Source: an uncultured Alphaproteobacteria bacterium | GTDB lineage: Bacteria; Pseudomonadota; Alphaproteobacteria; HIMB59; GCA-002718135 | Length of the DNA stretch: 64,000 bases | NCBI GenBank assembly: GCA_902597015.1 | Contig: CACJWQ010000006.1 | Coordinates: forward strand, 3,513 to 67,512 | Direction of reading: 5' to 3' | Shown here: positions 1 to 64,000 of the stretch, piece by piece | How positions within the stretch are numbered: the stretch's first letter is position 1 | Layout of the letters: each line of letters opens with the position of its first letter | The notes under the pieces: generated by a model | What the model saw: the letters and a program-made list of their open reading frames with translations, nothing else | Told to the model about the DNA's origin: nothing | Database searches by the model: none | Position numbers and translations under genes: made by a program

Positions 1-1109
1 TAAGTTTTAACAGTTTCTAAATTAACCAAATGTCTCATGATATGATATTCTTCTAATAAGCCATTTGCCCCAAGCATATCACGCGCATTTCTAACTATGT
101 CTAAAGATTTTTTACAGTTATTTTTTTTTAAAATACTAATTGCATTAATAATATCTTTTCCCTCATCTAAAGCTTTAGAGCTTAATATACATGATGCCAA
201 TCCTAGATTTATCTCAATTTGCATCTCAGATAATTTTTTTTGAATTAATTGATTTGACGCTAAAGGTTTTTTAAACATTATTCTATTTTCTACATAGTCT
301 TTTGCAATCAACCAACATTCAGATGCTGAACCTAAAACACCCCAGCTAATTCCAAATCTTGCTTTATTAAGACAACTAAAAACTGATTTCCAACCTTGGG
401 TATTTTCTAAACACAAATTATTAGGAACAAAAACATTATTTAAAATTACTTGCCCAGTTGGACTGATTTTTAAACTGGTTTTATTTTCTATTGTTGAAGT
501 ATTTAATCCTTCAGTATTTTTTTCAATTATAAAACCTTTGATACTTTTGTGATCTTTGTTTTCTTCAATTGCCCAAATAATAAATATGTCAGCAATTGGT
601 GCATTCGTAATCCAGTTTTTAGATCCATTTAAAATATATCCATCTTTAGTTTTTTTAAATGAAGTTTTCATTGAAGCAGGATCAGAACCAGCTTCACTTT
701 CTGTTAAACCAAAGCAACCAATTTTTTCTCCTTTAATTAATTGAGGAAGATATTTATCTTTTTGTTCTTGTGATCCAAATTCATTAATTGGATTTATCAC
801 CAGGGAAGATTGAACAGATATTGAAGATCTATAGCTGCTATCTATTTTTTCAAATTCATATGCTACAAGTCCATATGCTAAATTTGATGTACCAGAACCA
901 CCGTGTGTTTTAACTGTTTGCCCTAAAACTCCAAGTGATCCAAACTTTGGATAGAGACTTTGATCAAATTGATTTTTTCTATTTCTTTCAACTACTGTAG
1001 GTTTGAGTTCATTATTACAAAAATCTCTGACATTTTTCTGAATAATACTTTCTTCTTCACTTAAATGACTTTGGATATAAAATGGGTCAAACCAATTATT
1101 TTCTTTCAT
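1..1109 (-). CDS. gcdH: Glutaryl-CoA dehydrogenase-like acyl-CoA dehydrogenase (3' end runs off the window)
   Basis: Not in the ORF track; translated by hand from ATG at 1109: MKENNWFDPFYIQSHLSEEE...SSYRSSISVQSSLV...GCFGLTESEAGSDP...IMRHLVNLETVKT, typical GCDH motifs. Confidence 0.85.
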   Translation of the reverse strand, partial: MKENNWFDPFYIQSHLSEEESIIQKNVRDFCNNELKPTVVERNRKNQFDQSLYPKFGSLGVLGQTVKTHGGSGTSNLAYGLVAYEFEKIDSSYRSSISVQSSLVINPINEFGSQEQKDKYLPQLIKGEKIGCFGLTESEAGSDPASMKTSFKKTKDGYILNGSKNWITNAPIADIFIIWAIEENKDHKSIKGFIIEKNTEGLNTSTIENKTSLKISPTGQVILNNVFVPNNLCLENTQGWKSVFSCLNKARFGISWGVLGSASECWLIAKDYVENRIMFKKPLASNQLIQKKLSEMQIEINLGLASCILSSKALDEGKDIINAISILKKNNCKKSLDIVRNARDMLGANGLLEEYHIMRHLVNLETVKT

Positions 1110-1160
1110 ACAATATTAGCCAATATCACTATTTTAATGTAAATAACCACTTAAATTATT

Positions 1161-1580
1161 ATGCAAAATAAGAATATATTCATTGCCTCAGACCATGCTG
1201 GATTTGACCTCAAAACCAAATTGCTAAAGAATTTTCCAAAAATTAATGATTTAGGAACAAAGACAGATGAGAGTGTTGACTATCCTGATTTTGCACACAA
1301 ATTAACTAGAGAGGTTCTTAAGAATAAGAAAAACGTTGGTATTCTAATTTGTGGAACTGGTGTTGGTATGAGTATTGCAGCTAATAGAAAAAAAGGAATA
1401 AGGGCTGGTCTTGCTAATAATTCAAAAATAGCAAGATTGATAAGAAAGCACAATGATGCTAATGTACTTGTTTTACCAGGAAGATTTATAAATACTAGCG
1501 AGGCAAAAAAAAGTGTTCAGGCTTTTCTTTCTACAAAGTTTGAGTCAGGACGACATAAAAGAAGGATTAAAAAATTATGA
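1161..1580 (+). CDS. rpiB: Ribose-5-phosphate isomerase B
   Basis: SDHAG, DYPD, CGTGVG, HNDANV, GRH motifs; upstream of glyA. Confidence 0.95.
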
Positions 1581-2866
1581 TTTCAGATTTGTTTACTAAA
1601 GGAATTAAAGAAGCAGACCCAGAAGTTTACGGAACATTAAGCCGTGAATTAGAAAGACAGCAAAACCAAATAGAGTTGATTGCATCTGAAAACATTGCAT
1701 CAAGATCAATTCTAAATGCTCAAGGCTCTGTTATGACAAATAAATATGCAGAAGGGTATCCTGGTAAACGATATTATGGTGGATGTGAATTCGTAGATCA
1801 AGCAGAAGAAATTGCTTTAGAAAGAGTTAAAAAACTTTTCAATTGTAAATTTGCAAACTTACAACCACATAGTGGAGCGCAGGCAAACCAAGCAGTTTTT
1901 TTAGCTTTACTTCAACCGCATGATACTATTTTAGGTATGTCACTTGCATCTGGAGGTCACTTAACCCATGGAGCAAAACCTAATTTATCTGGTAAATGGT
2001 TTAATGCTGTTCAATACGGTGTAAAAAAAGATGGCAATGATAAAGATTTAATCGATTATGATGAAGTTGAAGCATTAGCATTAGAGCATAAACCAAAAAT
2101 GATAATTGCGGGAGCCTCCGCTTATCCAAGAACAATAGATTGGAAAAAGTTTAGAGAAATAGCTGATAAAGTAGGAGCATATTTTTTAGTTGATATGGCT
2201 CACTACTCTGGTCTGGTTGCTGGTAAACAATATCCAAATCCTATTGAGCATGCACATGTAGTAACTTCAACAACGCATAAAACTTTAAGAGGTGCAAGAA
2301 GTGCAATGATTTTAACTAATCATGAAGATTTATATAAAAAAATTAATTCTGCTGTTTTTCCTGGATTACAAGGTGGTCCATTAATGCATGTAATTGCAGC
2401 TAGAGCTGTTTGCTTTGGTGAAGCACTTAAACCTGAATTCGAAGAATATATTAAAAATGTTATTGCTAGTGCTAAAGTTATGGCAAAAACTTTAGTTGAT
2501 AGAGGATTTAGAATTGTTACAGGAGGCACAGATTCACATATAGTTTGGTTAGATTTGACGCCAAAAGGTTTAACTGGTGATAAAGCTGAAAAAATTTTAG
2601 AAGAAGTTGGATTGGCATGTAACAAAAATGCAATTCCATATGATCCTAATCCACCAAAAATAACTAGTGGACTTAGATTTGGAACTGCAGCTGCTACGAC
2701 CAGAGGTTTTAATCAGAAAGATTTTGAACAAGTTGGAAATATGATTGCTGATATCTTGGATAGTCTTTTACTTGAAGAAAATGAGAGAAATGTAGTTTTT
2801 AATAAAACAAGAAAAGATGTGATTGAGCTTTGCAAAAAATATCCAATTTATAGTGAGGCATTTTAA
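1577..2866 (+). CDS. glyA: Serine hydroxymethyltransferase
   Basis: [31 protein letters not shown] (PLP lysine), FPGLQGGP. Confidence 0.98.
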
Positions 2867-3319
2867 ATGAGATGCCCCTTCTGTAGTAATGAAGATACAC
2901 AAGTAAAAGACTCAAGACCTACAGAAGATAATACAGCTATAAGAAGAAGAAGAGTTTGTGATGCTTGTGGCTCAAGATTTACAACTTTTGAGAGAATTCA
3001 GTTAAGGGATTTGGTCGTAATGAAAAGTAACGGTCAAAAAGAAAATTTTGATAGAGATAAAATGTATAGATCTCTTTCTTTAGCTTTAAGAAAAAGAAAT
3101 GTTGATAATGAAAAAATTGAAAAAATTGTCAATGCTATTGTAAGAAAATTAGAAAATTCAGGTGAAACTGATATAAAATCTAATATTATCGGTCAGTACA
3201 TTATGGAAGCTTTAATGCATTTAGATCAGGTAGCATACGTCAGATTTGCATCTGTTTACAAAAATTTTAGAGAAGCAAAAGATTTTGAAGATTTCTTAGG
3301 TAATTTAGAAGATAAATAA
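2867..3319 (+). CDS. nrdR: Transcriptional repressor NrdR
   Basis: MRCPFC...RRRRVC..C..RFTTFE zinc ribbon, ATP cone, [10 protein letters not shown]. Confidence 0.97.
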
Positions 3320-3325
3320 TTTTTA

Positions 3326-4408
3326 GTGTCTCAACAAAATGTAAAGATGATTAATTTAGCGCATGATATTGCTAAAAAAAAATTTGGACAAACTTTCCCC
3401 AACCCTATTGTGGGCTGTGTAATTGCAAAAAATTCAAAAATAATTTCTAAAGCTGTAACGAATAAATCTGGAAGGCCTCATGCCGAAGAAATAGCTCTAG
3501 CTAAAGCTGGTCATAAAGCTAAAGGAGCTTCAATGTATGTTACTTTAGAACCATGTTTTCATAGTTCAAAAGATGGATCATGCACAGATCAAATATTAAG
3601 ATCAGGAATTAAAGAAATATTTATATCTGCAGCTGATCCAGATGTTAGAACTAATTATAAAAGTATTAAAAAGTTAAAAAAAAATAATGTAATTGTAAAT
3701 GTAGGTTTAGAAAAGAATAGAACATATAATTTAAATAAATTTTTTTTTAAAAGTGTTTTAAAGAAAAAACCATTCACAAAAGTCAAAATTGCAACTTCTA
3801 CAGATGAAAAAATTGCATGGCATGATTATAAAAGTAAATGGATATCTAATAAATTGAGTAGAGAATATGCGCATAAGTTGAGATCAAAGAGTCAAGCTAT
3901 TTTAACTACTTCAAAAACTGTAATAAAAGATGATCCAAGATTAACTATAAGATTAAAAAAAACTTTAGAGCAACATATTCCAATTATAATAATTGATAAT
4001 AATCTAAAAATACCAATGAAATCAAAAATATTAAAAGATATATCTAAAAAAAGAATTATTATCTTTACTTCTAAAAAAAATAAAAAATCTGAAAATTTAA
4101 TTAAATTAGGATGTGAAATTATTCTTTGTAAATTAAATAAAAACAAAAAACTAAATTTAAAAAATATTTTTAGCAAAATATACTCATTAAAAATATCTGA
4201 TTTATTAGTTGAAGCAGGAGGTATTTTTTTTGCGGAATTATTAAATAATAATTTAGTTGACGAAATTCATTTATTTAAATCCAAAATTATTATAGGAAAA
4301 CATGGAAAACCAGCAATTGTTGGAAAAAAACTTAGTCAACTAAATTTATCTTTAAATGAAAGAAAAAAATTCAAAGACGACATATATACAAACTATCAGG
4401 TGAATTAA
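3326..4408 (+). CDS. ribD: Riboflavin biosynthesis deaminase/reductase RibD
   Basis: PNPIVG, HAEE, TLEPCxH..C deaminase motifs; DDPRLT and LVEAGG reductase motifs; GTG start. Confidence 0.93.
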   Translation: MSQQNVKMINLAHDIAKKKFGQTFPNPIVGCVIAKNSKIISKAVTNKSGRPHAEEIALAKAGHKAKGASMYVTLEPCFHSSKDGSCTDQILRSGIKEIFISAADPDVRTNYKSIKKLKKNNVIVNVGLEKNRTYNLNKFFFKSVLKKKPFTKVKIATSTDEKIAWHDYKSKWISNKLSREYAHKLRSKSQAILTTSKTVIKDDPRLTIRLKKTLEQHIPIIIIDNNLKIPMKSKILKDISKKRIIIFTSKKNKKSENLIKLGCEIILCKLNKNKKLNLKNIFSKIYSLKISDLLVEAGGIFFAELLNNNLVDEIHLFKSKIIIGKHGKPAIVGKKLSQLNLSLNERKKFKDDIYTNYQVN

Positions 4409-4998
4409 TGTTTACAGGTATTATTCAAGATTTAGGAAAAATAAAAACCAAAGATGAGGGGCTTTACCAAATATCTACAAATCTTGATTTAAGTAATTGT
4501 AAGGAAGGTTCTTCAATTTCTTGTAATGGAGTCTGTCTTACAGCAAAAAATATTACTCAAAAAGATAACAAATTATTTAGCTTTGAAGTGAATATAGGAG
4601 AGGAAACTTTAAAAAGAACAAATCTCTCTAACTCCATTTTAAAAAATGAAAAAATTAACTTGGAAAAATCCCTAAAGATAGGTGATGAAATCAGTGGTCA
4701 CTTTGTATATGGTCATGTTGATACTACAACTACTGTTATTGAAATTTTAGAACTTGAAAATAGTTGGGAATATCATTTTGAAAAAAAATTTAATAAAAAC
4801 AATAAATTTATAGTAGAAAAAGGATCTATTTCAATAAATGGTATCTCTTTAACAGTAGCAAAAGTAGAAAATAATTCCTTTATGATTTCAATCATAGACC
4901 ATACATTTCATAATACTAACTTAAAATTTTTGAATAAAAGTGATCAAGTAAACATTGAATTTGATTATCTTGCTCGTTTCATTTTTAACAATGAATAA
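4408..4998 (+). CDS. ribE: Riboflavin synthase (alpha chain)
   Basis: MFTGII N-terminus, GHFVYGHVD, KGSISINGISLT. Confidence 0.95.
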   Translation: MFTGIIQDLGKIKTKDEGLYQISTNLDLSNCKEGSSISCNGVCLTAKNITQKDNKLFSFEVNIGEETLKRTNLSNSILKNEKINLEKSLKIGDEISGHFVYGHVDTTTTVIEILELENSWEYHFEKKFNKNNKFIVEKGSISINGISLTVAKVENNSFMISIIDHTFHNTNLKFLNKSDQVNIEFDYLARFIFNNE

Positions 4999-6094
4999 AG
5001 ATAACTTTGAAGAAAATTTGTCTTCTATTGAAGAGATTATAGAAGATGCAAAAAATGGCAAAATGTATATTCTTGTCGATGATCCCGATAGAGAAAATGA
5101 AGGTGATTTAATCATTCCAGCTCAATATGCTAGCCCTCAAACTATTAATTTTATGGCAAAGCATGGAAGGGGATTAATTTGTTTAGCATTAACTAGGGAT
5201 AGAATAGAAGAATTGGAACTTCCCTTAATGAATCCAAGTAATATAAAAAATGATTTAACTGCTTTTACTGTTTCGATTGAAGCAAAAGAAGGAGTGACAA
5301 CAGGAATATCTGCAGCTGATAGAGCTCATACAATATCAGTAGCTGTAAATAATAATAGAAACAAGAATGATCTTGTTTATCCTGGACACGTTTTCCCTCT
5401 TATGTCTTGGGATGGGGGTGTTTTAGTACGTGCTGGTCATACAGAGGCAGCAGTTGATATTTCAAAACTTGCAAATTTAAATCCTTCTGGCGTTATTTGT
5501 GAAATTATGAGCGAAGATGGATCTATGGCGAGATTACCAGAAATTATCAAGTTTGCAAAATTACATAATTTGAAAGTAGGAACGGTTAGTGATTTAATTA
5601 AGTTTAGACTTAAAAAAACTAAAATTGTCGAACAGATCTCTGAAAGGCCATTTGAAAGTGAGATGGGGTCACAATTTACTCTAAAAGTATTTCAAAATAC
5701 TATTTCAGGTGAAAAGCATTACGCTTTAGTAAAAAATTTAAGTGATGTAAAGCAACCAGTGATTGTGAGAATGCACAGATTAGATGTTACAAAGGATATA
5801 TTTGAAGAAAAAAATATTTTTGGAAGTGAAATTAAGTCTGCCTTTCAGCTTATAGAGAAGAATGGATCAGGAGCTATAGTTTTAATAAATAGTGACATGT
5901 CACCAAATATACTCAAAACTTTTAATAAAAGAAAAAGATCAAAAAATAAATTAGAATTAAGAGAATATGGTGTAGGTGCTCAGATTTTATCATTACTTCA
6001 AATAAATAAAATTATACTATTAACAAATACTAAGAAAAGAATTATTGCCTTGGATGGATTTAATATTGAAATAGTTGATCAGAGAAAAATATGA
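4991..6094 (+). CDS. ribB: 3,4-dihydroxy-2-butanone-4-phosphate synthase fused to a degenerate GTP cyclohydrolase II domain (RibBX-type)
   Basis: DDPDRENEGD, AFTVS, TTGISAADR, RAGHTEA; C-terminal domain lacks the RibA Zn-cysteines; ATG 4991 preferred over TTG 4955. Confidence 0.9.
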   Translation: MNKDNFEENLSSIEEIIEDAKNGKMYILVDDPDRENEGDLIIPAQYASPQTINFMAKHGRGLICLALTRDRIEELELPLMNPSNIKNDLTAFTVSIEAKEGVTTGISAADRAHTISVAVNNNRNKNDLVYPGHVFPLMSWDGGVLVRAGHTEAAVDISKLANLNPSGVICEIMSEDGSMARLPEIIKFAKLHNLKVGTVSDLIKFRLKKTKIVEQISERPFESEMGSQFTLKVFQNTISGEKHYALVKNLSDVKQPVIVRMHRLDVTKDIFEEKNIFGSEIKSAFQLIEKNGSGAIVLINSDMSPNILKTFNKRKRSKNKLELREYGVGAQILSLLQINKIILLTNTKKRIIALDGFNIEIVDQRKI

Positions 6095-6492
6095 ATAATA
6101 AAATTCTAATAGTTTCTGCAAATTATTATAAAGAAATTTCGAAAAACCTTGAATTGGGTGCAAGCAAAACGCTTAAAGAAAATGGTTATGAGTATGAAAT
6201 TATTAATGCACCAGGTTGTTTTGAAATTCCCTATTTAATAAAAAAAAATATAGACAATTTTAAAGGATTTATTTCTTTAGGATGTATCATTAAAGGTGAC
6301 ACATATCATTTCGAAGTTATTGCTAATGAAACTTCTAGAAAAATTATGGATCTATCTGTTGAGTTTAATGTTCCAATTGGTTTTGGTATCTTAACATGTT
6401 ATGATTTAGAACAAGCAATAATAAGAAGTGATGTTAATCAAAAAAATAAAGGTCAAGAAGCTGCATTAGCTTGCATAGAGTTACTAAAATAA
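6091..6492 (+). CDS. ribH: 6,7-dimethyl-8-ribityllumazine synthase
   Basis: PGCFEIP, LGCIIKGDTYHFE, FGILT, NKGQEAA. Confidence 0.93.
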   Translation: MNNKILIVSANYYKEISKNLELGASKTLKENGYEYEIINAPGCFEIPYLIKKNIDNFKGFISLGCIIKGDTYHFEVIANETSRKIMDLSVEFNVPIGFGILTCYDLEQAIIRSDVNQKNKGQEAALACIELLK

Positions 6493-6495
6493 AAA

Positions 6496-6966
6496 ATGCA
6501 AAATTACATCAAGTCACAAACAAGACTTGCATTTGTGCAATATATTTTTCAGAATGAATTCATAGGTACAGATTCTTTAGAAAGTATCGAAGATTTTCAA
6601 AAGCATTTTTATGATACTAATATTGCGATAATTGATGAAAAAAAAGAATTTAAGCTTAAATTTAATAAAAATTTTTTAAATAAACTTTTTTCTAGTCTTA
6701 AAAATAATATTCATAAAAAAAATATCACTGAGGATTTAAATGGTTTTATTGATATTAATCGTAGATTTGAAAAATGGGATAATATTTTAAAATCACTAAT
6801 ATTTGCAATTATTACTGAATTAAAAATTACAGATAAAAATAAATTTAAAATTGTTCTTAATGACTATTTGAATATTAGTAAAAGTCTTGTGTCACAAAAA
6901 GAAACTAAATTAATTAATGCTATAATTCAAAAATATATAGATAAAGATGAAATCAACAAAAAATAG
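6496..6966 (+). CDS. nusB: Transcription antitermination factor NusB (divergent)
   Basis: Position between ribH and thiL; RLAFVQYIFQ N-terminal helix; LINAII C-terminus. Confidence 0.75.
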   Translation: MQNYIKSQTRLAFVQYIFQNEFIGTDSLESIEDFQKHFYDTNIAIIDEKKEFKLKFNKNFLNKLFSSLKNNIHKKNITEDLNGFIDINRRFEKWDNILKSLIFAIITELKITDKNKFKIVLNDYLNISKSLVSQKETKLINAIIQKYIDKDEINKK

Positions 6967-7927
6967 TTTATCTGAAAAATTAATAATTAATAGATATTTA
7001 AAAAAATTAAATTTTAAAAATAAGGGAACATTTAATTTTGAAAATGATGGAGCATATTTAGACTTAATCAGTAAAAATTATAAACTAACCGTTACGACTG
7101 ATCATATTTCTGAAGATATAGATTTTTTCTCTAATGATGATCCTAAGTCAATAGCCCAGAAAATTACAACTGTTAATTTATCTGACATTTTTGCTATGGG
7201 AGCAGTGCCCCATTCCTATCTTTTGAATTTGCATTTACCAAATTATATTAATGAAAATTGGTTAAATTCATTTTCAAATCAATTAAAAAAAATTCAAAAT
7301 AAATATGGGTTTTATCTTTTGGGTGGTGATTTATCAAAATCAAATAAACTTATTGTTTCTTCAACTTTTTTTGGATCTATAAAAAAGAAATTAGAAATAT
7401 TTCAAAATAAATTTAATTTATATGATGATATTTTAATAACTGGCAATATAGGTGAGTCAAAAATTGGTTTAGAAATTTTAAAAAAAAAAATTTCATCAAA
7501 TATAAATTTGAATCAATATTTTATTAAAAAATATTTATATCCAATACCTTGTAAACTTGGACCATTGATTGCAAATCATGTTAATTCAATGAAAGATATT
7601 TCTGATGGTCTAATTGGAGATTTAACTGATATGTTAAATGATAAATATGGTGCATTAATTAATGTAAATACAATTCCATTAAGTGTTAAAACAAAAATAA
7701 TTCTCAATAATAAAAATAATTTTAGATTAGAAGACCTATTAAATGCTGGAGATGATTATGGGTTGATAATCATATCTAGTCAAAAAAATAGAAATAAAAT
7801 TTTTAACATTGCCAATAAAAATAATGTTAAAATTTCGTGTGTGGGGAAAATTATTAATGAAAAAGGAATTTATTTCGATTCACATTTAGATATGAAGAAC
7901 ATGAAGAAATTTGATCATTTCTCCTAA
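6947..7927 (+). CDS. thiL: Thiamine-monophosphate kinase
   Basis: NDGA, TTD, VNLSDIFAMGA, LLGGD, DISDGL, GDDY motifs. Confidence 0.9.
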   Translation: MKSTKNSLSEKLIINRYLKKLNFKNKGTFNFENDGAYLDLISKNYKLTVTTDHISEDIDFFSNDDPKSIAQKITTVNLSDIFAMGAVPHSYLLNLHLPNYINENWLNSFSNQLKKIQNKYGFYLLGGDLSKSNKLIVSSTFFGSIKKKLEIFQNKFNLYDDILITGNIGESKIGLEILKKKISSNINLNQYFIKKYLYPIPCKLGPLIANHVNSMKDISDGLIGDLTDMLNDKYGALINVNTIPLSVKTKIILNNKNNFRLEDLLNAGDDYGLIIISSQKNRNKIFNIANKNNVKISCVGKIINEKGIYFDSHLDMKNMKKFDHFS

Positions 7928-7984
7928 AAACTTGATTTTTTTTATAGTTTCTGACATATCACCCAAAATTTTAAGGAGTTTTCA

Positions 7985-10090
7985 ATGACAACACTGCAGG
8001 TATTAATTGTTTTATGCGGTCTAGCAGCCGTATTATATGGTCTAGTTACATCTAGGCAAATTTTATCACTTGGTTCTGGAAATGATAAAATGCAAGAAAT
8101 TGCTGGCGCAATTCAAGAGGGAGCTAGAGCTTATTTAAACAGACAGTACATGACAATCGCGATAGTGGGTGTTGTTATTTTTGCACTCATATGGATTGTT
8201 TTTGATTTAGCATCAGGAATTGGTTTTTTAATTGGTGCTTTTTTTTCTGGTGCTGCGGGTTATGTTGGAATGAATATATCAGTTAGATCTAATGTTCGCA
8301 CAACACATGCTGCAAGTAATAGCTTAGCTGATGGCTTATCAGTATCATTTAAAGCAGGTGCTGTAACTGGAATGCTTGTTGCAGGATTTGCACTACTTTC
8401 TATCGCAGTTTTTTATTTTGTTTTGCACAACTCTGGTTCATTCCCCGGTAGAGAGATTGTTGCTCCTTTAGTCTCTTTAGGATTTGGTGCTTCTTTAATT
8501 TCAATATTTGCAAGACTAGGAGGTGGTATTTTTACCAAAGGCGCTGATGTAGGTGCAGATTTAGTTGGTAAAGTAGAAGCAGGTATCCCAGAAGATGACC
8601 CACGAAATCCTGCTGTTATTGCAGACAACGTTGGCGATAACGTTGGTGATTGTGCAGGTATGGCTGCAGATCTCTTTGAAACTTACGTTGTTACAGTTGT
8701 GGCAACAATGGTTTTAGCATCTATTTTTTTTATAGAAAATTCCTATACAATGATGATTTTTCCTTTAGCTATTGCAGGAGTTTGTGCTTTAACTAGTATA
8801 ATTGGCACTTATTTTGTTAAGCTTGGAAAAAATAATAATATTATGGCAGCTCTTTACAGAGGTTTTGCCGTTTCAGCTATTTTATCAGCAATATTATTAT
8901 ATTTTGTAACTGATTATATAGTTGGCTTAAATAGCATCTTAGTTGTTGAGGGTACATCTACACAATTCAGTGGAATGTCACTTTTTATCTGTGGTTTACT
9001 AGGTCTTATTATAACAGGCTTAATCATATGGGTAACAGAATATTATACAGGTACTAATTATAGACCTGTTCAAAGTATTGCTCAATCTTCAACTACAGGC
9101 CACGGAACAAATGTAATTCAAGGACTCGCAATAAGTTTAGAAGCAACAGCACTTCCAGCTTTAATTATTGTTGCTGGTATTATATCCACCTATTCACTAG
9201 CTGGTTTATTTGGCATAGCTATTGCTGTTACAACTATGTTAGCTTTAGCTGGTATGGTTGTTGCGCTAGATGCATACGGGCCTGTAACAGATAATGCTGG
9301 TGGTATAGCTGAAATGTCAAACTTAGATGAGAATGTAAGAAAGACAACTGATGCACTTGATGCAGTTGGTAATACAACTAAAGCTGTTACTAAGGGTTAT
9401 GCAATAGGATCAGCTGGATTAGGTGCGTTAGTTTTATTTGCAGCTTATACAGAGGATCTTGATCATTTTGCTAAAGATCCAGCAAGTCCTCTGTATGGAA
9501 TAGAAGTTTCTTTTGATTTATCAAATCCTTACGTAGTTGTTGGTTTATTATTAGGAGGACTATTACCTTTCTTATTTGGTGCTCTGAGTATGACGGCAGT
9601 TGGAAGAGCAGCTGGCTCAGTAGTTTTAGAAGTAAGAAGACAGTTTAAAGAAATTCCTGGTATTATGGAAGGTAAGGGTAAGCCAGAATATGGAACGTGT
9701 GTTGATATACTTACTAAGTCAGCAATTAAAGAGATGATTGTACCATCAATGTTACCTGTATTATCACCTATTGTCGTCTATTTCGTTATATTATTTATAG
9801 CAGGTCAAGCAGCAGCTTTATCATGTTTAGGAGCACTATTACTTGGTGTAATTATAACAGGTTTATTTGTTGCTATAAGTATGACTGCAGGTGGTGGCGC
9901 ATGGGATAATGCAAAAAAATATATTGAAGATGGTAACCACGGAGGTAAAGGTAGTGAAGCCCATAAGGCAGCCGTAACAGGTGATACTGTTGGCGATCCT
10001 TACAAAGATACAGCTGGTCCTGCAGTTAATCCAATGATTAAAATAACAAATATTGTTGCTCTTTTACTTCTTGCTGCAATATCATTATAA
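7985..10090 (+). CDS. hppA: Membrane-bound H+-translocating pyrophosphatase, K+-independent type
   Basis: [55 protein letters not shown]; AAGGAG RBS. Confidence 0.96.
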
Positions 10091-10093
10091 AAA

Positions 10094-10522
10094 TTAAGGA
10101 GAAGTTGGCAACTCTTGCTGAGTGCCAACTCCTCCAAATATTCTTTCCAGCAATCCTCTTTTAATTATTTCATTAGAAGTTTTGTCATTTGAGAAACTTA
10201 CATTTTTTACTTCTTCTGTATTGAAAACTTTTGTTTCTATTATTTCATCATTCTTGTCTATCTTAAATACAAAAACATAACTGTATTTTACTTCTTTATT
10301 AAAGATTGATTTTTTTTCACTTTTTTCAGAAAAATAAAAATATTTGTTTTCAATAGTATCAACATAACTTGGTTGACCTAATTTACTTACTAACCCTTCT
10401 TTATTCACAAAATTTATATCTTCTAATTGCTCTTGATTCAAAATTTTTCCAGAATAAATTACTTTATTAGAACAATTTGCCAAAGTTAAAAAAATAATTA
10501 TATAAAATATAAATTTACACAT
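10094..10522 (-). CDS. bamE: Outer-membrane assembly lipoprotein BamE/OmlA-like
   Basis: Lipobox LANC, LGQPS motif, GLLERIFGGVG tail; divergent from cbp3-like gene as in alphaproteobacteria. Confidence 0.7.
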   Translation of the reverse strand: MCKFIFYIIIFLTLANCSNKVIYSGKILNQEQLEDINFVNKEGLVSKLGQPSYVDTIENKYFYFSEKSEKKSIFNKEVKYSYVFVFKIDKNDEIIETKVFNTEEVKNVSFSNDKTSNEIIKRGLLERIFGGVGTQQELPTSP

Positions 10523-10525
10523 TAA

Positions 10526-11011
10526 ATGATATTACAATACTTTAAAAAAAAAGAAAATAAAGAGCAAAGTATTGCAAAAGAACAATATAAAAAAATTTTA
10601 TTTGAAAGTAATATTTTTTTAAAAAGTAACAACTTTTTTAAAGTAAAAAATTATAAAACTTCGTTTGAAATTGTTTCAATTTTTTTAATTATGTTTATTC
10701 GTATTAATTTATTAAAAGATAATAAAAAAAAATTTATTAAAGTTAATGATGAACTTATATCGTTGTTCATTTCTGATCTAGATGAGTCTTTAAGAGAAAA
10801 AGGTATTGGAGATATGTCAATAGGAAAATATGTAAAATCTTACGTTAAGAAATTTTACTTCAGAATAAGCAAATTTCCAGAAGATAATGATCTCTATAAA
10901 AATAAACATTTCATAGACTATCTTAAAATAACTAATTTATTTGAAAATGATGACTATAATAATGTTTCTAGAAAATTTAATGAAAAATTTATCAATTTTA
11001 TAAATTCTTAA
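10526..11011 (+). CDS. Ubiquinol-cytochrome c chaperone (Cbp3-like)
   Basis: DLDESLREKGIGDMSIGKYVK motif; synteny. Confidence 0.8.
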   Translation: MILQYFKKKENKEQSIAKEQYKKILFESNIFLKSNNFFKVKNYKTSFEIVSIFLIMFIRINLLKDNKKKFIKVNDELISLFISDLDESLREKGIGDMSIGKYVKSYVKKFYFRISKFPEDNDLYKNKHFIDYLKITNLFENDDYNNVSRKFNEKFINFINS

Positions 11012-11088
11012 ATATAATTTATTAAAATTTATCACAAATTAGTTAAGATTTTTCTTGAATAAATTTTAAAAACCAATATTTGGAAAAA

Positions 11089-11280
11089 ATGGCTGTACCT
11101 AAAAGAAAAACAAGTGTTTCAAAAAGAAATATGAGAAGATCCCATGATTCTCTAAAAAAAATTAATTTTATTTTAGACAAAGATTCTGGTGAACCAAGAC
11201 TACCTCACAAAATTGATCTTTCGACAGGTATGTATAATGGTCGAAAAATTTTAAAAAAGAAAACTAAAGAAAATAACTAA
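11089..11280 (+). CDS. rpmF: 50S ribosomal protein L32 (Cys-free type)
   Basis: [19 protein letters not shown]; ATG at 11089. Confidence 0.96.
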
Positions 11281-11284
11281 TATA

Positions 11285-12298
11285 ATGTCTGATAGGCAAG
11301 TAGTAATTGCCATAGATGCAATGGGGGGCGAAAATAGTCCATTCAAAGTTTTGAAGGGTGCAGAAATATTTATTGAAAAAGAAAAAGATACCAAAATTGT
11401 TTTCTTTGGAGATCAAGAATTAATAAATCAAACAATTAAAAAAAATAATATAAAATTATATGATTATGAAGTTATAAATACTTTAGATATTATTTCTGAT
11501 GAAGATAATGTTAATACCATTCTTAGATCGAAAAAAAATAGCAGTATATTTAAAGCATTGGAATTTTCAAAAAACATACCAAATTCTGGTTTTGTTTCCT
11601 CTGGGAGTACAGCTGCTATAATGATTCTTTCTAGACTTCATATGGGAATGATTGAGGGTATAGATAGGCCGGCAATTTGCTCTTTAGTGCCAAATAAAAA
11701 AAATTTTTCACTCATGTTAGATTTGGGTGCAAACGTTACCGTTAGTGGTTCTAATTTATTGCAATTTGCCTTGATGGGTTTTTGTTATTATTCAATCATT
11801 AATAAAAATACTAAACCAAAAATAGGCATTTTAAATATTGGTACAGAAAATAATAAAGGTTTAGAGTTTCTGCAAGAGGCTGCTGATTTAATACAATCTA
11901 GCTTTCTAAAAGAATACTATATTGGTTTTATTGAGCCCAATAAAATTACATCAGGGAATTGTGATATAATTATTTCTGATGGCTATACAGGAAATATTGT
12001 CCTTAAATCAGCAGAGGGTATATCAAATTTTATAACTTCAAATTTAAAGGATATTTTTTCCAAATCTCTAAAAAATAAAATTTCTTATAAATTGATAGAA
12101 AAAGATTTAAATATTTTAAAAAATCAAGTTAATCCTGATATTTATAATGGTGCAACGCTTATAGGTTTGAACGGTATATCTGTAAAAAGTCATGGAAATG
12201 CAAATCCAATAGCTTTTAGTTATGCATTGAACCAATGTCATAATTTTATTACTAATGACCTAAATAAAAAAATAATTCAATCTATTAAAAATGTATGA
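11285..12298 (+). CDS. plsX: Phosphate acyltransferase PlsX
   Basis: IAIDAMGGE, IDRPAI, LDLGAN, DGYTGNIVLK, VKSHG. Confidence 0.95.
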   Translation: MSDRQVVIAIDAMGGENSPFKVLKGAEIFIEKEKDTKIVFFGDQELINQTIKKNNIKLYDYEVINTLDIISDEDNVNTILRSKKNSSIFKALEFSKNIPNSGFVSSGSTAAIMILSRLHMGMIEGIDRPAICSLVPNKKNFSLMLDLGANVTVSGSNLLQFALMGFCYYSIINKNTKPKIGILNIGTENNKGLEFLQEAADLIQSSFLKEYYIGFIEPNKITSGNCDIIISDGYTGNIVLKSAEGISNFITSNLKDIFSKSLKNKISYKLIEKDLNILKNQVNPDIYNGATLIGLNGISVKSHGNANPIAFSYALNQCHNFITNDLNKKIIQSIKNV

Positions 12299-12603
12299 AT
12301 AATAAACAAAATATTTCAAGAGATGAAATAGCTGAAGCAATTCAGGCTGATTTTGGTTTTAATAAAAAATTATGCTTAGATATAGTTAATGATATAATTG
12401 AAATTGTGATTGAAGGTCTTCAATCAGATAAAAAAGTAAAAATTCATAATTTTGGAACTTTTATTCTTAATAAAAAAAATAGTAGAATTGGTAGAAATCC
12501 TAAAACAAAAGTAGAATATAATATCCCTAGTAGAAATGTTATAACCTTTAAAGCAAGTAAAGTTTTATTGAAATATGTTAATAACAAAACTAATGATAAA
12601 TAA
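12295..12603 (+). CDS. ihfA: Integration host factor alpha subunit
   Basis: NFGTF, GRNPKT, VITFKAS; synteny. Confidence 0.88.
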   Translation: MNNKQNISRDEIAEAIQADFGFNKKLCLDIVNDIIEIVIEGLQSDKKVKIHNFGTFILNKKNSRIGRNPKTKVEYNIPSRNVITFKASKVLLKYVNNKTNDK

Positions 12604-12976
12604 AAAATATTTAAATATATCAGAAGTTTCAAAAATGCTTCAAATTGAAGAGCACAAAATCAGATATTGGGATTCATTAGATCCTAAAACAAGGAAATAT
12701 AGAGTTGAGGGAATATCTACTAAAAGTAAAGGGGGGACCAGATACTTCAATAAAGAAAATATTAGAAAGCTACAAAAACTTAAAAATATACTTTATGATG
12801 GAGATAATCATAATTACTCAATAAAACTGGCAGATAAAATATTAACCTCTAATAACAAAATTCCTATTAACAAAGATCAAAATAGATCAGATAATCAACA
12901 TCAATATAATGTTAAAAAAATAGAACAGATTCTTAATAAAATGAGATTATTGTTGAAAAACAATACTGATAATTAG
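12593..12976 (+). CDS. MerR-family HTH regulator (ihfA-associated)
   Basis: YLNISEVSKMLQIEEHKIRYWD...RYF HTH; conserved ihfA-merR pairing. Confidence 0.8.
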   Translation: MINKKYLNISEVSKMLQIEEHKIRYWDSLDPKTRKYRVEGISTKSKGGTRYFNKENIRKLQKLKNILYDGDNHNYSIKLADKILTSNNKIPINKDQNRSDNQHQYNVKKIEQILNKMRLLLKNNTDN

Positions 12977-13132
12977 TTTACAAAAAAAAAATACATATAT
13001 TTCAATAACTTATTTAAATTATTTATACAAAAAATAAGAAAAAAAAAGTTATTTTTAATGTTTTATTTGTCCGTCAATTAAAATATATGAAGCACATCTT
13101 ATTAGTAAGGAAACAAACTATAAGGAGTTTTT

Positions 13133-13897
13133 ATGTTAAATAAGACTAGTCTATTAGGTATCATTGCTGCTACAATAGCTTTTATTGCTGTTCCAGCATT
13201 TGCTGCCGATACTTTCTTAGGTGAAGGTGATTTTGTAGGTATTACATTCTGGATTGTATCAATTGGAATGTGGGCATCTACTATTTTCTTCTTTTATGAA
13301 GGTATGAGAGTTTCTTCAAAATGGAGAACTTCAATGGTTGTTGCAGGGCTAATTACTTTTATTGCTGCTGTACACTACATGTATATGAGAGACTTTTGGG
13401 TTGCTACAGGTGAGTCACCAACAGTATATAGATATATTGATTGGATCTTAACTGTTCCACTTCAAATGGTTGAATTCTTTTTAATTCTAGTTGCTGCCGG
13501 CGCAGCTGTATCTAGTGGCGCTTTCTATAGATTGCTCATTGGTACACTTGTAATGATAGTTGGTGGTTACCTTGGAGAAGCAGGTCATATTTCAGTATTA
13601 CTTGGTTTCATCATTGGTATGATCGGTTGGGCTGTAATCATTTGGGAAATTTTCCGAGGTGAAGCAAGTCAAGCTGCTACAACTAAAGAATCAGTAACTT
13701 CTGCATTTAATGCAATGAGATTAATTGTATTAGTTGGTTGGGCAATTTATCCTCTAGGATATGTATTTGGTTTAATGATGGGTTCAGTTGATGCTGATAC
13801 CCTAAACTGGATCTACAACCTTGCAGATTTTATTAATAAAATCTTATTCGGTTTAATTATCTGGAATGCTGCTGCGAAAGACTCAGCTACTGCATAA
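13133..13897 (+). CDS. Proteorhodopsin, DTE proton pump, Gln at spectral tuning site (blue-type)
   Basis: Signal peptide, HYMYMR, RYIDWILTVPLQMVE, YNLADFINK retinal lysine; AAGGAG RBS. Confidence 0.96.
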   Translation: MLNKTSLLGIIAATIAFIAVPAFAADTFLGEGDFVGITFWIVSIGMWASTIFFFYEGMRVSSKWRTSMVVAGLITFIAAVHYMYMRDFWVATGESPTVYRYIDWILTVPLQMVEFFLILVAAGAAVSSGAFYRLLIGTLVMIVGGYLGEAGHISVLLGFIIGMIGWAVIIWEIFRGEASQAATTKESVTSAFNAMRLIVLVGWAIYPLGYVFGLMMGSVDADTLNWIYNLADFINKILFGLIIWNAAAKDSATA

Positions 13898-13917
13898 TTA
13901 AATATTTATAAAACTTT

Positions 13918-13947
13918 AAAAAAACCCTCTAATAGAGGGTTTTTTTT
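13918..13947 (+). terminator. Intrinsic terminator after proteorhodopsin (potentially bidirectional)
   Basis: AAAAAAACCCTCT-AAT-AGAGGGTTTTTTTT hairpin flanked by A and T tracts. Confidence 0.88.
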
Positions 13948-13956
13948 ATTAAATTA

Positions 13957-13985
13957 TTGACTTAATTTTTCAATATATGTATTTG
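13957..13985 (+). promoter_or_regulatory. Putative sigma70 promoter for rplM-rpsI
   Basis: TTGACT-17 nt-TATTTG just downstream of the terminator and 8 nt upstream of rplM ATG. Confidence 0.4.
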
Positions 13986-13993
13986 GGCACGCG

Positions 13994-14452
13994 ATGAAAA
14001 CATTCTCTTTAAAAAAAAGCGATATTAAGAAAAAGTGGGTATTAATTGATGCCAAAGATGCAGTTTTAGGGAGACTTGCTGTTATTTCTGCAAATATATT
14101 AAGAGGTAAAAATAAGCCTGAATATACCCCCAACCAAGATTGTGGTGATAATTTGATTATAATCAATTCTGATAAAATTCATCTAAAAGGAAAAAAAGCT
14201 GAGAATAAAGTATATTACAGACACACTGGATATCCAGGAGGTATAAAAGAGACAACTCCTAATAAAATGAAGGAAAAAAACAAATCTGATGAAATGATCA
14301 AACTTGCAATAAAAAGAATGATACCTAGTGGTCCCCTAGGAAAAAAACAATTATCCAATTGCAAGATATATAGAGATGAAAATCATAAGCATGAAGCTCA
14401 AAACCCTCAAGCCATTGATATAGAATCAATGAATACTAAGAATAAAATCTAA
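13994..14452 (+). CDS. rplM: 50S ribosomal protein L13
   Basis: [32 protein letters not shown]. Confidence 0.98.
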
Positions 14453-14454
14453 CT

Positions 14455-14883
14455 ATGGAAAATCAAGAAAATCAAACTGAAAATATCTTAGATAATAAAG
14501 AAAGAGCTTACGCAACTGGAAAACGAAAAAACTCCATTGCTAGAGTATGGTTAAAAAGAGGTAGCGGAGAAATTAAAATCAATGGCAAACCCCTAGATAA
14601 ATACTTTTCAAGACCCGTACTGCAAATGATCGTTAATCAGCCCTTAGATGTAGTTAAAGCTGACAATTCATATGAGATTATGGCTTCAGTTAAAGGCGGA
14701 GGTCTTTCTGGTCAAGCCGGCGCTATTAGACATGGTATTAGCAAAGCATTAAGCTTATACGATCAGTCAAATAGACCACCTCTCAAAAAAGTTGGTTTTC
14801 TTACGAGGGATTCAAGAGTTGTTGAAAGAAAAAAAGCTGGTTTAGCTAAAGCCAGACGAAGTTACCAATTCTCTAAGAGATAA
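14455..14883 (+). CDS. rpsI: 30S ribosomal protein S9
   Basis: [25 protein letters not shown]. Confidence 0.98.
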
Positions 14884-14889
14884 ATTTTC

Positions 14890-15918
14890 ATGAAAAATAA
14901 GTTTAAAGTAGCCGTTTTAGGCTCAACAGGCTATGTTGGAATGGAGTTGGTCAAAATTCTTTCAAATCATTCTTTCGTAGATATAAATTTTTTAGGATCA
15001 GAAACTATTCATGGGAGTTATCTAAATAATATTGATAATACAAAAGAATATAATCAACTTCCTCTTTTAAAACCGAATGATAGTTTTAATGCTGAAGATA
15101 GTGATTATGTATTCTTAGCTTTACCTCATGCAGTATCAAATAAGTATGTAAAAAAATATTTTGATAAAATTAATATTATAGATTTATCAGCTGACTTTAG
15201 ATTAGATAATTTTGATATATATAAAGAAAATTATGGCATTGAACATCAGTGTAAAGAGCATTTAAACAATTTTATTTACGGTCTCGCTGAAATAAATAGA
15301 GATTTAATACAAAATTCTAAAAATATAGCGGTACCTGGATGTTATCCAACTTCTGTTTTATTGCCATTAATACCTTTAATAAAAAATAAATTAATTGATA
15401 CCGAGAATATAATTATTGACTCTAAATCAGGTTATAGTGGAGCAGGAAAAAAATTTGATTTTAATAAAATGAAATCAAAAAATGATTATAATTTTTACAA
15501 TTATAATACAAATAATCACAGACATATTGCAGAAATTAAACAAGAACTTAATAAACATAGTTCAGAAAATGAAGTAAAGTTTTCATTTAATCCTCATATT
15601 CTTCCTAATTTTAGAGGTATGATTTCTACAATATATTGCAATCTCAATAATAGTATTAAAAAAACTGATGTGATAAATTTATTCAAAGACTTACAAAAAT
15701 TAAATCCTTTTATAAAATATATTGATAATGATGAAATCCTTGATTTTTTTTCTATTCAAAATTCTAATTATTGTAAAATTAAAATTTTTAATCATCATAG
15801 TGAGAATAAAATTATCATTGTTAGCGCAATAGATAACCTAATCAAAGGTGCAGCTGGTCAAGCAGTACAATGCTTTAATATAGTAGAAAATATTGAAGAA
15901 ACAGTATCTTTAGTATGA
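14890..15918 (+). CDS. argC: N-acetyl-gamma-glutamyl-phosphate reductase
   Basis: GSTGYVG, DLSADFR, PGCYPT, SGYSGAG, DNLIKGAAGQA. Confidence 0.96.
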   Translation: MKNKFKVAVLGSTGYVGMELVKILSNHSFVDINFLGSETIHGSYLNNIDNTKEYNQLPLLKPNDSFNAEDSDYVFLALPHAVSNKYVKKYFDKINIIDLSADFRLDNFDIYKENYGIEHQCKEHLNNFIYGLAEINRDLIQNSKNIAVPGCYPTSVLLPLIPLIKNKLIDTENIIIDSKSGYSGAGKKFDFNKMKSKNDYNFYNYNTNNHRHIAEIKQELNKHSSENEVKFSFNPHILPNFRGMISTIYCNLNNSIKKTDVINLFKDLQKLNPFIKYIDNDEILDFFSIQNSNYCKIKIFNHHSENKIIIVSAIDNLIKGAAGQAVQCFNIVENIEETVSLV

Positions 15919-16100
15919 TTAAATATTTTACAGTTTCCCTTCTTTTTCTTTTTATTGTTTCATGTGGATATCCTGATATTGATAATGTTCCTGATTTTAA
16001 AGACGCCAAATTAACTGATGAAGAATTATTAGATTATTGTAGTATTTCTAATACTGATAAAAAAGATATAGATAAATGTATTAATGATTATAAAAGTTAA
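15915..16100 (+). CDS. Small hypothetical lipoprotein
   Basis: Hydrophobic signal with lipobox IVSC; overlaps argC stop; acidic body with two further Cys. Confidence 0.6.
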   Translation: MIKYFTVSLLFLFIVSCGYPDIDNVPDFKDAKLTDEELLDYCSISNTDKKDIDKCINDYKS

Positions 16101-16108
16101 ATTTAGTT

Positions 16109-17407
16109 ATGAGTAAACTTAATATTGGTATAGCGGGATTGGGAAATGTTGGATCAGCACTAGTTGAAACAATTGAAGAAAATAAAAATTATTTCTTTGA
16201 TAAAACAGATGTAGAATTCAACATAATTGGAATATCTGCAAGAACAAAAAATAAAAAAAGAAATTTTAATATATCAAATTATACTTGGTATGATGACCCA
16301 AGAGAAATGTCTAAAGATGATAATTGTAATGTAATTGTTGAATTAATTGGTGAAGAAAAAGGAATTAGCTATGAAATTATTGAAACAGCATTAAAAAATA
16401 AAAAACATGTTGTAACAGGAAATAAAGCATTAATAGCTAATCATGGAAAAGAATTATTTAAATTAGCTAACACACATTCACTAGCTTTATCATATGAAGC
16501 TGCAGTTGCAGGAGGTATACCAGTAATAAAAACAATAAAAAATTCTATTAGTTTAGATAGAATTAATAAAATTTCTGGGATTTTAAATGGAACTACAAAT
16601 TACATTTTAACAAAAATGCAACAAGATAATTTGTCCTTTGATGCAGTTCTTAAAATTGCTAAAGATAAAGGATTTACTTCCGATCAGGAATCAAAATTAG
16701 ACATTGGAGGATATGATGCGGCGCACAAGTTAACAATATTATCAACTCTATGTTTTAAATCAAATTTAAACTTTAATAATAATTATATTGAAGGAATCTC
16801 AAATATTAAAATTGAAGATATTAATTTTGCTGAAAAATTAGGGTATAAGATAAAATTAATATCTGAAGCTTGCATAATTGAAGGAAAGATTTCAAACTTT
16901 ACTTCACCAAAATTAGTTTCAATAGATAATCCCTTAGCAAGTGTTGATAATGCTCTTAATGCAATTAATATTGAAACTATACATCTAGAAAATTTATTTT
17001 TAGAGGGTGAAGGAGCAGGGGGGAAGCCAACTGCCAGCTCTGTCTTGTCTGATTTATATGATATATCTCAGAACGAAAAATTTGATAATTTAGGTTTTAA
17101 AATTGATAAGTTACAAAGTTTTGAAAAATATTCAGTAGAAAATGTAATTAATAGTTATTACCTAAGAATAATGACAGAAGACAAACCTGGAGTTCTTTCG
17201 TCAATTACTAATTACTTTAGTGATTTTGATATATCTGTTAAAAAAATACTTCAACTTCCTGAGAATTCAGAAGTAGACAAACCTATACCTATTATAATAA
17301 CTACTCATAATATTCAGAAAGAAAAATTAAGTAATGTAATTAATAAAATTGAAGGTTTAGAATTTGTTAAAGAAAAAATTACTGTACTTGCTATTCATGA
17401 CAATTAA
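16109..17407 (+). CDS. hom: Homoserine dehydrogenase with ACT domain
   Basis: GLGNVG, VTGNKA, YEAAVAGGIP, NGTTNYIL, DAAHK, C-terminal DKPGVL. Confidence 0.96.
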   Translation: MSKLNIGIAGLGNVGSALVETIEENKNYFFDKTDVEFNIIGISARTKNKKRNFNISNYTWYDDPREMSKDDNCNVIVELIGEEKGISYEIIETALKNKKHVVTGNKALIANHGKELFKLANTHSLALSYEAAVAGGIPVIKTIKNSISLDRINKISGILNGTTNYILTKMQQDNLSFDAVLKIAKDKGFTSDQESKLDIGGYDAAHKLTILSTLCFKSNLNFNNNYIEGISNIKIEDINFAEKLGYKIKLISEACIIEGKISNFTSPKLVSIDNPLASVDNALNAINIETIHLENLFLEGEGAGGKPTASSVLSDLYDISQNEKFDNLGFKIDKLQSFEKYSVENVINSYYLRIMTEDKPGVLSSITNYFSDFDISVKKILQLPENSEVDKPIPIIITTHNIQKEKLSNVINKIEGLEFVKEKITVLAIHDN

Positions 17408-17412
17408 TTAAT

Positions 17413-19158
17413 GTGAATATTGAAAAATCACTATCTGATAAAATTTGGGAAGAAAAGCAAATAGATTTTAAGCACATTCAAGCTCTTTCACAAAAAAAAT
17501 CAATTTCTGAAATTTTTTCAAAACTTCTAATTTCAAGAGGTGTCTTTGAAGAAAATTATGATAACTATATAAATCCTAATCTTTTAAATAATCTTCCAGA
17601 TCCTTTTGAACTTAAAGATATGAAAAAAGGAATTGAAAGATGTATTGAGGCTTTAAAAAACAATGAAAAGATAGGAATAATCGCTGATTATGATGTTGAT
17701 GGATCCACCTCTGCTTCAATTTTATATAAATTTTTAAATAATTTTACCAATAATCTTATTTGTAAAATACCTAATAGATTATCGGAGGGCTATGGTCCAA
17801 ATATTAGACTTATGAATGAAATGCTTAATGAAAATATTACACTCTTGTTTACACTTGATTGTGGTACATCTGCATTTAACTCGATTGATTTGCCTAATTA
17901 CAATGGTATTGAAGTTATAGTTATAGATCATCATTTAAGTGAATTTAAACTTCCAAAAGTTCATTCTTTAATTAATCCAAATAGATTTGATGAAAACAAT
18001 GATTATAAAGATTTTGCTGCAGTAGCAGTAACATTTCTTTTTTTAATGGGTTTAAGAAAGCAAATTAGAGAAATAAAATTATTTCCAAATATAAAAGAAC
18101 CAAATTTAATGTCATATTTAGACTTAGTTGCTGTTGGAACAATTTGTGATATTGTTAATATTAACAATTACAATAGATCAATTGTTAGTAAAGGTCTGGA
18201 GCTCATTAGGAGTCGAAAAAATAAATCAATAACAAAAATATTAGATAACTCTAATATAAATCATGAACCTTTAGCTAAAGATATTGGTTTTGTCTTAGGA
18301 CCACAAATTAATGCTGCAAGTAGAATTGATGATTCTTCTTTATCCTCCAAACTTCTGATATCAAATGATGACTCTGAAATAGAAATTATTTCTAGAAAAC
18401 TATTTTTGATTAATGAAAAAAGAAAATTAATTGAACAAAATATTTTCAATGAAGCAATTGAGCAAATAAAAGATCAGGAAAATAAAAAATTTATTATTGT
18501 TTATAAGGAAAATTGGCACCAAGGTGTTTTAGGTATAGTTGCAAGCAAAATAGTAGCTCTTTATAATAAGCCAACATTTGTATTTTCTTTTATTAATAAT
18601 GTTGGATCTGGCTCAGGCAGATCTATAGATCAAATTGATATTGGTAGTATTGTTCTTGAACTTAAGGCTAATGATTTAATAGAAGATGGCGGTGGTCATA
18701 AAATGGCAGTAGGTTTAAAAATAAATAAAAAAAAATTAGATAAAATAGATAAATTTTTAGTTAAAAAATTTGATTCATATGATGAGAATTTTTTTGAAAA
18801 AAAAATATTTTATGACAGTGAAATTTCTGTAAATCAAATAAATAAAGATTTTTTAGATAATTTAGAATTATTAGAACCTCACGGTAAAGGTAATGAAGAA
18901 CCTCAATTTTTAATCAAAGATATAGTAATCGATCAGGTTAAAAATATAAAAAATAAACATATTTTAATTTTTTTTAAAAATGATTTAGGTGAAAATTTAA
19001 AAGGTATATCATTCAACAGTGTGAATACTCTTATTGGTGATTATCTTCTGAAGTTTAATAAATTTAAATTTCATATTTTGTGTTCTATTAAAAAAGATAA
19101 TTTCTCAAGTAGTCATATGCCTCAAATACTGATTCATGATGTAAAAGTAATTAATTAA
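17413..19158 (+). CDS. recJ: ssDNA exonuclease RecJ
   Basis: DYDVDG, LDCG, DHH, GSGRS, GGGH motifs; GTG start. Confidence 0.94.
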   Translation: MNIEKSLSDKIWEEKQIDFKHIQALSQKKSISEIFSKLLISRGVFEENYDNYINPNLLNNLPDPFELKDMKKGIERCIEALKNNEKIGIIADYDVDGSTSASILYKFLNNFTNNLICKIPNRLSEGYGPNIRLMNEMLNENITLLFTLDCGTSAFNSIDLPNYNGIEVIVIDHHLSEFKLPKVHSLINPNRFDENNDYKDFAAVAVTFLFLMGLRKQIREIKLFPNIKEPNLMSYLDLVAVGTICDIVNINNYNRSIVSKGLELIRSRKNKSITKILDNSNINHEPLAKDIGFVLGPQINAASRIDDSSLSSKLLISNDDSEIEIISRKLFLINEKRKLIEQNIFNEAIEQIKDQENKKFIIVYKENWHQGVLGIVASKIVALYNKPTFVFSFINNVGSGSGRSIDQIDIGSIVLELKANDLIEDGGGHKMAVGLKINKKKLDKIDKFLVKKFDSYDENFFEKKIFYDSEISVNQINKDFLDNLELLEPHGKGNEEPQFLIKDIVIDQVKNIKNKHILIFFKNDLGENLKGISFNSVNTLIGDYLLKFNKFKFHILCSIKKDNFSSSHMPQILIHDVKVIN

Positions 19159-19202
19159 ATAATTTGAAAAAAAACAAAATATCTACTATATACCAATCAT
19201 GT

Positions 19203-19277
19203 GTCCCCTTCGTCTATCGGTTAGGACATCAGGTTTTCATCCTGAAAAGAGGAGTTCGACTCTCCTAGGGGATGCCA
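19203..19277 (+). tRNA. tRNA-Glu(TTC)
   Basis: Cloverleaf GTCCCCT...AGGGGAT-G-CCA, anticodon loop TTTTCAT, GTTCGAC T-loop. Confidence 0.96.
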
Positions 19278-19282
19278 CTAAT

Positions 19283-20269
19283 CTAGGGGCAAAGAATTAT
19301 TGACCCTACTGAATTCCTTGACTGAATTAACTCATGAGCTTGACTAGCTTCGGATAATTTAAGTTTTTTAAATATATTAGGCTTAATTTCTTTATTTTTT
19401 ATTTTTGAAAATAATTTGTTACTGCATTCTTCTAGCTCTTCTGAATTACGAATATAATGCATTAATGTTGGTCTAGTATAATATAAACTTTTAGGATTAA
19501 ATGTACTGTGAAGATTTACATCATTTACCATTCCGGAAGATTGTCCAAAAGATACCATTAGTCCTCTAAATTTTAAGCATTTTAAAGATATATCAAACGT
19601 ATCTTTACCTACTCCATCATAAACAACATTAACTCCTTCATTGTTTGTTAATTGTAAAACATTACTATGAACATCCTCTTGTTTATAATTAATTGTGAAT
19701 TCACATCCATTTTTTTTTGCTAATGATGCTTTTTCATCAGTACTAACAGTCCCTATCATTTTAGCTCCTATGGATTTTGCCCATTGACTAGCAATTAATC
19801 CAACACCCCCTGCAGCTGCATGAAATAAAAAAACTTCATTTTTTTGCAATTTATACAATCTTTCAAAAAGGTATTCGACGGTCATTCCCTGCAATAATAT
19901 TGAAGCAGCTTCATCATTTGAAATATATTCTGGTAATTTAACAACTCTTCGAGCATCAAAATCTCTAACTTCACAATAAGCACCAATTGGAGGACTAAAG
20001 GAATACGCAACTCTATCGCCAACTTTTAAGTTCGATACATTATCTCCAATTTCTATAACATCTCCTGCTGCTTCAACTCCTAAACAAAAAGGGATTTCTA
20101 CAGGTAAAGGATATATTCCTGTTCTATGATACGTATCTATGTAGTTAATACCAATTGAAGTTTGGTTAATTCTGATCATATTTTCTTCAACATTTTTAGG
20201 TAAGTCATAGTTTTCATATTTTAAAACTTCTGGACCACCTAGTTTACTGACTATAACTCTATTTGGCAT
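19283..20269 (-). CDS. qor: NADPH:quinone oxidoreductase (MDR family)
   Basis: GGPEVL, GINYIDTYHRTG, HAAAGGVG, VVYDGVG, FGQSSG. Confidence 0.9.
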   Translation of the reverse strand: MPNRVIVSKLGGPEVLKYENYDLPKNVEENMIRINQTSIGINYIDTYHRTGIYPLPVEIPFCLGVEAAGDVIEIGDNVSNLKVGDRVAYSFSPPIGAYCEVRDFDARRVVKLPEYISNDEAASILLQGMTVEYLFERLYKLQKNEVFLFHAAAGGVGLIASQWAKSIGAKMIGTVSTDEKASLAKKNGCEFTINYKQEDVHSNVLQLTNNEGVNVVYDGVGKDTFDISLKCLKFRGLMVSFGQSSGMVNDVNLHSTFNPKSLYYTRPTLMHYIRNSEELEECSNKLFSKIKNKEIKPNIFKKLKLSEASQAHELIQSRNSVGSIILCP

Positions 20270-22208
20270 AATTATTCTTTAAGTTTTTATATACTAATTC
20301 AAATTCTTTTAAACATTCTGGATTAGCCAATGATTCTTCATTTTCAATACTTTCACCATTAATTAATTTTTTTATTAAAATTTCAACTATTTTACCACTT
20401 CTAGTCCTTGGTATTTCATTTATAGCATATATTTGTGAGGGAATATGCTTGAAAGAAAGATTAATTTTTATTTCATTTATTATTTTAGATCTTAAATTTT
20501 CATTAAATTCAAAATTTTTATTCAAGACAACAAATAATATAATTTGTGTATCATTTTTTAATTTATATTCCACAGCAACAGCTTCCTGAACTTCTGTAAT
20601 ATTTTCAATTACTCTATAAATTTCTGCAGTACCTATTCTTACTCCTCCAGAATTTAGAGTTGCATCTGATCGACCATAAATAACATAACCGCCATTTATG
20701 GTTTTTTCAATATAATCTCCATGATACCAAATGTTTTTATATTTACTAAAATAAGAGTTAAAATATTTTTTATTATCTGGATCGTTCCAAAAATATAATG
20801 GCATTGATGGAAAAGATGACTTACAAACAAGTTCTCCTTTTTGATTTTCAATTGAATTTCCTTTTTCATCAAATACATCAACATCCATTCCAAGAGCTTT
20901 ACATTGAATTTCTCCACTATAGACATCCATTAATGGATTGCCGGTAACAAAACACGAAACTAAATCAGTACCACCACTTATAGATTCAAGATGAATATTT
21001 GATTTGATGTTTTCATAAACATATTCAAATGTTTCATTAACTAAAGGAGATCCTGTAGAGGCTAATGTATTTAAACTATTTAATTTAAAACTTTCTTTAA
21101 TATTAATTTTATTATTTTTTAAAGTATCTAAAAATTTTGCACCAGTCCCAAAAAAATTAATACCTTCTTCTTCTACTATTTCAAAAAGATGTTTATTATC
21201 AGGAATAAAAGGTGATCCATCATATAAAATTATTGTTGCTTTTGATGCTAAAGCAGAAACTAACCAATTCCACATCATCCACCCACAAGTAGTAAAATAA
21301 AAAACTCTATCTTTTTCATTAATATCACAATGAAGTACATGTTCTTTTTTGTGTTGAATTAGTGCTCCACCAGAACTGTGAACAATACATTTTGGTACTC
21401 CAGTAGTTCCACTTGAATAAAGAATATACAGTGGGTGATTAAAATTAAACTTTTCAAATTTACTATACTCAATTTCTTGTTGTAAAATGTTGTACAAATT
21501 ATCGTATTCAAAATCTAGTTGATAATCCGTTTTGTTAAATTCATATGGTATTAAAATAATTTTTTCTATACTTGGGATATTATATATTACATCTTTTATA
21601 ACTTTTGTCGTATCAACTCTTTTATTGTTATAAAAATAATAATCTGAAAATAATAATACTTTTGGTTCAATTTGTTTAAATCTATCTACAATTGCTTTTT
21701 TACCAAAATCTGATGAACATGATGACCAAATAGCACCTAATTGTGCTGTAGATAAAAATGAAATTACAGTTTCAGGTATATTTGGAAGTATAGCAGCTAT
21801 CCTATCATTTTTTTGAATGTTGTTATTTTTTAAATAACTCGCAAATTTAAAAACTGCACTTCTAAGCTCTCTCCAAGAATAGTTTCTTTTATTTTTTTTT
21901 TCAGAGTAAAATATTATTGAGTCATCATCATCTTCTCTTGTTAAACAATTTTCTGTATAATTTATTTTACATTCATCAAAAAATTTATTTTTAGTGAATT
22001 CATTTGCTGACTTAAAAACTTTACCTTTTTTTTCACCAACGAAATTTGTGTAGTCCCATACGTTGCTCCAAAATTCATTTTTATTATTTATGCTCCAATT
22101 ATGTAAGTCAGCATAATTTTTTATGTTTAAACTTTTATCTAGTTGATTAATAAACTCATGGAGGTTTGTATTTTTATTATTTGGAGACCACAACTTTATG
22201 TTGTGCAT
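20259..22208 (-). CDS. Acetoacetate-CoA ligase
   Basis: YSSGTTGVPKCIVH, FYFTTCGWMMWNW, SGGTD, GRSDATLN..GVRIGTAEIY. Confidence 0.92.
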   Translation of the reverse strand: MHNIKLWSPNNKNTNLHEFINQLDKSLNIKNYADLHNWSINNKNEFWSNVWDYTNFVGEKKGKVFKSANEFTKNKFFDECKINYTENCLTREDDDDSIIFYSEKKNKRNYSWRELRSAVFKFASYLKNNNIQKNDRIAAILPNIPETVISFLSTAQLGAIWSSCSSDFGKKAIVDRFKQIEPKVLLFSDYYFYNNKRVDTTKVIKDVIYNIPSIEKIILIPYEFNKTDYQLDFEYDNLYNILQQEIEYSKFEKFNFNHPLYILYSSGTTGVPKCIVHSSGGALIQHKKEHVLHCDINEKDRVFYFTTCGWMMWNWLVSALASKATIILYDGSPFIPDNKHLFEIVEEEGINFFGTGAKFLDTLKNNKINIKESFKLNSLNTLASTGSPLVNETFEYVYENIKSNIHLESISGGTDLVSCFVTGNPLMDVYSGEIQCKALGMDVDVFDEKGNSIENQKGELVCKSSFPSMPLYFWNDPDNKKYFNSYFSKYKNIWYHGDYIEKTINGGYVIYGRSDATLNSGGVRIGTAEIYRVIENITEVQEAVAVEYKLKNDTQIILFVVLNKNFEFNENLRSKIINEIKINLSFKHIPSQIYAINEIPRTRSGKIVEILIKKLINGESIENEESLANPECLKEFELVYKNLKNNYAK

Positions 22209-22214
22209 AATAAA

Positions 22215-22670
22215 TTAACTCTTTTTTTGGTCTTCTTTAAGAGATCTAACTCTGACAATAACATCAATATTATGCAATGAAAGACAAGCAGGGATAGAAG
22301 GTATATCAAGATTAATATTTTTTGTTGGTATATCATGTATCTTACCTTCATCTTCAATGTACAAATGATAATGAGATTTATTATTATTGCAATAGAGTGA
22401 TTTGTTTTGGTCAACAACTATTTCTCTAATTAATCCTAACGAGGTAAATTGTTTTAAGGTGTTGTAAATTGTAGCCATAGAAATTTTTCTATCTTCTTTT
22501 TTTACTTCATCAAAAAGATTTTCAGCAGATATATGCCTGTCACCTTTTTCAAAAATTAATTTAGCTAAAATTCTTCTTTGTTTTGTAGGTCTAATACCAC
22601 TTTCCTCTATTTTTTTCAGTGCACGGCTATATGGACTTAGAGGATCAATTACTTTGTTTTCTATTCTCAT
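22215..22670 (-). CDS. irr: Iron response regulator Irr (Fur family)
   Basis: GIRPTKQR, RHISAE, SMATIYNTL, HYH motif, DVIVRV tail. Confidence 0.85.
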   Translation of the reverse strand: MRIENKVIDPLSPYSRALKKIEESGIRPTKQRRILAKLIFEKGDRHISAENLFDEVKKEDRKISMATIYNTLKQFTSLGLIREIVVDQNKSLYCNNNKSHYHLYIEDEGKIHDIPTKNINLDIPSIPACLSLHNIDVIVRVRSLKEDQKKS

Positions 22671-22686
22671 AATATTATAATAAATA

Positions 22687-23484
22687 ATGAATTACATTTT
22701 TTCTGCAATTTTTCTATATTTTTTTTTAGGTTTTCTTTTGTATATCTTTCAAAGACGGATTGTTTTTAATAAATCCGGTCATCCAGGCGCACCAAAGGAT
22801 TATAACTTGGGTGATACAGAAGCAGTTTATATTAAAACTGAGGATAACTTAAAGCTGTTATCATGGTATCATAAAGGGAATGATTCACTCCCTTTACTAG
22901 TTTATTTTCATGGAAATTCTTTTCATATCGGAGATAGAGCCTACAGAATCCAGAGGTATATAGAAAAAAATTGGAGCGTACTTTTAGTTTCCTGGAGAGG
23001 TTTTGGGGGCAATGAAGGAAATCCAACAGAAAAAAATTTATATAAAGATGCAGAAGCAGTATTAAAATGGATTAAAAATAATACTGAATTTAAATTCAAA
23101 GAATTAGTGATTTATGGAGAATCACTCGGATCTGGCGCTGCAGTAGAAATGGGCACAAAGTATGAATTTTTATCTATTGTTTTAGAAGCCCCATTTACAT
23201 CTATCAATGATATTGCAAAAAAAAGATATAAAATATTTCCAACAAAATATTTAGTTAAAGATAAATTCGATAACTTCAGTAAAATTGATAAAATAACCTC
23301 ACCATTACTTATCATTAGTGGCAAAAAGGATGAAATTGTACCACATGAACACAGTATTAAGCTTTATGATAAAGCAAAAGGTATAAAAAAGAGTGTTTTT
23401 ATTGACGAAGCAATACACAATAATCTATATGATTTCGGGATTGAAAAAGACGTGATTGGCTTTAATTTAAAACTATGGAAATAG
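22687..23484 (+). CDS. Alpha/beta hydrolase (ABHD/Bem46-like)
   Basis: YFHGN, GESLG nucleophile, DEIVP, HNN. Confidence 0.88.
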   Translation: MNYIFSAIFLYFFLGFLLYIFQRRIVFNKSGHPGAPKDYNLGDTEAVYIKTEDNLKLLSWYHKGNDSLPLLVYFHGNSFHIGDRAYRIQRYIEKNWSVLLVSWRGFGGNEGNPTEKNLYKDAEAVLKWIKNNTEFKFKELVIYGESLGSGAAVEMGTKYEFLSIVLEAPFTSINDIAKKRYKIFPTKYLVKDKFDNFSKIDKITSPLLIISGKKDEIVPHEHSIKLYDKAKGIKKSVFIDEAIHNNLYDFGIEKDVIGFNLKLWK

Positions 23485-24776
23485 ATCTAACAACATCATA
23501 TGTAGGCATTTTAAGCCTTATTGTATTTGTTCTTGCATATGCTGTTGTAATGGCTGAAGAATTTAGTCATTTAAGAAAATCTAAACCAGTTATTATTTCA
23601 GCTGCTGTAATATGGGGTATTATAGCATTCCATTTTTCTTCAGATAAGCAATATGCCAAAGAAATTGAGTATGCATTAGAACATAATATCTTAGAATTCG
23701 CAGAACTTTTCCTATTTTTGCTCGTTGCTATGACTTACATTAATGCTTTAGAAGAAAGAAAAGTTTTTGATGTAGTCAGATACCAATTAACATCAAGGGG
23801 ATTTAGCTTTAGACAATTATTTATATTCACAGGTATTATTACTTTTTTCCTATCTCCTATAGCTGATAACTTAACAACTGCACTAGTCATGTGTTCTGTA
23901 GTCATGGCCTGTGGTAAAGGTAATACAAAATTTATTTCGATTGGTTGTATTAATATAGTTGTTGCAGCTAATGCAGGCGGAGCATTTAGTCCATTTGGAG
24001 ATATAACAACGTTAATGGTATGGCAGGCTGGTATAGTTGAATTTTTTACTTTTTTTAAAATATTTTTTCCTTCTGTGGTTAATTACATAATACCTGCAGC
24101 AGTTATGTATTTCTTTATTCCAAATGAAAAACCACAAATTAGTTCTGATAGAGAATATATGAAAAGAGGTGGACGAGTAATTATCTTTTTAGGTTTGTTA
24201 ACAATCTTTAGTGCTGTAAATTTCCATAATATTCTTCACTTACCTCCAATGCTTGGTATGATGTTTGGTCTTGGTCTTCTTGGGTTATATTCTTTTTACT
24301 TACAAATTACACATGATCCATCTGTTGAAGACGAAAAATTTGATTTCTTTAGAAAAGTTTCAAGAGCTGAATGGGACACTTTGTTATTCTTCTTCGGAGT
24401 TATTCTAAGTGTAGGTGGCCTAGGGTTTATAGGTTACCTAACTGTTGTTTCAGAATTCTTATATATTGGACTTGGTCCAACAATGGCTAATTCTATAGTA
24501 GGTGTTCTGTCAGCTATCGTAGACAATATACCAGTAATGTTTGCTGTAATTACTATGAGACCGGAAATGTCAATTGATCAATGGTTATTAGTTACATTAA
24601 CAACAGGGGTGGGTGGCAGCCTATTGTCAATCGGTTCAGCTGCAGGTGTAGCACTTATGGGACAAGCAAGAGGGTATTACACGTTTTTTGGACATTTAAA
24701 ATGGACTCCAGTTATATTTGTTGGCTATGTAGCGAGTATTTATCTTCACGTTTTAATGGCTGATTTGCCTTGGTAA
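23475..24776 (+). CDS. nhaD: NhaD-family Na+/H+ antiporter
   Basis: LRKSKP, ADNLTTAL, NAGGAFSPFGDITT, VDNIP, GGSLLSIGSAAGVA. Confidence 0.92.
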   Translation: MEIDLTTSYVGILSLIVFVLAYAVVMAEEFSHLRKSKPVIISAAVIWGIIAFHFSSDKQYAKEIEYALEHNILEFAELFLFLLVAMTYINALEERKVFDVVRYQLTSRGFSFRQLFIFTGIITFFLSPIADNLTTALVMCSVVMACGKGNTKFISIGCINIVVAANAGGAFSPFGDITTLMVWQAGIVEFFTFFKIFFPSVVNYIIPAAVMYFFIPNEKPQISSDREYMKRGGRVIIFLGLLTIFSAVNFHNILHLPPMLGMMFGLGLLGLYSFYLQITHDPSVEDEKFDFFRKVSRAEWDTLLFFFGVILSVGGLGFIGYLTVVSEFLYIGLGPTMANSIVGVLSAIVDNIPVMFAVITMRPEMSIDQWLLVTLTTGVGGSLLSIGSAAGVALMGQARGYYTFFGHLKWTPVIFVGYVASIYLHVLMADLPW

Positions 24777-26335
24777 TTTAAATTATCAATTAATAAAAAA
24801 ATAATCATACTAAGTACTAAAATTACACCAGCAACAAAAGAAGCTTCGTTAAATTTATAAACACTAATCAATTTATATAAGTAAGATGGCAAAGTATCAA
24901 AGTTTTGATCTTTAAAAAATGATATTATTGTAAAATCACCAAAAGTAATAACTGTCGAAAATGCAAAAACAAAAATTATATTTTTCTTAATCATTGGTAG
25001 TAAAATAATAAAATAATTTATTATACTAATACGAAAAGTTTGCTGAAAATTTTCAAAATTTAAAAAAATATTTTTCAGGTTATTAAAAAGTATTAATATA
25101 GAAAAAGGTAATAAGAAAAGACAATTTATCAAAATTATCACAAAATATTTAAAAAATTGCACATATCTTAATTCACCTAATACAATAAAATAACCAAGAC
25201 TAAATATAATTGGAGAAATAATTATTATTGAAGAGCTTATTAAAAAAATTGATTGCTGAAAAATCAAATTTTTATAATTTATTACAAGTATAGATGAAAG
25301 TATAAATCCAGATATGCTAACAATTATTCCTGTAGTAATTGAAATAATGAGAGAATTAAAAAAAGATTCTAAAAATTTTTCATTAATTAAAGATAAATAA
25401 ATACCATTATTTATAAAATGATAAATTACAGAAAGTATTGGAGAAAAAAGAAATATCGAAAAAAATACAATTATTAAAAAATCTATAATTTTTATAGCTT
25501 TGTATTCTTTATGAGGATGAATAAAATTAATTTGATCTATCTCAAAAAAATTTGAACCTTTTAGTTTATAAAAACCAATAAATAAAAAAAATAAACAGAT
25601 AAAAATTTGTAAAAAACTGAGTAAAATCGCTTTATTAAAATTTAGTTCAAAAAGTGCATATTGATAAATTGCCACTTCAATTGTTGAATACATAGGTCCA
25701 CCACCTAATGCCATTACTATTGCAAAACTTAAAAAACAAAGAGAGAATATTATTGAGAACACAGTAAAAAAAACTTGCCTTATATAAGGTATTTCTAATT
25801 TAAGAAGATTACCAAAAAAAGTAATGTTTAGAGAACTAGATATTTCATAATATTTTAAAGGAATACTATTTACGGATTGAAAAAATAATCGGGTCGCAAA
25901 TGGTGTATTTAGGAGTATATGAGCAATTAAAATTGCTTTTATTCCAAAAATTGTCTCTATTGATAAATTTTCGTACAAATTAAAATACAAATTATAAAAT
26001 CCATTATGTCCAAAGAGTTTAATTACTGCAAATACTATTAATATTGTTGGTATTACAAAGCAAAAACCACAAAGAGAAATGATAAATTTAATAATTTTTA
26101 AATTCTTATGTCTATTTAATGCTAATGCGAATGGAATAGCTAAAAAACAACTTAATAGTGCTGAAAGAAAAGCCTGATATAATGAAAAATAGATTAAACG
26201 ATGTGTATATGAATTTTGAAAAAAATTATAAATATTATCTAAATCAAAGTTAATTTTTGAAAAAATACCTATGAAAGGTAATAGGATAATTAATCCAAAA
26301 AAAAATAATACTGAATAATTATATTTATAATACAA
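24746..26335 (-). CDS. thiP: Thiamine ABC transporter permease
   Basis: Two-repeat permease with QAFLSALLS, AHILLN, LGGGP..TIEVAIYQ, GDF; follows thiB. Confidence 0.85.
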   Translation of the reverse strand: MYYKYNYSVLFFFGLIILLPFIGIFSKINFDLDNIYNFFQNSYTHRLIYFSLYQAFLSALLSCFLAIPFALALNRHKNLKIIKFIISLCGFCFVIPTILIVFAVIKLFGHNGFYNLYFNLYENLSIETIFGIKAILIAHILLNTPFATRLFFQSVNSIPLKYYEISSSLNITFFGNLLKLEIPYIRQVFFTVFSIIFSLCFLSFAIVMALGGGPMYSTIEVAIYQYALFELNFNKAILLSFLQIFICLFFLFIGFYKLKGSNFFEIDQINFIHPHKEYKAIKIIDFLIIVFFSIFLFSPILSVIYHFINNGIYLSLINEKFLESFFNSLIISITTGIIVSISGFILSSILVINYKNLIFQQSIFLISSSIIIISPIIFSLGYFIVLGELRYVQFFKYFVIILINCLFLLPFSILILFNNLKNIFLNFENFQQTFRISIINYFIILLPMIKKNIIFVFAFSTVITFGDFTIISFFKDQNFDTLPSYLYKLISVYKFNEASFVAGVILVLSMIIFLLIDNLNYQGKSAIKT

Positions 26336-26340
26336 TTTAT

Positions 26341-27324
26341 TTATGAGGCATTAAGCCACTCATCAATCCATTTTTCTTTATTCTTATTAATTTCTTTTGG
26401 ATCCATTTGAATAAAGTTAGGAACATCTAGTTTATCAAATGCTTCAGGTAAATCTTTTATATTTGTTACAGGGTACATAATATTTGTTGATGGTATGACT
26501 GATTGAAATTCTTCTGACAACATAAAGTTAAGAAATTTATTTGCCAAATCTTTATTTTGTGAATTACTTAAAATGCCTGCAAATTCAATTGTTATATAAT
26601 TTCCCTCTTCAAAAGTTGTAGCAAGAATATCATACCTTTCTTCAAACATAATATGTGCAGCTGGAGATGTAGTATAACTTAATACCATGTCAGCTTCGCC
26701 TGCCATAAAAAAATTATAATAGGCATCTGTCCAACCTTTGGTAACGGAAATAATTTTTTTATTTAATTTTTTCCATTCATCTTCAGCTTTATCTCCATAT
26801 AAAGCTTTCATCCAAGTTAATAATCCTAATCCAGGGGTAGAGGTTCTTGGGTCTTGGATTACAATTCTAGCATTAGTAGAATTAATTAACTCATCCATGG
26901 ATTTTGGAGGTGTCTCTAAATTTGCTTCATTATACACAAAAGAAAAGTATCCATAATTATATGGAACAAATTTATTACTTTCCCATTTCAATGGTAAATT
27001 AATTAATTTGTTTATGTCATTCATATTATGAGTTGTAAAAAGCTCAGATTGTTCAGCTAAATCAATTAAATTCATATCAAGACCTAAAACTATATCTGCC
27101 TTAGAAGTATCTCCCTCTAAAATAACTTTATTCAACAATGTAGCAGCACTGTCTACAGCAACAAAATCTACATCTGAATTATATTTTTCTTCAAATATTT
27201 TTTCGATGATAGGTCCGGGACCCCATTCTGAAACAAAAGAGTCGTAGGTATAAATAGTTAGTTTCTCAGCATAGATTGAGAAAGAGATAAATAAAGTAGT
27301 AAAAAAAATTAATAATGTTTTCAT
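26341..27324 (-). CDS. thiB: Thiamine ABC transporter substrate-binding protein
   Basis: YTYDSFVSEWGPGP, QDPRTSTPGLG, SYTTSPA; TPP riboswitch upstream. Confidence 0.95.
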   Translation of the reverse strand: MKTLLIFFTTLFISFSIYAEKLTIYTYDSFVSEWGPGPIIEKIFEEKYNSDVDFVAVDSAATLLNKVILEGDTSKADIVLGLDMNLIDLAEQSELFTTHNMNDINKLINLPLKWESNKFVPYNYGYFSFVYNEANLETPPKSMDELINSTNARIVIQDPRTSTPGLGLLTWMKALYGDKAEDEWKKLNKKIISVTKGWTDAYYNFFMAGEADMVLSYTTSPAAHIMFEERYDILATTFEEGNYITIEFAGILSNSQNKDLANKFLNFMLSEEFQSVIPSTNIMYPVTNIKDLPEAFDKLDVPNFIQMDPKEINKNKEKWIDEWLNAS

Positions 27325-27396
27325 TTTTCCTCCGCTGGCATTATCCAGATCAGGTTAAAAGGGTATAAATCTCAGCATTTAAGCACCCCTAAAATT
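27325..27396 (-). ncRNA. TPP (THI-box) riboswitch
   Basis: Reverse strand reads AGGGGTGC-TTAAAT-GCTGAGA...ACCC...AACCTGATC-TGGATAATGCCAG-CGGAGG directly before thiB ATG. Confidence 0.93.
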
Positions 27397-27474
27397 ATTA
27401 TAATAAATTTTATTTTAGAAAACAAACACAAAAGAATTGTTTTTAGCTTATTTATGAATATAACAAATTTTTTT

Positions 27475-27551
27475 CGGGGAGTAGCGCAGCCTGGTAGCGC
27501 ACCTGGTTTGGGACCAGGGGGTCGAAGGTTCGAATCCTTTCTCCCCGACCA
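27475..27551 (+). tRNA. tRNA-Pro(TGG)
   Basis: CGGGGAG...CTCCCCG-A-CCA, anticodon loop TTTGGGA. Confidence 0.96.
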
Positions 27552-27602
27552 TTATTTAATTTTCTTCTTTAAAATTATCATATTTGCTTTAGTAAAAATT
27601 AA

Positions 27603-28295
27603 ATGAATTTGAAACTAATATATGGCAACATGAGAGCTCTTTGTGAAGCTCCCCAGATGATGCTACATTACGCAGATATTCCCTATGAATACAAAATGGT
27701 ATGGGATCATTATGGAAGTAGCTGGGCAGAAGTTAAAAAGGATATTATTTTTAATAGATTACCTATTTTAATAATAAATGAAGATAAATATCTTTGGCAA
27801 AGCAATACAATTATTCGATATCTCTCTAATTTAACAAACACAAAACCTTTCGATGAATTTCAATTAGCGTACTGTGATGCTATTTTTGAATCAACTCATG
27901 AAATGTTTTCTCCTTTGAATCCAACTATAAATATGACTTTTGGTGAAAAATATAATTCTAATAAAAAGAAACTTTTAGAAGATATTTTGCCAAATTCTTT
28001 AAATAATTTTGAAAAACTTTTACAAAATAGTTCAGGTAATTTTTTTATAGGCAATGATCCATTTTACTGTGATTTTAATGCTTATCATCATTTTTCAATG
28101 TGCTTAATATTAGATAAAAATATTTTCTCAAATTTTCCAAATTTAAAAAAATTTATCAATAATTTTGAAAAACTTAATAATATTAAAAATTATTTAGATG
28201 GTAGACCAGAGTTGGTAGAACTAGGGAAGTCACCTCATTTTCTTATTGATGGTAAAAAAATTCCTACAGGTTTAAACCCAAATAAAAAGTATTAA
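27603..28295 (+). CDS. Glutathione S-transferase
   Basis: N-terminal LIY..RALCE, FNRLPIL, QSNTIIRYL, C-terminal YLDGRP. Confidence 0.82.
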   Translation: MNLKLIYGNMRALCEAPQMMLHYADIPYEYKMVWDHYGSSWAEVKKDIIFNRLPILIINEDKYLWQSNTIIRYLSNLTNTKPFDEFQLAYCDAIFESTHEMFSPLNPTINMTFGEKYNSNKKKLLEDILPNSLNNFEKLLQNSSGNFFIGNDPFYCDFNAYHHFSMCLILDKNIFSNFPNLKKFINNFEKLNNIKNYLDGRPELVELGKSPHFLIDGKKIPTGLNPNKKY

Positions 28296-28311
28296 TTTAT
28301 TTAGATTTTTA

Positions 28312-29469
28312 ATGTTTAATTTTTATTCTACTGCAGGATTAATTTTTGGTAATGAAACTTCTCTTAATTCTTGTAGTCAGATTAATGATACATTGGGTAA
28401 AAATATATTTGTAGTATCTGATAGAGGTCTGACTGAACTAGGCTTGATTGAGCCAACAATTAAAAAACTTAAAAAAAATTGTAATATTAAAATATTTAAT
28501 GACGTTGAGTCTGATCCATCAAAAAAAACATTATTAAATGCATTTAGTGATGCAAGAGAATTTGAATCTACTGGAGTTTTAGGTTTTGGTGGGGGTTCAT
28601 CTATGGATGTTGCAAAGCTTGTATCTTTACTTCTTGGATCAAATCAGCAAATTGAAACAATCTGGGGTGTTAATAATGCAAAAGGCCCAAGGCTACCACT
28701 TGTACTTATTCCTACAACAGCAGGAACTGGATCAGAAGTTACACCAATTTCAATAATAACGATGGATGATAAAGAAAAAAAAGGAGTTTCTTCTAAATTT
28801 ATATTACCTGATCTTGCAATTTTAGATCCATTGTTAACAACTAATTTACCCGCTACTATAACTGCATCAACCGGAATAGATGCAATGGTTCATGCAATTG
28901 AAGCTTTTACATCTATAAATTCAAACAATAATCCTGTTTCAAAAATGTTATCTATAGAAGCACTCAAGCTTCTTGGCTCATCAATTAAAACTGCTGTATT
29001 TGATGGACATAATATAAATGCAAGATCAAATATGCTACTTGGATCAATGCTAGCAGGTAAAGCTTTTGCAAATTCTCCAGTAGCAGCAGTTCATGCATTA
29101 GCATATCCTATCGGAGGTTTATTTAATATCTCTCATGGGTTATCAAATTCTTTAGTTCTTACAAGTGTTATGAAATTCAATTCCAAAAATGAAGAAACAA
29201 AAAAAAATTATGCTAATCTTGCACCATACGTATTTAAAAATTTAGATAATAGTAAAAATGATGAGTTTTTGTGTAACAATTTTATAGATGGTTTAGAAAG
29301 ATTGTGTAAGGAACTTAATTTACCTTATAGGCTTAGAGATTTAGAAATTCCTGAGGAAGCTTGCAAGTTGATGGCTAGTGAAGCAATGAAACAAACCAGA
29401 TTATTAGTTAATAATCCTCGGAAAATTGAAGAATCTGATGCCTATAATATATACAAGTCTGTTTGGTAG
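28312..29469 (+). CDS. Iron-containing alcohol dehydrogenase
   Basis: GGGSSMDVAK, PTTAGTGSEVT, DAMVHAIE, VHALAYP, SHG metal ligands. Confidence 0.92.
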   Translation: MFNFYSTAGLIFGNETSLNSCSQINDTLGKNIFVVSDRGLTELGLIEPTIKKLKKNCNIKIFNDVESDPSKKTLLNAFSDAREFESTGVLGFGGGSSMDVAKLVSLLLGSNQQIETIWGVNNAKGPRLPLVLIPTTAGTGSEVTPISIITMDDKEKKGVSSKFILPDLAILDPLLTTNLPATITASTGIDAMVHAIEAFTSINSNNNPVSKMLSIEALKLLGSSIKTAVFDGHNINARSNMLLGSMLAGKAFANSPVAAVHALAYPIGGLFNISHGLSNSLVLTSVMKFNSKNEETKKNYANLAPYVFKNLDNSKNDEFLCNNFIDGLERLCKELNLPYRLRDLEIPEEACKLMASEAMKQTRLLVNNPRKIEESDAYNIYKSVW

Positions 29470-29519
29470 ATTTTGTTTACTTATAAATTAATTTACCTAT
29501 TTAATTAACATAGATCTTA

Positions 29520-31130
29520 ATGATAAAATCAACAGTTAATCAATTTGCAAATTCTCTTGGATTAAATAAGGACGAATATATTCCAAAGGGAAAAGCTTCC
29601 TTTTCACTTTTTAAAATTGAAATTCTATCTGGATTAACTGTTGCAATAGCACTTGTTCCAGAAGCAATTGCTTTCGCATTTGTAGCAGGTGTAACTCCAC
29701 TTTCAGGATTATATGCTGCTTTTATTGTAGGATTAGTAACTGCAATTTTTGGTGGAAGACCTGGAATGATTTCTGGAGCAACAGGAGCATTAGCTGTGGT
29801 TATGGTGTCATTAGTATCGGAACATGGAGTCCAATACTTATTTGCCACTGTAATCCTGATGGGAATTTTACAATTTCTTGCAGGTATTTTTAAATTAGGA
29901 AAATTTATGCGCATGGTTCCTCAACCTGTAATGTTAGGTTTTGTAAACGGTTTAGCTATCGTAATTGGTTTATCTCAATTGCATCAATTTCAAATATATA
30001 ATTTTGATGGAACATTTACATGGATGTCTGGAGAGGTGCTTACATATTCTTTAGTATTAGTTTTCTTAACCATGTTGATCATATGGTACTTACCAAGGGT
30101 TACTAAATTCATTCCATCTACATTAGCTGCAATTCTTCTAGTTACTTTTCTAGTTTTACTTTTAGATTTACCCGTTCCAAGAGTAGGGGATTTAGCAAGT
30201 GTAGCAGGAGGACTTCCAAATTTTTCTATTCCAACAGTTCCACTTAATTTAGATACTTTTTTCATTATCTTTCCTTACGCAATTATTTTGGCTGCCATTG
30301 GACTAATTGAAAGCTTGTTAACTCTTAATCTGGTAGGAGAAATTACTAACAAAAAAGGTGGAACTAGACAAGAATGTTTAGCGCAAGGTGTCGCTAATGG
30401 TATCACAGGCTTTTTTGGAGGTATGGGTGGTTGTGCTATGATTGGACAGTCAATGATAAATGTGAAATCTGGAGGCAGAACAAGAATTGCTGGCATATCA
30501 GCAGCAATTTTTTTACTAATTTTTATTCTTTATACTTCAAATTTAATTGAACTTATTCCAATAGCATCATTAGTAGGGGTTATGTTTATGGTCGTAATTG
30601 GAACATTTGCTTGGAATTCACTAAAATTATTATTTGTTGTCCCTCGATCGGATGCATTGGTAATTGTTTTAGTTACTTTAATAACTGTATTAGAAGATTT
30701 AGCTGTTGCTGTAGTTGCTGGAGTTATTATTAATGCATTAGTATTTGCTTGGAAATCTGCTTCAAGAATTAGAGCAATTGAGAGACAATCAAGAACAGAA
30801 AAAGGTGCTAAGGTATATGAAATTGAAGGACCTCTTTTTTTTAGTTCCACTAATAGTTTTTTAGAAATTTTTAAACCTTCCGCAGATCCTAATTTAGTAA
30901 TTATAGATTTTGCAAATTCAAAAGTTATTGATCAATCTGCTTTAAAAGCAATTGAGGATATTGCAGAAAGATATTCCAAATTAGGCAAACAAGTAAAGTT
31001 AAGACATCTTACGAAGGACTGTCACAGCCTTTTAAGAAAAACAGGTCAATTGATAGTTGATAGTGATGATGATCCTGATTATGGAATTGCAGTTGATTAC
31101 GGTGTTAAATTAGGAATTTTTGGTAAATAA
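29520..31130 (+). CDS. SulP/SLC26 anion transporter with STAS domain
   Basis: LVPEAIAFA, GGRPGMISGA, GGCAMIGQS, GPLFF STAS. Confidence 0.93.
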   Translation: MIKSTVNQFANSLGLNKDEYIPKGKASFSLFKIEILSGLTVAIALVPEAIAFAFVAGVTPLSGLYAAFIVGLVTAIFGGRPGMISGATGALAVVMVSLVSEHGVQYLFATVILMGILQFLAGIFKLGKFMRMVPQPVMLGFVNGLAIVIGLSQLHQFQIYNFDGTFTWMSGEVLTYSLVLVFLTMLIIWYLPRVTKFIPSTLAAILLVTFLVLLLDLPVPRVGDLASVAGGLPNFSIPTVPLNLDTFFIIFPYAIILAAIGLIESLLTLNLVGEITNKKGGTRQECLAQGVANGITGFFGGMGGCAMIGQSMINVKSGGRTRIAGISAAIFLLIFILYTSNLIELIPIASLVGVMFMVVIGTFAWNSLKLLFVVPRSDALVIVLVTLITVLEDLAVAVVAGVIINALVFAWKSASRIRAIERQSRTEKGAKVYEIEGPLFFSSTNSFLEIFKPSADPNLVIIDFANSKVIDQSALKAIEDIAERYSKLGKQVKLRHLTKDCHSLLRKTGQLIVDSDDDPDYGIAVDYGVKLGIFGK

Positions 31131-31586
31131 CTAAAACTCTAATGATCCTTGAACAGAATACTGTAAAATATTTACAATCTCATCAACGTTTTTAGTAACA
31201 GCAAGTGCTGCTGCATCTACTTCTTTTAAAGCATGTTGATGTTCATCACTATGCATGATTATGAGAGATTTATTCAAGGCTGATGCATATCCTGCATCAA
31301 AAGCAGCATTCCATTGTTTATATTTCTCACCAAAACGCACTATAACTATATCTGCTTTTTCAATCGAATTTCTAGTTCGTATAGCATTTATTTTAGCTCC
31401 TTTGTTATCGTGCCAAAATTTTTTTTCTTCTTCACCAAGTATTTTTACACCAACATCATCTGATAATTCATGATTGGTAGTCGGGCTTGAAAATTCTATT
31501 TCTAAATTCTTAGATTTACATTTATCTATAATCTCATCTCGCCAATTAGTATGAATTTCACCAGATAAATAAACTTTTAATTTCAT
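31131..31586 (-). CDS. YtoQ-family protein (nucleoside deoxyribosyltransferase-like fold)
   Basis: VYLSGEIHTNWR, FGEKYKQWNAAFDAG, HALKEVD. Confidence 0.85.
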   Translation of the reverse strand: MKLKVYLSGEIHTNWRDEIIDKCKSKNLEIEFSSPTTNHELSDDVGVKILGEEEKKFWHDNKGAKINAIRTRNSIEKADIVIVRFGEKYKQWNAAFDAGYASALNKSLIIMHSDEHQHALKEVDAAALAVTKNVDEIVNILQYSVQGSLEF

Positions 31587-31594
31587 TTTTTAAA

Positions 31595-32365
31595 TTAACC
31601 TAAGTATGCCGCAGTTAAAACTGGAAAACTTGTAAATCCGAAATTACCTACTTTTTCAGATTTATTTAATTGTTTTTTCCAATCATCTACTTTGTCTTCT
31701 GAAACACCTTGGCTTAAAGCAAACTTACTTAACATAGTTTCATAAAAAATTGCTGGTGAATTATTATCTCTATTTGTAATTAAATACGATAAATTTTGAG
31801 AACTTATATTTTTATATCCAAGTTTTTTTAATTTACCATTCAAATCAAGTGGAAGCATTTGGTGAAAACAATGGGCTCTAAACGCCTCATGGATGAGATC
31901 ATTAATTTCTTTTTCCGGTCCATAAAATCTAAAATAGTCCCAGAGAATTGAGACATTAACAAATTTAGAATTATTTTTAGAAATTCTTTTTATTTCTTTT
32001 AAGGATGTATCTATATCTTCGATATATTCTAATGTTTGAGTAGCTGTAATTTTATCACATGAAGCATCTTCTATATTGATTTCATCGGCTGTAGTACAAA
32101 TAAGTTCCACATTATTTTGATCTTTACATTTATCACTTGCAACATCTAACTGATCTTGACTGGGATCAATTCCTATTACTTTGCCTTGTTCTCCAATAGA
32201 TAATGAAATTTCTTGGACTAAATGACCACCACCACAACCAATATCGATAACAGTTTCATTAGTCTCTAAATTTAGGGCATTTACAATAGCTAGTCTTCGT
32301 GAAACTCCAGCATAACCATTCGCTATTTTTTGTTGAATAATACTAGTTTCATTATCAAATTTCAT
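31595..32365 (-). CDS. Class I SAM-dependent methyltransferase
   Basis: VIDIGCGGG motif I, GIDPS, QTLEY. Confidence 0.85.
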   Translation of the reverse strand: MKFDNETSIIQQKIANGYAGVSRRLAIVNALNLETNETVIDIGCGGGHLVQEISLSIGEQGKVIGIDPSQDQLDVASDKCKDQNNVELICTTADEINIEDASCDKITATQTLEYIEDIDTSLKEIKRISKNNSKFVNVSILWDYFRFYGPEKEINDLIHEAFRAHCFHQMLPLDLNGKLKKLGYKNISSQNLSYLITNRDNNSPAIFYETMLSKFALSQGVSEDKVDDWKKQLNKSEKVGNFGFTSFPVLTAAYLG

Positions 32366-32414
32366 TTTATTATTTTTCTTATATATTTTTTAGTTATATA
32401 AAAAATACATATAA

Positions 32415-32825
32415 ATGGAATATCAAATAACAAAAATATTAATTATTTCTTTTTTTAGCTCGATATTAATTTCGTTATTTTTAAACACAAGATATATTAT
32501 TTTTTTTAAAAAAATTTCAAAAAATAAAAAAATCTTATTAAATTTATTTATTTATTCTTTTTCTTCTTTGATATTGATTTTTATTAATTATTTGTTGAGT
32601 ATAAATGGATTAACTTCTTTAATAATTTTTAATGCTGCAATCATTACACTTATATACTTTGAATTAGCTTTATATTTAGAAAAAGTTTTTTGGGATGATT
32701 TTTTAGGAAATTCACTCCCTAAATCAATCAATATGCTTATTAGTTTTGTTGTAATGATGAATTTTGGTTATTTTACTCTTATGTTTTACATAAAGATTTT
32801 AGATATTGATTATTTTGTCACATAA
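32415..32825 (+). CDS. Hypothetical membrane protein (about 4 TM)
   Basis: Open 136-codon frame filling an otherwise empty gap; hydrophobic segments. Confidence 0.55.
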   Translation: MEYQITKILIISFFSSILISLFLNTRYIIFFKKISKNKKILLNLFIYSFSSLILIFINYLLSINGLTSLIIFNAAIITLIYFELALYLEKVFWDDFLGNSLPKSINMLISFVVMMNFGYFTLMFYIKILDIDYFVT

Positions 32826-32915
32826 ATATCATTGTAAATTAATATACAAAATACTTACAATTTTTATGAAATAATATTTTCATATTTATAAAATATTTAT
32901 TATTAATAATTTAGT

Positions 32916-33614
32916 ATGAATAAAGTTTTGTTTGTATTACATCAAAAAACTTCAGTTCCAGGAGATGTAGGAAATAAATTTAGAGATAGGGGATATGTTG
33001 CTGAAATATGTAGACCACCTTTAGGTGAAGAACTTCCTTTAAATATTAACCAATACTCAGCTATAGTTGTATTTGGTGCACCAGGAAGCATAAACGATGA
33101 AGATGAATATATAAATAAAGAATTAGAATGGATAAACAAAGTTATAAAAACTGACATTCCTTATCTTGGAATTTGTTTTGGCGCGCAGTTATTAGCTAAA
33201 TGTTTAGGTTCAGAAATAACAACTAATAAAGACGGGCTTTCAGAAATTGGTTTTTATAAAATTGAACCAACTGAAAATGCAAAAAATCTTTTTAATTCTC
33301 AAAAGATTTTTTTTCAATTCCATTCTGAAGGATTTTCTCTTCCTACAGGCTGTGAGTTATTAGCAAGGGGTGATATTTTTAATAATCAAGCTTTTAAATA
33401 TCAAAATTGTTATGCTCTCCAATTTCATCCAGAAGTAAATTTTAAACTTCATATGAGATGGCTGTATTTAGTATTATTAAAAAATCCTAAAAAATTATTC
33501 GTCAAAGGTGCTCAAAATATATTTGTTCAACTTTATTATCGTTACAAATATAATAAAAATATATCAAATTGGTTAGATTCATTTTTAGATCAGTATTTTT
33601 TAAAAAAAACTTAA
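32916..33614 (+). CDS. Class I glutamine amidotransferase-like protein
   Basis: GICFGAQ nucleophile Cys, QFHPE His-Glu. Confidence 0.88.
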   Translation: MNKVLFVLHQKTSVPGDVGNKFRDRGYVAEICRPPLGEELPLNINQYSAIVVFGAPGSINDEDEYINKELEWINKVIKTDIPYLGICFGAQLLAKCLGSEITTNKDGLSEIGFYKIEPTENAKNLFNSQKIFFQFHSEGFSLPTGCELLARGDIFNNQAFKYQNCYALQFHPEVNFKLHMRWLYLVLLKNPKKLFVKGAQNIFVQLYYRYKYNKNISNWLDSFLDQYFLKKT

Positions 33615-33626
33615 ATGCTAATATAA

Positions 33627-34385
33627 GTGAAAATTAAAAACCTATATTTTTCACCTGTAAAATCTCTTTCTTTCAATAATGTAGATAACTTAGAGATAAT
33701 TAAAAATATTGGTATAAAAAATGATCGAATATTTGCTTTCACTAATAATCTTAAACTTCAAGATATAGAATTAATAAAAAATAACCCTTTAAAACGAGAA
33801 ATATATAAATTTTTATCACTTAAAAAATATCCTGAATTAAATCAATATAATTTTTTATTAGAAAATAATTTTTTAATACTAGAATTTGAAAATAAAATAA
33901 TTTTAAAAACAGATATTGATAATCAAAATGAAGTAGAAATCTTATGTAATAAACTTGCAGATATTTTACCAAATATAAATAAAATTAATTTATTAAAAGA
34001 TAGAGTGAATCCTTTTTTTGATACAATGCCAAATAAATCAATATCATTAATAAATTTAAACAGTATTAAAGACTTTGAAAACCTATCTAATCATCAAGTT
34101 GAACATGAGCGTTTTAGAGGAAATATATATGTAGAAGATTTAGATAAATGGGAAGAAAGGAAGCTGGTAGGTAAAGTTTTATCAATCAATGATATAAAAT
34201 TCAAAGTTATTAAAGAAATTCCCAGATGTTCAGCAACTAATATTAAGCCCAAAACTTCTGATATAAATCTTAATATTCCTTTAAACCTAAAAAAAATATA
34301 CAACCATATAAATTTAGGAATATATTTAGATCCTTTAAATAATGGTAAAATAAATAAAGGTGATCTTGTTAAAATTAATGAATAA
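33627..34385 (+). CDS. MOSC-domain protein
   Basis: SPVKSL, DRIFA, RFRGNIYV, PRCSATN. Confidence 0.85.
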   Translation: MKIKNLYFSPVKSLSFNNVDNLEIIKNIGIKNDRIFAFTNNLKLQDIELIKNNPLKREIYKFLSLKKYPELNQYNFLLENNFLILEFENKIILKTDIDNQNEVEILCNKLADILPNINKINLLKDRVNPFFDTMPNKSISLINLNSIKDFENLSNHQVEHERFRGNIYVEDLDKWEERKLVGKVLSINDIKFKVIKEIPRCSATNIKPKTSDINLNIPLNLKKIYNHINLGIYLDPLNNGKINKGDLVKINE

Positions 34386-35502
34386 ATTCTTATTAAATCA
34401 TTCAGAAAAACTTACAGGATATCTATTAATTTTTCCTGCTGTTTTAATAATCAGTCTATTTGGAATTTTTCCTGTTTTTTTTGGAATGTACATGAGTGTA
34501 CACAAGTGGAAAGTTTTTAAAGGGAGATTTTTAGGATTTGAGAATTACCAAAGAATACTTGGAGACATACCAGCTTTTTGGTTATTTGTTTTAGGATTAT
34601 TATTGTTGATATTGAGTTATGGACTGTGGAGTGAATTTAAAAATAAAGTAAAAAATAAAATCTATTTAGCATTTTTATCTATAGCAATATTAATTATCGG
34701 AATAATATTAATTAATATCAACTGGGAAAAAATGCTTTTAACAGGTGATGAAGACTATCTTTACTCTCTTATTTATACTTTTTATTATTCGTTTTTCACT
34801 ATAATATTTGAGGTTGGATTAGGATTAATAATAGCATTTGCTTTGTATCAAAAATTAGCTGGTAAACAATTCTTTCAAATGATTTTACTATTTCCTTACA
34901 TTACTCCAGCAGTAATGGGTGCTGCAGTATTTTTTTTAATATTTGGTAAAGCTGAAAATTCTTTTTTAAATCAACTAATAGGAATATTTGGTTTTGAGCC
35001 TCAAATGTGGTTATTTGATAAAAGACCTATTACCGAAGTTTTATTTGGTATCAAAATAGAAGGTCTACTAGCTGGACCAAGTTTAGCTCTAATGTCATCA
35101 ATCATATATGGAATATGGTCTTATACTGGCTACTATGCAATAATTTTACTAGCGGGATTATCAATTATACCCTCTGATTTATATGAGGCTGCAAAAGCAG
35201 AGGGAGCTAGTAGATGGCAAACATTTATTAAGATTACTATACCACTATTAATGCCTATTATATTTTTTCTAATGTTGACTGGTTTTATAAATACCTTTCA
35301 AGCTTTCAATAGTATTTTTGTTATGCAAACTTCTTCTGCTGGAGATACAATGGATGTTGTTACAATAGAAATTTTTGATCATTTTTGGGGTAGGGTGAAA
35401 TATGGTTATGCTGCAGCTGAAGGAGTAATTTTATTTATACTTCTAAATATTTTAGCAATATCGCAATATGTAATTTTTAGAAAAAGGTTAAGTTATGACT
35501 AG
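34378..35502 (+). CDS. Carbohydrate ABC transporter permease
   Basis: GFENY, LYEAAKAEGA EAA loop, YGYAAA; ATG 34378. Confidence 0.9.
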   Translation: MNKFLLNHSEKLTGYLLIFPAVLIISLFGIFPVFFGMYMSVHKWKVFKGRFLGFENYQRILGDIPAFWLFVLGLLLLILSYGLWSEFKNKVKNKIYLAFLSIAILIIGIILININWEKMLLTGDEDYLYSLIYTFYYSFFTIIFEVGLGLIIAFALYQKLAGKQFFQMILLFPYITPAVMGAAVFFLIFGKAENSFLNQLIGIFGFEPQMWLFDKRPITEVLFGIKIEGLLAGPSLALMSSIIYGIWSYTGYYAIILLAGLSIIPSDLYEAAKAEGASRWQTFIKITIPLLMPIIFFLMLTGFINTFQAFNSIFVMQTSSAGDTMDVVTIEIFDHFWGRVKYGYAAAEGVILFILLNILAISQYVIFRKRLSYD

Positions 35503-36340
35503 AATTATTAATGCTGAAACAAGGATACCTTATTTAATTTTATTAATAGTTTTTATTATTTCAATTTACCCATTTTTTTACATGATATCCACATCATTGA
35601 TGACAGCTGGAGAAGCATCAAATCAATATTTATTTCCAAAAAAATTGATGTTTGAAAATTATTATGAAGTTTGGACATCTAATAGATTCCAACGTTATAC
35701 ATTTAATAGTTTAATAATAAGTTCAATAATAGTCATTGGTGTTTTATTAACTAGTATTCCAGCAGCATACTCTTTTGCTAAAATAGAATTCCCATTTAAA
35801 AATATCATATTCTATATGTTGTTACTTTCATTGATGATTCCAGAAATCATTACATTATTACCTCATTTATTAATTATTAGGGGGGAAATTATTCCATTGC
35901 CATTTGGACCTTCATGGATGAATAGTCTTCAAGGTTTAACAGTTCCATTTATGGGAAATATTTTTGTAATTTTCTTATTAAGACAGTATTTTAAAAAAAT
36001 ACCAAATGAATTATGGGATGCTGCAAGACTTGATGGATCTTCTCATTTAAATTTTTTACTTAAGGTAGTAATCCCAATGAGCAAACCTATTATAGTGACA
36101 GTCTCTTTATTTACTTTTATTATAGCGTGGAATAGTTTTGCTTGGCCTTTACTTATATTAACTAGGGATGATTGGTATCCTGTAACAGTTTCTATCTATA
36201 GTTTTGTTAGAGAAGTGGGGCCTAATTTTAATTTATTGATGGCTGCTTGCTTAATTGCAATTTTCCCAATTCTAGTATTATACTTTTTTACTCAGAAGTT
36301 ATTCATAGAAAGTATATCAAACTTTGGATTAAAAGAATAA
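35495..36340 (+). CDS. Carbohydrate ABC transporter permease
   Basis: FENY, AAYSFA, ELWDAARLDG, WNSFAWP. Confidence 0.9.
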   Translation: MTRIINAETRIPYLILLIVFIISIYPFFYMISTSLMTAGEASNQYLFPKKLMFENYYEVWTSNRFQRYTFNSLIISSIIVIGVLLTSIPAAYSFAKIEFPFKNIIFYMLLLSLMIPEIITLLPHLLIIRGEIIPLPFGPSWMNSLQGLTVPFMGNIFVIFLLRQYFKKIPNELWDAARLDGSSHLNFLLKVVIPMSKPIIVTVSLFTFIIAWNSFAWPLLILTRDDWYPVTVSIYSFVREVGPNFNLLMAACLIAIFPILVLYFFTQKLFIESISNFGLKE

Positions 36341-36409
36341 ATTAGTAAATTTTTTGTAACAAAACTTTAATTTTACCTCTATATTATTTAATAATTTTAC
36401 GGGGTGATT

Positions 36410-37744
36410 ATGAAATTTTATAAATATATTTTAAATTTCTTCTTAGCTTCTTTATTTTTTATTTCCTCGCAATCATTCGCAATTACTGCAGAAGATATTG
36501 AAAATGCAGATCCTTCAGGTCAAACTGTTGAATTCTGGGTACAATATTCAGATGAAAGATTAGATGCAATGATGGCAAGAGCTGAAAGATTTGAAGCTGA
36601 AACAGGAATAAAAGTTAATGTTGTTCACAAAGGACATTATGGGAAAGTTCAATCCGCTATGATGTCTGCTGCTGGAACAAAAGATATAGCTGACGTTGCA
36701 AGAGGTTATGGTAACGCTGCTGCAGATATGTACTTAATTGGCGCTTCAATTGATCAAAATATTTTAGCAAATAGTAAAAAATGGGGTGTTTCTCAAGATG
36801 ACATTGAAGATTGGGGTGCTAACTGGACTGTTGGCTTTTCTCCATATTTTGATGGTAATCCAAAACTATTGCATGAAGTTGGAAAATCAATAGAGATTCT
36901 TTATTTCAATGCAGATTGGTTAAAGGAACTAGGTTTAGATGTTCCTAAAACGCCTACTGATTTTGCAGAAGCAGCCTGTGCTGCAACCAATCAAGATTAT
37001 AGTGGTAAGATGGGTGAAGATGTTCCAAGTTATGGATATGAAATAGATACAGATGCAAGTAACTTTGCAGCATGGGTATTTGCTCATGGAGGTGATGTAT
37101 TTGACTATGATAATGGTCAGTATATTTACAATGGCCCTAAAGCTATTGAAGCTATGGAATTCATTCAAGGAATGGCTAATAAAGGATGTGCAATAGTTGC
37201 AAGAGGTAAATACACTGACCAGCAATACTTAGGACAAGGTTCTGTTTTATTTGCTGCTGGATCTACTTCTGGTATCACTTATTTTCAGAAAGCCATTGAA
37301 GAGGGTTATAATGGTAATTGGGATGTAGCTCCATTATCATACACCACTAGTGAACCAGTGCTTAACTTATATGGCGGTGGTTTAATTATGGGAAATTCAG
37401 GCGATGCTAATAGAATGGTTGCAGCATATCAGTGGATGAAATATATTTCTAATACTGAGAACTCAGCAGTTTGGTCAACTGAAAGTGGATACGGTTTTGT
37501 TAGAACCTCTTCTGCAGATCATCCATTAATTGCTGAAAAAAGAGCTGAATTACCTCAATATGATAAATCATTAACAATGGTTCAATACGGAAAAGGTGAA
37601 CCATCTGTGCCTGGTTATTATTCAGTTAGAGGAGAGGTTGAAAAAGCTTATGCAGCAATCATTAATGGTGATGATATTATTTCAACATTAAATCAATTAA
37701 ATGAAGATGCTAATGCAATATTAGCTGATGCAACTGCGGAGTAG
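36410..37744 (+). CDS. ABC transporter solute-binding protein (family 1, UgpB/sugar-like)
   Basis: Signal peptide, LYFNADWLKELG, PKTP, WSTESGY; follows two permeases. Confidence 0.88.
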   Translation: MKFYKYILNFFLASLFFISSQSFAITAEDIENADPSGQTVEFWVQYSDERLDAMMARAERFEAETGIKVNVVHKGHYGKVQSAMMSAAGTKDIADVARGYGNAAADMYLIGASIDQNILANSKKWGVSQDDIEDWGANWTVGFSPYFDGNPKLLHEVGKSIEILYFNADWLKELGLDVPKTPTDFAEAACAATNQDYSGKMGEDVPSYGYEIDTDASNFAAWVFAHGGDVFDYDNGQYIYNGPKAIEAMEFIQGMANKGCAIVARGKYTDQQYLGQGSVLFAAGSTSGITYFQKAIEEGYNGNWDVAPLSYTTSEPVLNLYGGGLIMGNSGDANRMVAAYQWMKYISNTENSAVWSTESGYGFVRTSSADHPLIAEKRAELPQYDKSLTMVQYGKGEPSVPGYYSVRGEVEKAYAAIINGDDIISTLNQLNEDANAILADATAE

Positions 37745-37765
37745 TTTAATTATTTTACTTTTATT

Positions 37766-37792
37766 AAGGGTGGTTTATACCACCCTTTTTTT
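37766..37792 (+). terminator. Intrinsic terminator/hairpin after solute-binding protein gene
   Basis: AAGGGTGGT-TTAT-ACCACCCTT followed by T tract. Confidence 0.8.
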
Positions 37793-38353
37793 ATGATAAT
37801 TGTTTGTTCTCTTAATGATCTATCGAATGTGTGCGAAAGCATACAGCCTAAATATGTTATATCAGTTATTGACCCAGGATATGCGCCAGAAACACCCAAG
37901 GGTGTAAAAAATCATTTAAAGTTAGGATTTGATGATATCATTGAAATTAGTAGCAATAATAAAATATTTCGATTGAATACTGATGAAATACCACAAATAC
38001 TTCCCGGGAAAGAGCATGTAAATTCAATAGCTAATTTTACTTCTACATATACTTATGATGAAGATATCGTTATTCATTGTTGGTGTGGTGTCTCAAGATC
38101 AATGGCAACAGCTACCTATTTACTATGTAGAGAAAACAAAACTAATATTGAAAATACAATTAAATATATTCGTAATCTTGCACCACATGCAAACCCAAAT
38201 AAATTAATGATAAACCACTTTGAAAAAAAATTAGATGTAAGCAATCAAATCTCAAGCTCATTTTTAAAATTTCCTTATACTAAAACATACGATTGTTCTT
38301 CAAATTTTGCACCTGTTACTTTATTTGATATAAAAGACATCGAGAAAAACTAA
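37793..38353 (+). CDS. Protein-tyrosine-phosphatase-like protein
   Basis: HCWCGVSRS (CX5R), LGFDDI, ANPN. Confidence 0.85.
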   Translation: MIIVCSLNDLSNVCESIQPKYVISVIDPGYAPETPKGVKNHLKLGFDDIIEISSNNKIFRLNTDEIPQILPGKEHVNSIANFTSTYTYDEDIVIHCWCGVSRSMATATYLLCRENKTNIENTIKYIRNLAPHANPNKLMINHFEKKLDVSNQISSSFLKFPYTKTYDCSSNFAPVTLFDIKDIEKN

Positions 38354-38868
38354 TGAAAGAATACGTACGAACAATTGCTGATTATCCTGTCAAAGGAATT
38401 CAATTTAGAGATATTACAACGTTGTTGCAAAATGCAGGACACTTTAAACAAGTCATTGATGACATGGTAAAACCATGGCAAAATAAAAAAATAGATGCAG
38501 TTTTAAGTATAGAATCTCGTGGATTCATTATGGCAGGGGCAATAGCTTATTTTTTAAATGCAGCATTCGTTCCGTTGAGAAAACCTCATAAACTTCCATT
38601 TGATACTTTCAAAGTCTCATACGATTTAGAATATGGATCAACTGAAATGCATATTCATACAGATGCTTTAGATGCTCATAAAGACTTACTAATTATTGAT
38701 GATCTTTTAGCAACAGGTGGAACTGCACTTGCGGCAGTAGAATTAATAAATAAGTTCAAAAATAAAAATATTGTCGGAGCAGGCTTTATAATAAATTTAC
38801 CTGAATTAAATGGTGATAAAAAAATAATTGAAAAAGGAATAGAAGTACATTCTTTAATGGAGTTTTAA
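38353..38868 (+). CDS. apt: Adenine phosphoribosyltransferase
   Basis: GIQFRDIT, ESRGF, YDLEYG, DDLLATGGT. Confidence 0.96.
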   Translation: MKEYVRTIADYPVKGIQFRDITTLLQNAGHFKQVIDDMVKPWQNKKIDAVLSIESRGFIMAGAIAYFLNAAFVPLRKPHKLPFDTFKVSYDLEYGSTEMHIHTDALDAHKDLLIIDDLLATGGTALAAVELINKFKNKNIVGAGFIINLPELNGDKKIIEKGIEVHSLMEF

Positions 38869-40008
38869 ATGAGAAATGCAGTTATTGTGGGTTACAAAAG
38901 ATCACCTTTCACTTTTGCTCGTAAGGGAGAAATGGCTAATATTAGACCTGAGGACATTCTATCACAAACAATAAATCAATTACTTAATGAAATACAAATT
39001 AATAAAAATGACATAGAGGACATTATTACTGGATGTGCGTATCCTGAAGGAGCACAAGGTAATAATATTGCTAAAATTGTTTCATTCATGACAGATATGC
39101 CAGAACATGTAGCAGGTATGACAGTAAACAGATGGTGCGGCTCTTCAATGCAAGCTATTCATGATGCAACTGGTGCGATTGCAATTAACTCTGGTGACGT
39201 TTTTTTATGTTGTGGTGTAGAAAGTATGACATTTATACCTATGAATGGTTTAACATACGATCCTCATCCTCAATTAAATAAAGATAATCCTAATGTATAT
39301 ATGTCTATGGGTATTACAGCCGAAAATGTTGCAAAAAAATTTAATATTTCTCGAAAAGAACAACAAGATTTTGCTATTAGCAGCCATTCTAAAGCTAATT
39401 TAGCTAGAGAATCAAATTTGTTCGACAATGAAATAGTTTCTATTACAAATAAAGATGAGAAAATTAATAAAGATGGTGGAATTCGACCTAACACCTCTCA
39501 TGAAATTTTAGATGGATTAAAACTTGCTTTTGATGAGAATGGAACAGTTACAGCTGGTACAGCGTCACCATTAACAGATGGTGCATCAGCAGTAATTGTC
39601 TGTGAGGAAGAATATGCAAAAAAAAATAATTTAAATATTTTAGCTCGTATCAAATCTACAGCTGTAGTCGGTTGTCCTCCAGAATTAATGGGCCTTGGTC
39701 CAATTAATGCATCCAAAAAAGCTCTTAAAAGAGCTAATTTATCTATTAACGATATTGATATTGTGGAACTAAATGAGGCATTTGCTTCTCAATCTATAGC
39801 ATGTATTAAAGAGTTAAATATGGACACAAGTAAAGTAAATATACATGGTGGAGCAATAGCATTAGGTCACCCTTTAGGCGCTACTGGAGCAAGGATTACA
39901 GGCAAAGTTGCAACTTTATTGCAAAATAATAATAAAAAGTATGGATTAGCGACACAATGTATAGGTTTAGGTCAAGGTATTGCAACTGTGTTAGAAAATA
40001 TTAATTAA
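38869..40008 (+). CDS. Acetyl-CoA C-acyltransferase (thiolase)
   Basis: NRWCGSS, NEAFA, GHPLGATG, CIGLG. Confidence 0.94.
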   Translation: MRNAVIVGYKRSPFTFARKGEMANIRPEDILSQTINQLLNEIQINKNDIEDIITGCAYPEGAQGNNIAKIVSFMTDMPEHVAGMTVNRWCGSSMQAIHDATGAIAINSGDVFLCCGVESMTFIPMNGLTYDPHPQLNKDNPNVYMSMGITAENVAKKFNISRKEQQDFAISSHSKANLARESNLFDNEIVSITNKDEKINKDGGIRPNTSHEILDGLKLAFDENGTVTAGTASPLTDGASAVIVCEEEYAKKNNLNILARIKSTAVVGCPPELMGLGPINASKKALKRANLSINDIDIVELNEAFASQSIACIKELNMDTSKVNIHGGAIALGHPLGATGARITGKVATLLQNNNKKYGLATQCIGLGQGIATVLENIN

Positions 40009-40013
40009 ATATC

Positions 40014-41789
40014 ATGCAAATTTATAAAACACCGCTACGTGAGTTTAAATTTCTAATTGAAGATTTTTTAAATCTTAAGGAAAGTGAAACATTAAAAAAA
40101 TTAGATTTAGAAACAAGCGATCTAATGCTTATTATTGAAGAAGCAGCAAAACTGTGTGAAGAAACCTTACTCCCACTTAATCAAAGTGGAGATAGCGAAG
40201 GATGTTCATTTAATAATGGAGTTGTGACTGCACCAAAGGGATTTAAAGAAGCTTATAAAACTTTTTCTGAAAATGGCTGGCAGGGACTTAAAGTAAAAGA
40301 AGAATTTGGTGGCCAAAACCTTCCTTATATTATGAATATGATTTTAGATGAAATGATAAGTTCTACAAATATGTCATTTGGTCTTTACCCAGGTCTTACA
40401 GCAAATGCAATCGATGCAATTGAAAAGAGTGCTAATGAAGATTTGAAACATACTTATTTGCCAAATTTAACTAGTGGTAAGTGGACAGGAACAATGAATT
40501 TAACTGAACCTCAATGTGGAACAGATCTTGGATTAAGTAAAACAATGGCAACACCATTAGATGATGGAAGTTATAGCATTACAGGTACTAAAATTTTTAT
40601 CACATGTGGAGAGCACGATCTAAGTGAAAATATTATTCATTTAGTACTAGCAAGAACACCAAATGCGCCCCCTGGTATAAAAGGTATAAGTTTATTCTTG
40701 GTTCCTAAATTTTTACCAAATGGAAGCGGAGATTTTGTTGAAAGAAATAAAGTTGAATGTGGATCAATAGAGAAGAAGATGGGTATTCATGCTAGCCCAA
40801 CCTGCGTCATGCATTATAATGAAGCTAAGGGCTGGCTAGTAGGCGATCTTAATAAAGGAATGAGAGCGATGTTTATAATGATGAATGGAGCTCGTTTGTT
40901 TGTAGGCATACAAGGCTTAGGCTTATCAGAAACTGCTTATCAATCAGCACTTTATTATTCTAAAGAGCGTTTACAAGGAAAATTATCTTCAAGCAATCAA
41001 GTTGCTGATCCCATAATTGTTCATCCTGAAATAAGAAAAAACTTATTGTATATAAAATCGATTAATGAAGCAGTTAGAGGTTTAACTTTATTGGCTGGAA
41101 ATCAATTTGATAATATTGAAAATTCTTCAGATGAAAAAGATAAGAAATTATCTGAAAATTTTATAGCACTTATGACACCAATTATTAAATCATATGCTTC
41201 AGATAAATCTGTAGAAAATACAAATCGAGCTATGCAAATCTATGGAGGCCATGGCTTTATAACTGATCATGGAATGGAACAATTAGTAAGAGATGCTAGG
41301 ATTACAACTATCTATGAAGGAACAAACGGTATTCAGGCTTTAGATTTAATAGGAAGAAAATTACAAACTGACAATGGTGCATTATTTAATGAATTTTTTA
41401 CAATGATAGATAGTTATCAGGATACAATTAATAATAATCAAGGTATGAAAAAATATATTGATTTATTTATGCCTGCATATGATTCTTACAAAAGTATTTT
41501 TGAATATATTAAATCGTTAAATGATGAAAACGAAATTAATTCTCATGCTGTAGAATTTTTAAATTTATCATCTTTGATTTCTCTAGGTTATATTTGGTTG
41601 CAGTATATTGAAATCTCATTAGCAAAATTAGAAAAGCAAGATGAAAGTTTTTATAAATCTAAAATTGAAACTGGTAATTTCTTTTTAACTAAATTATTAA
41701 GTGAGACTCAAGTTCTTTGTCAAAATATAAAATCTGGTGGAAAATACTACAATGATTATAATGATAAATATTTCGAAACAGCAATTTAA
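40014..41789 (+). CDS. Long-type acyl-CoA dehydrogenase (FadE/DmdC-like)
   Basis: GTMNLTEPQCGTDLG, GISLFLVPK, KMGIH, IYEGTNGIQALDL. Confidence 0.92.
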   Translation: MQIYKTPLREFKFLIEDFLNLKESETLKKLDLETSDLMLIIEEAAKLCEETLLPLNQSGDSEGCSFNNGVVTAPKGFKEAYKTFSENGWQGLKVKEEFGGQNLPYIMNMILDEMISSTNMSFGLYPGLTANAIDAIEKSANEDLKHTYLPNLTSGKWTGTMNLTEPQCGTDLGLSKTMATPLDDGSYSITGTKIFITCGEHDLSENIIHLVLARTPNAPPGIKGISLFLVPKFLPNGSGDFVERNKVECGSIEKKMGIHASPTCVMHYNEAKGWLVGDLNKGMRAMFIMMNGARLFVGIQGLGLSETAYQSALYYSKERLQGKLSSSNQVADPIIVHPEIRKNLLYIKSINEAVRGLTLLAGNQFDNIENSSDEKDKKLSENFIALMTPIIKSYASDKSVENTNRAMQIYGGHGFITDHGMEQLVRDARITTIYEGTNGIQALDLIGRKLQTDNGALFNEFFTMIDSYQDTINNNQGMKKYIDLFMPAYDSYKSIFEYIKSLNDENEINSHAVEFLNLSSLISLGYIWLQYIEISLAKLEKQDESFYKSKIETGNFFLTKLLSETQVLCQNIKSGGKYYNDYNDKYFETAI

Positions 41790-42094
41790 TGACTATAAAA
41801 ATTTATAAACCTTCAAAAACTTCCATGCAATCAGGTTTTAAAAAAACTAAATTATGGTTAGCTGAATATATTTCTGAAGTAGAAAAAGTAAAAGATTCTT
41901 TAATGGGGTGGAATAGTTCATTAGACACCAAATCTCAGATTAAACTTTTTTTTGACACGAAAGAACAAGCTATTGAATGGGCAAAAAAAAATAATTATCA
42001 ATATTTTGTCGAAGAACCAAAGCAAAGAAAAATTAAACCAAAAAGTTATGCTTCAAATTTTGATACAAATAGAAAAGAGCCTTGGACACATTAA
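41789..42094 (+). CDS. Complex I accessory subunit (NDUFS4-like)
   Basis: IYKPSKTSMQSG, LMGW, KSYASNF, WTH. Confidence 0.9.
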   Translation: MTIKIYKPSKTSMQSGFKKTKLWLAEYISEVEKVKDSLMGWNSSLDTKSQIKLFFDTKEQAIEWAKKNNYQYFVEEPKQRKIKPKSYASNFDTNRKEPWTH

Positions 42095-42141
42095 GTATAA
42101 TTTCTTTCTTTATTTTTTAGACTATGATAAATGCAAACTAT

Positions 42142-42217
42142 GCGCCCGTAGCTCAGTGGATAGAGCAACCGCCTTCTAAGCGGTAGGTCAAATGTTCGAA
42201 TCATTTCGGGCGCGCCA
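42142..42217 (+). tRNA. tRNA-Arg(TCT)
   Basis: GCGCCCG...CGGGCGC-G-CCA, anticodon loop CTTCTAA. Confidence 0.96.
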
Positions 42218-42221
42218 AATA

Positions 42222-42842
42222 TTAAAATTTTGCTGCTTCCTCATCTATAAATGCATTGAAAGAAACTGATCTTCTTTCCTCATCAGAAAAGAACGGATAG
42301 ACTGTATGCATCATATAACTTGGAAATATAAATAAATCTCCAACTTCAGGTTTAATATCATACACAGATGAAACTAATAGCTGTGTTGATCCATGAATAA
42401 ATGCAATTTTTCCATTCTTATTTTGATCTTTATACGATGAGCCTAAGTCCTTTGGCATTTTTGTGTACATTACTCCTGACAGATGGCCATCATGCCAATG
42501 AATTGGATTATAGTCACTCTCAAATTGACAAACAGCCCAACTAGATTTTAAATCAAATTTCTTAATTTCTTTTTGTAGTGTTGATTTAACAAAATTAAAT
42601 ACAAATTTATAAAGAACATCTTTTAAATTTTGATCAAGAAATTCTTTTGTTAATCTAATTTCAAATTTAATTTCACCTGCTAATTGTTTGCCATGATATA
42701 ATTCATCAATTTTATTTTCATCTTTCAATATTTCATCAATATGATTGTTGAGTGTAGTTATTGTATCATCTGATAATTTATATTTGCCTATAGCTGGTGA
42801 AAATGGTCGTATAATTTGACCTTGAATCATGCTTTCGTTCAT
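42222..42842 (-). CDS. Putative 2OG-Fe(II) oxygenase (TIGR02466-like)
   Basis: PIHWH..LSGVMY, GDLFIFPSYMMHTV, ERRSVSFN. Confidence 0.8.
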   Translation of the reverse strand: MNESMIQGQIIRPFSPAIGKYKLSDDTITTLNNHIDEILKDENKIDELYHGKQLAGEIKFEIRLTKEFLDQNLKDVLYKFVFNFVKSTLQKEIKKFDLKSSWAVCQFESDYNPIHWHDGHLSGVMYTKMPKDLGSSYKDQNKNGKIAFIHGSTQLLVSSVYDIKPEVGDLFIFPSYMMHTVYPFFSDEERRSVSFNAFIDEEAAKF

Positions 42843-42890
42843 ATTTTATTAACTTTAATTATATTAAATATTATAATATAGTTAAATAAA

Positions 42891-43232
42891 ATGAAATATA
42901 ATTTAAACTGTCATTGTGGAGCGGTTGAATTAGAAGTTTTAACAGACTTAGAAATCATTAAACAGTGTAACTGCTCTATTTGTATAAGAAAAAACGCTAA
43001 AATGTGTATGGTCCCTAAAGAAGCAATAAATATTCTTAAAGGAAAAGAAAACTTAACTTCTTACAAATTTAACACAATGATCGCTGAACATTTTTTTTGT
43101 AAGATTTGTGGCATCTATACTCATCATCATAGGAGAAGTGATCCAAATGGGGCAGCAATAAATATTGGATGTATAGATTCAATTGATCCTTTTAAATATG
43201 ATGCTGACTTTATTGATATGAAAAATAAATAA
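42891..43232 (+). CDS. GFA/CENP-V family zinc protein
   Basis: CHCGAV, CNCSIC, FCKICG. Confidence 0.88.
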   Translation: MKYNLNCHCGAVELEVLTDLEIIKQCNCSICIRKNAKMCMVPKEAINILKGKENLTSYKFNTMIAEHFFCKICGIYTHHHRRSDPNGAAINIGCIDSIDPFKYDADFIDMKNK

Positions 43233-43236
43233 TTTT

Positions 43237-44223
43237 ATGTCGTTTGAATTTTTAATTTCGAAAATTCAAAAAAATAATTTTTTACTCATAGGTAGAGCAG
43301 GAATTGATATTTATCCTGATCCACCGGGGACTAAAACTGAAAACGCCAAATCATTTGTTACCCATCTTGGAGGATCTTCTGCAAATATGGGTGTCCAATT
43401 AACTTTATTTGGAGGTAATTGTAATTTACTGACCAGAGTATCTGATGATGCTTTAGGTAAATTGGCTATTAATCAACTAAATCATTATGGTGTTAAAAAC
43501 AAATTAGTAGAATTTGAAAAAAATGAATCAAGAATTTCTTTTGCTGTTGTTGAAACCACAGTTAAAGATCATCAATCAATTATTTATAGACATAAAGCTT
43601 CTGATTTATTTTTAAATAAAGATGATGTTGAAAATGCTAATATACAAAATTTTGATTGTTTATTAATTACTGGTACTTCTTTAGCAGCTGAGCCTTCGAG
43701 AAGTGCTACTTTATATGCTTTAGATATAGCAAATAAAAATAATATTCCTGTAATTATGGACATTGATTATAGACCATATACTTGGGAATCATCAAAAAAA
43801 GCGAAAGAAGTTTATAATTTAGCAGCAAGTAAATGTAGTGGTGTAATTGGAAATGATGATGAGTTTGGTATATTAGCCGGTGATTACAACAATGGTTTGG
43901 ATCATGCTAGACAATTAGCTAAAAATGTAAGCTTAATTATTTATAAAAAAGGTGAAAAAGGCTCTATTACTTTTGCAATGAACAAAGTAATTAAAAAGGG
44001 AATATTTCCCGTAAAGCCTTTGAAACCAACTGGAGCTGGTGATGCATTTATGGGGTCATTAATTGGATCAATTTTAAAGAATAATGATTTAGAAAAATCT
44101 ATAGAAATAGGTTCAGCAGCAGCAGCTATTGTAGTGACAAAAGTTGGTTGTGCGCCAGCAATGCCAAATTTAAATGAAATTTTAAAATTTATGAAATATA
44201 ATAAAATTAATGAAGGAGAATAA
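43237..44223 (+). CDS. iolC: 5-dehydro-2-deoxygluconokinase (PfkB family)
   Basis: GRAGIDIY, GGSSAN, DIDYRP, GAGDAF; precedes iolB. Confidence 0.88.
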   Translation: MSFEFLISKIQKNNFLLIGRAGIDIYPDPPGTKTENAKSFVTHLGGSSANMGVQLTLFGGNCNLLTRVSDDALGKLAINQLNHYGVKNKLVEFEKNESRISFAVVETTVKDHQSIIYRHKASDLFLNKDDVENANIQNFDCLLITGTSLAAEPSRSATLYALDIANKNNIPVIMDIDYRPYTWESSKKAKEVYNLAASKCSGVIGNDDEFGILAGDYNNGLDHARQLAKNVSLIIYKKGEKGSITFAMNKVIKKGIFPVKPLKPTGAGDAFMGSLIGSILKNNDLEKSIEIGSAAAAIVVTKVGCAPAMPNLNEILKFMKYNKINEGE

Positions 44224-44224
44224 T

Positions 44225-45067
44225 ATGCATATTCCACCATTTGATAATAAGAACAAGCCAATTGTAGATATTGAGGACAACAGAGTTCCTTTAAATTATT
44301 TTAACATAGTAAAATTAAATAAAGATCAATCTTTTGAGTATCAAACCCCTGGTTATGAAACATGTATAGTACCTGCTACTGGAACAATTAATGTAGAAAT
44401 TGAAGGAATAAAAGTTGATTCATTAGGCACTAGAACAGTTGATGTGTGGGATGGGGAGCCAGAAGGTGTTTATGTTCCCTCTAATACAAAAGCTAAATTT
44501 ACATCTTCAGTAGATAATTCAGAAATTTTTATTGCTGGTGCAAAGTATCATAAAACTCTTGAACCATTTGCTGTTCGAGCAAATGAAATTGATTTAGTTC
44601 AGTACGGCTCTGATGATACAAAAACTCATAGAAAAATTAAACATATTTTAGGCGCTAAGCATCATGATAAAGTTGGAAGATTGCTTTGTAATGAACTTTA
44701 TACCGTTGGGCAGGGAGGTTGGTCGGGGTTTCCACCCCATAAGCATGATACAGATCGTCTACCTGATGAAACTAGACATGATGAAACGTATAATTACAGA
44801 TTTAAACCTAATAATGGATTTGGTTTTCAGATGTTTCAGCAAGTTGATGATAAAGTTGGGAAAGCTGAGCATATAATTGATGGCTCAACCGTCATGATTA
44901 GAACGGGCTATCATCCTTGTGTTGTGGCACCTGGGTATGAGATGTATTATTTCACAATTCTTGGAGGACTTTCTCAAAGATCTCTTGTGCAATTTTTTCA
45001 ACCTGAACATGCATATCAAGTTGAAACTATTCCTGGCATTAAAGATATGATTGCTAAATATAAATGA
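44225..45067 (+). CDS. iolB: 5-deoxy-glucuronate isomerase
   Basis: GGWSGFPPHKHD, ETYNYR, GYHP; AAGGAG RBS before ATG 44225. Confidence 0.9.
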   Translation: MHIPPFDNKNKPIVDIEDNRVPLNYFNIVKLNKDQSFEYQTPGYETCIVPATGTINVEIEGIKVDSLGTRTVDVWDGEPEGVYVPSNTKAKFTSSVDNSEIFIAGAKYHKTLEPFAVRANEIDLVQYGSDDTKTHRKIKHILGAKHHDKVGRLLCNELYTVGQGGWSGFPPHKHDTDRLPDETRHDETYNYRFKPNNGFGFQMFQQVDDKVGKAEHIIDGSTVMIRTGYHPCVVAPGYEMYYFTILGGLSQRSLVQFFQPEHAYQVETIPGIKDMIAKYK

Positions 45068-45894
45068 CAGCAGTAAATTTAAAAACTTTACTAACTAAAG
45101 CTAATCGTAATAATTATTCTGTAGCTGGATTAGTCGTAATTAGTTGGGAAGATGCTATTGCTTACACAGAGGCTGCACATGAAACAAAAATTCCAATTAT
45201 TTTACAAGCAGGACCTTCTTGTAGACAATATACTCCTGTTTCTATTTTGGGAAAAATGTTTAGACATCTTGCTGAACAAACTAAAACGCCTATTTGTTGT
45301 CATTTAGATCATGGATTTTCATATGATGAATGTATCGAAGGAATAGAATCTGGTTTTACATCAGTAATGTTTGATGGATCAAAACTTCCATTAAATAAAA
45401 ATATCAAAATTAGTTCAAAAATATCAAATATTGCTCATAAACATAATATTTCAGTTGAAGGGGAAGTAGGTATAGTAGGCTATCATAATGGCAATACATC
45501 TTTTGGAACAGATATTGAGGAAGCAAAAAAATATAGTTTAGAGAGTGGAGTAGATGCTATGGCAATATCAGTTGGTAATACACATTTGCAACAATCAAAG
45601 ATAGCAAAAATAGATTATAATAAAATCTTAAAAATTCAAAAAATATCGAAATTACCTTTAGTTTTACATGGTAGTAGTGGTATAAATTCTAATATGAGAA
45701 AAAAAATAGCAAGAAACACGAAAGTAGCTAAATTTAATATAGGCACCGAATTAAGAATAACAGCATGTAAAAGCTTAAGAAAAAGTTATAACAAAAAAAA
45801 ATCAAGTTTTGATAAAATAGAGATAATAAAGCCTTCAATAATTGAATTAAAAAAACATACAAAAAAAATAATAAAAAATATTGGGCCAATATAA
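45064..45894 (+). CDS. iolJ: Class II fructose-bisphosphate-aldolase-family protein, probably IolJ
   Basis: HLDHG, SVMFDGS, VEGEVG, GNTH, LVLHGSSG; follows iolCB. Confidence 0.75.
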   Translation: MTAVNLKTLLTKANRNNYSVAGLVVISWEDAIAYTEAAHETKIPIILQAGPSCRQYTPVSILGKMFRHLAEQTKTPICCHLDHGFSYDECIEGIESGFTSVMFDGSKLPLNKNIKISSKISNIAHKHNISVEGEVGIVGYHNGNTSFGTDIEEAKKYSLESGVDAMAISVGNTHLQQSKIAKIDYNKILKIQKISKLPLVLHGSSGINSNMRKKIARNTKVAKFNIGTELRITACKSLRKSYNKKKSSFDKIEIIKPSIIELKKHTKKIIKNIGPI

Positions 45895-46778
45895 TGAATG
45901 TCTTAGGCTTTATTGGTGGAAGTGGAATTTATAAACTAGAATTTTTAACTGATATAAAAGAACATCAAATTAAATCTTCATTTGGCGATCCCTCAGGTCC
46001 AATTATTGAGGGTAAAATAGATAATAACACTGTATATTTTTTATCACGTCATGGAGAGGGTCATACTTTGTCACCATCTTCAATTAATTATTGTGCCAAT
46101 ATTGATTGTTTAAAACAAGTTGGTGTAACCGATTTGATATCTCTTTCAGCCGTAGGTTCTTTAAAAGATAACTTAAAACCAGGTACATTTGTTATTGTTG
46201 ATCAATTTATAGATAGAACAATAAACAGAAAAAAAAGTTTTTTTGATAAAGGAATTGTTGCTCATGTCCCTATGGCTCATCCAACATGTGAGATTTTGAT
46301 GAATTTATCAAAAAATATATGTGAAAATATTAAAATCAATTATTCATTAGGCGGAACATATCTTGCAATGGAAGGACCTCAGTTTTCAACTTATGCTGAG
46401 TCAAATCTTTATATTGATTGGGGTTGTGATGTTATAGGAATGACAAATATGCCAGAAGCAAAATTAGCAAGAGAAGCGGAAATTAGATATTGTTCTATTT
46501 CCATGGTTACAGATTATGATTGCTGGCATCCAGATCATGATAAAGTAGATTTAAGTATGATTATAAAAACCTTAAATGATAATGTTGATAATTCAAAAAA
46601 TTTTATTAAAAATTTTAGCTCAAAATACTATGAAGGTGTATCTTTTGAAAATGATAAAACATCCAATATTTTAGATACATCTATAATTACAAAAAAAGAA
46701 TTTTGGGATAAAGACTTAGAGGATAATTTATCCAATATATTAAAAAGATATAAGAAAAATTCTAATGCTAGTAAATGA
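45894..46778 (+). CDS. mtnP: 5'-methylthioadenosine phosphorylase
   Basis: IGGSG, RHGEGH, EGPQFST, GMT, TDYDCWH. Confidence 0.93.
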   Translation: MNVLGFIGGSGIYKLEFLTDIKEHQIKSSFGDPSGPIIEGKIDNNTVYFLSRHGEGHTLSPSSINYCANIDCLKQVGVTDLISLSAVGSLKDNLKPGTFVIVDQFIDRTINRKKSFFDKGIVAHVPMAHPTCEILMNLSKNICENIKINYSLGGTYLAMEGPQFSTYAESNLYIDWGCDVIGMTNMPEAKLAREAEIRYCSISMVTDYDCWHPDHDKVDLSMIIKTLNDNVDNSKNFIKNFSSKYYEGVSFENDKTSNILDTSIITKKEFWDKDLEDNLSNILKRYKKNSNASK

Positions 46779-47844
46779 TAAACATTTAACAACTATTTGG
46801 TATGATAAAGCTAAAGAAGTTGTAAAAATAATAGATCAAAGGCTTTTACCATTTGAATTAAGGATTGTAGAATTAAATACACTAGAAGATTTTTGTTTTG
46901 CTATTAAAGAAATGCAAGTTAGGGGCGCACCCCTAATAGGTGTCACTGCTGCATATGGAATGTATGTAGCATCTAAAACTACTAAAAATTTTTCAGAATT
47001 AGAAAAAGCAGGTGACAGTCTTAAGTCAACAAGACCCACAGCAGTTAATTTATCCTGGGCAGTAGATAAAATTATCACTGAGATTAAAGATATGGAAAAA
47101 TCTAGCTTACAAGAAATAATTCTTTCAATTGCTAATGAGATCAGAGAGCAAGATATAATTAATTGCAAAGCAATTGGCGAAAATGGCTCTAAACTTATTG
47201 AAAATATTTACAAAAAAACGCAAAAAAAAGTAAATGTTTTAACTCACTGTAATGCTGGGTGGTTAGCTACTGTTGATTGGGGAACCGCTTTAGCACCAAT
47301 ATTTATTGCAAATCAAAAAAAAATCCCCATACATGTTTGGATTGACGAAACCAGACCTAGAAATCAAGGTTTCAGTCTTACAGCTTGGGAATTAATGCAT
47401 GAAAAGATAGAAAATTCATTAATCGTAGACAACGTTGGTGGTCATTTAATGCAAAATGGCATGATAGATCTTTGTATAACTGGAACAGACAGAACCTCTT
47501 TAAATGGTGATGTTTGTAATAAAATTGGCACGTATTTAAAGGCTCTAGCTGCTAAAGATAATGATATTCCCTTTTACGTTGCAGCACCGATTTCCAGTAT
47601 AGATTTTAATATTAAGAATGGAGTAAAAGAAATACCTATAGAAGAAAGAGATCCAACCGAAGTATCCATTATTGAGGGTATTGACGAAAACAATAATAGA
47701 AAGAAAATTAAAATTATACCTGAAGGCTCAAATTGTAAAAACTATGCCTTTGATATAACTCCTGCAAAATATATTACTAAATTGATTACAGAAAAAGGAG
47801 TTATAGATAGTAATGAAGAATCTATTGGTGGATTAAAAAATTAA
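46765..47844 (+). CDS. mtnA: Methylthioribose-1-phosphate isomerase
   Basis: DQRLLP, VRGAPLIG, RPTAVNL, THCNAG, ETRP, NKIGTY, FDITP. Confidence 0.94.
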   Translation: MLVNDKHLTTIWYDKAKEVVKIIDQRLLPFELRIVELNTLEDFCFAIKEMQVRGAPLIGVTAAYGMYVASKTTKNFSELEKAGDSLKSTRPTAVNLSWAVDKIITEIKDMEKSSLQEIILSIANEIREQDIINCKAIGENGSKLIENIYKKTQKKVNVLTHCNAGWLATVDWGTALAPIFIANQKKIPIHVWIDETRPRNQGFSLTAWELMHEKIENSLIVDNVGGHLMQNGMIDLCITGTDRTSLNGDVCNKIGTYLKALAAKDNDIPFYVAAPISSIDFNIKNGVKEIPIEERDPTEVSIIEGIDENNNRKKIKIIPEGSNCKNYAFDITPAKYITKLITEKGVIDSNEESIGGLKN

Positions 47845-47845
47845 T

Positions 47846-49864
47846 ATGAAAAATGAATGGAAAGAAAGTTTAGCTAAAAAATATATCAAAGAATATCAGT
47901 TAAAGAAAGTTAGCAAAGATTTAGCATTAAGAATATACTCAACACATTTACTAGGAAATAATCCAGAACTCGTTTTACATGGAGGAGGCAATACATCTGT
48001 AAAATCAATTAAAAAAAATTTATTTGGAAAAGAAAACGATGTACTTTTTGTAAAAGGAAGTGGATGGGATATGTCAAACCTAAATGAAAGAGGATTACCA
48101 GGTCTGTATCTTGATCCTTTACTTAAAACTCTATCCTTAAAAAAAATGAGTGATGAAAAGATGGTTAATTATTTAAGATCAAACTTACTTGATTCAAATT
48201 CTCCTAATCCATCAATTGAAACTCTTTTACATGCTTATTTACCATTTAAATATGTAGATCATACACATTCAAATGCGATTTTAAGTTTAGTCAATCTAGA
48301 TAATTCAAAAGAGATATTAAATAAAATTTACAAAGATAAAATTGCAATAGTTCCATACGTAATGCCAGGATTTGAACTTGCTAAATTATGTCATATGGTA
48401 ATTTCAAAAAATCATAAAATTGAAGGATTAATACTTTTAAATCATGGCATTTTCACTTTTGGAAGTTCAGCAAAACAAAGTTATGATAGAATGATTAAGC
48501 TTGTGACATTAGCTGAAAATTTTTTAAACAAGCAAAAAAAATTAATAAAATATAATAATAATAATAATAATAAAAAAATAAATATAGCTGATGTTCAATT
48601 ATGTATTAGAAATATATATCATTCCTTTACAGATAAAAGATGGATAATAAAATTTAATGATAAAATTGAAGATGTAAAATTTACAAATCGAAAAGATTTA
48701 TTTAATTTATTTAATAAAGGACCTGTTACGCCTGATCATGTTATTAGAATAAAATCTGAACCATTAATAATACCCAACAAACATTTATCATCTAACAAAA
48801 TGATTTCTAATCATATTAAAACATATATTAAAAAATATAAAAATTATTTTAAAAAATATAAAAAAAATATTACAAATTCCAAAATTGCTGATCCTTTACC
48901 AAGAATTATTATTTTAGAAGGAATAGGTTTTCTATCAATAGGTCTTAATAAAAAAGAAATGCAAGTTTCTTACGACATATTTGATGCAATGAAAAAAGTT
49001 ATAATTAAAGCAAATTTAGTTTCAAAATTTAAATCAATTAACAACACAGATATTTTTAAAATGGAATACTGGCCATTAGAAAGAGCAAAACTGAATAATC
49101 AAAATACAAAAAAATTTAGTGGGAATATTGCAGTAATTACGGGTGGGGCTGGTAAAATTGGAAGCGCGATTGCAAATAAATTTATAAATGAAAATATTGA
49201 AGTCATACTTTTAGATAAAAACTTTAAAAATCTTGATATCAATATCAAAAAAAAATGTCTATGTATTGAGTGTGATTTAACCAATAATTCTCAAATCAAT
49301 AAAGCATTAAACAAGATATTAAAATTATTCGGTGGTATAGATATTCTAATAGCAAACTCTGGTGCAGCATTTCAAGGTAGTATGCTAAATGTAAAAAAAG
49401 ATATTTTAGAAAAAAGTTTAGAGGTTAATTTTTATAGTCATCATAATATTGTCCAAAAAATTGCAAATATTATGGTATCACAAGGTTTTGGTGGTTCAAT
49501 CTCTCTTAATTTGTCAAAACAATCTATAAATCCTGGTAAAGATTTTGGACCATATGGTATTGCAAAAGCTAGTTCGTTATTTTCTATGAAACAATATGCT
49601 TTAGAATTTGGAAAATATAATATTCGAGTTAATGGAATTAATGCTGATCGTATAAAAAGTGGTTTATTAACTGATCAGTTTATTAAAGAAAGAGCAAAAG
49701 CTAGAAATATGTCTTCAACTGAATATTTAAATAATAATTTACTTCAAAAACAAGTAACTGCAGAAGATGTTGCTGAAGCATTTTTTGCACAATTATCATT
49801 TGAAAAAACAACAGGGAATATTATTACTGTTGATGGTGGTAATATTGAAGCTAGTTTAAGATAG
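47846..49864 (+). CDS. Bifunctional class II aldolase / short-chain dehydrogenase
   Basis: N-terminal GGGNTSVK, PSIETLLH, DHTH, NHG; C-terminal TGGAGKIG, YGIAK, VDGG. Confidence 0.9.
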   Translation: MKNEWKESLAKKYIKEYQLKKVSKDLALRIYSTHLLGNNPELVLHGGGNTSVKSIKKNLFGKENDVLFVKGSGWDMSNLNERGLPGLYLDPLLKTLSLKKMSDEKMVNYLRSNLLDSNSPNPSIETLLHAYLPFKYVDHTHSNAILSLVNLDNSKEILNKIYKDKIAIVPYVMPGFELAKLCHMVISKNHKIEGLILLNHGIFTFGSSAKQSYDRMIKLVTLAENFLNKQKKLIKYNNNNNNKKINIADVQLCIRNIYHSFTDKRWIIKFNDKIEDVKFTNRKDLFNLFNKGPVTPDHVIRIKSEPLIIPNKHLSSNKMISNHIKTYIKKYKNYFKKYKKNITNSKIADPLPRIIILEGIGFLSIGLNKKEMQVSYDIFDAMKKVIIKANLVSKFKSINNTDIFKMEYWPLERAKLNNQNTKKFSGNIAVITGGAGKIGSAIANKFINENIEVILLDKNFKNLDINIKKKCLCIECDLTNNSQINKALNKILKLFGGIDILIANSGAAFQGSMLNVKKDILEKSLEVNFYSHHNIVQKIANIMVSQGFGGSISLNLSKQSINPGKDFGPYGIAKASSLFSMKQYALEFGKYNIRVNGINADRIKSGLLTDQFIKERAKARNMSSTEYLNNNLLQKQVTAEDVAEAFFAQLSFEKTTGNIITVDGGNIEASLR

Positions 49865-50281
49865 GTGTTATTAAAATTTTTAGAAAAAATTGGAAGAAAG
49901 AAAATTGTTCTAGATAGAGGGCCGTCTCATCCAGAATTTTATAAAGCAAAACCATGGATGGAAAGATATTACCTATTATTTAGAAAAAGACCAAAATGGT
50001 TTCCATTTAATATTTTGATTCATAAAATGTTAGATGATGATCACGGTGAAGGAGTTCATAATCATCTTTGTCCTTATATAACAATTATTTTAAAAGGTGG
50101 TTATTGGGAAACAACAAAAAAAGGAAAATTTTGGAGACCTCCTGGATATATTGGTTTTAGGTCGGCTGATCATCTACACAGAGTTGACTTAAAACCAAAT
50201 ACAAACACAATGACGTTATTTATTCCCGGACCTTTTGGTTTTAGAAAAACAAAAAGAACTGATTATAAAACAAAAATATAA
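49865..50281 (+). CDS. Small cupin-like metalloprotein
   Basis: HNH...ILKGGYWE...LHRV cupin-type motif; GTG start immediately after upstream TAG. Confidence 0.65.
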   Translation: MLLKFLEKIGRKKIVLDRGPSHPEFYKAKPWMERYYLLFRKRPKWFPFNILIHKMLDDDHGEGVHNHLCPYITIILKGGYWETTKKGKFWRPPGYIGFRSADHLHRVDLKPNTNTMTLFIPGPFGFRKTKRTDYKTKI

Positions 50282-50294
50282 TTATTTATGTAAA

Positions 50295-51029
50295 TTAAAT
50301 TATTCCGTCATATATTAACTTACACCCACTCAAAAAAAGTAAAACATAAACAATATTAAAAAATAATTTTTCTGGAATTCTTTTTTGTAGAAAGTACCCA
50401 AGTAAAACACTAATAAAAGCTAGTGGCAATAAATAGAAAGAAATCATAAGATTAGAAGGCGCTAATAATCCCACAAAATAATATGGAACTAATTTAACAA
50501 GATTTATAACCATAAATGCTAAGGTCATTGTTCCAATAAATGAAATTTTATTTAGCTTTAAAGGCAGCATATAAAAATTAATTGGTGGATTGCCTGCATG
50601 AATTAAAAAACTTGTATATCCAGCAATAGATGACCAAAAGTATCCTTTAAGTTTTGTTGGTTTAAGTAAATAATTATTTTTCTGAATAAATGAAACTAGA
50701 ACAAAAATAATTGATATAACACCAACCATTATTCTTATCTGATCTTCGTTTGTAAACTCAAAAGTTAAAGTTCCAAATAAAATACCAATTATAGATGCTG
50801 GGATTACAATTTTTAAAATACTGTTTATCCATTTTTTCCAATACAAATAGATTGCTGAAAAATCCATTATTATTAAAAGTGGCAACAATATTCCTGCAGC
50901 TTGCAAAGGACTCATAGCAAACGACATAACTGGCACTGCTAGCATTGCAATAGGTCCTGGAATACCGCCTTTAGATAAACCAAATACAAAAACTCCCAAT
51001 GATGCAAAAATATAAAAATATAAATCCAT
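50295..51029 (-). CDS. TauE/SafE (TSUP) sulfite exporter family protein
   Basis: GLSKGG, AAGILLPLL..D, HAGNPP, KLVPY; about 8 TM. Confidence 0.88.
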   Translation of the reverse strand: MDLYFYIFASLGVFVFGLSKGGIPGPIAMLAVPVMSFAMSPLQAAGILLPLLIIMDFSAIYLYWKKWINSILKIVIPASIIGILFGTLTFEFTNEDQIRIMVGVISIIFVLVSFIQKNNYLLKPTKLKGYFWSSIAGYTSFLIHAGNPPINFYMLPLKLNKISFIGTMTLAFMVINLVKLVPYYFVGLLAPSNLMISFYLLPLAFISVLLGYFLQKRIPEKLFFNIVYVLLFLSGCKLIYDGII

Positions 51030-52190
51030 TTAATTTAAAATTTTTAATGCATTTTTAATATCTTTTATTTGATCATCAATGTCTTCCAATCCACAATATA
51101 ATCTAATTAAAGTTCCAGTATTTCTATTTTTAAACTCTCTTTTATCTAATGGAGGAAAGGTAATGAGACTATCAAATCCACCCCAACTGTATCCCAATTT
51201 GAATATTTTGAGTTTATTAAAAAATTTTTCAATTTGATTGTTTGAGTATTTTTTTTTCAGCATAAATGAAAATAAGCCTGTGCTACCAGAGAAATCTCTT
51301 TTCCATATTTTATGATTTTTTGTATGCGGTAATGCCGGATGGAAAACATCAGATACAAGATAATGTTCTAATAAATATTTTGCCATTAACAATGCATTTT
51401 TTTCAATTTCTCTCATTCGAATTTCAAGTGTTGGCAATCCTCTAATTGCTAAATAAACTTCTTCCGAACCAGGGCATATTCCTAAAGTTTTTGAAGATGC
51501 TCTTATTTTTTTGGAATATTTTTTATTAGACGAAACGAAACCAATTAATACATCCGAGTGTCCGTTTATATATTTAGTTCCTGCATCTATAATAATATCA
51601 ATACCTAATTTAATTGGATTACAAAATAAAGGTGAGGCCCAAGTATTATCCATAACAGTTGGTATTTTATTTTTTTTTGCAATTTTTGTAATTAAAGGTA
51701 TATCAATAATATCAAAAGTTGCTGTTCCTGGTGATTCTAAGTAAATTAACTTTGTTTTACTGTTAATTAATTTCTGAAAATTATTAATATTTTTTGTTGG
51801 ATGAAAATATTTTATTTTAACATTATATTGTTTAAGGATGTTTTCACAAAAAGTTCTAGTAGGACTATAAACACTATCATTTATTAAAACTTCATCACCA
51901 GATTTTAAAAAGGTAAAAAAAGGAATTACTATAGAGGCCAATCCTGACGGTGATAGTACAGTATCATTGCAGTTATATAAAAAAGAAATACTGTCTTCTA
52001 ACTGCTTATGAAATGGATTTTTATTTATTCCATAAAATGTTGTTCTATCGTCAAAATTTTTAATATCGTTTAAGTAATCTTTAAATGTATTAAAGATCAT
52101 TGTAGAGCCCTTATAAGTACCAGGGTTGATAAACCCTTTTTGTTTAAGAGGATTTCTACCTATTTTGGTTAATTTTGTTTTTATTTTCAT
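51030..52190 (-). CDS. metC: Cystathionine beta-lyase
   Basis: PSGL, ESPG, DNTW, TKYINGHSD, GYSWGG; divergent from aapJ as in other alphaproteobacteria. Confidence 0.9.
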   Translation of the reverse strand: MKIKTKLTKIGRNPLKQKGFINPGTYKGSTMIFNTFKDYLNDIKNFDDRTTFYGINKNPFHKQLEDSISFLYNCNDTVLSPSGLASIVIPFFTFLKSGDEVLINDSVYSPTRTFCENILKQYNVKIKYFHPTKNINNFQKLINSKTKLIYLESPGTATFDIIDIPLITKIAKKNKIPTVMDNTWASPLFCNPIKLGIDIIIDAGTKYINGHSDVLIGFVSSNKKYSKKIRASSKTLGICPGSEEVYLAIRGLPTLEIRMREIEKNALLMAKYLLEHYLVSDVFHPALPHTKNHKIWKRDFSGSTGLFSFMLKKKYSNNQIEKFFNKLKIFKLGYSWGGFDSLITFPPLDKREFKNRNTGTLIRLYCGLEDIDDQIKDIKNALKILN

Positions 52191-52351
52191 AAACAACTAA
52201 ATATTGTATAAGCCAAAATTTTTATACACAAATTATAGTAGGCAATTTTAAGCTTAACAAATCTATTATTGGGATTAACTTATTAATTTGTTATAGGGAA
52301 GCAATCTTTGAAAAAAGATATTTAAATAATTATTTAAACGGAGAAAATAAT

Positions 52352-53356
52352 ATGAAAAAACTATTATCTATCTTTGCGGTTGTAGCGTTTGCTTTTTCAG
52401 CACATGCTGGAACTCTTGATGATGTTAAAAATAGAGGTTTTCTAAAATGTGGAGTAACAACTGGTCTTGCTGGTTTTGCTGCTCCAGATGATAGCGGTGA
52501 ATGGGCTGGTCTAGATGCTGATATGTGTCGTGCAGTTGCTGTAGCTGTTTTTGGAGACCGTTCAAAAGTAGAATTTATTACTACTACAGGTAAATCTCGT
52601 TTCCCAACATTAGCTTCTGGTGAAGTTGATATGTTAGCGAGAAATACAACTTGGACAATTAGCCGTGATGTTAATCTTGGTTTTGAATTCGTAGGTGTAA
52701 ACTTCTACGATGGACAAGGTTTCATGGTTCCATCTGCTCTTGGTGTATCAAGTGCAACTGAGCTTGATGGTGCTACTGTATGTATCCAAACTGGTACTAC
52801 TACAGAGTTAAACCTTGCTGACTTCTTTAGATTAAATGGAATTAGCTACGAAGCACTTCCAATTGAAACTAATGATGAAGGTAAAGAAAACTTATTTGCT
52901 GGAAGATGTGATGTATACACAACTGACGCTTCAGGTCTTTCTTCAACAAGAGCTGCTGCTTCTAATCCAGATAAATGGGTTGTATTACCAGAAATTATTT
53001 CAAAAGAACCACTTGGTCCACTTGTAAGACATGGTGATCACCAGTGGGGTGACGTAGTTCGTTGGTCTTTAAATGCAATGATTATTGCTGAAGAACTAGG
53101 TATTACATCTGAAAACGTTGATGCTCAAATGAGCTCTAATGTTCCTGAAGTACTAAGACTTCTTGGTGTTGAAGGTAACTACGGAGAAATGCTTGAGCTA
53201 AGTAATGATTGGGCTTACCAAATTATCAAACAAATTGGTAACTACTCAGAATCATACGAAGCAAACGTAGGTCCAGACACACCTCTAGAAATTGCAAGAG
53301 GTTTAAATGCTCTATGGACTCAAGGTGGTATTTTATACGCACCTCCATTCAGATAA
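52352..53356 (+). CDS. aapJ: General L-amino acid ABC transporter substrate-binding protein
   Basis: RNTTWT, YDGQGF, ISKEPLGP, RGLNALW..GG.LYAPPFR. Confidence 0.95.
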   Translation: MKKLLSIFAVVAFAFSAHAGTLDDVKNRGFLKCGVTTGLAGFAAPDDSGEWAGLDADMCRAVAVAVFGDRSKVEFITTTGKSRFPTLASGEVDMLARNTTWTISRDVNLGFEFVGVNFYDGQGFMVPSALGVSSATELDGATVCIQTGTTTELNLADFFRLNGISYEALPIETNDEGKENLFAGRCDVYTTDASGLSSTRAAASNPDKWVVLPEIISKEPLGPLVRHGDHQWGDVVRWSLNAMIIAEELGITSENVDAQMSSNVPEVLRLLGVEGNYGEMLELSNDWAYQIIKQIGNYSESYEANVGPDTPLEIARGLNALWTQGGILYAPPFR

Positions 53357-53371
53357 ATCTTAATTAAATTT

Positions 53372-53404
53372 AAAACGGGGGGTTTTAAACCCCCCATTTT
53401 TTTT
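53372..53404 (+). terminator. Intercistronic hairpin/terminator between aapJ and aapQ
   Basis: GGGGGGTTT-T-AAACCCCCC followed by A and a T tract. Confidence 0.78.
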
Positions 53405-53417
53405 GTATATACTAGCG

Positions 53418-54581
53418 ATGCGATCTAACTTAGGTTTCTTTTCTGATGAAAAATTTAGATCCATTTTTTTCCAAACTTTAGTTGTAGGTTTATTTGCCCT
53501 AGGGTTATTTTTTGTAATAAGTACAACTTCTTACAACTTAGAAAAAAGAAATATCGCAACTGGTTGGAGTTTTCTTCAAAATCCAGCTGGCTTTGATATA
53601 AGTTTTTCACCCTTCTTAGAATTTAAATCAACTGATACACACTTAAAAGTTTATTTTGTAGGAGTCTTAAATACTCTTTTGGTATCAATTACAGGTTGTA
53701 TAGCTGCAACAATTTTAGGTTTTATATTGGGCATAGTAAGACTATCTTCAAATTGGTTATTAAGTCGACTAGTTTATATTTACGTTGAATTTTCAAGAAA
53801 TGTACCATTACTTCTTCAAATAATTTTATGGTATAGTATTTTAATTCAACTTCCTCGTGTTAAGCAATCATTACAAGTTCTTGATGTATTTTATATTTCA
53901 AACAGAGGATTGTATTCTCCAAGACCAATATTTGAAAGTGGATTTTCATATGTATTAATTGCAATTGTATTGGCTTTAATTTCAAGTTTCTTAATAAATA
54001 GATGGGCAAAAAAAAGACAAGATAAGACAGGTCAACAATTCCCAGTATTCTCAAGTTCAATCGGATTAATATTTATTGTTCCATTAATTTTATTTTTTAT
54101 TCTTGGTTCACCTTTGTCTTTTGAGCATCCAGAATTAAAAGGTTTTAACTTTAAAGGCGGTTTAGTTATTAGACCTGAATTTATAGCAATGTTTTTAGCT
54201 TTATCAATTTACACTGCAGCCTTCATTTCTGAAATTGTTAGAGCAGGTATAATGTCTGTTTCAAAAGGACAAAGAGAGGCTTCAGCTGCTATAGGCTTAA
54301 AACAAACATGGATAATGAGACTAATCATTATTCCTCAAGCTCTCAGAGTGATTGTACCTCCGCTAACAAGTCAATATCTAAACTTAACTAAAAATTCTTC
54401 TTTAGGAATTGCTGTCGGATATGCTGACCTTGTTCACGGTTTTGGAGGAATAAGTTTAAATCAAACTGGTCAAGCTATTGAATGTATGGCAATTGTTATG
54501 GCAACTTATTTGTCAATTAGTCTAACAATATCTTTCTTTATGAACATTTATAATAGAAGTATACAATTTAAGGAAAAGTAA
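53418..54581 (+). CDS. aapQ: General L-amino acid ABC transporter permease
   Basis: AGFDI, RLSSNW, RNVPLLLQ, SQYLNLTKNSSL. Confidence 0.93.
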   Translation: MRSNLGFFSDEKFRSIFFQTLVVGLFALGLFFVISTTSYNLEKRNIATGWSFLQNPAGFDISFSPFLEFKSTDTHLKVYFVGVLNTLLVSITGCIAATILGFILGIVRLSSNWLLSRLVYIYVEFSRNVPLLLQIILWYSILIQLPRVKQSLQVLDVFYISNRGLYSPRPIFESGFSYVLIAIVLALISSFLINRWAKKRQDKTGQQFPVFSSSIGLIFIVPLILFFILGSPLSFEHPELKGFNFKGGLVIRPEFIAMFLALSIYTAAFISEIVRAGIMSVSKGQREASAAIGLKQTWIMRLIIIPQALRVIVPPLTSQYLNLTKNSSLGIAVGYADLVHGFGGISLNQTGQAIECMAIVMATYLSISLTISFFMNIYNRSIQFKEK

Positions 54582-55714
54582 TGAATGAAATGAATGAAGT
54601 TAGAAAACCACCAGTAGCAACAACAGGTATTATTGGTTGGTTACGAATTAATTTATTCTTCAATTGGACAAACTCATTAATTACTTTATTTGTTATTTAT
54701 TGTTTGTATCAGTTTATTCCTTGGATTTTAGATTGGACAATATTTTCAGCTGACTTTAAATATAATTATCTTGGTGAACAAATTACTAACCAAGAAATGT
54801 GTTCACGAAATTTAGATCCTGAAAATGGTGGAGCTTGTTGGGCAGTTATATATGTAAGATTTTATCAATTTATTTATGGATTTTATCCAAAGGTTGAAGT
54901 TTGGAGAGTTAATTTAGCGTATGTTATGTTAGCTTTTGCACTTCTACCTCTTTTGTATGCAAAACTTCCATATAGAAAGTACTTCTTATATTTTACATAT
55001 ATTTTTCCAGTTATTGCTTATTTTTTACTTAATGGTGGCTTGGGATTTACTGAAGTCTCTACTAACAAATGGGGCGGTCTTCTAGTAACACTTGTCCTAG
55101 GCTGTACTGGAATAGCATTAGCTTTTCCTATTGGAATTATGTTGGCTTTAGGCCGAAGATCTAAATTACCAGTTATAAGCATGATGTGTACATTGTTTAT
55201 TGAGTTTATTAGAGGTGTTCCTCTTATAACTTTATTATTCTTTGGAATGGTAATGCTTCCTCTTTTTTTACCAGAAGGAATAGATATGGATGGTTTGGTA
55301 AGAGTTCTTGTTGCAGTTACTTTATTTCAATCCGCTTATATGGCAGAAGTTATAAGAGGGGGGCTACAGGCAATACCTCCTGGTCAATATGAAGCTGCTA
55401 AATCACTTGGGATGTCTTATTGGAGAATGAATTTATTAATAATACTTCCTCAAGCTATTAGAATTTCTATACCACCAATTGTCAACACATCTATAGGTTT
55501 ATTTAAGGATACAACTTTAGTGATTATTGTAGGAATATTAGATTTATTAGGAATTGGAAGAGGTACTTTAGCGGATACCAATTGGTTAGGTTTATCTTAT
55601 GAAATTTACTTTTTTGTAAGTTTGGTATTTTTTATATTCACATTTGGAATGTCTAGATACAGTTTGTATTTGGAAAAGAAATTAAAAACAGGTATTAATA
55701 TGGGGGCTGATTAA
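54581..55714 (+). CDS. aapM: General L-amino acid ABC transporter permease
   Basis: GACW, WGGL, RGVPLIT, GQYEAA, FKDTTL. Confidence 0.93.
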
Positions 55715-55715
55715 A

Positions 55716-56459
55716 ATGAGTGAAGAATCTATAATTTCATTAAAAAATGTTAACAAGTGGTTTGGAGATTTTCATGTATTACAAGATGTAAATCTTGAAG
55801 TGAAGAAGAAAGAAAGAATTGTAGTTTGTGGCCCTTCTGGTTCTGGTAAATCTACAATGATCAGATGTATTAATAGATTGGAAGAGCACCAAGAAGGTTC
55901 AATTGTTGTTGATGGAATTGAGTTAACAGGAAATTTAAAAAATATTGATAATGTTAGAAAAGAAGTTGGAATGGTATTCCAGCAATTTAATTTATTCCCT
56001 CATTTATCTGTAAAAGAAAATATAACACTAGCTCCAATTTGGGTCAAAAAAATGCCAAAGGCGGAAGCAGAGGAACTGGCTATGAGACAGTTAGAAATAG
56101 TAAAAATTCCTGAACAAGCCAACAAGTATCCTGGTCAATTATCTGGCGGTCAACAACAAAGAGTAGCAATTGCTAGATCTCTTGCAATGAATCCTAACAT
56201 TATGCTTTTTGATGAACCAACTTCAGCTCTAGATCCTGAAATGATTAAAGAAGTTTTAGATGTTATGGTTGATTTGGCAAACGGTGGAATGACTATGATT
56301 GTTGTTACTCACGAAATGGGTTTTGCTAAGACAGTAGCTGATAGAATGGTGTTTATGGATGAAGGTAAAATAGTTGAGGAAGCTAGCCCAGATAAGTTTT
56401 TTAATAATCCAGAGAGTGATCGTACAAAGTTATTTTTAAGTCAGATTCTTCATCAGTGA
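55716..56459 (+). CDS. aapP: General L-amino acid ABC transporter ATPase
   Basis: [26 protein letters not shown]. Confidence 0.96.
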
Positions 56460-56460
56460 T

Positions 56461-57162
56461 TTATGAAGATAACAATAAATTAACTCTTCTATTCATTTTA
56501 CCTTTATTTTCTATTTTGCCGATTTGAATTTTACCAATCTCATTAGTTGATTGCACATGTGTACCACCACAAGGTTGTAAATCAATTTCACCAATTCTAA
56601 TTAATCTTATTTTACCATCTACTTGAGGAGGTTTTACTGACATAGTTCTGATTAGCTCAGGTTTTTCTTCCAATATACTACTTTCAATTACTTCACTAGT
56701 AACGGTATGATTATCTTCAACCAACAAATTTATTTTTTCTTCTAATTCTTCTTTATTTATTTTTTTATCTGGATCATTAAAATCTAATCGACTTTTTTCA
56801 TAACCAATTTGACCGCCAGTTACTCCTAAAGGGACTATAGAACACAACAAGTGCAGTGCAGTATGCATTCTCATATGCTTGTATCTTAAATCCCAATTTA
56901 TTTTTCCAATTATGTCAGCATTCTCTTCAAGATCTTTGAGATCATCTACAATATTTATTATTTTATTATTTTCTTTAATAGTATCTAAAACTTGTATTTT
57001 TATACTTTCAGCTTCTATTTCACCTGTGTCCCCAGGCTGACCACCACTTTTTGCATAAAATGCTGTCTTATCTAACTCAATACGATTTTCTTCTTTCACA
57101 ATACCTGTAATTTTTGCTTTAAACTCTTTAAGATATGCATCATTCTCGAATAATTTTGTCAT
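56461..57162 (-). CDS. alaX: AlaX-type trans-editing factor for misacylated tRNA-Ala
   Basis: FYAKSGGQPGD, HTALH, CGGTH. Confidence 0.9.
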   Translation of the reverse strand: MTKLFENDAYLKEFKAKITGIVKEENRIELDKTAFYAKSGGQPGDTGEIEAESIKIQVLDTIKENNKIINIVDDLKDLEENADIIGKINWDLRYKHMRMHTALHLLCSIVPLGVTGGQIGYEKSRLDFNDPDKKINKEELEEKINLLVEDNHTVTSEVIESSILEEKPELIRTMSVKPPQVDGKIRLIRIGEIDLQPCGGTHVQSTNEIGKIQIGKIENKGKMNRRVNLLLSS

Positions 57163-57224
57163 AGCGTTTTTTAACAGTATTTTAAAAATATTATATTGAC
57201 TTTTTTTTCATTCTGAATAAATTA

Positions 57225-57239
57225 GAACAAAAGTAGAAC
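57225..57239 (+). promoter_or_regulatory. Alphaproteobacterial LexA (SOS) box
   Basis: GAAC-AAAAGTA-GAAC direct repeat downstream of TTGACT (57196) and upstream of umuD. Confidence 0.85.
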
Positions 57240-57301
57240 AAATAATTTTATAAATAATATAATTATTATTTATCAATTATTTAAATATTTTTTCTAATAT
57301 T

Positions 57302-57739
57302 ATGTCTAAAAAAATAGAAAACTTAATATTTAAAACTGAATCCAAAGGAGATCAAATAACACCTTATTTTCTTGATACAGTATCTGCAGGTTTTCCATCT
57401 CCAGCTACTGATTATATGGAAAACAAACTTGATCTTAATGAATATTTGGTTCAACGTCCAACAGCAACCTATATCGTTAAAGCTAATGGCCCTTCTATGA
57501 CCGATGCAGGCATATTATCAGGTGATTTACTTATTGTTGATAGAAGTATTACACCTCGTAACGACAATATTGTTATAGCCTCTATCTTTGGTGATCTAAC
57601 AGTTAAAAAACTGAAAAAGAAAGATCAGTCACTATTTTTAATTTCTGCCAATAGTGAGTATCCTAGTATTCAAGTTAAAGAGGAAATGGAGTGTTTTATA
57701 TGGGGGGTAGTGACATATGTCATACACAAGACTACTTAA
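57302..57739 (+). CDS. umuD: Error-prone polymerase V subunit UmuD (S24 peptidase)
   Basis: SAGFPSPA cleavage site, GPSM Ser, TVKK Lys, no HTH. Confidence 0.92.
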   Translation: MSKKIENLIFKTESKGDQITPYFLDTVSAGFPSPATDYMENKLDLNEYLVQRPTATYIVKANGPSMTDAGILSGDLLIVDRSITPRNDNIVIASIFGDLTVKKLKKKDQSLFLISANSEYPSIQVKEEMECFIWGVVTYVIHKTT

Positions 57740-59021
57740 TAGAAATCATAACTCAGTAAATCAATCTATAGCATTGATAGATTGCAATAATTTTTATGCG
57801 TCATGTGAAAGAATATTTAATCCAAAACTTATAGGAGAACCAATTGTCGTACTTTCCAATAATGATGGTTGTATCATTGCACGATCAAAAGAAGCAAAAA
57901 AATTAGGGATAAAAATGGGTGAACCTTATTTTAAAGCAAAAAATATTATTGAAAAAAATGATGTTAAAGTTTTTTCATCTAATTATTCTTTATATGGTGA
58001 TATTTCTCAGAGAGTAATGGAGACTTTATCAAGTTTCTCTTCAGAGGTAGAAATCTACTCCATAGATGAAGCATTTCTTGGTTTAAATGGTTTTGAGAAC
58101 TATGAGCTAAACACTTATTGCAGACATATTAGACAAACAATTAAGAGGTGGGTTGGTATTCCAGTTAGTATTGGAGTGGGCCCAACAAAAACACTATCAA
58201 AAATAGCTAATCATTTAGCAAAAAAACAAACAGAATATAAAGGTGTGTGCATACTAAAAAATAAAATAGAAATAAAAAAAGCATTAGAATTAACATCCAT
58301 TGAAGAAGTATGGGGCATTGGAAGAAGATTATCTCTTTTCCTGAAAAAATATAATATTTATAATGCTTATCAATTTTCACAAATGGACAGAGGATGGATA
58401 AGAAAAAATATGGGTGTAGTGGGAGAGAAGACATACCTAGAACTAAATAGTGTATCGTGTTTAGAACTTGATTTAGTTCCAAGTGATAAACAAAGTTGTT
58501 GTGTCTCAAGATCATTTAGTCAGCCAATAGAAAAATTATTTAATTTGGAGGAATCAATATCAACTTATGGATCAAGAGTATCAGAGAAGATAAGGGAAGA
58601 GGGGTTAGTGGCTGAGTCGATGAGTGTTTTTGTTTTAACAAATCATTTTAATAGAAGAGAGAAACAATATTCGAATTCAATAAAACTACACTTACCTTTT
58701 CCAACAAATAATAGCATAAAGATTGTTAAAAGAGCTCTTGAAGGAATTAGAAAAATATACCGACCAGGATTTCGTTATAAAAAAGCTGGAATTATATTAT
58801 ACGGTCTTAGCAGACACAATGTAACTAGAGGATTGCTTGATTATGACCGTGATACATCGGATAGAATAATGAATACTATTGACAATATTAATTCTAGATA
58901 TGGAAGTTCAACGTTAAAGATAGCTTCTGAAGGTATAGAAAAAATATGGAAGATGAAAAGAGAAAACGTATCCCCATGTTACACAACACGTTTTGAAGAA
59001 TTAGTGGAAGTTAAAGCTTAG
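57717..59021 (+). CDS. umuC: Y-family DNA polymerase V subunit UmuC
   Basis: DCNNFYASCE, LSNNDGC, YSIDE, SPCYTT tail. Confidence 0.93.
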   Translation: MSYTRLLNRNHNSVNQSIALIDCNNFYASCERIFNPKLIGEPIVVLSNNDGCIIARSKEAKKLGIKMGEPYFKAKNIIEKNDVKVFSSNYSLYGDISQRVMETLSSFSSEVEIYSIDEAFLGLNGFENYELNTYCRHIRQTIKRWVGIPVSIGVGPTKTLSKIANHLAKKQTEYKGVCILKNKIEIKKALELTSIEEVWGIGRRLSLFLKKYNIYNAYQFSQMDRGWIRKNMGVVGEKTYLELNSVSCLELDLVPSDKQSCCVSRSFSQPIEKLFNLEESISTYGSRVSEKIREEGLVAESMSVFVLTNHFNRREKQYSNSIKLHLPFPTNNSIKIVKRALEGIRKIYRPGFRYKKAGIILYGLSRHNVTRGLLDYDRDTSDRIMNTIDNINSRYGSSTLKIASEGIEKIWKMKRENVSPCYTTRFEELVEVKA

Positions 59022-59027
59022 ATAAAA

Positions 59028-59102
59028 TGGCTCCCCGGGCCGGGCTCGAACCAGCGACCGATCGGTTAACAGCCGATTGCTCTACCACTGAGCTACCGAG
59101 GA
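59028..59102 (-). tRNA. tRNA-Asn(GTT)
   Basis: Reverse complement TCCTCGG...CTGTTAA...CCGGGGA-G-CCA. Confidence 0.96.
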
Positions 59103-59149
59103 ACACAATTTTGTTGATAATAAAAAAAAATTAAAAAACAAGAAAAATT

Positions 59150-59223
59150 TGGAGGCTCGGAGCGGAATCGAACCGCTGTGCAAGGCTTTGCAGGCCCCTA
59201 CATCACCACTCTGCCACCGAGCC
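59150..59223 (-). tRNA. tRNA-Cys(GCA)
   Basis: Reverse complement GGCTCGG...CTGCAAA...CCGAGCC-T-CCA. Confidence 0.95.
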
Positions 59224-59347
59224 TAAAAAAAATGACAATTATCACTATATTATTTCTAGTCAATTAATGAAAAAAAATTCTAAAGATTAATAATATAATT
59301 TAAATAATTGATTATATATTAGGTTTATATAAAGCATCTTTTAAGAA

Positions 59348-60007
59348 ATGAGTGAAACATTTGAAATTGCAAGAAAAAATATGGTTGTTAATCAGTTAAG
59401 ACCAAACAAAATTAATGAAGAAAATATCTTACAAATATTTGAAAATACTCCTAAAGAAAATTATTTGGATGTCAGCTTAGGTAAGAGTTGTTACCTAGAT
59501 AATAATTTAGATATAATTGAGAAAAGAGGATATCTTAAAAATTTACACCTAGCTCAAATTATAAAATATTCGAAAATTTTACCTAATGATAAAGTGTTGC
59601 ATATAGGTGGCTTAACGGGCTACTTTTCTGCTTTAATTAGCTCACTATGTAAAGAACTTCATGTTGTAGAAGAAAATAGAGAACTATTTAAATTATTAGA
59701 ACATAATATTAACAATACTGATAATACTAATATTAGTTTATTTAATAATAATTTATTAGATGGATTGTCTGATAAAGCTCCATTTAACTTAATTATTATT
59801 GATGGACCTATATTTAAAATAACTAATAAGTTAAAGAATCAACTAGCAATGAATGGAGGAAGGTTAATATATATTAAAAAAATATATGATAATTTGGGTA
59901 AAGCTTATAAAATTATAAGAAATGAAGATTTGTATTCATCTGAGTATTTATTTGATGTAATGTGTAGTTATCAAATTCAAGAACAACAAGAGGATTTTAA
60001 ATTTTAA
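59348..60007 (+). CDS. pcm: Protein-L-isoaspartate O-methyltransferase-like (divergent)
   Basis: ARKNMVVNQLRP, LHIGGLTGY, APFNLIIIDG, GGRL; synteny with tolC. Confidence 0.8.
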   Translation: MSETFEIARKNMVVNQLRPNKINEENILQIFENTPKENYLDVSLGKSCYLDNNLDIIEKRGYLKNLHLAQIIKYSKILPNDKVLHIGGLTGYFSALISSLCKELHVVEENRELFKLLEHNINNTDNTNISLFNNNLLDGLSDKAPFNLIIIDGPIFKITNKLKNQLAMNGGRLIYIKKIYDNLGKAYKIIRNEDLYSSEYLFDVMCSYQIQEQQEDFKF

Positions 60008-61294
60008 ATGAGATTATTTATATTTTTGTTATTACTTATTTATTCTAAATCTATATTTGCTCTATCGATTGATGATTCTGTAAAAAGTACGATTGCAAAT
60101 AATTTGAAAGTAAAAATTGCTTTTGAAAAACTGAATGAAAGCAAAGAAACTATTGAGGTAGCTATAGGCAAAAAACTTCCAACAGTTACTGGCACAATTT
60201 CTGGTACATATAGTAATAGTGATACAACATCAGCAGCTAGTGTATCAACAACACCAGAGACTTTTACAGATAAATATAAAATTAGTATTACTCAAAATTT
60301 GTATGATGGCGGTGAAAAAAGTTTAGAAATAGAAAGATCAAAAATTATTTACGAAAATGCAGTTATAAACTTTTACAAAACAGTTCAAGATTTATCGCTA
60401 ACAGCTGTAGAAGGTTATTTAACTGTAATAAATTATGAAAAATCATTAGAAGCTTCCGAAAAAAATTTTGATTCTGTTTCAAGATTTTTAGAAGAAGTAA
60501 AATTAAAATATGAATTGGGATCAGCAACCATAACTGAATTGAAAAATGCTGAGAGTGCTTTTTCAATTGCTGAAACAAATCTTTTTTCAGCTGAACAAAA
60601 CTACAAAGTCAGTTTAAAAACATTTAAATCAATTGTTGGTAAAGAAGCTATTAATTTAGAAGATTATGTAAATATAGAAGAGGATTTGAATTTTGATAAC
60701 ATACTTTCTGAAGTTTATAAGAATAATTTTAATATTTTAATTGCTAAAAATAATATTAAAATTAAAGAACTTGATCTCTCAAAAGAAAAAGGTTCTAATA
60801 GACCAACCCTAGATATAACAGCTTCCACTGAGTATTCGGATGGTTCACGATTAGATGCGGGAAGTGAAAATACCAATGCAACAATAGGGTTAACTTTAAC
60901 AATTCCTATATTTCAGCAAAACATTGACAAATCAGACATTAGAAAAATAAATTCTCAAATTTTACAATCTGAAATTGAGTTAGAGGATCTCAAAGAAAGT
61001 TTAAATATTGAGGTATCAAACTATTATAAAAACTATTTAGTTAGTAAATCAAATTTAAATACCTCTTTATTAACTATAGAGTATGCAAATACTTTTCTAG
61101 AAAGTACTCAAGAGGAATACAACCTTGGGACAAAATCTATCACTGATCTAATAGAGGCAGAAACTAATCTTTTAAACGTAAATGTTGAATATTTTAATGC
61201 AAATAAAAACTATCTGATTAATTATTTTAATTTACTAGCTTTAGATGGTTCACTGATTAAATTATTTGAGGAGTATCTTCCTAGCTATAATTAG
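60008..61294 (+). CDS. tolC: TolC-family outer membrane protein
   Basis: Signal peptide, LPTV, QNLYDGG, YELGSAT and YNLGTKS repeats. Confidence 0.88.
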   Translation: MRLFIFLLLLIYSKSIFALSIDDSVKSTIANNLKVKIAFEKLNESKETIEVAIGKKLPTVTGTISGTYSNSDTTSAASVSTTPETFTDKYKISITQNLYDGGEKSLEIERSKIIYENAVINFYKTVQDLSLTAVEGYLTVINYEKSLEASEKNFDSVSRFLEEVKLKYELGSATITELKNAESAFSIAETNLFSAEQNYKVSLKTFKSIVGKEAINLEDYVNIEEDLNFDNILSEVYKNNFNILIAKNNIKIKELDLSKEKGSNRPTLDITASTEYSDGSRLDAGSENTNATIGLTLTIPIFQQNIDKSDIRKINSQILQSEIELEDLKESLNIEVSNYYKNYLVSKSNLNTSLLTIEYANTFLESTQEEYNLGTKSITDLIEAETNLLNVNVEYFNANKNYLINYFNLLALDGSLIKLFEEYLPSYN

Positions 61295-61331
61295 AGTTTT
61301 ATTAATTTAATTAAACATTTATAATACCTAT

Positions 61332-61616
61332 ATGAATACAAAAAATTCTATCAATGAATCTCTTGAAGTCATACGAAGAGCACTTGAAGATGAAAAAAAC
61401 GATTCAAATAAACATTCTTCATCTAATATTTTAATACTTAATCAAAAGGTTAACAGTGATGGTACAATAAAATTACTGCAAAAAGATGAAGAGATAAATA
61501 GTGAAATTAATGATATCATAGACCAAAAACTTTCCTATCTTGTAGAAAATAAAATTGAAAAAATACTTGATGAAAAAATCCCAAAATTACTAAAACATTA
61601 TTTCGATTCAAAATAG
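61332..61616 (+). CDS. PopZ/DUF2497-like polar organizing protein (miniature)
   Basis: SINESLEVIRRALEDE N-terminal helix, ILDEKIPKLL C-terminus; tolC-x-valS synteny. Confidence 0.6.
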   Translation: MNTKNSINESLEVIRRALEDEKNDSNKHSSSNILILNQKVNSDGTIKLLQKDEEINSEINDIIDQKLSYLVENKIEKILDEKIPKLLKHYFDSK

Positions 61617-61621
61617 TTACG

Positions 61622-64000
61622 ATGCAGCTTGATAAATTTTTTGATTTTTTAAAAGATGAAAAAAATCTTTATTCGCAATGGGAGCAATCAAATTGTTTTA
61701 AACCACAAAAAGGAGGTGAACCTTATTCTATAATGATGCCACCACCTAATGTTACAGGCAGCTTACATATGGGGCATGCTTTAACCTTCACAATTCAAGA
61801 TATATTAATCAGATACCATAGAATGAAGGGTATGGAAGTATTGTGGCAAGCAGGGACAGATCATGCAGGAATAGCTACTCAGATGGTGGTTGAAAGAAAA
61901 TTAAGTGAGTCAAACCTAGATCGACGATCTCTAGGTAGAGAAAAGTTTATTGAAAAAGTATGGGAATGGAAAAAAGAGTCGGGTGGTCAGATAAGTAATC
62001 AATTAAGAAGACTTGGTGCTTCTGCAGATTGGTCTAGAGAAAGATTTACTATGGATGAAGGACTTTCTAATGCGGTTAAGAAAGTTTTTGTTAACTTATT
62101 TAATGATGGAATTATTTATAAAGATAAGAGATTGGTTAATTGGGACCCTAAACTTTTAACAGCTATTTCTGATCTGGAAGTAGAACAAAGAGATACTGAA
62201 GGAAGTTTATGGCATATTAAATATCCTATAGATCAAAATAATCATATCATTGTTGCCACAACAAGACCTGAGACAATGTTAGGAGATACAGCAGTTGCCG
62301 TTCATCCAGATGATGAAAAATATAAACATCTAATTGGTAAATTTTGTAACTTACCAATTTCAAATAAGAAAATACCAATCATTGCTGATGAATATGCAGA
62401 TCCTGAAAAAGGTTCTGGGGCTGTAAAAATTACACCTGCACATGACTTTAATGATTTTGAGGTAGGAAAGAGACATGATTTAGAATTTATTAATATTTTT
62501 GATGAAAATGCTAAACTGAACTCAAATGTGCCTCAAGAATTTCAAAATTTAGATCGATTTGAAGCAAGAAAATTAATTTTAAAAAAATTAGATGAAATGA
62601 ACTTATTAATTAAAGAAGAAAAACAGCAAATGGTCATACCATATGGTGATAGATCAGGTGTTGTTATTGAGCCATGGCTGACAGACCAATGGTTTTGTGA
62701 TGCAAAAAAATTATCAGTTGATCCAATATCAGCTGTTAAAGATAATAGTTCTAAATTTATTCCCAAACAATGGGAAAATACATTTTATAATTGGATGGAA
62801 AATATTCAACCGTGGTGTATTTCAAGACAGTTATGGTGGGGACATCAAATTCCTGCATGGTATGGTCCTGATAATAAATATTTTGTTAGTGAAACTCTAG
62901 AAGGGGCGCAAAATCAAGCAAAGGAATTTTATGGAAAAGATGTTGAGCTTAGACAAGATGAAGACGTTCTAGATACTTGGTTTTCTTCTGCTCTATGGAC
63001 ATTCTCTACTTTAGATTGGCCAAATAAAACGTATGAATTAGATAAATTTTATCCTGGTAACGTTTTGGTTACTGGTTTTGATATCATATTTTTTTGGGTT
63101 GCACGGATGATGATGATGGGTTCTTATTTTATGAAGGAAACTCCATTTAAAGATATTTATATTCATCCTTTAATACGTGATGAAAAAGGACAAAAAATGT
63201 CTAAATCAAAAGGAAACATAATTGATCCTTTAGAGTTATTAGATAAATATGGCGCTGATACATTAAGATTTACACTAACAGCACTATTAAATCCTGGACG
63301 AGATGTAAAATTATCTGAAAATAGAGTTAAAGGATATAAATCATTCACAAATAAAATTTGGAATGCTGGAAAATTTTTACAATTGAATAATTCAATTTTT
63401 ATAGATGATATATCAATTGATCCAATAATTTTTGATGCAAACAAATGGATAATAAAAGAATTGAATGATTTGAACACTAAACTTGATCAATTAACTAAAA
63501 AGTATTTGTTTCATGAAATAGCCAATAAAATTTATCATTTCGTATGGCATACTTATTGTGATTGGTACATTGAAATTATTAAACAAAATTTTGAAAATGA
63601 AAAATTTGCTGAAGAAATTAAAAAAGTTTCTGGATGGACATTTATTCAAGTTTTAAAGATAATACATCCCATAATGCCATTTATAAGTGAAAAATTATGG
63701 AGATCTTTAGTTGACGATAAATCATATTTAATGAACCAAGTTTTTCAAAATTATCCAACAAATAATTCTTTTAATAATTCTAAAAAAAACTTCGAAATAT
63801 TTATTGAATTCATAACATCTATAAGAAATTTGAGATCAGAACTAAATATACCCTATAAACAATTAATAAATATCTTCATAGAAGCAAAAAATGAAGAACT
63901 TAATAATTTTCTAATTGGCTATAAAAATGAAATAAGTAATTTTTTAAAAACCAAAGATATTAGTTTTGAAAAAATTCAGCCAAATAAGAATTCAGCTTTA
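61622..64000 (+). CDS. valS: Valyl-tRNA synthetase (3' end runs off the window)
   Basis: Not in the ORF track; from ATG 61622: MQLDKFFDF...PPPNVTGSLHMGHAL...WCISRQLWWGH...DTWFSS...KMSKS. Confidence 0.96.
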   Translation, partial: MQLDKFFDFLKDEKNLYSQWEQSNCFKPQKGGEPYSIMMPPPNVTGSLHMGHALTFTIQDILIRYHRMKGMEVLWQAGTDHAGIATQMVVERKLSESNLDRRSLGREKFIEKVWEWKKESGGQISNQLRRLGASADWSRERFTMDEGLSNAVKKVFVNLFNDGIIYKDKRLVNWDPKLLTAISDLEVEQRDTEGSLWHIKYPIDQNNHIIVATTRPETMLGDTAVAVHPDDEKYKHLIGKFCNLPISNKKIPIIADEYADPEKGSGAVKITPAHDFNDFEVGKRHDLEFINIFDENAKLNSNVPQEFQNLDRFEARKLILKKLDEMNLLIKEEKQQMVIPYGDRSGVVIEPWLTDQWFCDAKKLSVDPISAVKDNSSKFIPKQWENTFYNWMENIQPWCISRQLWWGHQIPAWYGPDNKYFVSETLEGAQNQAKEFYGKDVELRQDEDVLDTWFSSALWTFSTLDWPNKTYELDKFYPGNVLVTGFDIIFFWVARMMMMGSYFMKETPFKDIYIHPLIRDEKGQKMSKSKGNIIDPLELLDKYGADTLRFTLTALLNPGRDVKLSENRVKGYKSFTNKIWNAGKFLQLNNSIFIDDISIDPIIFDANKWIIKELNDLNTKLDQLTKKYLFHEIANKIYHFVWHTYCDWYIEIIKQNFENEKFAEEIKKVSGWTFIQVLKIIHPIMPFISEKLWRSLVDDKSYLMNQVFQNYPTNNSFNNSKKNFEIFIEFITSIRNLRSELNIPYKQLINIFIEAKNEELNNFLIGYKNEISNFLKTKDISFEKIQPNKNSAL

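Follow-up and report, generated by a model that had tools for sequence, protein, structure and literature searches.

Gene content of the locus and its host

Within the window (the whole 64,000-nucleotide stretch analysed), mtnP, mtnA, a gene encoding a class II aldolase fused to an SDR (hereafter the fusion) and a cupin-like ORF follow one another on the forward strand (Table 1). The ORF coordinates bear out the initial annotation, which had described four adjacent genes with overlaps or gaps of 0–1 nt: mtnP and mtnA overlap by 14 nt, 1 nt separates mtnA from the fusion, and the fusion and cupin ORF calls abut with a gap of 0 nt. The gene run extends upstream of mtnP, which that annotation had not noticed, to an iolC-iolB-class II aldolase trio that overlaps mtnP by 1 nt. 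Both entry enzymes of the DHAP shunt are present above a curated cut-off, MtnA clearing those of TIGR00512 (279) and NF004326 (271), and MtnP barely exceeding that of TIGR01694 (274.85) while staying below that of NF006492.

Table 1. Features of the mtnP-mtnA-fusion locus, in window coordinates.
Feature	Position	Strand	Evidence and remarks
iolC-iolB-class II aldolase (IolJ-like) trio	43237..45894	+	TIGR04382 295.6 (cut-off 300); TIGR04378 169.4 (cut-off 205); PF01116
mtnP, MTA/5'-deoxyadenosine phosphorylase, 294 aa	45894..46778	+	TIGR01694 275.8 bits; PF01048
mtnA, methylthioribose-1-phosphate isomerase, 359 aa	46765..47844	+	TIGR00512 413.8; NF004326 437.3
Fusion of class II aldolase and SDR, 672 aa (NF006192 subfamily); putative substitute for Ald2 that includes an aldehyde dehydrogenase	47846..49864	+	NF006192 775.8
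N-terminal class II aldolase domain, aa 1-229	47846..48532	+	E125, H139, H141, H200; phosphate loop G46-S51; PF00596
Middle region, aa 240-420, conserved TPDH and EYW motifs	48563..49105	+	Matched by fusion-family models only
C-terminal SDR, aa 421-672	49106..49864	+	Tetrad N528-S557-Y570-K574; PF13561/PF00106
Cupin-like protein, 138 aa, GTG start	49865..50281	+	Same gene run, outside the pathway

In seven genus mates the slot between iolJ and the cupin is occupied by an MTA/SAH-nucleosidase-like gene instead of mtnP-mtnA-fusion (both flanks were seen in six, and one is interrupted by a contig end). This gene was found in none of the six genomes with the cassette. Three of the four genes, mtnP-mtnA-fusion, form one cassette. 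The iol trio was found with either allele of the slot in the genus mates compared and is likely a neighbouring, separate inositol module. Its IolJ-like aldolase was considered as the shunt aldolase and judged unnecessary, as it occurs with both alleles.

The 138-aa ORF had no Pfam or NCBIfam match; "cupin" comes from the automatically generated label of its ESM Atlas cluster (score 0.98), no useful name was present among 120 listed homologs, and a fold predicted from the single sequence gave no information (pLDDT 40). The initial annotation had counted it in the pathway. We regard it as a bystander, because it is retained, at 92–96% identity, in the seven mates in which the cassette is swapped; it was not seen beside the fusion in loci fetched from other families. 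A role as methylsulfurylase or MtnD-like partner was discarded on the same observation, no RLP having been found either. The MTA-isoprenoid shunt does not fit: RLP was found neither in the host assembly nor in four genus mates (all incomplete genomes), and the cupin persists without mtn genes.

No mtnB/C/D/W had been noted in the window; in the whole host assembly (66.7% complete), MtnB, MtnD, RLP/MtnW, RhaI and an over-cut-off MtnC were not found. Neither MtnD nor RLP was found in four cassette-bearing genus mates that are 78–88% complete. The fusion, with its PF00596 domain, was the only class II aldolase found in the whole assembly. It was said to lie away from rhamnose genes, and indeed its neighbours are iol and mtn genes rather than a rha locus. 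Five ORFs with a radical-SAM motif, and none with a spermidine synthase motif, were detected in this incomplete genome; 5'-deoxyadenosine may, on this weak indication, be the main input in this host.

Domains and family of the fusion protein

The whole fusion protein passed the curated cut-off of NF006192 (775.8 bits vs. 639) and failed those of RhaEW (TIGR02632, 416.7 vs. 567.75; NF006189, 402.5 vs. 634). The initial annotation had noted that the family is usually annotated as rhamnulose-1-P aldolase/lactaldehyde dehydrogenase; it is not RhaEW out of place but a separate subfamily, with Glu (E125 in the query, and in the subfamily consensus) where six RhaEW-type proteins have Asp. Model and fold matches agree on the architecture, a class II aldolase (PF00596) followed by a C-terminal SDR (PF13561/PF00106), and the AlphaFold2 model has a pLDDT of 87.

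The motifs read S123-IETLLH, H139-T-H141 and N199-H200-G in the aldolase domain, and T432-GGAGKIG and Y570-GIA-K574 in the SDR, so that the aldolase and SDR motifs (ETLLH, HTH, NHG; TGGAGKIG, YxxxK) are intact, as first described. Their assignment is refined here: from knowledge of FucA and RhaD, we take H139, H141 and H200 to be the metal ligands and E125 to be the catalytic acid/base. Across 26 fusion-family members E125, H139, H141, H200, N528, Y570 and K574 are invariant, and at least 90% of them share D457 and S557. An Asp of the D457 type points to NAD(H) as cofactor of an SDR.

The N-domain superposes on PDB 3M4R (Z 32.5, rmsd 1.5, 212 residues), and the SDR domain matches SDR folds with Z of about 28. 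The best non-fusion matches of the N-domain had E values of 6e-06 or weaker. Against the Ald2-like family alignment it gave 26% identity over 129 columns (HHalign probability 89%), "Ald2-like" being a label assigned by position and likeness to FucA, with no named Ald2 sequence in the alignment. The IPAFHYM motif of these stand-alone aldolases (∼215 aa) is absent from the 672-aa fusion. For the middle region, matched by fusion-family models only, HHalign gave no convincing homology; its match to the N-domain was weak (probability 28%), and it is possibly a degenerate second aldolase-type module.

Linkage to mtn genes and near mutual exclusion with Ald2

We surveyed 400 sampled Alphaproteobacteria genomes, the scope of all surveys being the Pseudomonadota. 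Near-identical genus mates from a single-protein contig scan were kept out of the class counts, and neighbourhoods were called with codon scoring to guard against shadow ORFs in high-GC genomes. The fusion was present in 77 of the 400 genomes. mtnA was found in 73 of these 77, compared with 113 of the 323 fusion-less genomes, and mtnA or mtnP lies closely upstream of the fusion in 45/77: mtnA directly upstream in 33, from 16 families, or within 2.4 kb in five more, and mtnP, directly or via apt, in a further seven. The order mtnK-mtnA-fusion occurs at two loci (L137 and L139), and mtnA-fusion in Ruegeria sp. AD91A (fusion homolog WP_117874025.1). Conserved linkage, the check proposed in the initial annotation, was thus observed; that annotation would have yielded to unconserved linkage together with a full mtnBCD pathway elsewhere, and no mtnBCD was found in the incomplete host genome. 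Thirty-two of the 77 fusion genes have no adjoining mtn gene, four of the genomes have no mtnA, and metagenome fusion loci were mtn-linked in only 24 of 80 (16 of 50 among those with at least 1.5 kb upstream). These counts overstate independence, because the genomes are related; we place no weight on Fisher tests (p about 1e-23 and 5e-25), which take no account of this.

Only 5 of the 77 fusion genomes have mtnB, and at least 64 of the 73 with both fusion and mtnA have neither MtnB nor Ald2. An Ald2-like stand-alone aldolase was present in 4/77 fusion genomes vs. 61/72 held-out fusion-less mtnA genomes; four of the remaining 11 have mtnB. Of 40 fusion-less mtnA loci, 26 have a FucA/Ald2-like stand-alone aldolase next to mtnA (immediately downstream in 24), as against none of 20 mtnA loci taken from genomes with the fusion. 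Five families include both genome types. This near mutual exclusion in a shared slot suggests that the fusion likely replaces Ald2 and does its job in the DHAP shunt. That the fusion is the shunt aldolase, as initially annotated, is therefore well supported by comparative genomics (linkage, near-exclusion of Ald2 and the nucleosidase swap), and its chemistry is predicted.

Against this role, same-subfamily fusions also occur in sugar operons (genomes G037, which is 99% complete and has no mtnA, G040, G033 and G407, and Rhizobium etli p42a), and five genus mates carry a second, sugar-context copy. A sister type is present in 44 of 301 gammaproteobacterial genomes, 20 of them with mtnB. mtnA was beside it in none of the 44, and no mtn gene was found among its neighbours (41 proteins, 30 loci). 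A PF01266 FAD-dependent oxidoreductase lies upstream of this sister type in six cases. In a FastTree phylogeny the sugar-operon members nest within the mtn-linked ones, and the RhaEW-type sequences from the same order group apart on a long branch (support 100). We infer no direction of transfer, because the tree carries a long-branch warning at the RhaEW/L171 join and a base-composition bias.

Proposed pathway, alternatives and known systems

We propose that MtnP and MtnA would convert MTA or 5'-deoxyadenosine to methylthio- or deoxy-ribulose-1-phosphate, that the aldolase domain of the fusion would cleave this to DHAP and a two-carbon aldehyde, and that the SDR domain would use NAD+ to oxidize this aldehyde, giving (methylthio)acetate or acetate. 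The MtnA product is probably the aldolase substrate. The complete scheme, a variant DHAP shunt in which cleavage is followed by NAD+-dependent oxidation, is the reading we favor, with moderate confidence. The oxidative direction is likely, but more weakly inferred, by analogy with RhaEW, which oxidizes its aldehyde with NAD+ and showed no reductase activity (PMC3870299). Known DHAP-shunt hosts accumulate the alcohol rather than the acid (PMC5893883, PMC10986504). The direction may not carry over from RhaEW, because the SDR substrate loop differs.

It is less probable that the same cleavage is followed by an NADH-dependent reduction of the aldehyde that yields 2-(methylthio)ethanol or ethanol; the fusion would then contain the alcohol dehydrogenase step of the DHAP shunt. 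We judge this rather unlikely. SDRs usually interconvert carbonyl and alcohol, and the loop of the fusion reads N.SKQ..NPG.dFGPY vs. SSKN...GASAY in RhaEW. Moreover, 2-(methylthio)ethanol is the product seen in R. palustris (PMC5893883), its reductase still to be named (PMC13474568). However, RhaEW, the nearest characterized relative, needs NAD+ for turnover, and the alcohol-making organisms rely on the stand-alone Ald2, an enzyme that seldom shares a genome with the fusion.

The sugar-operon members raise the question of a broad D-ribulose-1-phosphate aldolase/glycolaldehyde dehydrogenase, which with MtnP and MtnA would chiefly degrade the ribose moiety of ordinary purine nucleosides, yielding DHAP and glycolate; alongside FGGY kinases, it would serve pentose or polyol catabolism. 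One chemistry would then cover both contexts, as the nesting in the tree would allow; glycolaldehyde, one methyl short of lactaldehyde, is the compound most similar to the substrate of RhaEW, and haloarchaea have a ribulose-1-phosphate aldolase route (PMC9700705). Yet the exclusion of Ald2, the partnership with MtnK (methylthioribose kinase) and the replacement by an MTA-nucleosidase-like gene in genus mates point to 5'-deoxynucleosides, and bacteria normally route ribose-1-phosphate via the pentose phosphate pathway. We consider this proposal improbable.

Still less credit is due to another class II reaction on the MtnA product, an MtnB-like dehydration or an epimerization, with the SDR reducing or oxidizing a five-carbon sugar and no DHAP formed. 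The fold includes dehydratases and epimerases, and the N-domain is distant from all characterized families, but the MtnB model TIGR03328 gave only 16.1 bits (cut-off 137.05), searches of the host assembly and the four mates gave neither MtnD nor RLP to continue such a route, and both the nearest characterized relative and the displaced gene are aldolases. A rhamnose or other deoxyhexose enzyme whose place after mtnA is incidental would account for the RhaEW architecture, the label "rhamnose utilization protein RhaD" given by JGI to several close homologs and the sugar-operon context of some members, but is very hard to reconcile with scores under both RhaEW cut-offs, the separate Asp-bearing RhaEW branch, the lack of a RhaI match in the incomplete host assembly, and linkage in at least 16 families with exclusion of Ald2, which are not incidental patterns.

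Returning to the oxidative shunt, its widest form is offered tentatively: the NF006192 fusion, which roughly a fifth of the sampled alphaproteobacterial genomes encode, streamlined marine lineages and a Ruegeria among them, may represent the second major version of the DHAP shunt. By channeling and oxidizing the aldehyde, it would leave (methylthio)acetate as the end product of MTA, and 5'-deoxyadenosine would be completely salvaged to DHAP, acetate and NADH. We found no published report of (methylthio)acetate as an end product of bacterial MTA metabolism, and an incomplete literature search returned no account of the fusion in this role. If correct, the proposal (i) assigns a role to a large family of proteins that now go unnamed or carry a rhamnose-enzyme label; (ii) supplies the step that follows MtnA in many Alphaproteobacteria with neither MtnB nor Ald2, genomes that Ald2-only surveys of the shunt would miss; and (iii) if the product is (methylthio)acetate, points to that acid as a candidate small organosulfur product of marine bacteria. 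A 2026 review lists the enzyme handling methylthioacetaldehyde as still to be found (PMC13474568); here a candidate, the SDR domain, is joined to the aldolase.

The DHAP shunt itself is already known (MtnP or MtnN plus MtnK, MtnA and Ald2/DrdA; EC 4.1.2.62) from Rhodospirillum rubrum, Rhodopseudomonas palustris, E. coli ATCC 25922 and Bacillus thuringiensis; the fused aldolase-dehydrogenase version would be a variant of it. The two share MtnP and MtnA as first steps, a metal-dependent class II aldolase with Glu and three His in the slot after mtnA, and the lack of mtnB in most carriers. In contrast to Ald2, of which it is no orthologue by identity or motif, the fusion is three times longer and SDR-fused, and its predicted end product is an acid instead of an alcohol. 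Rhamnulose-1-phosphate differs in stereochemistry from the MtnA product. The latter is of the FucA type, 3R,4R (PMC6079011), and RhaEW has Asp at the catalytic Glu position (PMC3870299). RhaEW/YuxG (TIGR02632, NF006189; L-rhamnulose-1-phosphate aldolase/L-lactaldehyde dehydrogenase) resembles the fusion in architecture, ∼32% identity, the three His, the SDR tetrad and the TPDH and EYW motifs, and differs in score, in SIDTPLH for SVETLLH, in the SDR loop, in clade and in rha rather than mtn linkage. The records of NF006192 (PRK08324.1-6, "bifunctional aldolase/short-chain dehydrogenase", a name that gives no substrate), of which the fusion is a member, and of PDB 3M4R, a Thermoplasma acidophilum protein listed as uncharacterized, do not hold the function proposed here. 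The haloarchaeal route (NF053831; PMC9700705) likewise leads from nucleoside ribose through ribulose-1-phosphate to DHAP and a two-carbon aldehyde with a subsequent redox step, but there the FucA-like aldolase is separate from the glycolaldehyde reductase, and entry is via R15P isomerase and a phosphatase, not MtnA.

Locus, host genome and predicted fold of the fusion

The run of four ORFs described in the initial annotation (mtnP, mtnA, the class II aldolase/SDR fusion and a cupin-like ORF) was present in the window, with the spacing and motifs as claimed. The gene run begins upstream of mtnP: iolC and iolB come first, then a gene for a class II fructose-bisphosphate-type aldolase (iolJ-like). 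In family-model searches MtnA passed its cut-off clearly and MtnP passed TIGR01694 narrowly, and the scan placed an apt gene inside the window, 7 kb upstream. An umuD-umuC-like pair downstream was assigned by reading translations (Table).

The host is a low-GC alphaproteobacterium, probably of the HIMB59 order, with a 1.2-Mb assembly (66.7% complete), in which the fusion is the sole PF00596 protein. MtnC and MtnD, which the initial annotation had suggested looking for elsewhere in the host, were not over cut-off in this 66.7% complete assembly, nor were the RuBisCO-like protein (RLP) and RhaI.

The 672-aa fusion scored 775.8 bits with NF006192 (cut-off 639) and fell below the cut-offs of TIGR02632 and NF006189, the models for the rhamnulose-1-phosphate aldolase/lactaldehyde dehydrogenase fusion (RhaEW). 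An AlphaFold2 model built from 26 sequences had a mean pLDDT of 87. Residues 1-228 resembled a class II aldolase domain listed as uncharacterised (PDB 3M4R; Z 32.5, rmsd 1.5), which Foldseek also matched (E 2.9e-22), and residues 421-669 resembled SDR folds (Z about 28). Residues E125, H139, H141 and H200, and N528, Y570 and K574 of the SDR domain, are invariant in 26 members of the family; S557 and D457 of the SDR domain are nearly so. An Asp after the second strand of an SDR confers preference for NAD(H), so D457 suggests an NAD(H) cofactor.

Features and contexts located in the window and in comparison loci
Feature	Location	Strand	Context
Cupin-like ORF	window 49865-50281
umuD-umuC-like pair	window 57302-59021		few genes downstream
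176-aa MTA/SAH-nucleosidase-like gene	L350:6387-6917	-	cassette slot
176-aa MTA/SAH-nucleosidase-like gene	L351:11668-12198	+	cassette slot
176-aa MTA/SAH-nucleosidase-like gene	L355-L359		cassette slot, genus mates
3' part of fusion and mtnA piece	L352:8325-8805		G029, before contig end
Glyoxalase_3 (PF13468) gene	L134:6098-6949		3' of fusion
Transketolase-like N-terminal domain gene	L315:13452-16052		Pararhizobium, after mtnK-mtnA
FucA-like aldolase overlapping 340-aa protein	L067:4851-6501		340-aa protein like fusion N-terminal part, without SDR
Gfo/Idh/MocA (two)-TIM-barrel isomerase-PfkB kinase-fusion	L068, L072, L073, L076, L077		five genus mates

Linkage to mtnA and mtnP, and probable displacement of the Ald2-like aldolase

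Among 400 Alphaproteobacteria, each at least 90% complete, 77 genomes from 38 families carried an NF006192 gene over the cut-off (G202, below it, was tallied as fusion-less). mtnA was present in 73 of the 77 carriers vs. 113 of the 323 remaining genomes. It lay directly upstream of the fusion on the same strand in 33 carriers (16 families); in 5 others it was upstream at a distance of up to 2.4 kb, and in 35 it was elsewhere. It was not found in 4 of the 77. At 7 of the 35 "elsewhere" loci, all of which were retrieved, mtnP preceded the fusion directly or via apt. Upstream linkage to mtnA or mtnP, the association that the initial annotation had proposed to survey, was therefore found in 45/77 carriers.

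Two layouts recur: petABC-mtnP-(apt)-mtnA-fusion, at times with a glyoxalase-like gene after the fusion, and mtnK-mtnA-fusion. One locus (L170) additionally has a nucleoside hydrolase and an ABC transporter. Three of 64 plasmid matches were examined and showed mtnA-fusion in Ruegeria sp. AD91A, mtnK-mtnA 4 kb downstream of the fusion in Pararhizobium qamdonense, and a fusion in a sugar operon on Rhizobium etli p42a. Upstream mtn linkage was seen at 24 of 80 metagenome loci (16/50 where the flank was sufficient), and at five further ones mtnA was convergent, downstream of the fusion. The Glyoxalase_3 gene, often 3' of the fusion (eight loci similar to the tabulated one), encodes a protein that could act on the shunt aldehyde or acid product. 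The tabulated transketolase-like gene possibly offers a further route from the MtnA product.

Loci of mtnA were taken from 40 of the 113 fusion-less mtnA genomes, hand-picked across families from the listed matches. A stand-alone FucA-like aldolase adjoined mtnA in 26 of them (24 directly downstream, 1 upstream, 1 divergent), and in none of 20 fusion genomes examined among the 35 with unlinked mtnA. A profile built from 23 of these aldolases, labelled Ald2-like (after the stand-alone aldolase of the known DHAP shunt) by position and FucA likeness, with named Ald2 sequences absent from the alignment, matched 4/77 fusion genomes vs. 61/72 fusion-less mtnA genomes outside the 40-locus survey. Four of the 11 genomes without a match had mtnB; seven (G272, G306, G311, G374, G404, G409 and G435) had mtnA with neither fusion, Ald2-like gene nor mtnB, and in these the isoprenoid shunt or a different step may operate. 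mtnB was scarce overall (14/400 genomes, 5 of them fusion carriers). Both genome types occur within five families, hence the exclusion does not reflect one ancient split. From gene content, such exclusion would be expected of two unrelated proteins doing the same step. The overlapping FucA-like and 340-aa genes recur in tandem in about nine same-order genomes.

Sugar-operon contexts and the allele swap

Other contexts count against the proposed DHAP-shunt role. At four loci (G037, G040, G033 and L167) the fusion is preceded by genes for an FGGY kinase, an iron-ADH-like protein and an SDR, the L167 fusion being nearly identical to that of the same-order genome G037; in G407 its neighbours are rpiB and genes for an FGGY kinase and an SDR, and a third arrangement is tabulated. 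mtnA was not found in G037 (99% complete). In the tree these sugar-operon fusions nest among the mtn-linked ones, a position consistent with their secondary recruitment or with a ketose-1-phosphate aldolase of broad specificity. In Gammaproteobacteria 44/301 genomes had a fusion match, nearly all of them belonging to a sister type whose SDR loop is RhaEW-like; these 44 carriers had mtnA in 43 and mtnB in 20 (counts for carriers alone), and in none did mtnA adjoin the fusion.

HIMB59-order genomes and R. etli p42a share a sugar operon (L066, L070, L078, L167 and L313) with an SDR, an FGGY kinase, an iron-ADH/G1PDH-like gene, an ABC transporter and an NF006192-type fusion. Downstream of the L076 fusion are a split transketolase and then a RuBisCO-like protein, which may point to apiose/apionate catabolism. 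The gammaproteobacterial fusion was 3' of an FAD-dependent oxidoreductase gene (PF01266) at 6 of 30 loci (L323, L326, L328, L334, L341 and L345).

The genus mates G236 (96% complete; mtnA and class II aldolase not found) and G030 retain iolC-iolB-iolJ, cupin, tauE and metC, with a 176-aa gene at the position of the mtnP-mtnA-fusion cassette. Its best matches were MTA/SAH nucleosidases, with scores below the cut-offs. Among 15 hand-picked genomes it was found in five further mates (seven in total) and in 0/6 cassette-bearing genomes; synteny was kept in all mates bearing it (G019 is cut by a contig end). Both alleles are predicted to handle 5'-deoxynucleosides, the nucleosidase-like one only freeing adenine and the cassette salvaging the sugar. 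Identity of the iolJ-like gene between alleles is only 65-66%, so this gene travelled with the swap. The partial cassette of G029 may have arisen by internal deletion or through faulty assembly.

The cupin-like protein, which the initial annotation had counted in the pathway, is 92-96% identical in all seven mates without the cassette, and a cupin also lies 3' of the sugar-operon fusion in G033; it is therefore not pathway-specific. Its close homologs fall into 1225 clusters, a number of which have thousands of members, and are nearly unannotated; Atlas neighbours are labelled mostly viral, and few members carry taxa.

Proposed route and comparison with known systems

The initial reading of the fusion as a DHAP-shunt aldolase is favoured by the mtn linkage and the near-exclusion with the Ald2-like gene, and loses the cupin. 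The chemistry of MtnP and MtnA is established for these families. MtnP would split MTA or 5'-deoxyadenosine by phosphorolysis into adenine, which could be recovered via apt, and a ribose-1-phosphate derivative that MtnA would then isomerise, as described in the available parts of PMC13474568 and PMC10986504. The aldolase domain probably cleaves the MtnA product, in a metal-assisted retro-aldol reaction that would give DHAP and methylthioacetaldehyde or acetaldehyde. By analogy with RhaEW, the SDR domain is likely to oxidise the hydrated aldehyde with NAD+ rather than reduce it, which would draw the unfavourable cleavage forward. Crude motif searches of the host assembly picked up five ORFs of radical-SAM type, but neither a spermidine synthase nor a SAM decarboxylase motif. 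This hints weakly at 5'-deoxyadenosine as the principal input.

North et al. 2017 (PNAS) and 2020 (Mol Microbiol) reportedly surveyed DHAP-shunt clusters, and a mention of the fusion may exist in these papers or their supplements; our literature search retrieved no publication tying the NF006192 fusion to MTA salvage, and methylthioacetate terms were absent from the papers listed in the search on that product. The fusion is unmentioned in the accessible portions of PMC6302742, PMC6079011 (including a supplement search), PMC13474568, PMC5893883, PMC10986504, PMC12632272, PMC9700705, PMC13753814 and PMC8437039.

According to the accessible text of PMC3870299, RhaEW genes always lie within rha loci, and RhaEW oxidises lactaldehyde with NAD+, reductase activity not being seen; it has Asp at the catalytic position where the fusion subfamily has Glu. 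Six RhaEW-type proteins of the same order read SIDTPLH where the fusion subfamily reads SVETLLH, differ in the SDR loop and form a separate, fully supported long branch in the tree. Judged by sequence, the fusion belongs to neither the Ald2 nor the RhaEW protein family, and the cassette is predicted to work like the DHAP shunt.
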